NCBI GenBank assembly: GCA_900128395.1
Contig: LT649297.1
Coordinates: forward strand, 1 to 42,873
DNA from: Stramenopiles sp. TOSAG23-2
Taxonomy: Eukaryota
Reading direction: 5' to 3'
DNA length: 42,873 bases
How positions within the stretch are numbered: the first letter of the stretch is position 1; the number at the start of each line of letters is the position of its first letter. Both the position numbers and the translations under genes were made by a program. A model generated the notes under the pieces. It made no database searches. It saw nothing but the letters and a program-made list of their open reading frames with translations, and was not told the origin of the DNA. Below, one piece after another: positions 1 through 42,873 of the stretch.

Positions 1-1071
1 GGTAGGGATTTTAATGACAAAATGTCTGCATTACAAAATGCACAATTTAAACGTAAAGGAAAATTAATTGTCTTTACAGCAAGTATGTTGTATGTGATTA
101 TTTTAATTACTACTGTTATTTTTGAAATAATCGCGTTAGCAGATGTTAATAACAAAAACTGTAATGCTTACATTAATGAAAATTTTAATTATTGGAAAGA
201 AAATTGTCAAATTAAAGTACCCTTATGCAATGATATGTTCAAAACTAAATGTGATTGTGCTGTATTAAAAATTGTTGGACATAATATGACAAAATTGCAT
301 GATGTAAATTTTGTGAAAATGACTTCATTACGTAGCGCAACAATAAGTAGAGGCCGATTGCAAAAATTGCCTGACAATATGGAACTATTGATAAAGATGA
401 ATAGATTTGATGTTTCATTTAATAATTTACAAACGTTTGATGTGGATGTATTGAAATGGACATATTTGTCACAATTGTGGTTGATGTTTAATAACATCAC
501 GCAGCATAATAAAAATTTATGGCAACATCCAGAGTTGGTAAATCTAGCAATAAACAGTAATAAAGGTTTATGGATGCCGTTGAATGTTGACAAATTAAAA
601 TTACCACAATTGATATATTTACATATGGGTAATAATAGTGGTATCATTCCAAGTGAATTAAGTTCCAAGCAACTTCCATCAATTATTGACATGTATCTTG
701 ATGGAAATAAAATGGAAAATCTTCCATCTAAATTTAATACATTTCAAACTACTTTACAATATCTTGGAATGGCTAGATGTGGATTGAAAGAATTACAATA
801 TTTAGAATCTTTTGAGAATTTGAGATATTTAGATGCAAGAAACAATAGTCTAATCTCCGTGTCTTCAGAAATTAAAAAAATGATGAAAGACACGGTAGAT
901 TTTGAATCTTATTTTTCTGGAAATCCCGTTTGTCAAAGTGATAAAGATTTGAATTGTACACCATTATGTACAGAATATTGTTGGTCAGAGAAGGGATTTA
1001 CTAATAAGGGATGTGATGTGACATGTGATTCGCGTGAATGTGGTTATGATGGGGGAGAGTGTAAGATATAA
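1..1071 (+). CDS. Transmembrane leucine-rich repeat protein with C-terminal LNR/Notch-like Cys module (5'-truncated by the window)
   Basis: The frame is open from base 1 (GGT AGG GAT TTT AAT GAC AAA ATG). It has a TM helix (LIVFTASMLYVIILITTVIFEIIAL), a Cys cap (CQIKVPLC..CDC), LRRs (FDVSFNNL, LYLHMGNN, MYLDGNKM, LRYLDARNNSL, SGNPVC) and a terminal CDVTCDSRECGYDGGEC LNR-like motif. Confidence 0.8.
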   Translation, partial: GRDFNDKMSALQNAQFKRKGKLIVFTASMLYVIILITTVIFEIIALADVNNKNCNAYINENFNYWKENCQIKVPLCNDMFKTKCDCAVLKIVGHNMTKLHDVNFVKMTSLRSATISRGRLQKLPDNMELLIKMNRFDVSFNNLQTFDVDVLKWTYLSQLWLMFNNITQHNKNLWQHPELVNLAINSNKGLWMPLNVDKLKLPQLIYLHMGNNSGIIPSELSSKQLPSIIDMYLDGNKMENLPSKFNTFQTTLQYLGMARCGLKELQYLESFENLRYLDARNNSLISVSSEIKKMMKDTVDFESYFSGNPVCQSDKDLNCTPLCTEYCWSEKGFTNKGCDVTCDSRECGYDGGECKI

Positions 1072-1322
1072 AATACACGTACGAACCGTATATTTTTGTG
1101 ATAATTTTTATTATACGAAGTAATTTAAATATTTTATGATATGCATATGTCATTTGTCATTTTAAAAAATAATTTCAAATTATATTTGGATGGATATGCA
1201 TATTTAATCATCATCATTCACAAATTACGAATATTTAACAACTTGTTTAAAAAAGGTGTGTGTGTGGATGATATGATACTCTTTTTCTCAGAGAGATATC
1301 ATATATATATAATATATATAAT

Positions 1323-1360
1323 ATGATGGTTAAAATCTAAGTTATAATAATTTTACACTT
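1323..1360 (-). repeat. Dispersed conserved intergenic motif, copy 1 (core ACTTAGATTTTAACCA on the minus strand)
   Basis: ATGATGGTTAAAATCTAAGTTATAATAATTTTACACTT is 37/38 identical to the reverse complement of 11042-11079; the 16-bp core also occurs at 29661-29676. Confidence 0.85.
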
Positions 1361-1400
1361 TCTCGTGTTTTAAGTAATATGCTCTTAAAGACACACATTT

Positions 1401-3023
1401 TTAACAACCTGCTCGCGTATTCTGCAACAATCTTCTTCTCCTAACCCTTCTCTGCAATAATGGTGCATGGCCTGATGCAGTGTGTTGCTTTCCTTGTGGC
1501 TTATCTTGTGGCTTTCCTGGTTGCTTTCTATCGTCTTGTGGCTTTCCTGGTTGCTTTCTATCGTTTATCTTGTGGCTTTCCTGGTTGCTTTCTGTCGTTT
1601 TACACTTTTCTGGTTCTGTTTTCTCAATCTTGCATACTGGAAGCTTGTTCGGAACAGGCTTAGTCAAACATTGTTTCTCTGTTTCATTAAACTGTCCCAT
1701 TTCGTCAGGGCAATAGCATACATCAGAAGCATTCAACTCGGGAGCCTCTGCATGATTTCTAGTAACATTCACCAAATCACAAATTGGTTCATCGTAAACA
1801 CCTAAATGATAATCGAAATTAAATTGGCATTTCACTGGAATAGGTTTTATATTTGCTCCGTTTGTTTTGGATTTGCCCGTAATGTTACACACTAAGTCAA
1901 TATCCTTTCCAATTTCATTATCTTTATCCTTACAAGTTACAAGACGATGGCACAATTCATGCTTGAAATATGGTTCAGAATCTGCATCATTAAAAGCTAA
2001 ATCGTTATAACAATTTACGACTAACTGGGTAACATCTTTGTTATTATCTTTCTTCCACCAAGCTCCATCTATCCAATCTTTCCCGTTAACTTGTGGGCAT
2101 GCCACGTCTGTAATATCTGCATTAATAGCAGATGATACTTTTTTCATGTTCTCCACGCTAATGCCACCTAGTTCCTTGTTATTATTTGGAGTGCCAGCAG
2201 TACATCGTCTTCCATATATATTTCCACTCATATCTTGATTTCCCATCTCAAATAAATGTTTTTTGTATGCTCTTTGGGTACATTTGATACAACACGTGGT
2301 GCTTTTAAACGTTTCCTTCACATCGGTGATATGTTTCAAAGCTTTCTTTAAAATCATCTCTTCGTTCAAAAACTTTCTTCTAAACAAATTCATAATTCCT
2401 TTAATTCTTTTTTTGTTTTCACGCACATGCATCTCAATAGATGTCGCATGCGTCTTCATAGAGCTAATATTCTGTTTCATAGAGACAATTGCCTCACTGT
2501 TTCTACGCTCGCGATCGTTAATAGAGCTGACACGATCGTTAATAGAGCTAACAACTTTTGCAAAAGTTTTAAAACCATCAACTACTTCTGATACATCTGC
2601 ATCATCTTCGATGCCTATACCACGAATATTATCTAAGTGATTTTCCGAACAATATTTGTGTTTTGGACCTTTAATAACAATAGCTTGACTATCTTTAGAA
2701 TTTCCAAGAATATTATGCGTGTCACCAACTATTTTAGAAAATAAAGTTACTTTGCATCCTGTTGGAATATCAAAACCTTTTGCAACACTTGATAATATAT
2801 GAAATGTTTGCCCTTTTTTTTTCTCATATTGTTCAAGTTTATCGTTAAAACTACAAGTTTTATATGTTTGTATTTTCCCTTTACACGTCTCATTTTCTAA
2901 CCTTTCAGCAATTTTGTCGAGATCCATGATTGAAGGTTCTAACTGTTGTTGTTGTGCAAAAACACCCGATTTTGCTATGATGAAGATATTACATAATAGT
3001 AATAAAAATAATATACGTACCAT
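1401..3023 (-). CDS. Secreted Cys-rich protein with possible beta/gamma-crystallin-like motif, coiled coil, KQPGKPQD repeats and C-terminal RRRRLLQ..GC tail
   Basis: 540-aa ORF with signal peptide MVRILFLLLLCNIFIIAKSGVFA, a Greek-key-like IPTGCKVTLFS motif, a heptad region, many Cys, and the end LLQRRVRRRRLLQNTRAGC*. Confidence 0.75.
   Translation of the reverse strand: MVRILFLLLLCNIFIIAKSGVFAQQQQLEPSIMDLDKIAERLENETCKGKIQTYKTCSFNDKLEQYEKKKGQTFHILSSVAKGFDIPTGCKVTLFSKIVGDTHNILGNSKDSQAIVIKGPKHKYCSENHLDNIRGIGIEDDADVSEVVDGFKTFAKVVSSINDRVSSINDRERRNSEAIVSMKQNISSMKTHATSIEMHVRENKKRIKGIMNLFRRKFLNEEMILKKALKHITDVKETFKSTTCCIKCTQRAYKKHLFEMGNQDMSGNIYGRRCTAGTPNNNKELGGISVENMKKVSSAINADITDVACPQVNGKDWIDGAWWKKDNNKDVTQLVVNCYNDLAFNDADSEPYFKHELCHRLVTCKDKDNEIGKDIDLVCNITGKSKTNGANIKPIPVKCQFNFDYHLGVYDEPICDLVNVTRNHAEAPELNASDVCYCPDEMGQFNETEKQCLTKPVPNKLPVCKIEKTEPEKCKTTESNQESHKINDRKQPGKPQDDRKQPGKPQDKPQGKQHTASGHAPLLQRRVRRRRLLQNTRAGC
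1494..1600. repeat. Intragenic tandem repeat of about 33-36 bp (DRKQPGKPQD units)
   Basis: TCTTGTGGCTTTCCTGGTTGCTTTCT occurs three times. Confidence 0.85.
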
Positions 3024-3474
3024 CTTTGGTTTGGTGGTTGGTATTTAACATGCGTTGGTATGTTTTTGTTGTTGTGGTTATTGGTGTTGATATATATGTA
3101 TGTCGTTGTTAAGATTTATGTAAATTATTGCTTCTCTATATATAGAATATTAATGCAACAATGCTGGCCATATACATGTAGCTGGATCGCGCCCCTTTTT
3201 TTTTTTTTTTTTCTGATCAACCTCCCATTTTGTTTTTACATAAAATCCAAAAATGGCCAATGTTAATTTGGATGAAAATATCAAGAATATCCGATTTTAT
3301 GATATTATCCTATATAAATATATATTTATTGAATTTATGATATACTAAATATGTACTTATTTGAACCCCACTACATAGAACATAGAATTGTATAATGGTA
3401 TTCGTATACTGTAATGGTATTTAAATGAAATATACTAACAAGTACAAATATATGAAATCTGGTGTCCTGGTTTA

Positions 3475-3699
3475 ATAAATAACACTACACAGTATTAAGA
3501 AATGATAAAAAACATTCCTCAATTCTTCCTCTCGGTATGGTTGTTTCGACTATCATAAATAACACTACACAGTATTAATGATATTAAGAAATGATAAAAA
3601 ACATTCTTCAATTCTTCCTCTCGGTATGGTTGTTTATATAATAAATAACACTACACAGTACTAAGAAAATATAAAAAACATTCTTCCTCAATTCTCCCT
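3475..3699. repeat. Tandem repeat, 80-86 bp unit, about 2.7 copies, in a divergent intergenic region
   Basis: ATAAATAACACTACACAGTA..AAGAAA..ATAAAAAACATTC..CAATTCT starts at 3475, 3555 and 3641. Confidence 0.9.
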
Positions 3700-3880
3700 G
3701 ACCACAAAAAACATAGAATTCGACTTCATTTATTATAAAACTAGTATTAATAGAGACAGAGGAATATACACAGGCACAACACACGTACGTAGCAGTAATA
3801 CATATACAATATATATATATATATATATATACATACAATCGTCTATATACAATAGTCTATATATCGACAACATAGTGTAA

Positions 3881-6053
<2,173 letters not shown>

Positions 6054-6244
6054 GTAATTCGTAATGATATACGATCGCAATATAATATATGTATATGTAT
6101 ATATATATATGTGTATGTTGACACGATTTGTAAAAAAATGTAAAATAGTATGTGTGTGTGTGTGTGTGTGTAATATTTTCATAATTTTTTTTCTTTTATA
6201 TTAATTCAATTAATAGTAATAGAATTACAGAATATCGCACTCTC

Positions 6245-6382
6245 CAGGCTGGGCAGGCCGGCAGGCACTTCACTCCAGCACTCCAGCAGCACTTACTATA
6301 AATACCAAAAAGTCTTTTTGTAAATACTGGTGGTACGAAGAATTCCTGATTTTAATTTTGGGCTGTAGCAGGCTGGGCAGGC
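6245..6382. repeat. 14-bp GC-rich direct repeat CAGGCTGGGCAGGC (6245-6258, 6369-6382)
   Basis: Exact duplicate in an otherwise AT-rich intergenic region; a related array lies at 13542-13594. Confidence 0.7.
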
Positions 6383-6652
6383 GAAGATGAGGGGATCGAG
6401 TAACTGGTGGTGGATGATGGCACGATGGGCCTATTTTTTGGAGCATTTCGTTTTTTTTTTATGATGTGCTTATTTATATTATATTATTATTAGAATTATA
6501 TATTTATATATATGGATTTTAATCTCTATTTCTTATAATACCTGGCTTACACAAAATTAAAAGACAAAAGACAAAAGAATAATACCTGGAATACAAAGAT
6601 CAAAAAGAGAAAAGAAAAACGTTGAAATATATTATCTTCTATAGATGTGTTT

Positions 6653-9600
6653 ATGTTAAAGATGGCATCTTCCATTGATAATGATAAATTTGAAATTGAA
6701 AAAGACGAAACTGGTGTATTTTTGAATCCATTGTTTGAAAAGAAAGCAATACTTAATAAAAGTGAAAATGATTTGGAAGCAAAAGATGTGATAATTGATG
6801 ATAAGAAGAAAAAAATGAATGGTTGTTACAAAAGACTATGTACGGTAAAAACAAAAAGTGGTACCCGGCGCCGCCGACGTTCGATTTTTAACGAAAAGAT
6901 TGATAATGCCAAATTGAAATATGTTGAAATTCAACGTAGAAATGCTTATTTATTAAAATGGTTGAATGTTTGTTTTACTATATTATTTCAAGTACTATAT
7001 TATTATGATATCTATACAGACGTTGTATTAATTGTCAAGTTGCAGAATACTGGTAATCCGGTATGGACATCAATGATGATTTTCTTCGTCATACTTCCAT
7101 ACGCCGTAACAGCATTTTGTATAGTACAGTATATGAAAAAACTTCACAAGGAATATTTTAATGGTGTTTGTCGAAGTTTAAAAACATACATTAGTATACC
7201 AGTGATTACTCCCTTTTTCGATATCTTAATTCTTTTTTATAGGGTTCCAGCCGTAGGTGGTTGCATAGGCATCGAAGTAATGACATTTATGGCTCAATAC
7301 GAAGGGTTGCGGGTTATATTAGAACAAGTATTCGAATCAGTGCCACAAACATGTCTTCAGCTGTATATATACCTCTATTGTAGTCAACCTGGTGCATGCA
7401 AGTTAAAACAAGATGAAGAAAGTGCTCTTATTACATCTTTGGTAGTATCAGTAACATCCATATTTTATCGGATTGTTAAAACAGTCCTTATTTTAAACAC
7501 AGCTGAATTAAGTTTTCGACAATATGTTAGCCAGTTATTACAAGTTGGTGGGGGGTTACCAATTTCTGCAATAGCTGAAGATAAGTTAGAAAAGTTAGAA
7601 ATTCCTACTTGGATATCTAGACCACAATTGGAGAGACTTGCGCATGTTTTGTCAGATAATGTTTCCGTGAGAGAAATCGAACTAAGTTGGGAGACAATCG
7701 CACACGATGAAATATTTTTGTTATATGATCAATGCCATGACCATCCCGCATTCAAAAAAAACAAAAATTTTATTAAGACCCTTTACAAGCATGAATGTGT
7801 AGATGGTGCAGCTAAAGTTCTTGCTGATTTTGTAGAAATAAAAGACATCAAGCTACTGTATTTTGTAGATGCTAGGAGTTCAGATTTTTTTAAAAATTCT
7901 CGAAGTTCAAAATTAGAGTTTAAATACAAACATATGTCTTCTGATGAAATATTACGCTTGATGATTTTATGCCACAAATGTACACCAACCATTAAAGAGA
8001 TCATAGACAATATAAGCCCAGCACAATTATCAACCTTGTGCAACAATCAAAAAATGTGCAATCGATTGGAAATATACGACTTAACATTGATGAAATATCT
8101 AGATTTAAAAAATTCATTTTTCAAGAAAGGTATTCTTGAAAAGCCACTTAAATTAACATTTGCTTATAAAGCAATGCCAATTTTGGACATTTGCAATTTG
8201 ATTAAATTAAATTTATATTCCGTTAATTTTGTTGAAATTGCCCCTTGCTTAAATGTCTTGAACAAACATGAAATTATACTCCTTGGAGAGTCTTTATCGC
8301 ATAACAAATATATTAAAGAACTGAAAATAAATTTCAAAGATTCAGATACAGAGATTTCCGATCTCATAATATTGTTTCGGAAATATCGCTTATCTGAGAG
8401 TCTGATACTCAAATGGTTATGCGAAGGCATTGGGAAAGAATGGATTAAAATCGAGAATTTATCGACAAAATCCATTTGTAATTTGATGGAATGGCTTCGT
8501 TACGATGGAAGTATGCTACCATTCCGTTATCGAAACGTGGATTTTTCCCAGCATAACATAGTTAATAATTCCATCCCTGAACTTGTAAAGAGTATAAATC
8601 GTACGGCGGCACTGTGGTCCGATAATTTGATCGAATTAAGATTTGATTGGTCACAACTAGGCTTAGAAAATATACTATTGTTGGCCACTACAAATCATGC
8701 TAAGTTGAAGGGTATTGAGCAGCACGAAATAGATGGTTCAAAGTGGGATTTAGTGAAAATTAAATCTGTTTTAATGCAGTTAAAAGACTATAATGTCAAA
8801 GTGGATTCTTCTTTTGATTTTAGTATTAAATTTGATTGGGGATGCATGAAGATAACAACCGTCGCGGAGATTGTTGCAGTGAATTGTTTCGAAGTTCGTG
8901 TGCTAGATTTACGTCAAGTCAACTTACAGAATTGCACAACAGCTGAAATTATATCACTCTCCAAGTCATTGAAACTCAATAGTGGACTTTGTAAAATATT
9001 TATTTCTTGGAAAACTGTGCCAGCCAAGTATATACAAATTTTGTCTACTTCTAAACATAAAGCACTTGTTATATCAATAAACCATCTTTCACTAGAGCAA
9101 AAAATTGATATTCTAGCTTTGAACATTAGCTTGCCTGAGTTCGAATTAGATCTAACCAACGATCAGTTTGATTCTAAAATGGCGCATATCGATCAATTAT
9201 CTAAAGCGTTAACAATCAATACTTCTTTACATTATTTAAAATTGGATTGGCTAAAATTTTCAATTTTAGACATTGTGAAGCTTTTAGATACTCATCATCA
9301 GTCATTAAAAGAGATCAATATATCCCACTGTGAAGTGACTGTTGATATTATCATGAAAATTACCAACATGGAAGACGTTTGCCGTCTTATCGTACCTTGG
9401 CAGGAGAAATTATCGAATGAAGTATGTAAGATCTTACGGTGCTTTTCATTGATTGATGTCAATGTAACGACTCCATCCGGAAAACTATTCATCAAATTAA
9501 GCGACGATGAAATGCCAACTGTGGAACAGTTTCTCATGGTAACACCTGGATTAAAGTGGAGTAAATTTTTACTCCTGGCATATAAACAAGGCATTGATTT

Positions 9601-11002
9601 CTTTAATATCGTAAAACTTAAAATAAATAAGAATCATAAATTTGATGTCACGGGGGCAGTAAATGCAATAACATTGTATAAGGATAAAAAACTAGTACAA
9701 CACCTAACAACAATAAGTGTTAATTTGCTATCCACCTCTATTGGTGTAGGGCAGTCCTTAGAGGATTTGTATCTGGATGAATTTGATACCGATGCCCCAT
9801 GGATTCGACAAAGAGAGGCAGACAACCAACGACGTTGGGCATTATTATGTAAATGTGAACCTGGACAGAAAATCGCAGACTTGGAAAAAGAAGAAGAATT
9901 TAATACATTGAAGGAGACTATAAATGCCCTTCAAAACAATATAGAAATTTTGAATAATTTGTCTACACCGGAAGAGGGAGCCGAAGAATTTGTAAAGTTC
10001 GTTATGAATACCCACGAACCGCTCTCTGCAAACTCAGGTAATATTTGGAAAGGATTTAAAGAAGACGATGGTGTGTCAAAAATAGAAAGAGGTAGAATTA
10101 AAATGAAAAAAAAATACCCGAATACGTATTTTATTTGTGTTTGTTTTGCTTTTGGAATTACTTTTTGTGGTCTACTTGTGGTTCTTATTGCTTCCATTTA
10201 CCTTTTAGCCTGGTTTATTTACTATATGTATTTTTTAGTTTGTGGGAATATCCATTTCGGCATCATGTTTTTGGTACAAGAAAAAGAATGCAGTTATTTG
10301 CTTGAATGTATAGATGAAATGGATACTACTCATTATAAAGTCAATGTGTCTCAAACAAATGGAACATATATCAATTCGTATAGTAGACAAGGCAGCTCTA
10401 TTGATGATTTTAATTGTTCCTCACTGGCTTCTGCGATTAATTCATATGCCAGGGTGAGTATTTTCGGCACTTTTTTTGCATGTTGTGTGTCTTCTTGTCT
10501 TTTGGTAGGTGTCGAATTAGCTGACACTAATTCCATATATTCGTTTCAAGATTTAGTCTGTAGATTAGCCTTTTTGTGTTTACCTATGGCTTTACTATTT
10601 GGTTTTAACCAATTGCTGTTGTATCTATGTGAAAATAGTTATCGAGCAGCAAAGGTTTATGTTGATTATTATAACAATTACAGTAGTATCTATCAATCTC
10701 TTTGGTGTGTTCGTGATGCTGGCTGGTATTATGATGTATTGAAAAATGCACAGATTGTTCTTCGTTGGCAACTAGGCGTCCTTTTATTTATATATGCATG
10801 GTTGTTTTTATTGTTTTTGTCCGCTTGTTTTGGTATCAAAAAAAACAAAGAAAAAAGGCGCTTAGAAGAGGAACGCAAAGCTGCTGAAGAGAAGGTCAAG
10901 AATGCGAGAATACAAATAAAAAGAGAACAAGAATCAGAAAAGGAGAAGCATCTACAAAAGATAACAGAGGAAACAACCATTTTTTTTACTGAGATACAAT
11001 AA
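6653..11002 (+). CDS. Large membrane protein: N-terminal XK-related (scramblase family) domain, degenerate RI-type LRR region, G-protein-gamma-like (GGL) segment, about 4 C-terminal TM helices and coiled coil
   Basis: XK hallmarks YYYDIYTDVVL and LEQVFESVPQTCLQLYIY; LRR-like units (LSDNVSVREIELSW, LSHNKYIKELKINF, LTINTSLHYLKLDW); a GGL-like segment at about 9908-10051. First ATG is at 6653 (alternative 6662). Confidence 0.75.
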   Translation: MLKMASSIDNDKFEIEKDETGVFLNPLFEKKAILNKSENDLEAKDVIIDDKKKKMNGCYKRLCTVKTKSGTRRRRRSIFNEKIDNAKLKYVEIQRRNAYLLKWLNVCFTILFQVLYYYDIYTDVVLIVKLQNTGNPVWTSMMIFFVILPYAVTAFCIVQYMKKLHKEYFNGVCRSLKTYISIPVITPFFDILILFYRVPAVGGCIGIEVMTFMAQYEGLRVILEQVFESVPQTCLQLYIYLYCSQPGACKLKQDEESALITSLVVSVTSIFYRIVKTVLILNTAELSFRQYVSQLLQVGGGLPISAIAEDKLEKLEIPTWISRPQLERLAHVLSDNVSVREIELSWETIAHDEIFLLYDQCHDHPAFKKNKNFIKTLYKHECVDGAAKVLADFVEIKDIKLLYFVDARSSDFFKNSRSSKLEFKYKHMSSDEILRLMILCHKCTPTIKEIIDNISPAQLSTLCNNQKMCNRLEIYDLTLMKYLDLKNSFFKKGILEKPLKLTFAYKAMPILDICNLIKLNLYSVNFVEIAPCLNVLNKHEIILLGESLSHNKYIKELKINFKDSDTEISDLIILFRKYRLSESLILKWLCEGIGKEWIKIENLSTKSICNLMEWLRYDGSMLPFRYRNVDFSQHNIVNNSIPELVKSINRTAALWSDNLIELRFDWSQLGLENILLLATTNHAKLKGIEQHEIDGSKWDLVKIKSVLMQLKDYNVKVDSSFDFSIKFDWGCMKITTVAEIVAVNCFEVRVLDLRQVNLQNCTTAEIISLSKSLKLNSGLCKIFISWKTVPAKYIQILSTSKHKALVISINHLSLEQKIDILALNISLPEFELDLTNDQFDSKMAHIDQLSKALTINTSLHYLKLDWLKFSILDIVKLLDTHHQSLKEINISHCEVTVDIIMKITNMEDVCRLIVPWQEKLSNEVCKILRCFSLIDVNVTTPSGKLFIKLSDDEMPTVEQFLMVTPGLKWSKFLLLAYKQGIDFFNIVKLKINKNHKFDVTGAVNAITLYKDKKLVQHLTTISVNLLSTSIGVGQSLEDLYLDEFDTDAPWIRQREADNQRRWALLCKCEPGQKIADLEKEEEFNTLKETINALQNNIEILNNLSTPEEGAEEFVKFVMNTHEPLSANSGNIWKGFKEDDGVSKIERGRIKMKKKYPNTYFICVCFAFGITFCGLLVVLIASIYLLAWFIYYMYFLVCGNIHFGIMFLVQEKECSYLLECIDEMDTTHYKVNVSQTNGTYINSYSRQGSSIDDFNCSSLASAINSYARVSIFGTFFACCVSSCLLVGVELADTNSIYSFQDLVCRLAFLCLPMALLFGFNQLLLYLCENSYRAAKVYVDYYNNYSSIYQSLWCVRDAGWYYDVLKNAQIVLRWQLGVLLFIYAWLFLLFLSACFGIKKNKEKRRLEEERKAAEEKVKNARIQIKREQESEKEKHLQKITEETTIFFTEIQ

Positions 11003-11041
11003 GAGAACATAAAAAATAATTTATAAAAATATTAATTAGAG

Positions 11042-11079
11042 AAGTGTAAAAATATTATAACTTAGATTTTAACCATCAT
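11042..11079 (+). repeat. Dispersed conserved intergenic motif, copy 2
   Basis: AAGTGTAAAAATATTATAACTTAGATTTTAACCATCAT is the reverse complement of 1323-1360 at 37/38. Confidence 0.85.
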
Positions 11080-11251
11080 CTAAAATATTTATAATATATG
11101 CATATCATATTTGTTTTTACACGCCATTTGTATTTAACACACTTATTTTTATTTTTTCTTCTATTTTTTTCGAACAAAAATAACTATAAAGACGCGTGTG
11201 TGTATACATATTACATTACATTACACGTAAAAACCACAAAATTTAAATACA

Positions 11252-13327
11252 CTACCTTCCACGCCGCATCGTTGCTTTTTGCCTAGCTTTAATTGTTTTA
11301 CTTTCCTCATCATCACTACCAGTATAATCATCAAAACGACAAACAGGCGCATTAAACTTTGTTAATGCTTTTGGACCTAGATGAGCACCATTATTTTCAT
11401 TAATTGCTTGACGAGCGACAGAACAATTTCGTCTTTGATGTTTACATATTTGTCGAAATTGTGGAAATGTCACTGCAGTTCGTAAACTATCCTCAATTTG
11501 CCCCATCATTAATAATACTTCTTTTTTTGAAAAATTCAATGGCAATTGGAATAATATAGCATATAGACTAGTTAAATCGTGTAATTTTTCATGGTTTTCA
11601 TAAAGTTTAAAAATTCTTGTACATTCAGGATTTTGAAAGAAAACTTCCAATTGACGAGCAATTCTATCCTTTGCTTGTGCAGCTTCGCGTCGATCTAAAA
11701 TTGCACCTGCAAATCTACGTTTCAATTTCTTAGTTGCTTCTGAAAACGTACGCCTATTGAAAAATGTCCATGAAAATTCTTCATAATTAATTACCCCATC
11801 GCCATCTGGATCAAATCGTTCATATGCTGCTAAACATTCATGTGGTGTTAATGAATCATCGAAACTACGCATACATTGAACAAATTCTTCTTTATCGACA
11901 ACACCATTGCCATCGATATCAAACTCTTTAAACGCTCGTTTTAAATCAAATTTGTCATCTACCATAGAAATTTCACGAATTTTTGCCATACAAATATCTG
12001 CAGCGCGTTCCAAACGTACACTATCTTCGGGTAAAGTCCCTTGTGATTGACACCATGCACTTAATATACGTGCTTGTAACATATCCGTCGATGCACCAAG
12101 TTTAATCGTAGGCTTTTCCACTAATGACTCACCGCCATTTAACACACCTTGACCACTTTGGCTTAATGAATCTAAATTCAATGGTGGCAAATCACCACTC
12201 ATGGATCCCATCCGAATGCTACCACTACTACGACTACCTTTCAATGATCCCATTGATTTTGTATTTCCTGGTAATTTACGTCGCCTATTTGGTCTTTTAA
12301 TTGTTAACTCTTTTTCTTTTTGCTTTGCCTCTTCTTCTTCTTCCTCCTTTGTTTTCGTCTCCATTTTTTTCTTTTTCTTTATATTTGGCAATGATTGCGA
12401 TTTACCTAAATTGGAATTCTTCCCTTGCGCTGCTTTTTTCAATGCACGACGATTGTTAAATACCCATGCAAATTCTTGATATTCAATATCACCACCACCA
12501 TCTGGATCAAATCGTGTGAACACTAAATCCATCTCTTGTTGATTCAATTCGATTCCAATCTCTCGTAAGACCATATTTAATTCATGTGGTTCAATCGTGC
12601 CATCTGCATTGACATCAAACTTTTCAAATGCAGTTTTTAAATCGAAATTTTTCTTTTTCTTTGCCATCTCTCGTATTTTATCCATCACTTCATCCACAGC
12701 AGCTTCTAAACCTTGCCTTTTTCGTAACTCTGATTTTTCCTTTGTTGCTTTTACCCATATATGCATGTGTTTTCCGGTTCGATGGTTCCGATGATGTTTC
12801 CATTTTCCACTTGGTGGTTTTGCTTTTTTCGCTTCTTTTTCATCTTTTTTCTTTTGTTTATGATGTGCATGCATCCTAATGTATGCTTTTATGTAAAATT
12901 TAAAATCGTGATAATTTGTTGTCTCGCCATGATCCATAAAATAATCCCGTGCTATGGTAACTTCCCGTCTCGTTAAATTCATATCCAACATATGTAAAAT
13001 AGCTGTTAATGAAGTTTTATTTGCTGGCCTCCACTCTGGTGTTTTCTTTGCTTTAGGATATGTTGCAGGATATTTATTCCCTTCCGTAAATCGAACAAAT
13101 AAACCTTTCACGTTAAAATCACGTAATGCTAAACGTAAATGTTTCATTAAACCTTTTAATTTTGTTTGTGTTTTTCTACGTTTATTCCAATGTTCCAACC
13201 ATTCCTCTGATTTACCTTTATTTGCTTTTTCTAAAAATTCATCTTTTTCTGGTAAAACTGATTTCCTAACAACGGCCCATTTTTCCTGCGCACGCAACTT
13301 CGCCTCTCTCCGTTCAAACGAATCCAT
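11252..13327 (-). CDS. Multi-EF-hand calcium-binding protein (two duplicated EF-hand pairs)
   Basis: EF loops DVNADGTIEPHE, DPDGGGDIEYQE, DIDGNGVVDKEE and DPDGDGVINYEE; each pair is flanked by KIRE..FDLK.AF and F(N/F)NRR. Confidence 0.88.
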   Translation of the reverse strand: MDSFERREAKLRAQEKWAVVRKSVLPEKDEFLEKANKGKSEEWLEHWNKRRKTQTKLKGLMKHLRLALRDFNVKGLFVRFTEGNKYPATYPKAKKTPEWRPANKTSLTAILHMLDMNLTRREVTIARDYFMDHGETTNYHDFKFYIKAYIRMHAHHKQKKKDEKEAKKAKPPSGKWKHHRNHRTGKHMHIWVKATKEKSELRKRQGLEAAVDEVMDKIREMAKKKKNFDLKTAFEKFDVNADGTIEPHELNMVLREIGIELNQQEMDLVFTRFDPDGGGDIEYQEFAWVFNNRRALKKAAQGKNSNLGKSQSLPNIKKKKKMETKTKEEEEEEAKQKEKELTIKRPNRRRKLPGNTKSMGSLKGSRSSGSIRMGSMSGDLPPLNLDSLSQSGQGVLNGGESLVEKPTIKLGASTDMLQARILSAWCQSQGTLPEDSVRLERAADICMAKIREISMVDDKFDLKRAFKEFDIDGNGVVDKEEFVQCMRSFDDSLTPHECLAAYERFDPDGDGVINYEEFSWTFFNRRTFSEATKKLKRRFAGAILDRREAAQAKDRIARQLEVFFQNPECTRIFKLYENHEKLHDLTSLYAILFQLPLNFSKKEVLLMMGQIEDSLRTAVTFPQFRQICKHQRRNCSVARQAINENNGAHLGPKALTKFNAPVCRFDDYTGSDDEESKTIKARQKATMRRGR

Positions 13328-13541
13328 TTATGTATGGCTGTATATACAATCCTTTTTTTGGTTAGAATAGTTTTGTTGTTGTATATCTTCTCTTTTATTT
13401 ATTTATATATATATATATATACTTTTAATTGTGGTACATTGTATATCACCGTATCATACTCAATTGGATTTTTATAAGTATATATACTTATTTATACGTT
13501 ATTGATGATTTGCTGCATTTTTTATTTTTTTTCCAAGAAGA

Positions 13542-13594
13542 AGGCTGGCAGGCTGGCTGCTCGCTGGGCTGGAAGGCTGGGAAGGCCAGAAGGC
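13542..13594. repeat. GC-rich (A/G)GGCTGG short-unit array
   Basis: AGGCTGGCAGGCTGGCTGCTCGCTGGGCTGGAAGGCTGGGAAGGCCAGAAGGC. Confidence 0.65.
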
Positions 13595-14200
13595 GCAACA
13601 AAAGAAGAAGAGCGGCGATTATTTTAAGCTTAAATATAAATAGGCCTGTGATTGAATTATTTATTATTTACGCGTACGATGGTGTTTAATATAGACACAG
13701 CACTACTAAGATAAACCTTAATACTAACATTCTTTTCCAACTTAAGAAGTGCTTTAACCAAGTCCATTATAGAAGTTTTAACTTCTTTCACTGTCTTTGT
13801 ATTTTTTGTTCTTTTGGGAACTCTAACTTGGATGACAAATTTACGTTTACTTTCTTTTTTAACAAAAGTTCTCTGATTTGTGTGTATCTGGCATCTTTTT
13901 TTGTTTCTTTTTTCTTTTTTTCTTTGGCCTTTTCTTCCCTTCAAAAATCAATTTGTTTTTGGCGTGAGGTTTTTTTCTCATCCACAGTAATTTTACATAT
14001 TGTATTTCTAATTTCAGTCAATTTTGTATACATGTATCTTTTATATTTTTCGTTATCTCTATTTGCTTTGATAAAATTATTAATTCTTATGTTTCCTAAA
14101 ATGTTTACGATTTTTGCTATGGCGAGCCATGATTCTCATTTGTTTAAGTCCATTAGTATTTTAATTGCAACTTTTACTGCTAAGCAATTTTCATTACAAT

Positions 14201-14670
14201 AGCAGAGAGGAATTATATGAAGACTGGTTGGCAAGGTGGGATCAGCAGTTGGGATATTTGTCATTTTATCTAAGATATCGAAGCCTTCAAATAGCCATGA
14301 AAAAGGGGTCTACCGCGCAAACAGCAGCAATGTACACTCTCATACGTTCCTGCAAATTGGATGGAATATTCTTTGATGAGAAGTATGCATATATTTTGAA
14401 AAAGGCAAGTTAATAAATCTTGCAGTAGAGGAAGTAGTGTGGATCAAGAACTTACTTACAGAATTAGGCAAAAAGATTGAACAACCAACAATAAAAATAT
14501 AGAAAAATATACTGGTTGCTTATATTTTCCAAATTATCATATATACTTTATTACAAAACACGGATCATTTTGAGGTAAATAGTTTAGGAGGTCAATATAG
14601 TAAAACCCCCCTCAAAAAAAAAATAGAAAAACAAACAAAATTGCAGACCCATTACCACATAAGGTGTTGG
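14201..14670 (+). mobile_element. Highly degraded, internally deleted Ty1/copia LTR-retrotransposon relic
   Basis: Colinear fragments across frameshifts: WLARWDQQLGYLSF (like GAG-pre-integrase WHxRLGHxS), IFFDEKYAYILKK (like integrase FWxEAxxxAxYxxNR), then RNase H-like AVEEVVWIKNLLTELGKKIEQPTI, TGCLY, TKH, EVNIVK and IADPL. Confidence 0.7.
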
Positions 14671-15023
14671 ATATTGAACCTTACAGTAACATTGGAATCC
14701 AGGGAATCCTCCTCCTGTAAATTCATGTTCCAATCAGGGTTACAACACCCTTTTGTATTTTTGGTATTTTAATTTAGTAGAGCTGTTGAACCTCCCAGCA
14801 TGGAATAGCACTGCAATATCACTAGAGAGGATTAGTCTAATAAGTTAATTTGATCGAAGAAGAAGAAGAAAGAAAAAAATATATATACACTATGTGCATA
14901 TCAATATACATCAACGTTTTACATATATACATAAAACAATATATATATCACATACATCATAAACAACCAACCTTTCCCAATACAACAACAACAACAACAA
15001 CAACAACAACTACAAATATCATC

Positions 15024-15225
15024 ATGGCATCGTTGTTATCGGAAATACCAACATCACCAGAACGAGCAAGTACAAATAGCCACGGTAATGATAATAATAA
15101 TGATAATAATAATGAAAATAATCATGATATTGCAATTGCTAATGTAGCAAGAAATACAACAGAAGATGATGAGTTGGAATCAACCTTTGTAACTATGTCG
15201 CATCAACAACAACAACAGCAGCAGC

Positions 15226-15257
<32 letters not shown>

Positions 15258-16763
15258 CTTTCATATAGCTATGAACTTGCCGATGCAGCAGTGAGCAAAT
15301 TATGCCGTTGGTTCCCAGTCAATGTAAATGGAGTGGTAAAACCTTGTAAACGTTCTTTACATAGTGCATCCGTTTATAATGATTTTGTATTAGTATTTGG
15401 TGGTTACGATGGTTTAAACCGTGTAAATGATTTGTATAAATTTAATTTAACAACGAAAACTTGGACCAAAGAATCTCCTGGTGGAGCATCAAGAGGTGTA
15501 CCTCCATCACCACGTGATAGGCATACTGCAGTTGTACATGGGAATTCGTTCTACGTATTTGGTGGATATGATGGTAGTAGTCGTGTAAATGATTTCTTTA
15601 AATATGATTTAGAACGTAAAACATGGTCGGAAGTATTGGCAATTAATGGGACACCACCAACACCGCGGCATTCCCATGCTGCTGTTGTGTATGGTGATTC
15701 CATGTTTGTATTTGGTGGTTACGATGGATCCTATAGAAAAGACTTTCATGAATTCAATTTTAAAACGTCTACATGGACGCAAGTACCGAAAATGGGTCGT
15801 GTACCTCATGCTCGATATCGTACCGCATGTGTCGTACATGGTGATTGTATGGTTTTATTTGGTGGGCATGATGGTGCACATCATTTAGATGATACTGCTG
15901 TATTTAATTTTACAACACGCATGTGGCATGTATTGAAAACAAGAGGTTCGCCACCACGACATCGCGATTCACACGTTGCTGTTGCAAATGGGAATTGTTT
16001 TTACATCTTTGGTGGCTCCACTGGAAGTGCCATGAATGATTTTTGGGAATTAAATATGAAAACAGCGCAATGGCGTTTAGTCCCAGCTGCAGGTACAGCA
16101 CCATGTCCACGATTTTGTCATGTTGCCGTCTCTCATAAGGATAGCATGTTGGTCTTTGGTGGTTATGATGGTGCAGATAGATTGAATGATTTTATACAAT
16201 TTAATTTTGGCCCAGATGTTACGTCAACATGTACGATCCCACCATCATCTATTACACAAGATTTAAGTGAATTTATTAACAATGAGCTTGGCAGCGATGT
16301 TAGTTTTATCGTTGAAGGTAAAAAAATATATGCACATAAAATCATGTGTATGCGATGTCCATATTTGCGTAGTATGTTATGCAGTGAAATGAGAGAAAGC
16401 AAACAGAAAGAAATTGTATTGCATGAAATTAAGTATGAATCCTTTTTATCAGTATTGCAATATTTATATACCGATGAGGTGGATGTTGATTTAGAAACAG
16501 CAATGTCATTGTTTCAAATTGCAGATCAATTTGGTATTGATCGTATGAGGATGATCTGTGAAAGTTGTATTTTAAGCTCTGTAAATATAGACAATGCAGC
16601 ATCTGTTCTACTTGCTGCTGATGCAACACGTGCACGAGATTTAAGAATGAAATGCATGACATTTATTTTACAAAACTTCGATGCCGTCTCTAAAACAACA
16701 TCCTTTACGGAAATGGGACGATCCAATGTAGAGTTAGTATTGGAAATATTACGAAAAAGGTGA
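15024..16763 (+). CDS. Kelch-repeat plus BTB/POZ protein (LZTR1-like Cul3 adaptor)
   Basis: Six Kelch repeats (HSA..VLVFGGYDG..ND..W) and a BTB domain SDVSFIVEGKKIYAHK..LQYLYTD; poly-Gln N-terminus. The ATG at 15024 is preferred over the low-complexity upstream extension. Confidence 0.92.
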
Positions 16764-17258
16764 AAAAAAGAAAGAAAGAGAGAGAGATAGAGAGATAGAG
16801 AGATCTGGTATATTTTTCTCATATAATGTATATAAAATTTAATGAAAAATATAATTATTATCTCATCATAATCATCATACCAGGGCATACTGGCATATTA
16901 TACGCACATCATCATATACATGTATATGTATTATACCTATTGCTGCTTTATATACCGATCTTCTTACGGAAGGAGAAAAAAAATCCAAGGTGTCATACTT
17001 TTTTAAAAATATTATAAGTATGAATTTAAGGTATACTAACATTCCAATCAATGATGTGATTTTTGGCAAAAAAGAAGAACAACAAGATATTGTTTCAGCA
17101 CACAACATACCATAACAATTATATATTTCAATATAAACAAAATACTTGTACAGAGATGAAAATAGAAAATCTTGTTCATAAATAATACAAACACATACAC
17201 ACGCACATACATTCACACATTCATACATCTATATATATATATAGTTAGAAGACACAAT

Positions 17259-18134
17259 ATGATAAAATTGCTCATATTTTCAGCAACACTTCTTGTCGTT
17301 GCTGAAGCATCAAAATGGGGACAACAACAAAGATCAAATAATAGGAGACTAATCACATGGAAGTCAGCACAGAAACAGTTTTCAAAGCGTCAAAAAGACT
17401 GGAACGATGGTTATGCATGGAAATTTGATACGGATGAAGAAATGGTTGAAGGTGCACCAGTCTCTGCATACCAACACGTTACTGCTCGGTGTAATGACCA
17501 ATATCCAAAGTATTCAGTACCGTGGGCTACTTGTATATCAAATGGTTTTCGTAAAGTTAGCCATTATAATGATGCTGCAAGATTTGATATTGATGAAGAT
17601 GCTGTTCCGTTTGACATTGCTGCTCCACAAAGATTTAGGGGTGTACCAAAAGAACGATGCTTTTGCTCCAACGGTGGTGATGGTTCAGGTGCTTGCACCA
17701 CTGTCAAATATTGTAACTCAAGATCAGACGGTGGATATCGTTGTTCTCCAGTTGATAATGGATGCAATGACATTTATCCAGGACAAACTCAAAGTTTTGA
17801 TGAAGAACCTTCTCGCAGAAAATGTGACAAAAGATCAAGAATCGCTTTCTTGGCAAGGTTACCAATGCCATTGAAACATCGATTGTACCTGTTAAAACAA
17901 ATGCAACCACAATGTTCTCAAATGAGTTTTGATCGTTATTGTAATGGATGTTCACATATCATGGACAATAGTAAATTTGATCGATGTATGCTTGATACAA
18001 ATATTCCTGAAACACCGAAAGAGAATGAAATTTGCACAAAAGAAATATTTGCGTCGGCAGCGTTTTGCCTCAAACAAAAGGTTAAAACTAGGTTCAATCG
18101 TTGGTGCTTTGCGAAAGGACCTTATATTCCATAA
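17259..18134 (+). CDS. Secreted Cys-rich protein of unknown function
   Basis: ATG at 17259 gives signal peptide MIKLLIFSATLLVVAEA, followed by an NRRL motif and many spaced cysteines. Confidence 0.75.
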   Translation: MIKLLIFSATLLVVAEASKWGQQQRSNNRRLITWKSAQKQFSKRQKDWNDGYAWKFDTDEEMVEGAPVSAYQHVTARCNDQYPKYSVPWATCISNGFRKVSHYNDAARFDIDEDAVPFDIAAPQRFRGVPKERCFCSNGGDGSGACTTVKYCNSRSDGGYRCSPVDNGCNDIYPGQTQSFDEEPSRRKCDKRSRIAFLARLPMPLKHRLYLLKQMQPQCSQMSFDRYCNGCSHIMDNSKFDRCMLDTNIPETPKENEICTKEIFASAAFCLKQKVKTRFNRWCFAKGPYIP

Positions 18135-18404
18135 TCCTTTATATATTATACACGTATAATTTAGTTTATATCCTGAGTAAATTAAAAAAAATTATATGCC
18201 CATTTTTCATCACCAGAAGGTTGATAATAACATCTATTTTACCTTCGTACGCGTTAATATATTATTTATACTTCGTATCATATCTCTCACAAAATCTCTC
18301 TTTTACTACGAGTTGTAGATCATAAAACTTTTAACTATCATACACTTGAACCACATCATACTTTCCCATACTACCGTATATATAGATCTCTCTTCCCCCC
18401 CCCC

Positions 18405-20621
18405 TTACCACATACGAACACGGAAATCCTCTTCTAAAAACATTTGATCACCTTCTTTTACATCAAATGCTTTGTAAAATTCATTCATATGTTGTACTAA
18501 ATTGGCACGGAATTCACAAGGGGCATGTGGATCTGTAGTTAAGCGATTGATACGTGAATCTTTTTTAATATTCAATTTCCAAACATTTGCCCAACTTTTA
18601 AACAATATACGTAAAGATGCTTTAACGGTATCTTCACTTTTGCCTTCCACACTTTTTAACAATGCTTGCAAGCTTAATGATAAACCGCCTAAATCAGCTA
18701 GATTCTCCCCCATACATAATTTTGGATTCATTTTGTATAATTTATTATCATCTTCCGTATCGATAAATTGATATTTCTCTGCTGATTTAGCCATAATTTC
18801 AGTTTTTCCCTTGAACAAATCTGCATCTTCCGACGTCCACCAATCATTTAAATTTCCATCGCCATCAAATTTTCTACCTTTATCATCGTAACCATGTGTA
18901 ATTTCATGTGCAATCACAGCACCTATACCACCAAAATTTGCTGGCTTTGCTAAATTAATACTATCATCCAATTTTTGTTCATCGGATACATCGAAATCTA
19001 CGGTAGATGAGTCTTTGTGGTAAAATGGGGGTTGTAAAATTGCAGCTGGGAAAACAATTTCATTTTGTGTTGGCATGAAATATGCATTGACCGTCTGTGG
19101 TGTCATACGCCATTCTTCACGATCTAATACAGAATTTAATTTACGAAAAAATTCCATATTTAATCTCCATTTAGTAGCCTTTTTACTAATGACATATAAT
19201 GAATCACCAACCTTGGCATTGAAATCAGAATAATCTTTCCATACATCTGGATACCCAATTTTCAACCTAAATTTGCTCAATTTCTCATTTGCTTTTGCCT
19301 TCGTATCTGCTGTTAACCAATCATTCTTTTGAATCGATACTTTCATAATATCTAATGTTTCAAGTATCATTTTTTTCACATCATCTTTACTTTCTTGTGT
19401 GAAATATTTTGCACAAAATATTTTACCCATCATTTCCCCAGCATATGCATTTACAATATTAATCGAACGTTTTTCATTTGTCTTTTGTTGTGCTTGCCCA
19501 CGCAATTCTTTTTGATAAAAATTGAAAAATTCATCATCAAAATCTTTACTGCAAAAGCTAAATACTTTGTTGATGATTTTATATTGCATATATGATTTAT
19601 ATTTTGCAAAGTTTTTTTGATCCAGTATCATCGTCAAAACACGTCGAATACCATCGCCATCAAATGTAGTACAATGATCGACTTTAGGTCCATTTGAATC
19701 ATATTGAAAATGTTTCATCCTATTTGCTTGCATAATTTCCCGTAAATTAAACGATTCATAACAAGTTTCAAAGAAAACTTTGATTTTATTAATTGTTTGA
19801 TCATTTACACGATAATTACGATTTGCCTCTTCATAATTTGATTCTTTATCAGGCAATGAATTCAAATCATTAATTTTCTCATACATATCCGTCAACGTTG
19901 AATTGGTGTAATACCTATCGTATTCTCTGCTCTGAGCACGTTTCATTAAATAAGATGCTAACTCATTTTCAAAATCAAGTACATCTTGCACAAAGGTATC
20001 GCTTAATTGTACTGATTTATCTGCATCGTTTTTCTCAATTAACTTGGCAACATTTTCTAAATGAACTTTGAATAAATCTCGTTTTTTTGAAAAGTTATCA
20101 TCAAAATAATATTCACGTGATGGTAATGATAGGCCAGTAACAGAAAAATCTAACACGACATTGTTCACGTTTTTTAAATCACTACCTTTGTCAAAATCAA
20201 TCACGTTCCTGATACCACTAATTTGTGTATAATGCACATATTTACCAAGACGCTTGGCAAAGTCTTCATCATTTGCAAATGGTGTTTTTAAATCCATAAT
20301 ATCTTCTAACGCTTGCATTTCATTTGCAATAGGTGAAAAAGGACCTTCATTTTTTTCCCACATTTCAAAACGATCACAAGAAGCTTTCCATATTGCAAAT
20401 ATTTTTTCTTCCTCATCATTACGATCTGTTTTTTCTTGCAAATCTTTAACCAATTGAATTTGTTTTTTCAAACCAGTATCATGTAACTTCGTAAATCCAC
20501 CCCACTGTGAATACTCTGCTGGGATTTCATTTTCCGGTGCCGATAACCATTTTTTATTTACGTGTGAATAGAAATCTGTTTGTGGTGTTGGAATTTCCGT
20601 AGTAGTAGCAATCGTTGCCAT
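18405..20621 (-). CDS. M13 family zinc metallopeptidase (neprilysin/PepO-like), apparently soluble
   Basis: DFYSHVN, KIGYPD, VNAYF..NEIVFPAAILQPPF, GAVIAHEITHGYD (HExxH), GENLADLGG and DPHAP..R motifs. No signal peptide or TM anchor. Confidence 0.95.
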   Translation of the reverse strand: MATIATTTEIPTPQTDFYSHVNKKWLSAPENEIPAEYSQWGGFTKLHDTGLKKQIQLVKDLQEKTDRNDEEEKIFAIWKASCDRFEMWEKNEGPFSPIANEMQALEDIMDLKTPFANDEDFAKRLGKYVHYTQISGIRNVIDFDKGSDLKNVNNVVLDFSVTGLSLPSREYYFDDNFSKKRDLFKVHLENVAKLIEKNDADKSVQLSDTFVQDVLDFENELASYLMKRAQSREYDRYYTNSTLTDMYEKINDLNSLPDKESNYEEANRNYRVNDQTINKIKVFFETCYESFNLREIMQANRMKHFQYDSNGPKVDHCTTFDGDGIRRVLTMILDQKNFAKYKSYMQYKIINKVFSFCSKDFDDEFFNFYQKELRGQAQQKTNEKRSINIVNAYAGEMMGKIFCAKYFTQESKDDVKKMILETLDIMKVSIQKNDWLTADTKAKANEKLSKFRLKIGYPDVWKDYSDFNAKVGDSLYVISKKATKWRLNMEFFRKLNSVLDREEWRMTPQTVNAYFMPTQNEIVFPAAILQPPFYHKDSSTVDFDVSDEQKLDDSINLAKPANFGGIGAVIAHEITHGYDDKGRKFDGDGNLNDWWTSEDADLFKGKTEIMAKSAEKYQFIDTEDDNKLYKMNPKLCMGENLADLGGLSLSLQALLKSVEGKSEDTVKASLRILFKSWANVWKLNIKKDSRINRLTTDPHAPCEFRANLVQHMNEFYKAFDVKEGDQMFLEEDFRVRMW

Positions 20622-21361
20622 TTGTTTTTTTTCCCTTCTTATCAATTGATTTATACCTCCTCTGACGATAGCTATATATACAATATGATATATTATACCT
20701 TCTACAAATATTCTTTTCTATTATTCAAATAATATTGTTGTAATACAATATATAGATAATAAAACAACATATATTGCATTATTATTAGTTTTATTACCGA
20801 CCACCACACCACCACAGGTTGAGTGCAGGAGTAGTTTTGTTCGTCGATCGAAAAAAATCAATTTTGAAAGTGTTGTCGTCTGATCTATGTGCATTTCATA
20901 GATTTTGTCGGATATTTTCTGCGAGGCTTGGAAAGTCGAGGACAAAGATTACTCGATCCCAACGCTAAATGCCTTGTGCCCTTGTCTCAGCAAAAGCCCA
21001 AAATCAGGCAAATCATCAAATCAGGAATTATGAGCCCTATACTACTACATGTATTTGATATACGCAAAAGGGATTTCAAATTTCGTTCTTTTCTTCTACC
21101 ACCATGAACTTCTAAATAAAAAAAAAACTAGCTACTACTATACATGCACATGCAATCCAGCAATAATTAATTACTTTCCTGATGAAAACAGAGTGTAAGA
21201 TGATAGAAGATGACGATGAGCTTTTGTTTGTGTGTTGTTGATATTATTACAAAACAAGAAAAACATCATAGCACTACATTTTTAATTCATTTATTTTATA
21301 CAAAAAAAAGAACAAACTTGTGATACAAACAAAGCAAAAAAAATATTATTTAATATATATC

Positions 21362-21839
21362 ATGGCTACTGCATCACATTCATACTATACCTATTTTTTA
21401 TATGTATTATTTGCACTATATCCGTTGTTTATCATGTTTGGGAGAAAAACAGCGGCGAAAAAATCATCCAAATGTGCATGTGAAGATTGTACCGACTGTG
21501 GTGATTGCAGTGGTTGCAATGGTTGTAATAGCTGCAGTGAATGTACTGGCTGTGGTGATTGCAAAACATGTGCTGGATGTCAAAACTGTAAGTTAATCTT
21601 TAATAATTCTATTAATAATATATATTCTAACACACAAAATATTCAAACATGTGAAACATACTTCTAACGACAATCAAAAAATATTATTTTCTTTCTTGTA
21701 TATATTCAAAGGTAATGGCTGCAAACAGTGCACTAATTGCAAAGATTGTGTTAACTGCGAAGACTGCGAAGACTGTGCCAATTGCGTAGGATGCAAAGGA
21801 TTGAAAGGTGCTAAAAATTTAAAAAATGTACGAAAATAA
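21362..21839 (+). CDS. Small two-exon protein with N-terminal hydrophobic anchor and 22 consecutive CXX triplets (exons 21362-21587, 21712-21839)
   Basis: Intron 21588-21711 has a GTAAGT donor, a CTAAC branch point near 21664 and an AAG acceptor. Splicing rebuilds a TGT codon and keeps the CXX register. Confidence 0.85.
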
Positions 21840-22258
21840 ATTTTTCAAAAAACCAAACAGAACGAAAATTTAAAGAAATTTTCCTAATATTGGCTAACAG
21901 AAAAAGAGAAAAGAACAGAAAAAAATCATCTTATTAACAACTTTGGTATATGAGCACTATATTGTGGGGAAGCAAATCATCAGATAATATGTTTTCGAGA
22001 GAGAGAGAGAGAGAAATTATATGTGCGAGAGAGGCAATGCGAGTAAAATGTAATTTCAAAAAACATACATACTATCAAGTATATTTTCTATAATTTTGAC
22101 TATACAATCCCTTAGCCGTTTTAATAATGTTTTTTGTTGTTGTTGTTGTTTTTTGGTTTTTTCTTTTTTTTCTTAGTTGCTTTGCCTGTTGGATTCTTCT
22201 ACGCCTGGATTAATGGTCTGCTCGTGATTATATTCGTGTGATTATATAGAATAAGTAA

Positions 22259-22723
22259 AAGTGTAGTATATATTATACACATGAAGTCTTGTATTTTACG
22301 ATTGGAAAAGCAGACAAATGTGAGTACTGCAATGAGCCAATTGTAAAAATTGAAGGAAAATTCACCGGGGCGTATTATACAAGTGACAAAAATGGAAAAG
22401 TACATGGTGAATGCTGGTATGATTACCAAGTTGAGTATTATAAGTATTTTTTTAAAAGGGCAATATTTTGACTCTTAAAACACATACACACATAAATTCA
22501 TTTGCTTTTTTCTCTAACTAAATTTTGTATATATTACCACATCCATACATGTTACTGATGGTTTGCAGGCATGCTGAAAAATGCAAGTATTGTAATGGTC
22601 CACTGATGAAAATTCCTCTGGGTAAATATAATAGCAGAGATATTACGCGAGATTGAAGATTTTAAAGTTCATTTTGAATGCTATATGAAGATTTTCAGAA
22701 AAAATAATACGAACAAAAAATAA
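22259..22723 (+). pseudogene. Frameshifted gene of tandem half-LIM-like zinc fingers (CxxC-x24-HxxC)
   Basis: KADKCEYCNEPIVKIEGKFTGAYY..KVHGECW, then a putative intron 22435-22568 (GT..TTGCAG), then HAEKCKYCNGPLMKIP.GKY and, in another frame, KVHFECY. No clean start codon. Confidence 0.6.
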
Positions 22724-22738
22724 TTTCCTTCATCACAT

Positions 22739-22928
22739 ATAATATATGAGTAAGAGAAAATTTTATATTAATACGAGGCGTATCTAGATGTACATATATA
22801 TTTTTTAATATTTTTGAAAAATCAATTTAATACTCATGATAAAATATGTACATCAGTATTACATTATATATAAAATGTTCTCTATTACATATATATATAT
22901 ATAAAATTTTCTCTTACTCATCTATTAT
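22739..22928. repeat. About 190-bp element bounded by 30-bp inverted repeats (MITE-like)
   Basis: ATGAGTAAGAGAAAATTTTATAT (22746-22768) is the exact reverse complement of 22899-22921; the match extends to 29/30. Confidence 0.75.
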
Positions 22929-23000
22929 CAGAGTATTATATATAAATATGATGTATATAATTTAATTTACGCCACAATTATATATATATGGGACATTGTT

Positions 23001-23591
23001 TTAAATCATTTCAACATGATGCGGTAACACTTGATTTGAACGCGTATTGCCACCATCAGGAAGATTTTCCAATATTTCTTTCATATGCTTCTTTGTGCGA
23101 TCTGTATCTTTTTGCTCCAGACTGCTCAACATTTTCTGATATTCTTTTTCCGTTAATTGACCATCGTTGTCCTCATCAAATCCTGCTATTAAAGTGGCCA
23201 TTTGTCCTTTGGTCACAACAGCATCAAAACGATCTTTAACCATCGCTTGCATTTCTTTAATGTCTAAAGTACCATTGCCATCCAAATCAGCAGTTACAAA
23301 ATATTTATGTTTCATAAGGTCAGTATGACTTCCAATGCGAATGGCATGGGCTTCACAATAAGTATGGCAACACTTACAAGCAAAAATGCTTTTATTTTTA
23401 CCACAACCCCATTTTTCCGCCCAACAACAAGTATTTTGTTTACGACAGCAACATGGGCAATAAAAGCAACAAGCAACCCAACAACATGGTGTTAAGATTA
23501 TGATCCATAAAATAATGGCAAGTAACATAGCTGGAAAGTTCCACCCAAATTGAAATGCCATACCGATTAAACAACATAAAATTGGTGACAT
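23001..23591 (-). CDS. Membrane-anchored Cys-string EF-hand protein
   Basis: Hydrophobic N-terminus, Cys string PCCWVACCFYCPCCC, and EF loops DLDGNGTLDIKE and DEDNDGQLTEKE. Confidence 0.8.
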   Translation of the reverse strand: MSPILCCLIGMAFQFGWNFPAMLLAIILWIIILTPCCWVACCFYCPCCCRKQNTCCWAEKWGCGKNKSIFACKCCHTYCEAHAIRIGSHTDLMKHKYFVTADLDGNGTLDIKEMQAMVKDRFDAVVTKGQMATLIAGFDEDNDGQLTEKEYQKMLSSLEQKDTDRTKKHMKEILENLPDGGNTRSNQVLPHHVEMI

Positions 23592-23827
23592 TTCTGATTC
23601 AAATTTAAAAGAAGCAAAGAAATGTTTAGCTGGTATGGATGTAAATACAATCCAGGAAATATCGGAAGGTGTTGCAGTGTTTTATGCTTGGGGCAGTTCA
23701 ATCATCATGTCGTTGGAAGAGTAAAACAAGAGAAATTCGTGTTGCGTTTTATATATATTATAGGTATCATAAAAAAATGTTTATTTTTATGATATTGTTG
23801 TTGTCAGCCTGGTTTACACACATCACG

Positions 23828-25039
23828 TTATTGAGCCTCAAGTTTACGTAGTGCGTCCATGTTCAAATTGATTCCTAATCCTGGTCGCATAGGAACCTTT
23901 AAAAAACCTTTTTCTAATACCAATTCCTCATCAAATGTTAGGTTGCGCCTGATAGGACTATGAGATAATCCTAAAGGAAGGAATTCTATAAACTTGCATG
24001 TTGTTGCAGCAGCTAAATGGGCCGTTGCTGCTATACCTATGCCAGTGTTCCAACAATGAGGCACGATCAATTTATTTGCTTTCTCTGCCTCTTGGCACAC
24101 GCGAAATGCCTCGGTTAACCCCCCAACTCTACCAACGTCTGGTTGGCATATGTCAATTTTAGCATGTAATTCTCGAAACTCAAATCTTGTTGCTTGCCAT
24201 TCCCCATATGCAATTTTGATACCTAAATTGTTCTTGCCAATAAGATCTTTTAGCTTTTTAATTTCGACTGTTTCATCCATGGATATTGGCGTTTCGATAA
24301 AAAAAATATTTAAATTTAAACGTCTCCACTCAAGTAGCATTTCTATTACTGTAGATGCTTGTTTATACGCATATTGAACATCTACCATAAGCATAAAATC
24401 TGCACCAACAGCTTTTCTACATTCGGCGACAATTTTTGTAACAGAGGATGAATCGTTGCTATTCAGATTACAGTGCGCATACGGGCCGCAAAAAGTGCAT
24501 TCTAATTTTGCTGCAGTAAAACCATAAGCTTTAGCTGTAGTTACCCATTCTACCATGGTTGTTTTGTACTCATCAAGGTTTGAAGCATTTGGTTGCAACG
24601 ATGCATATGGTGTAATAAATTCTTGTCGTGGGGTATCAGAATTCAAAAGCAGCTGCCAACATGGCTTTTTCAAATATTTTCCTTTGATATCCCACAAAGC
24701 AATATCCAATGCCCCGATAGCATGAATTACCAAACCACGCCTTCCATTCATTGCACTTCCAGTGTAAAGTTTGTCCCATAGGTACTCGGCATCTTGCATA
24801 GGATCTTCTCCAATTAGCATCTCTTTCAATCCTTGGCCCATAGTATGAGTTGTAGGAGCTTCTATAGCTACCTTTAGCATCCATGCGTTTGCATCTGATT
24901 CACCAATACCAAATATAGTAGGATCATTTGTCTGAATAATTACAACAAGGTTATCTTGGGCGGAGGACGTTGCATTTTTGTTCAAATTTGGAGACAACAA
25001 AATATGCGTTTTTATATCGGTGATTTTTAACGATGACAT
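23828..25039 (-). CDS. Mandelate racemase/muconate lactonizing enzyme family protein (enolase superfamily)
   Basis: GIGE, AIGALDIALWDIKGK, PYAS, metal ligands in LMVD / IETP / GE, QPDVGRVGGLTE, VPH and P.RPGLGI motifs. Confidence 0.93.
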   Translation of the reverse strand: MSSLKITDIKTHILLSPNLNKNATSSAQDNLVVIIQTNDPTIFGIGESDANAWMLKVAIEAPTTHTMGQGLKEMLIGEDPMQDAEYLWDKLYTGSAMNGRRGLVIHAIGALDIALWDIKGKYLKKPCWQLLLNSDTPRQEFITPYASLQPNASNLDEYKTTMVEWVTTAKAYGFTAAKLECTFCGPYAHCNLNSNDSSSVTKIVAECRKAVGADFMLMVDVQYAYKQASTVIEMLLEWRRLNLNIFFIETPISMDETVEIKKLKDLIGKNNLGIKIAYGEWQATRFEFRELHAKIDICQPDVGRVGGLTEAFRVCQEAEKANKLIVPHCWNTGIGIAATAHLAAATTCKFIEFLPLGLSHSPIRRNLTFDEELVLEKGFLKVPMRPGLGINLNMDALRKLEAQ

Positions 25040-25907
25040 AATGATACAAAAAACGAAGGTGATTTACGTGTAATTTTATTTAATCGTTGCTCATCTAAGA
25101 TCAAATTGAATGAAGTGGCGTGACTTTATCTTGATGTGGAAACATAAATCCTATGTGCGGGTACTTTTTCACTTATCGGGAATACTGCCAGGGTGTTGCA
25201 TCAGCGCGCAAGATTTTAATTTAAATTATTATTTTTAGCTAACCACTGGCTAAATAATTTTTTTTTTAATTTTTTTTCTGTAGTAGTATTTATTAATACA
25301 GGTAAGCTGGTAAGCTGGTAAGCACGTAATCCAGTATTAATACCTGTAATGATGCAAATAGTAATAATTACAGTAATTTTTTTAAAACACTCCTTACTCT
25401 GGCACTTGCTCATTAAAGTACTATTATAAAGTCTATTATTATACCTAAGGTGGTAGCTGGCTAGGTATAATAGGACCTAGATTTACAAGGAAAATCTCTA
25501 CTGGCTTATAGCTTATAGGCTCACCACTTGAATAATAAAAAATAACCAATTTAATTTTATTACCAATTATTATTACCTTAACTTTGGTAGTAGGAAGAAT
25601 TATTGGATTATTATCATTGAAATTATTATGGTTCCCCAACCAAGTATTAGGCATTGTAATATATTTTTAGTCAACATTATTTTTGTGCTCTCACCAAAGT
25701 AAAATTTAAGGGAATGTCGGCCACTCACGATTTTCCGGGCTGTTGCTCTCCCCGGCCAAACAACCACATTATCTTCTATCTCAATTTCCGGATGTCTGGA
25801 TGTCACTGCTGAGAGTAGGAATTGTCATGAGTAGGAATAAAAAATTAAAATACGCGTACATTTTATATATATTAAATAACTCCTCTTCTCGTTTTTTTTT
25901 TTTCCTG

Positions 25908-27380
25908 TTAATTATGATTCCAATTGTCAACTTTTCTTCTTCGGTGTTCCTCATTAAAACCAATCGCGAGAGGTATTGTAAATAAAAAAATAAGCATCCA
26001 TAAACTCCATACCATCCAGGACACTCCAAATCGATTAACTGGGACAAATAAAAATATACTTTGCAACAGATTTTGTAATAATATTAAAAAACCGCATGTT
26101 GAACCCTCAGCAACTGGAAAAACGGTTTCAATAGCTAACTCATAAAATAGTGGAATCGTCCCATTCATTAATGCACTACCACAAATACAACATGCATAGA
26201 CAGATATTGTTGAAATTGGTAGCCAGTTTTGATACATCAAGGCAAACCATAAAAAAAAAAATGTAGCACCAGCATACATAGACATAATTATAATAGAAAA
26301 TTTACCCGTTATATATTCCGACAATTGGCTAACTAAAACAGCAACTAGACAACCAGCAAAAATAGAAGAAGTACCAATGAATGCGGACTCTGTTTGCCCT
26401 ATTCCAAGATGCGCCAAACAAATACGGATACTAGCAGTCCATCCAGAAAACCATCCTAATGGAACACCAAATGCTACTGCAATTCTTAGGAAAGGTCCAT
26501 GTTTAAATAATTTTACTAATCCCGTAGAAAATTCAGTTTTTATCTTTTTTGCGCTTTCTGATGGTACCGATGGTGCAGCTGTAGGGAAATAAATCAGTAC
26601 ACACAAACATATAACCAAGCAAATTAAACATTGTGTTTGATATAATATGTATAATTTTTCACGCGATTCTTTAATATACACCTTTGACGAATTAGTAGAA
26701 GTAATATTTGTCTTTAATGGGAGTGCAAGGGGACCCCAGATGAAACCAACTGCCTGGCCAAGATAGTTTGCCGATGTAGAAATTGCAGTTGCAAGTGTAC
26801 GCTCATGGGCTGGAAACCAATTGTTGCTTATTATAGGTGGCGCTAAACCAATTGGAGCACCAGCCAGACCATTAAAAATCATGGATAATACAATTATCTT
26901 TTCCTCCGTAGAATTCTTACTTGTATTGAAGAAAATCATGCGACTGATACCGCAGCACAACAACAAAATAGAGCTGAGACATACTGTAAACCTTGCGCCT
27001 TTTGTATCTAGTATAGCTGCCCAAAAAGCTACCGACAATATAAAGGAGATACCAGCAACATTTTCGAACCATTCTACGGTATCAACTGTCCATGGATTTT
27101 CATCATGCCTTCCATCATGCATATATACGATAACACTAGATATTGGAGAATAAAAGTTCCACATGGCCGATTGCATACATGCTAAACAGGCAAAAATGGA
27201 CAAAATATACCAACGTCTACCATATAGTTTATTTTTTTGGCTAGAATTATGTTGAATCTTCGTTTTAGAAAGAACAACAACATTATTTTCCGATATGTTG
27301 TTCAACATGTTGTTGTTATCCGAGCACATCCCATGATCACTTAAAATCATCTCATCTTTATTAATTAAAACCTCGTTCAT
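25908..27380 (-). CDS. MFS transporter, FLVCR/SLC49A4 (DIRC2)-like
   Basis: YGRRWYIL and ISNNWFPAHERTLATAI motifs, PLFYELAIETVFPVAEG, about 12 TM segments. Confidence 0.9.
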   Translation of the reverse strand: MNEVLINKDEMILSDHGMCSDNNNMLNNISENNVVVLSKTKIQHNSSQKNKLYGRRWYILSIFACLACMQSAMWNFYSPISSVIVYMHDGRHDENPWTVDTVEWFENVAGISFILSVAFWAAILDTKGARFTVCLSSILLLCCGISRMIFFNTSKNSTEEKIIVLSMIFNGLAGAPIGLAPPIISNNWFPAHERTLATAISTSANYLGQAVGFIWGPLALPLKTNITSTNSSKVYIKESREKLYILYQTQCLICLVICLCVLIYFPTAAPSVPSESAKKIKTEFSTGLVKLFKHGPFLRIAVAFGVPLGWFSGWTASIRICLAHLGIGQTESAFIGTSSIFAGCLVAVLVSQLSEYITGKFSIIIMSMYAGATFFFLWFALMYQNWLPISTISVYACCICGSALMNGTIPLFYELAIETVFPVAEGSTCGFLILLQNLLQSIFLFVPVNRFGVSWMVWSLWMLIFLFTIPLAIGFNEEHRRRKVDNWNHN

Positions 27381-27825
27381 ACTAAATCAAATTTCTTTAC
27401 ATCGATTGTAAAAAAAAGATGGCTTGTTTAATCATTCCTTCGATTATCGTTTTTACATCATACCATCGATTTACTTTTTTAGTTATATGGAATGATGCAA
27501 TGCAATGATCGATAATAAATAAATGAAAAAACATAAAAGACTACTAGTTTTCTACAGTACATCCCTATTTAATAGGCCGGATATAAAACTATAATACTCC
27601 TTTACTATTGAATACTGTTGTAACCTGGTTAACGAAAAGGCTGTCGTTAAATTGGAGTGATTCTGATGAATTGGTAATTTTTTTTATCAATCACGTTTCT
27701 TCTTTTTCGATTGATGATATTTATTAGATATACTTCGTAACTTTTTGACATTCATATATATATATATAATATATATATATATACATACATAGTATATTGT
27801 ATACATTATACATACCATATATACG

Positions 27826-29582
27826 ATGGAAAATGCAGAGAAAGGAACAACGACGTTGTCCAATTCAATATGGTATAATCATAATGTGCGTACTGTTTTT
27901 TTATATTCATTTACATATTATTTAGCTGGATCTATATTTGCTGGTGATTTATTATCAGTATTAACGACGTTGTCCAATTCAATATGGTATAATCATAATG
28001 TGCGTACTGTTTTTTTATATTCATTTACATATTATTTAGCTGGATCTATATTTGCTGGTGATTTATTATCAGTATTCATTTACAAGTTAACCAATTCATC
28101 AGAAGATGTAGGTGCAATATCTGGTTCTAGAGGTATTGCTACAGTGATTTTTGCTTTTCCAGTAGCATATTTTGCTGATCGTTTTAGACGTGATCGAATA
28201 TTAAAACTGAGTTCAATAATTGGTTTTTTGTCTTTAGCATGTACCGTTTATGTCTTTACACAATTAAAACCCGGTGTGAAAAATTTAACAGTTTTATATT
28301 CTTGTTTTATTGGTTGGGGATTGTATACAGTATTGGCAAATCCAAATATGGAATCTATATTTGCCGATTCGGTGGAAACTGGTCGTCGTAGACAAATTAT
28401 GTCACAAAAAGCAGCTACAATTTCATTTGCCGCTAGTTTTGGACCACTATTAACGATTGTATATTATTTAATTCAAGGAGAAGGAATTAAAGGAACTTGG
28501 AAATTAGATCAACTACGTTTGGTATTATTGGGTGGAGCTGGTATATGTGCCATTGCGTTGGTATTCTTATGGTCATTCGATGATGATAAATCTCTAGGGA
28601 AAGAAAGTGAATCTGTTAGCAATAATAATGATAAAAAAAAGAAGTCGTCATCTGATTCTGAAAATTCAAGTAATGTGCCATTAATTGATGAATCTGTTTT
28701 AAATGTTGTCGAAAATAATAATAATAATAATAATGATAGTAAATACGATGAGGAGAATTTACCCTGTTGCTTCGTGCCACGTTCCAATGTACCATATGTC
28801 ATCGCCTTCGGTGATTTTTTTACAGCAGTTGGGGCTGGTATGACTGTGAAATATTTCCCTTTATTTTTTGTCGATATGTATGCATTATCACCGATTAGTT
28901 TATCCATTTTATATTTTATTACAAGGATTCTTACTGCATTGGCAGCGTTGGTAACAGATAAAATTGCAGGTTGTATTAATAGTCGCGTTGCTGTTTTATT
29001 AGGTGCAAAATCAATTGGTACAATGTGTTTATATATGATGGCATTTTTTGATCCCAATTATCAACAATTGTATTTAATAGCACCAATATATGTATTGCGA
29101 ACTGCCATAATGAATGGTACAAATGGTATTAAACGAAGTTTATTGATGGATTGTGTACCGAAAAAATCAAGAGCAGCATGGAATTCCTTTGAATCCATTA
29201 CTAGATTTACATGGAGTGGCAGTGCTGTATTAGGTGGTTTTTAAGTTTATTGATGGATTGTGTACCGAAAAAATCAAGAGCAGCATGGAATTCCTTTGAA
29301 TCCATTACTAGATTTACATGGAGTGGCAGTGCTGTATTAGGTGGTTTTTTAGTAGAACAATATAGTTTTAAATTTTGTTTTCTTTGCACTGGTATAATAT
29401 ATACAATGTCTACAGCATTTTTTGCTTTATTAATTGCTGCTGATATACCAAAAGAGAAAAAAAGTAATAGTTCCAATAATAATATGCAACAACAAATACA
29501 AGGAGGTAATAATATTTATCAGCAACATAAATCTGAAAATGCCTCTGTAAATAGTAATACTTCATATCGAAAGTTGAATTAG
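27826..29582 (+). CDS. MFS transporter, interrupted by two perfect tandem duplications (511 aa if both are collapsed)
   Basis: Motif A-like ADRFRRDRILK, SIFADSV, GAGMTVKYFPLFF and LMDCVPKKSRA. Removing 114 and 107 bp yields one 1536-nt ORF. Confidence 0.85.
27849..28076. repeat. Perfect 114-bp tandem duplication (in frame)
   Basis: 27849-27962 is identical to 27963-28076. Confidence 0.95.
29136..29349. repeat. Perfect 107-bp tandem duplication (frameshifting)
   Basis: 29136-29242 is identical to 29243-29349 and creates TAA at 29242-29244. Confidence 0.95.
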
Positions 29583-29660
29583 CTACGACGTACGAAGTAT
29601 ACATCATGTACGTATGTATATTATTGTAGAGTTCCGTGTATAATGTCAAGTATAATATAT

Positions 29661-29676
29661 TGGTTAAAATCTAAGT
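29661..29676 (-). repeat. Dispersed conserved intergenic motif, copy 3 (core only)
   Basis: TGGTTAAAATCTAAGT matches 1327-1342 at 16/16. Confidence 0.75.
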
Positions 29677-29865
29677 ATAAAATCAAGTATAATATAAATA
29701 CACACGCGGTGCCATATTATTATATAATTTTATAAACGAAAAAATTCTCCCTCTCTCTTCATTTAACCACACACACTCAAAAATTTTTTTTCTTCGTCTC
29801 ATACGAAGCTTTTAGTGTAGTGTTTTGTTAAATCTTTTCTTTTCCCACACACACAATTTTTTCTT

Positions 29866-31609
29866 TTATTGAAATTCTGTAAATATATCTGGATTACGTT
29901 GTTCTACTTGTTTTACTAAATCAAACCTTTCCATGCATGTAAATGCAATTCTTAAATAACTCCATACATGTGTTGCTTTTGGATTCAAACGCAATGCTTT
30001 TAAATATGCCCTTGCCGCTTTTGGATAATTACCTAAATTTGCATGAGAGATACCCATATTCAACCACCCACGTGCATATTTTGGTTTCAATTCCAATGCT
30101 CTTAAATATGCTGGCAATGCTTGTTCACTACGACTACCATTTGCTTGCGTTGCACCTAATTTATTCCACAATGAATAATCATCTGGTCGTGTATTCAATG
30201 CTTGCCTAAATGCTTGCACGGCACTATCATAATCTCTTGATACATTATATAAAACACCAAGGACAATTTGTACATCTGGATCCGTCGCATCGACTTTCAT
30301 TGCGCTTAACATCAATTGCATGACTTCATCCATCAACGTACCATCACTATATGCATCAGCAATTACATTCATACCTTGAAATTTAGGATGATGTTCTACC
30401 CATTTTTTTAAATTTGCCAAAGCACGTTGTGAATCTAATTCATTTACATAACTAACACCAAGCGCTAACAATGCTTCTAAATTATATGGATCTTGCTCAA
30501 CAGCACGTTCCAAGCAACCAATTGCTTCACGATCTTGATCATGTTCTTGATGCGATAAACCTAACATTCTCCAACCTTCACTACTATCTTCTGTATTTTC
30601 TTGTACAAATGCTTGAAATGCTAAGATGGCTTCATCAATTTCACCTTCATTAAATAAACGCATTCCTTCTGCAAATGTATCTTTACCTTCTTTATATGGA
30701 TTGTCTTCTACAAATACATATTCACGTGTTGCAACATCTTGCCATGCCGCAGCTAATGAATTCGCTTCTGTCATTGCATTGGACCAAATATCATCAAGTG
30801 ATTTACCATCCAATGTATCTTGTAAAATTTCTTCTGCTTTTGTTACATCTTCTTGTACAATTGGTTGTTCCTCGACTACAGTTGTTTCCTCTTTTGCAGC
30901 TACTTTTCCATTGTCAGATACTTGTTGAAACGTTGGACCAGCGTTTTGAACCATTGGTTGTTGCATCATCGGACCTCCCATCATTGGTTGCATCATCATC
31001 GGTTGCATCATCATTCTGCGTAAAGCGTATTGTATGGAAAAGTAAAGTGTTAGAGAGGATATTATAAAAGTTTGTAGAACGTAGTTTTTTACTACAGACG
31101 TTTAGGTGAATAGAATTTACTTACGGGTTCATTCCCATGCCTCCCATCATCATAGGATTTCCCATCATTGGTCCTCTTCCCATTGGACCTCGAGCTGAGC
31201 CACGGCGCATAACAGGCGCCCGTGATTTTGGACCCGCACGTTGAAAATTTTGACCCCAATTTGCTTGCCCACCCATTCGCATTCGTGGCCCCCTTGCTTG
31301 AAAGGATTGCCCCCAATTTGCACCACCACCACCACCACCACCCATGCGTTGAAAATCACCACCCCAATTTGCTGGCCCGCGAGCCATTGGACCTCTTGCC
31401 TGCGGCCCAGAAAAACCTTGTTTCATAGCAGCATGCATCGATGCACCTGGTCCGCTCATTGGCCCCCTTGGTCCCATCATTTGTCCTTTCATACCTTGCG
31501 GACCTTGAAACATAGCATCAACAAACTGTCCCATAGGATTACGTGCTTGTGCTAAACCATCTACAGAACATCCTTGACCTCCCATTAAATCTTTTGCAAA
31601 ACCAGCCAT
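29866..31609 (-). CDS. PEX5: Peroxisomal PTS1 receptor PEX5 (exons 31609-31125 and 31015-29866; 544 aa)
   Basis: N-terminal Cys (GQGCSVDG..NP), WxxxF motifs WGGDF/WGQSF/WGQNF, YVFVEDNPY, and TPRs (LGVSYVNE, LGVLYN, LWNKLGATQANG). Intron 31016-31124 has GTAAGT, CTAAC and CAG, and splicing preserves the frame. Confidence 0.96.
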
Positions 31610-32311
31610 TTTTTTTATATATATTTTTTATATCAATGTTTAACTGTTGTAGATTTAAAAATGGATTATTATAAATATCCGTCTGTTGTTATTATTATAT
31701 ATATATATATATATGTCTTATATATATGTACGTATCTCTGTCTCTCTTGTATTGTCTTGTGTTACGTCTTCAGTTTTCACATGAATAAATGAATACACAT
31801 ATCTGATAATCTATCTACAAGACTAAATCTAATATATAAATTCTATCTATATTATAATATATTATTATTAGATGGATATCTAGATGTGTGTGGTAAAAAT
31901 ATTAATCATCCATCTCTGAATCTGGATAAGACTGTGATGGACTAAACCCTATGTGTCCATGCTATTTTGTCGAGATGGGTTTGCGAAGAAAAAATCGATC
32001 AAGTTGAAACACACTTTAACCTTAAATGATCATTCATATGTGCGAAAATAGACTGAATGTATCCATCATCATCAATATATCAATATAGAAATAGCTACTA
32101 TACATTTGGGAATTAGCCAGTTCACGGAACATTACTATGATGACATTATGCTAGTATTATATCATAATTATACGAAAATGGATATAAAATGATCTGCCTT
32201 TTTTAATAGACATATTTCATTCGTTCTTTTTCGATTTGAACATCAATTTTCAAAGATATATTATTTATAAAAAAGAAGATATACAGAAAAAGTATATATT
32301 CAGATATAATA

Positions 32312-32342
<31 letters not shown>

Positions 32343-32352
32343 CATATCCACC

Positions 32353-32712
32353 ATGTCCTGGTGGTATCGAATCGGGGCATTGTCTTGTGCATCCAGTGTA
32401 GGATTAGGCGCGATTGGAGCTCATAAACTTGGAAAACGCCCAGAAGAATGGAAATCAATTTGGAGGGTATCCAATACATATCAACAATTTGGTTCATTAT
32501 CTTTATTAGCATTACCTGCTCTTAAATCAAAGCGTGCAACATTAGTAGGTGGAAGTTGCATAGCAATTGGAACGTTGATGTTTTCTGGTGCAAATTATGT
32601 AGTTAGTTATAATGAAAATCGTGAATTTTGGAAAGAAAATGGTATGAAAAATCCAGCACCGTTTGGAGGAGGATTAATGATAGCAGGTTTTGTTGCGTTA
32701 GCTATTTTGTAA
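32353..32712 (+). CDS. TMEM256: TMEM256 / DUF423 family small membrane protein
   Basis: GALSCASSVGLGAIGAH, YQ, GTLMFSG..Y and APFGG.LMIAG motifs; ATG at 32353 in CCACCATG context. Confidence 0.9.
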   Translation: MSWWYRIGALSCASSVGLGAIGAHKLGKRPEEWKSIWRVSNTYQQFGSLSLLALPALKSKRATLVGGSCIAIGTLMFSGANYVVSYNENREFWKENGMKNPAPFGGGLMIAGFVALAIL

Positions 32713-33222
32713 ATACAAGTAGTAAAAAAAAATTAATTTCAACATCATGTGCACTGTTCATGTGTTATCTTCTCTGGTTATATGCTGTTATGCTCTACTA
32801 CAATACCTTAATTTTAACTTTATCAAGACTTTCTTAAAGTATAACATCTAATATACTTATGGGATCATAAAAGAGCTATTAATTATATTCCCAATATAGG
32901 AAAGGACCGGAAAGGAGTGTGCCCATCGGTTTTACCACATACAGGATTACGTTGTGTATAAAAATGCTAAAAATAGTCAAATAAACTTATACCTTCAAAA
33001 AATCCAATAGTACATAGTGTTAATAAAAATAGAGGATAAGAAATATATATACCAAGAAATGAATAATTATAATAGGAAATATACATTTTGTCATATATAA
33101 TACGTAGAAAATAATATATTCAAATATATACATTTTTTTCATAGAGCATTCGATCCCTGTTGTCCTCAATATATATATATATACATACATACATATACAC
33201 ATAGTGAATCTCTTCAATCACC

Positions 33223-34731
33223 ATGGGTTGTACACAATCAAATGAAAAAATATCACCACAAGCTAAAAATGGTGCAGATTCTATTGTCAACAGGGCCCAA
33301 ACAGGAAATGAAGCAAGTACTATGTTGCAACATTTAATACAAGAACATAGGAAGGAAAAAGTTGATTCTGTTTACGACATCAATTGGGACGATGGCCAAG
33401 CATTAGGCTCTGGCGCGACAAGCACCGTACGTATTGCCATCAATAAAACAACAAAAGAAAAATTTGCATTAAAAACTATTGAGTTACATCGTTTACCACC
33501 TTCTGTTGTCCAGTCGTTATATGAGGAAGTAAATATTATGCGTGCCTTGGATCATCCAAATATTATTAAAATCATTGAAACCTTTGTTGATTTCAAACGA
33601 TTGTACATCATCATGGAGTGTTGCACTGGCGGGGAATTGTTTGACAAGCTGTACGACCAACCTGGTGCAAAATTTACAGAAAAAAAAGCCTTGGAGCTTG
33701 CAATAAAGATGTGTAGTGCATTAAATTATTTGCATCAAAATAAAATTATTCACCGTGATTTGAAGTTGGAAAATTTTATTTTTACAACGAAAGAAGACGA
33801 TGGTGAAGTGAAATTGATTGATTTTGGCTTGTCCAAAGCGTATTTGGAAGGGGAACACATGCGTAAAGTTGCTGGTACAAGTTATTACATGGCACCAGAA
33901 GTATTGCGTGGGGATTATTCCGAAGAAGCTGATATGTGGAGTTTTGGAGTTGTTATGTTTATGTTACTCAGTGGTCGTTGTCCATTTGGTGGACATACTG
34001 ATGAGCAAATCCAAGATAATGTTTTACGTGGTAAATATGTTTTCAAACAAGCTGCATGGGATGGTGTATCCAATGAAGCAAAAGATTTTATTAAGAAATT
34101 ATTAGTACAAGATTATAAAAAACGCATGACTGCAGCGGAAGCATTAGATCATGCATGGATGCGTGGTGAATCAGTAGGAGGGTTAGAACATCATTTATCA
34201 GAGGAAGGGGAAGATCATTTAGTACATCATATGGCAGAATATCGTAAATATTCCGATCTGAAACGTGCAGCGTTGCTTGCTATTAGTTTCACACTTGGTG
34301 AAAAAGATCTGCAAACTTTACGTGATGCATTCCAAGAAATTGATAAAGATCATACGGGTGTCATATCGCATACAGAATTCAATGAGATTTTGCATAAACA
34401 TGGCATTATGGATGATGCTGAATGTAATCGTATTTTTGATTCCATTGATCAAGATCATCATGGTGTGATTAAATATACAGAATTTATCGCTGCATGTGTA
34501 GATGAAAGCGTTTATTTGGAAGATAAACGTGTTGTTGAAGCATTTAATCGATTAGATGTCGACCATACAGGTAAAATAACAAAAGATAATTTAAAAAGTT
34601 TATTAGGTGACGATGTCACTAGTGAAGCATTAGATCGTATGATAGCAGAAGCAGATTTCCATCATGATGGTATGATTGATTTAGATGAATTTAGGAGAAT
34701 GATGAAAGGAGAGAAAGCTCCTGAAGCATGA
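33223..34731 (+). CDS. CDPK: Calcium-dependent protein kinase with N-terminal myristoylation/palmitoylation motif
   Basis: MGCTQS N-terminus; GSGATS, ALK, HRDLKLEN, DFG and APE motifs; junction LKRAAL; four EF hands. Confidence 0.96.
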   Translation: MGCTQSNEKISPQAKNGADSIVNRAQTGNEASTMLQHLIQEHRKEKVDSVYDINWDDGQALGSGATSTVRIAINKTTKEKFALKTIELHRLPPSVVQSLYEEVNIMRALDHPNIIKIIETFVDFKRLYIIMECCTGGELFDKLYDQPGAKFTEKKALELAIKMCSALNYLHQNKIIHRDLKLENFIFTTKEDDGEVKLIDFGLSKAYLEGEHMRKVAGTSYYMAPEVLRGDYSEEADMWSFGVVMFMLLSGRCPFGGHTDEQIQDNVLRGKYVFKQAAWDGVSNEAKDFIKKLLVQDYKKRMTAAEALDHAWMRGESVGGLEHHLSEEGEDHLVHHMAEYRKYSDLKRAALLAISFTLGEKDLQTLRDAFQEIDKDHTGVISHTEFNEILHKHGIMDDAECNRIFDSIDQDHHGVIKYTEFIAACVDESVYLEDKRVVEAFNRLDVDHTGKITKDNLKSLLGDDVTSEALDRMIAEADFHHDGMIDLDEFRRMMKGEKAPEA

Positions 34732-34908
34732 AAAATAAATAATCCGTACCATGAAAGCCTAATCGAGACGTAGAGAGAGTATATATATATTATACGCGTG
34801 TAATTACAAAATCAAAAAAAGTATCTACTGTAAAAGACAATACTGATACGGGTTATATAATAAATATCTGTATGAAAACATGTATATGTAGAGTACTCCC
34901 CTCTCTAT

Positions 34909-35628
34909 TCATCCTTGTTGTGCATTATCATCAACATTATTTGTTTTTTTATTATATTTTGTATCATCATCACCAGGCAAATCCCATGTACTTATGCCTG
35001 TATTTACATTGAAATAATAAATATCACCATCATATGTTTCAGAACGAAATCCAATCCAACCATCTGGTAAATTTAAATTTGCTACTGGAGTCGGTTCTTG
35101 ATTTTCCCTATTATTATTGTTGTTGTTGTTGCTATTATTTTTGTTACCACCATCAGTTGTTATTTCAGTAGTTGCATTTTTTAAAACATCTGCTTCATTA
35201 TTATATAGTTGATTACGATTTGCTATAAATTCCATTCGTTTATCTGCTTGTTTCCATTTTTCACCACCATCCTCATCATTATCTACAGGAGGTGCACCAC
35301 CACAATTACCTTTTTTCTGTTCCAACAAAATTCCAAGTGCTTCTTGCAACGCTTTTGCTTCTACTTTTTGTGGCGCTTCATTTGGTTTATATTGCGCAAC
35401 CAATGGATCCTCATCCATGTCATAATATATAAAAGGAGTTTCTACTTGGTCAATTTTCATTGTACCATATATTTTTCCACGTTCTTCCATATCTACTGCA
35501 ATTTCATCTTCATTAAATTTCACTCTTGGTTTTACATCATTGGATGATGGTAGAGTAGAAGACATATTAGGCGAAACTAAAATACTTTGTTTCTCATTGT
35601 TACTACTATTTACTACTATATTTGCCAT
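34909..35628 (-). CDS. Protein phosphatase 1 inhibitor-2-like protein with C-terminal WW domain
   Basis: KQSILV (SILK-like), RVKF (RVxF), YGTMKIDQVETPF (like MKIDEPxTPY), EFIANRNQLYNNE (like FxxxRKxHYNE), and WW domain LPDGW..YYFN..TG.STWDLP. Confidence 0.85.
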   Translation of the reverse strand: MANIVVNSSNNEKQSILVSPNMSSTLPSSNDVKPRVKFNEDEIAVDMEERGKIYGTMKIDQVETPFIYYDMDEDPLVAQYKPNEAPQKVEAKALQEALGILLEQKKGNCGGAPPVDNDEDGGEKWKQADKRMEFIANRNQLYNNEADVLKNATTEITTDGGNKNNSNNNNNNNRENQEPTPVANLNLPDGWIGFRSETYDGDIYYFNVNTGISTWDLPGDDDTKYNKKTNNVDDNAQQG

Positions 35629-35867
35629 GGTATATATATATATATTATATTTAATGTTTATTGTTTTCTATACTGTACTATTTCTATTATATATTTATTT
35701 TTTAGTTCTGTCTTTTTGTTCTCTTCTTTGATTATTCTAATTCAATTTTCATATAATTTTAATAATATATAATTATCAATGAAAACCTGGAAAAGTATAA
35801 ATTAATTGCATAAAATAATAAAAAAGAAATAGAAAGAAAGGTAAATATTATTATAAAATAAATCATC

Positions 35868-37079
35868 ATGTTTTGTCAAGGAAAAAAATGGAGGAAAATT
35901 ATTCGATATGAAGAAAGAAAAACAATATCAACAATAAAACAATGTATATTATCATCAAGACCGGGTATAGGAAACTCATGCAACCCAACCAATTTTAAAT
36001 TAACAAATATTAATGAACCACCATTCAAGGAATTGAATGATGGTGAAATTTATTGTGAAACTATTTTCTTATCTGTAGATCCATACATGAGATGTATGTT
36101 GGATGAAAATCATCCTCAATTAGGTGAATATTTAGAACCACAAGCATTAGGTCAAGTCTGTTCTGGTGGTGGTATTGGTAAAGTTTTAAAAAGTAATCAC
36201 CCTGATTTTAAAGAAGATATGTATATTTGTGTACCATTTTTAGGTTATCCATGGTCGAAAAAAGCAATATTACAAGCAAATGATCCAAATCTAGATGTAC
36301 AACGCTGTGCATTAGATAGTCGGCCATCATTATCATTGGGTTTATTAGGTATGCCTGGATTAACGTCGTATTTTTGCATGTTGAATGATGGAAATCCAAA
36401 AGAAAATGAAACTGTTGTAATCTCTGGTGCAGGTGGGATGTGTGGAAGTGTCGCTGCACAACTTGCAAAACGAAGAGGTGCAAATGTTGTAGCTATTAGT
36501 GGGTCAAAGGAAAAAAACCATATTTTAGAAACGTATTTAAACGTTGATAAAACAATTTGTTACAAGGATATTGATTATGAAGAGCAATTAATAACTGCAT
36601 GTCGTGATATGGGTGGTGTTGATGTATATATGGATAATGTTGGTGGTATATTGTCAGATGTAATATTAAAAGAAATAAATCACAATGCGCGTATACCAAT
36701 TTGTGGCCAAATTGCAAATTATGATGAAAATATAAGTTATATGGATATGATTTCCAATGAAAAAGGTATCTCATTGGAAATACAAAAAATATTAAAAGAT
36801 AAAAATGCAATACGTAAAAGATTTCTAGTTTTAGATTATATCGAACAATGGCCAGATGCATTGGAGGAATTAAGAAATTTAGTTGTAAATAAAGAATTGA
36901 AAACGGTGGAAACAATTGATGTTGGTTTTAATCCTGGAAAGGCATTTACGGACATGATGAATGGTGAAAATTTAGGTAAAGCTATTGTAGATATTCATGG
37001 TTCTATATTATTGAATGATAATGATGCGACGACATATTTTGAAAAGCGTAATGATAATAAATATTGGATTGTGAATTGA
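35868..37079 (+). CDS. PTGR2: NADP-dependent oxidoreductase, prostaglandin reductase 2-like (MDR family)
   Basis: LSVDPYMRC, LGMPGLTSY, VISGAGG.CGS, GVDVYMDNVGG, CGQIANY and GENLGK motifs. Confidence 0.88.
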   Translation: MFCQGKKWRKIIRYEERKTISTIKQCILSSRPGIGNSCNPTNFKLTNINEPPFKELNDGEIYCETIFLSVDPYMRCMLDENHPQLGEYLEPQALGQVCSGGGIGKVLKSNHPDFKEDMYICVPFLGYPWSKKAILQANDPNLDVQRCALDSRPSLSLGLLGMPGLTSYFCMLNDGNPKENETVVISGAGGMCGSVAAQLAKRRGANVVAISGSKEKNHILETYLNVDKTICYKDIDYEEQLITACRDMGGVDVYMDNVGGILSDVILKEINHNARIPICGQIANYDENISYMDMISNEKGISLEIQKILKDKNAIRKRFLVLDYIEQWPDALEELRNLVVNKELKTVETIDVGFNPGKAFTDMMNGENLGKAIVDIHGSILLNDNDATTYFEKRNDNKYWIVN

Positions 37080-37341
37080 TTAAAAATAAAATATGACAAC
37101 ACGCACATCTAGTAGGTACTATAGAGAGGGAATGTTATTTTGTAAATTTTATTACACTCTATTATTTATCATATATACTATTACAAATGTAAATTATAAT
37201 ATGATGTAATATTAGAACGTTAAAATCATAATATTCTCGACACAAAACCAACATAAGGCCAAACACCAAACACTTTTATCACACACGAACAGGGATAATC
37301 TATACAAGAGTATATAAAATGCATTATGATTGTTTTTCTTT

Positions 37342-37776
37342 TTATTGTGACTTCCGTGCAGCCCATCCTCTATCGCCATTGAATAATGGACTTTCTTCAA
37401 CACATTGATATGAATATGGTAATGGATATAATTTGGAACAAAACATAGTACTTAATGCCCCACCGACAGTATTGCATTTCGCTAAATTACTTATTTTCCT
37501 AATACTACGACATTGCTTATCTGTGCATTTTGGATTCTTCTTACAGTTTTCTAATGCTATTTTTTTTGTTTTAAACCATGGAAATTGTGATGTAACAACA
37601 TTCTCCTCTTTTAATAATTCTGATGGCGTCATTGGTCGATTAGCTTGATCATCATGATCAGTTGTTTTTCTATTTAAATATGGCGATATACCACCATGAC
37701 CTATATCCCATGAATGTGAAGGTATAATCAATGACGTTGTTATTAAAACCACGATCACTACAATAATAATATTCAT
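37342..37776 (-). CDS. Small secreted Cys-containing protein of unknown function
   Basis: Signal peptide MNIIIVVIVVLITTSLIIPSHS; 6 Cys in the C-terminal half. Confidence 0.65.
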   Translation of the reverse strand: MNIIIVVIVVLITTSLIIPSHSWDIGHGGISPYLNRKTTDHDDQANRPMTPSELLKEENVVTSQFPWFKTKKIALENCKKNPKCTDKQCRSIRKISNLAKCNTVGGALSTMFCSKLYPLPYSYQCVEESPLFNGDRGWAARKSQ

Positions 37777-38850
37777 TTTTATATATTTAATATTATATTT
37801 TTGTAAAAATAAATAAATATATATGATAGTATAAAAATGTATTGGATATATATCGCAACTCTTTTAAGAAAATCACTGAACGAATGAATTTCTAAATCAA
37901 GATATATGATAATAAAAGAATGTTGAAACTATTACACAATGTATTGATAGCATTGTGGGGAAGAAACAATCAAGCCTCATCAATTTTCTTACAGGAAATG
38001 TGTCCCCCGTTTTTTATTTGATTCTTCATTTTTTTATTGATGTGAATCGATTTATTATTTTTTTTGTGTTTTTTTATGTTGGTTTCTCCTATCAAAAATA
38101 TATTAGTCTAATAGCTATACTTTATATGGCCCGTTCTAGAAGAATTGAACCCACGTTATAAATATATCGTTTTCTAAAATGCCAATTTTATGTTTCATAT
38201 ATTTGTAAAAATAGCAAATATCCGAAAATATAGAAACAATTATGAATATTTCCCCCATAGTGAATAGTGTTAAGTGTTCAGTGTACAGTTTAAGTGTACA
38301 GTTTTGACCGGTTTAGCGAATAGTATTTTAATTTAGATTTTTTAGATTTCTTTTTTTTTGGGGCACGTGGCGGTGTACAGACGACTAGTTCCCGGTAAGC
38401 GATTCGAAACAATTTTTGTATTTTTGTGCTAAATACTGTATGCATAAGCCCCGCGCCGCGCATGGTGCGTGATATACTGTCTAGAATAATATATAGGATC
38501 AATTATATACGGTGTAGCATAGTTGACAACGTGGTAATTTTGACAGCATTTTTCCACACGCACACACGCACACGTGCAATTAATATGCACCTTACTTTTA
38601 TTATGCAAGCGTCTATATACATATATACTCGATACTGTCCACATAATATATATTTGTAAAGTTAAACGCGTGAAAATTATTACTCTCGTCTATCAATACC
38701 ACTTATAATCCTAACGTTAAAGTCTCGAATACAAAATTAAAACAGACAATAATAACAACAATACCCATAGTAGTAGTAGTAATAGTAGTAGTAATAAATA
38801 ATATACGTGTTGTTAATAGACCAATAGATAATAGACCAATAGATAATAAT

Positions 38851-41403
38851 ATGAAAAATAATGACAACAACAGTGAGGAACTTTTGCAAAAAGAAAGATC
38901 TAATTCAATAATTAAAAGAATAAGTAATGGATCTATAAATTCACAATCGGATCACGAACCATTCAATGTTGAGGATATATTTGAGATCGATGGTCCAGAT
39001 ATTTTAAGCGATTTCGATATAACAGATAATTTCGAAGAAATTTTTGAAAATAACAACGTGAATAATAATGAGAAGAACATAAAAGAAGATTCAAAAAATA
39101 CTTCCCCAACATTTTCCTCCTCCTCAAGCTCCTCAAGAAGCTCATCAACCAAACCATCATTAAACATTGGTAAAAAACAAATCAAACGGCTGGATAAAAC
39201 CATTCGTACAAAATTTTTGACAGAACAAGATGCGACTATTTTTCGTGTGACAGCGTTACATGAAACCGAACTTCACCACCCGCATGTGTGGCAGTTATTT
39301 TACGATGAGTTAAAGATTATTGGTTTTGTGAAGCATGATAATAATAAAATTCCATATGAAAAATTGGAATCATTATCTATGACTAGTTTTGTTACAAGTA
39401 ATGGCATTTATCATGATGTTCTAGGACATTTACCAGTAAAATATGCAGCTCTGTTAGCTATGTTTCGTTTCATATGTTATGTTTGTTATTGTAGTAATGA
39501 TCATGCTAAAAATAACCAAGTGAATTCAGATGGAGTATCTATATTAAATGAAAAATGCAGAGAAAATATTATTATTTTTTTCCGTAAATATATAGTTCCT
39601 GTGAAGCCACTCCAACGAGAAGAGGAGATACAGATAAACGAAGTTACTAATACAAAAAAAATGCGTATAAATTTAAGTGCAGATTTCAACACAAAAACGT
39701 GGCGACCAACTATACATACATCTGTTGCTTTACCACTATTAAATTCGTGCAAAACCGTTGCTAAAGGTAGCGAAAAATTATTTTTGGATGTACCACAAAG
39801 CTCTTATATGTCGGAAAATAAATATTTTATTTTTGGAGACTCAAAACAATCAATCAAAAAGGTAGGAAAATCTACCAGCAACAGCCAGGACAGTAGTAGT
39901 TCTAGTGGTGGGAAAAAACGCAACAACAATAACAACATCAATAGTAATAATAATATCGTGACGAAGACAACGAATATGCCAAACGATACATTAGCAAAGT
40001 ATAGATGGGAGAATGATAGCAAAAAAAATAAACTTTCTATAGCATGGATTCGTATTATAATGATTCAACAACTTCATCGCTCTGCTGAGTTGTGTGCTCT
40101 CTTTTCGGCAAAACAATTATATGGTAATGATGGAAACTTATTTGAGGAACAATGCCACTCTATAAACACATTTATTAAAAACGAACTAGCTGCGAATGTT
40201 ACGAAGAAAAGAAAACGACTGAATGAAAAATCTACTACGACACTTAAAAAAACCATAGGAACAAGGTTTGAAGGATTGAAATCTAGTTTGAAAAAGTTCT
40301 TTGGTATTTCTACTAATAGTGGTGATACTACAGCTGGCAACATTGAAAATATTGAAATTGACATAGAAACAATAGATAAGGAGAAAGAAAATATCACTCC
40401 ATCACCTTCCAACTTGATGGATAGTAGTAATTCTGACAAAAATGTTAACGGAAAATTATTGGCAACTACCATGTTGAAGGATTTTGTACCATCTGCTAAT
40501 ATGCAAAATGAAGTTATCCCATCACCACCTTCACTTTGTAAATTTATATTTGATATAGCCATTTGGGAAGTTTCTTTTTGCATAATTGTTTATCTTGATA
40601 CTGTAATACAAACACACATATATAAAAGTAAGATCAAAGTGGAAGGGTTTGATAGATTCATACAGTTTGAAGATAAATACATATTGGTTCAATATTTTCT
40701 TGAGGTCATAACATGGCTTTCGTTTTTAATTTTAATATGTAACAAATATTATGCGATTCATTACAAGGAAAAATCATCTTATGAATCCACCCGCAACATA
40801 TGCCTGTACATTATATCAATGTACTCTATAATTGCGATATGTTTTGCAACATATTTCCTGTATACAAGGTCCGGGCCATGTGTACAGTATCCATGTTATG
40901 CACCAAAATCGTTGAAGGGTTCATGTAAACCTGTTCCAAGAGAAATGCTTCCTATGACTCCACCGGGATACATATCGCATTGTTATGCATTCAACAGTAC
41001 AAAATGGCCTATTCTTTGCGGTATGAAATATTGCCATGCTGCATGGGATGATTGTGATACGAATGGTGGAGCAGACTATATGTACTTAGGGTTTCCAATA
41101 GAAGAAAAATTTGATGGATTAAACAATGATTTTTTCGATAGGGAAATAATAGGATCTTGTGAAAAATTCTATTCCACGTTTTTGTTTATGTTTGGATATT
41201 TTAGAATACTTACGAATTCCATATCCGCTGTAGGTGCTTTGAACCGTCTTTATTTTTACCCACATGGAAAAAATATTACTGATGTCTTGAAAGAAATACA
41301 ATTTGAGTGGGGATATTCAAGAAAAATTTTGATGGTATCTGCCGTCTTTGCTTTTATTTCCTGGATGTGGGTTTTTTTGAATTATGTTTTAACTCCCCGA
41401 TAG
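38851..41403 (+). CDS. Unknown multi-pass membrane protein with long soluble N-terminus and Cys-rich loop
   Basis: 850-aa ORF with about 5 hydrophobic helices in the last 300 aa and a loop GPCVQYPC..C..C..CGMKYC..DDC. Confidence 0.7.
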   Translation: MKNNDNNSEELLQKERSNSIIKRISNGSINSQSDHEPFNVEDIFEIDGPDILSDFDITDNFEEIFENNNVNNNEKNIKEDSKNTSPTFSSSSSSSRSSSTKPSLNIGKKQIKRLDKTIRTKFLTEQDATIFRVTALHETELHHPHVWQLFYDELKIIGFVKHDNNKIPYEKLESLSMTSFVTSNGIYHDVLGHLPVKYAALLAMFRFICYVCYCSNDHAKNNQVNSDGVSILNEKCRENIIIFFRKYIVPVKPLQREEEIQINEVTNTKKMRINLSADFNTKTWRPTIHTSVALPLLNSCKTVAKGSEKLFLDVPQSSYMSENKYFIFGDSKQSIKKVGKSTSNSQDSSSSSGGKKRNNNNNINSNNNIVTKTTNMPNDTLAKYRWENDSKKNKLSIAWIRIIMIQQLHRSAELCALFSAKQLYGNDGNLFEEQCHSINTFIKNELAANVTKKRKRLNEKSTTTLKKTIGTRFEGLKSSLKKFFGISTNSGDTTAGNIENIEIDIETIDKEKENITPSPSNLMDSSNSDKNVNGKLLATTMLKDFVPSANMQNEVIPSPPSLCKFIFDIAIWEVSFCIIVYLDTVIQTHIYKSKIKVEGFDRFIQFEDKYILVQYFLEVITWLSFLILICNKYYAIHYKEKSSYESTRNICLYIISMYSIIAICFATYFLYTRSGPCVQYPCYAPKSLKGSCKPVPREMLPMTPPGYISHCYAFNSTKWPILCGMKYCHAAWDDCDTNGGADYMYLGFPIEEKFDGLNNDFFDREIIGSCEKFYSTFLFMFGYFRILTNSISAVGALNRLYFYPHGKNITDVLKEIQFEWGYSRKILMVSAVFAFISWMWVFLNYVLTPR

Positions 41404-42037
41404 GGAAAGAATATATAAAGAGGATCTTGTAAAAAAATCTCTCTTTGTGACAATACAACAAAAACAAAAAATCTAATAATTTTTTTAATTTTTATAGACT
41501 ATATAATAAATGAAATAAATTTTATGCATATATAATATATATCATGTATGGAAGATCCTTAACTAAAACCCTTTTTTCCTGTAGTTTTAATTAAACGTTA
41601 AGGTGTTAGATGAATTAGAAAGCAAACCATAAATAATATGAACACAGCATCCCAGCATGGGATTAAAAACAACATACGAATACACAAAACCACAAAAAAA
41701 TCATTTCACATCTACCTAGGCCAAAACAATCATCTACACTACCATCAATTGTAGTCCAACCACAGCAGATAGGCACAGAAAATAATAAAAAAAATAAAAA
41801 ATGAATGAAGGTGCGAAGATATATATAATATTTAGATACACAAAAACATGGTACACATTTATGATGTGCTTACATATTGAAAGAATATCATAGCTACCAG
41901 AGATAGCGTGAAAAGATTAAAGTGATCGACAATTGCTCTTGACGAATAAGATATATATATATATTATACCATAGTATAACAACAAGTATGAAATCATATT
42001 ATACAAACAAATTAATAAAAATTTCATTTTTATTATT

Positions 42038-42470
42038 ATGTCTGAACAATGGTCACTTTCTTTTACACGAAGTGAATTTTCAAACGCGATTATTCATCGT
42101 TATCACGAAAAAGAAGATGAGGAAAAGAAAAAAGAAGATGAGGAAAAGAAAAAAGAAGACGAGGAAAAGAAAAAAGAAGACGTTCGTGATAAATCATATA
42201 TTAATAAACGTTCAATACAATTTTTAATTTTATCCATAGTTATTGGATGTACCTGTGCTATTAAGACAATTATTACACTTTAACACAATTATGCCTCATA
42301 CAGAACATACGAACTTATTAACAAAGTATGATACAATTGCACCAATGGTTATGTTCTTTGGTATGGTAGAGCTAAATGTAACAAGGGGAAGGGTTGCCTC
42401 TATAATTTTAGCGATTTTTGGTGGAATATTACCTCAAATTTTGTTGTACTTGTATAGAACAGCGTGGTAA
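42038..42470 (+). pseudogene. Frameshifted small membrane-protein ORF pair with (KEDEEKK)3 repeat
   Basis: ORFs 42038-42283 and 42243-42470 overlap in +1 frames and each has a hydrophobic helix; a 21-bp tandem repeat lies at about 42108-42182. Confidence 0.4.
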
Positions 42471-42873
42471 AAAACAGATAATACTTCGTATAATTTCAAT
42501 AATAATTAGGGCTGTGGCATTGAGGCCATCTGACCTCAATAATAATTATTGGTGTGAGGCCATTTTTATTTACTTATTAAAGTATATAAATAAAATAAAT
42601 TTTTCCTATCAAAGACGGTTTAAAAAATATTTAAGGTTTTACATAAAAAATCAGATGTTCGATTTAAAAAAGAGTCTGACGACGCAGACTATGTTCGATT
42701 CCCAGAAGAAAGATGCCCTTCTCCCAAGTACAAAAAATACCTAATTTGGCCTATCAAATATATCAAACACTACAAATCTACTGAGTATATGAAAAGGACG
42801 ATATTAAGTATAAATATAATAGGAAATGAAAAACAGAAAACATGGCAGAAAAACACACTTTTCAAGTGTAAAA

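Follow-up and report, generated by a model that had tools for sequence, protein, structure and literature searches.

The window, the whole stretch of 42,873 nucleotides that we analysed from a marine single-celled eukaryote, carries on its forward strand an uninterrupted open reading frame (6656..11002, with the stop codon at 11000-11002) that encodes a protein of 1448 residues, P0001. The frame is also given from 6626, and candidate starts are the ATG codons at 6653 or 6662. Nucleotides 9890-10051 of the plus strand are in frame with it and code for residues 1079-1132. An earlier reading of this DNA, made from the sequence only, had picked out a 47-residue peptide as a G-gamma-like (GGL) domain; it corresponds to residues 1085-1131, at window positions 9908-10048. 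Along P0001 the parts follow one another in this order:

6656..11002, plus strand: whole open frame (P0001), collinear with the 1402-residue orthologue P0002
6971..7480, plus strand: XK-related N-terminal half, residues 106-275, by match to PF09815
7523..9775, plus strand: some 750 residues in the middle of the protein (290-1040), probably an RNI/NLR-type LRR alpha/beta solenoid on a low-confidence model
9776..9889, plus strand: helical and acidic stretch, residues 1041-1078, conserved in P0002 and without an assigned family
9890..10048, plus strand: predicted GGL domain, residues 1079-1131, by homology to G-gamma
10049..10123, plus strand: linker, residues 1132-1156, poorly conserved in the comparison with P0002, ending in a polybasic juxtamembrane cluster
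10124..10273, plus strand: hydrophobic hairpin TM-A/TM-B, residues 1157-1206, hydropathy peak 2.83
10448..10843, plus strand: three more hydrophobic segments by hydropathy, residues 1265-1291, 1296-1325 and 1366-1396
10844..10999, plus strand: charged helical C-terminal tail, residues 1397-1448, opening with a K/R cluster (sequence and AF2 model)

The orthologue P0002 is 70% identical to P0001 and has the same order of parts. Identity between the two reaches 90% in the XK-related half, 33 of 38 residues in the helical stretch 1041-1078 and 44 of 53 (83%) in the GGL domain, and stands at 18 of 50 in TM-A/B and 6 of 25 (24%) in the linker. P0002 was the one protein returned by a homologue search with residues 1000-1448, and the only one found by a profile search among longer proteins, which is weak evidence of absence; metagenome scans gave no further orthologue. 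The homologue, phmmer and profile searches thus found just two proteins of such architecture. Among the 16 open reading frames of the window that were scanned, none contains a WD40 repeat or encodes G-beta.

Integrity of the gene

The fusion could be an artefact of the gene model or the assembly, if the G-gamma part is really a small gene of its own next to an XK/LRR gene. Two observations are in keeping with such an artefact. The RNA contigs available for this region come from metatranscriptomes with thin cover, none of them spans the whole gene, and about 6900-7900 and 8900-9240 are uncovered in the four runs and hence uninformative. In addition, a public fragment, P0003, has an abnormal end just upstream of the GGL domain; this end is an out-of-frame reading at the fragment's own start (window position 9132), a case of contig wrap-around. 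Against the artefact, the frame runs on through 1448 codons, with no internal stop, no methionine where the GGL domain begins and neither stop nor CaaX box behind it, and the same continuous arrangement recurs in the independent, 70%-identical P0002. The RNA contigs aligned to 6400-11400 (four runs) show no splice joints and are collinear with the window over 9701-9956 and 9966-10162. One of them (9779-9956) joins the upstream region to the first GGL helix with 0 differences, and another (9966-10162) joins the second GGL helix to TM-A with 1 difference. The open frame, the orthologue and the RNA contigs largely refute the artefact, which we consider highly improbable. Seawater RNA libraries from 13 studies contain near-identical sequence, at low word shares, and the four runs aligned here are among them.

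Relation of the internal segment to G-gamma subunits

A phmmer search of residues 1000-1448 against 1.84 billion representative proteins gave two matches, one of them a 100%-identical fragment of P0001 itself. The sole other match was P0004, a protein of 74 residues ending in a CaaX box, which aligns through residues 9-52 to residues 1084-1127 of P0001 (query 85-128) at 50% identity (E 1.9e-4). Six further full-length proteins, of 73-74 residues, are related to P0004, and the C-termini of P0004-P0010 read CC-x-I-S/A. The Pfam G-gamma profile PF00631 aligns residues 6-73 of P0004 to its positions 3-68 of 69 (E 6.2e-6) with 26.6 bits, slightly below the Pfam cut-off of 27.1, and matches all seven full-length members over their full length (best E 9.3e-7); a precomputed PF00631 label is present on seven of the nine proteins among the matches listed. 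Sequence searches of the PDB with P0004, with the G-gamma profile and with the profile plus the window segment returned no G-gamma chain at E<=10, so that it is Pfam that ties these proteins to structurally characterised G-gamma. The matches that these PDB searches did return were designed coils, keratin and prefoldin.

An HMM of the seven small CaaX-ended G-gamma proteins and no others gives the window frame 48.4 bits (E 3.3e-14 at a bias of 0.3) and P0002 47.3 bits, while the next best of the 709 targets has E 7.7; the targets comprised all stop-to-stop frames of at least 30 residues in the six frames of the window together with P0002, searched with filters off. In an hhalign comparison, the two fusion segments align to the G-gamma alignment with a probability of 98.9% (E 2.6e-17) over 52 columns, through NIW/NPW. 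The GGL core is identical to each of the G-gammas at 23-25 of 48 aligned positions, and a block of 13 residues in the second, non-coiled helix is identical to that of P0008 and P0009. The layout of the segment is a first helix, a turn, a second helix with TPEEGAEEFVKFV, then EPL and NIW, and hydrophobic segments begin 25 residues past NIW.

The central claim of the sequence-only reading, a G-gamma-like domain embedded in a large protein, is thus borne out by phmmer, the seven-sequence HMM and hhalign by way of these intermediates. The motifs that it named (EPL, NIW and the S..E.GA..F helix) can all be seen in the segment, and predicted membrane helices take the place that the CaaX box has in canonical G-gamma. 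The first of its proposed checks, a search of the segment with PF00631, came out negative. Neither P0001, a 103-residue piece nor the 54-residue segment matches PF00631 at E<=10 in Pfam, where the HMMER filters discard most matches above about 0.1. Membership in the family is therefore transitive, through divergent and closely related G-gammas. We take the miss to be a limit of one profile's sensitivity, and no defining biological feature. On these sequence comparisons, the segment is almost certainly homologous to G-gamma.

A generic coiled coil that resembles G-gamma by chance would fit the weak Pfam matches of the segment to coiled-coil families (Prefoldin, E 0.012-0.019) and the designed coils among the PDB matches of the G-gamma profiles. 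This reading is refuted by the low bias and the gap to the next target in the HMM search and by the hhalign result, and the identical 13-residue block lies outside the coiled helix; we give such a coincidence practically no weight. The AF2 model of residues 1040-1448 is poor (pLDDT 64, pTM 0.39, residues 1119-1155 below 50); in it the GGL domain is a helix (model residues 40-61), a short turn and a second helix (66-79), at pLDDT 57-70, with coil below 50 after them. The conserved stretch upstream, 1041-1078, has a predicted helix at model residues 9-27. For this poor model neither Foldseek nor VIA listed a G-gamma chain, and the protein atlas held no usable match for the GGL part.

Descent from G-gamma would also hold if the domain were an exapted remnant that has lost G-beta binding and now sits between the LRR part and the C-terminal membrane bundle as a conserved helical linker next to the membrane, as an intramolecular element or as a dimerisation element. 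Several departures from the free proteins speak for such a remnant. The segment has NIW where the free G-gammas have NPW, so that the proline is replaced; the EPL-to-NIW spacing is shorter by 4 residues than in P0008-P0010 and by 5 than in P0004-P0007; and the first eight G-gamma positions are left out of the alignment. PF00631 gives no direct match, the well-kept helix upstream could pack on the GGL helices, and only two members of the lineage are known. The pattern of conservation argues the other way. It falls mainly on the core positions at which the free G-gammas do not vary: 19 of these 33 are kept in the window, among them E-P from EPF/EPL and both N and W from NPW. In addition, the domain is far better kept between the orthologues than the adjacent linker. 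Moreover, G-gamma alone does not fold, G-gamma and GGL domains by themselves are normally insoluble, and every characterised GGL domain known to us, whether in canonical G-gamma, R7-RGS proteins or plant type-C G-gamma, pairs with G-beta. We regard the remnant as the unlikely outcome, and lean modestly towards G-beta binding having been retained.

XK-related, LRR-like and membrane parts

The N-terminal half of P0001 matches PF09815 at E 3.4e-7 with 30 bits, above the curated cut-off of 24.8 (37.5 bits for the piece alone), and P0002 is also above the cut-off. The XK-related fold consists of two structurally related repeats, with eight TM helices and two partly inserted helices in all. Like the XK-related proteins XKR8, XKR9, XKR4 and XK, P0001 matches positions 1-175 of the 337-position model; unlike them, it leaves the second half of PF09815 unmatched and has about 870 residues inserted after the first half. 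We infer TM1 to TM4 in the matched part, with a partly inserted helix between TM2 and TM3. Two TM segments, then a hairpin-like one, a hydrophilic TM and a last TM make up a pattern that fits repeat 1 of XKR9 as described in PMC8298096.

The three hydrophobic segments at 10448..10843, or all five C-terminal ones, may form the second repeat of an XK fold. Scanned alone in Pfam, the C-terminal membrane piece has no XK match. Foldseek found nothing at E<=0.001 for the AF2 model of residues 1040-1448 (pLDDT 64), and VIA returned generic helical bundles for the same model, with XKR4 (Z 9.1, rank 34) and XKR9 (Z 8.8, rank 43) within the noise; neither search speaks for or against such a repeat. Atlas clusters labelled Tweety were set aside, their scores for this part (0.77-0.78) being below the tool's chance level. 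The C-terminal tail is modelled as a long helix with pLDDT of at least 90.

For the middle region, Pfam offers LRR_6 only at E 0.22-0.47, and a count of the LRR core motif shows no enrichment, with 4 occurrences where shuffled sequences average 4.9. The AF2 model of the region, of low confidence (pLDDT 49), shows alternating strand-helix elements, and this model gave 70 PDB matches in Foldseek at E<=0.001 (best E 2.1e-7, TM-scores 0.2-0.4). Those among the matches listed are mainly NLR-family proteins, ribonuclease inhibitor, the F-box LRR proteins COI1 and FBXL17, and CARMIL. On this model the region is probably an alpha/beta solenoid with LRRs of the ribonuclease-inhibitor/NLR kind. The XK/LRR label that the sequence-only reading gave to this protein therefore stands in its XK part, with PF09815 above cut-off over the first half only. 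Its LRR part has no support from Pfam or from the motif count, and what speaks for it are the fold matches of a model of low confidence. The RNI/NLR LRRs that the middle region resembles are cytosolic proteins.

The orientation of these parts can be approached from the XK topology and from charge. According to PMC8298096, the XKR9 repeat comprises four TM helices and one partly inserted helix, and both termini and the long loops of XKR9 are intracellular. An XKR9-like first repeat would accordingly place the region behind the first repeat of P0001 in the cytosol. K/R clusters border the membrane on the proposed cytosolic sides, and the linker has seven K+R in its last 20 residues. By XK topology and charge distribution, the GGL and LRR parts would both face the cytosol. 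This count takes the hydrophilic TM3 and the unpredicted TM1 as membrane-spanning; were either not to span, the GGL domain would face outward.

A proposed membrane-integral G-gamma

The explanation that we favour, and consider probable as a whole, is that the lineage's own G-gamma was copied into a multi-pass membrane protein as the GGL domain, which docks G-beta there. The domain would sit against the inner face of the membrane on the cytosolic side, with a transmembrane helix standing in for the farnesylated CaaX cysteine of free G-gamma, and would form an obligate dimer with the G-beta propeller, as characterised G-gamma and GGL domains do. P0001 would then be a membrane-integral G-gamma that keeps G-beta, and via G-beta also G-alpha-GDP, docked, and the docking platform would be the XK-like, possibly lipid-scrambling, membrane domain. 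A coupling of G-protein signalling to scrambling or to LRR sensing is speculative. One form of it, in which G-beta/G-alpha is held by the GGL domain on an XK and NLR-like LRR protein, and in which their dissociation or a cytosolic ligand sensed by the LRR part switches scrambling or another XK-type activity, strikes us as possible but doubtful.

Canonical prenylated G-gamma is a protein of about 70-100 residues with a C-terminal CaaX box. P0001 shares with it (PF00631) the homologous helix-turn-helix core, the EP[FL] and N-x-W motifs in register and a membrane-proximal end. It differs in that its GGL domain is internal to 1448 residues, without a methionine or CaaX box of its own, and is followed by a TM hairpin after a basic linker of 25 residues. 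R7-RGS proteins, which get to membranes via partner proteins, likewise carry a CaaX-less G-gamma-like domain inside a large multidomain protein. Unlike them, P0001 has no RGS, DEP or DHEX domain (Pfam, E<=10), is itself integral to the membrane and has a GGL domain that is closest to the lineage's own G-gamma. The R7 family (RGS6/7/9/11), the subject of PMC8611064, PMC6310461 and, with reference to Snow et al. 1998, PMC3727952, pairs with G-beta-5. Plant type-C G-gamma (AGG3, GS3, DEP1/qPE9-1) has a GGL domain followed by a putative TM segment, lacks a prenyl anchor and dimerises with the G-beta RGB1, as stated in excerpts of PMC6357212. In P0001, too, a transmembrane segment after the GGL domain replaces the prenyl anchor. 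The plant type-C GGL domain is N-terminal and is followed by one putative TM and a Cys-rich tail, whereas that of P0001 is internal, behind about 1080 residues (XK-like plus LRR-like), and is followed by five hydrophobic segments.

To our knowledge, few architectures with a G-gamma-like domain inside a larger protein have been described, namely animal R7-RGS proteins and plant type-C G-gamma, and the XK family has been studied almost solely in animals. R7-RGS proteins and plant type-C G-gamma each altered the understanding of G-beta-gamma signalling. Among the titles listed by a search of the main texts of openly accessible papers, none is on a GGL domain fused to an XK-related protein. The same literature contains no paper with both 'GGL domain' and 'scramblase', and we met in it no case in which heterotrimeric G-protein signalling is coupled directly and physically to the lipid asymmetry of membranes. 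The embedded GGL domain is of a known kind. The XK/LRR-like architecture around it was not met in print: the lineage's own G-gamma has been copied to a place between a probable NLR-like LRR solenoid and a TM anchor, and the N-terminal half of the protein is a member of the XK scramblase family. If the domain binds G-beta, P0001 would be a third, independent case of a prenyl anchor replaced by protein fusion and a natural example in which G-beta-gamma is tethered to a candidate effector, and through it a connection of G-protein signalling with lipid scrambling could be tested in marine protists. If the switching described above also holds, heterotrimeric G-protein signalling would be coupled physically and directly to membrane lipid asymmetry.

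A single gene around the G-gamma-like segment

The G-gamma-like (GGL) segment at window 9890–10051 (+) lies in the reading frame of one long ORF that runs from stop to stop over 6626–11002 (+) and, translated from 6656, gives the 1448-residue protein P0001. The segment codes for residues 1079–1132, and the peptide quoted in the sequence-only reading is residues 1085–1131. The frame is open throughout, with no Met ahead of the GGL and neither a stop nor a CaaX box after it. P0002 (1402 residues, 70% identical), the only homologue found, has the same order of parts.

We compared window 6400–11400 with four marine RNA-library runs, whose metatranscriptome contigs cover the gene in part and show that its sequence occurs in RNA libraries, which does not prove transcription. 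The contigs are short and collinear, with zero joints in the coding region. Those at 9701–9900 and 9779–9956 have no differences to the window, and one at 9966–10162, with a single difference, joins GGL helix 2 to the first hydrophobic segment after the GGL. Directly downstream of the stop, at AT-rich 11039–11180, contig depth reaches about 1340 with many loose ends; this most likely reflects low-complexity sequence common to other organisms, not expression of the P0001 gene.

A public 249-residue fragment, P0003, is 100% identical to P0001 residues 826–1069 (window about 9131–9868); its first codon is a TTG taken as Met. We rejected it as an isoform, as its last five residues match an out-of-frame reading at window 9132, its own start; the abnormal end looks like a short contig wrapping onto its own start, an assembly artefact.

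Homology to the free G-gammas of the lineage

The Pfam G-gamma model PF00631, the check proposed in the sequence-only reading, gave no match at E ≤ 10 to P0001, to a 103-aa piece or to the 54-aa segment. A phmmer search with P0001 residues 1000–1448 against 1.84 billion representative proteins returned two matches, namely P0003, which is a fragment of P0001 itself, and P0004, a free G-gamma of 74 residues (E 1.9e-4, 50% identity) whose alignment falls exactly over the segment. At its C-terminus P0004 has a CaaX-type box with a second Cys ahead of it, and its residues 6–73 align with PF00631 end to end (profile positions 3–68 of 69; E 6.2e-6), scoring 26.6 bits, slightly below the 27.1-bit cut-off. 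It has eight relatives, six of full length (73–74 aa, same CaaX-type ending) and two truncated, and PF00631 matches all seven full-length G-gammas (best E 9.3e-7). Three PDB sequence searches yielded no G-gamma chain, so that only the Pfam model connects P0004 and its relatives to the textbook G-gamma.

An HMM made from the seven free G-gammas alone and run unfiltered on 709 targets scored the window ORF at 48.4 bits (E 3.3e-14) and P0002 at 47.3 bits, with nothing else better than E 7.7. Profile–profile comparison of the two fusion segments (P0001 and P0002) with the seven G-gammas gave a probability of 98.9% (E 2.6e-17) over 52 columns, extending through NIW/NPW. Core identity is 23–25 of 48 aligned positions, and the 13-residue block TPEEGAEEFVKFV is identical in two of the seven. 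Counted against G-gamma identity are the Ile that replaces Pro of NPW, a shortening by 4–5 residues ahead of NIW, and the first eight G-gamma positions, which are unaligned. The homology thus bears out the earlier claim of an embedded GGL-like domain, and we conclude that the segment, though divergent, is a genuine GGL domain that comes from the lineage's own G-gamma.

Architecture, topology and constraint of the host protein

Parts of P0001, with identity to P0002
Residues 106–275: XK-related half, Pfam match above cut-off to model positions 1–175 of 337 only; 153/170, 90%
Residues about 290–1040: middle region, strand–helix alternation in a poor AF2 model (pLDDT 49)
Helix ahead of the GGL: 33/38, 87%
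Residues 1079–1131 (window 9890–10048, +): GGL; 44/53, 83%
Directly after the GGL: basic linker, weakly conserved; 6/25, 24%
Residues 1157–1206: hydrophobic hairpin (TM-A/B), by hydropathy; 18/50, 36%
Residues 1265–1291, 1296–1325 and 1366–1396: three more hydrophobic segments, by hydropathy
C-terminus, after the fifth hydrophobic segment: charged helical tail
Whole protein: 70%

The host had been called an XK/LRR membrane protein. The XK assignment stands for the N-terminal half, whose hydropathy and sequence also fit the first XKR9 repeat, described in PMC8298096 as a pair of TM helices followed by a partly inserted helix, a hydrophilic TM and one further TM. The LRR assignment, unsupported by Pfam or motif count on their own, is probable from the model: Foldseek gave 70 matches at E ≤ 0.001 (best 2.1e-7; TM-scores low), mainly to RNI-type LRRs of NLR-family, ribonuclease inhibitor, F-box LRR and CARMIL proteins. 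The five hydrophobic segments after the GGL may be a second XK repeat. Between the last two lies a Tyr/Trp-rich loop (10631–10750, residues 1326–1365) with about 90% identity to residues 1321–1360 of P0002. It is better conserved than the helices on either side, and neither a family nor a function turned up for it.

K/R clusters lie ahead of TM1, after TM2, ahead of TM-A, where 20 residues include 7 K/R, and behind the last segment, where 20 include 9. According to PMC8298096, XKR9 has its two termini and its long loops inside the cell; by analogy, the region after the first repeat, LRR-like part and GGL, would be cytosolic. This topology is weakest at TM1 and TM3, which do not reach the hydropathy threshold; the same source reports this for XKR9 TM3.

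The seven free G-gammas share 33 invariant core positions, of which the segment keeps 19, and the GGL is under selection at the same positions as free G-gamma. The main rival reading makes it a remnant without G-beta binding, now a structural linker. What the comparisons demonstrate is homology to G-gamma, a membrane-adjoining position and, as the sequence-only reading had it, membrane helices, behind the basic linker, in place of the lipid anchor. Like other G-gamma and GGL domains, the GGL of P0001 would bind a G-beta propeller, and the protein would then be an integral-membrane G-gamma keeping G-beta-gamma on an XK-like membrane domain. More speculatively, G-protein state or an LRR ligand would control XK-type lipid activity.

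Embedded GGL domains are already known from R7-RGS proteins (PMC8611064, PMC6310461, PMC3727952), and in plant type-C G-gamma a putative TM comes after the GGL (PMC6357212). P0001 differs from both in partners and in order: XK half, LRR-like solenoid, internal GGL, multi-pass anchor. In the openly accessible literature searched, the XK/LRR-like/GGL fusion is not described and no paper has "GGL domain" and "scramblase" together. The arrangement has been seen in two sequences so far.

Genes around the fusion

The window is AT-rich (G+C 30–38%). Its genes mark it as eukaryotic; among them are Kelch-BTB, IPP-2/WW, an M13 peptidase, an EF-hand kinase and a DEAD-box helicase that carries a long stretch of Asn. 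The DEAD/DEAH-box helicase ORF (4077–6053, +) has about 58 unbroken Asn and a poly-Thr run in its N-terminal part; some AT-rich protists typically have homopolymer tracts as extreme as these. An ORF open at the window 5′ end (1–1071, +) pairs a weak LRR_4 match (26.3 bits, cut-off 27) with a Notch LNR domain (22.6 bits, cut-off 21.2), an unusual combination for a protist. No Pfam family was matched at E ≤ 0.001 in the long ORFs 1401–3044 (−; 547 aa), 17166–18134 (+; 322 aa) and 38674–41403 (+; 909 aa). Genes for Ca2+ signalling are abundant in this neighbourhood: the ORF at 33208–34731 (+) has a CDPK-type architecture, in which EF-hand pairs come after a protein kinase, and EF-hand proteins lie at 11252–13327 (−) and 23001–23681 (−).
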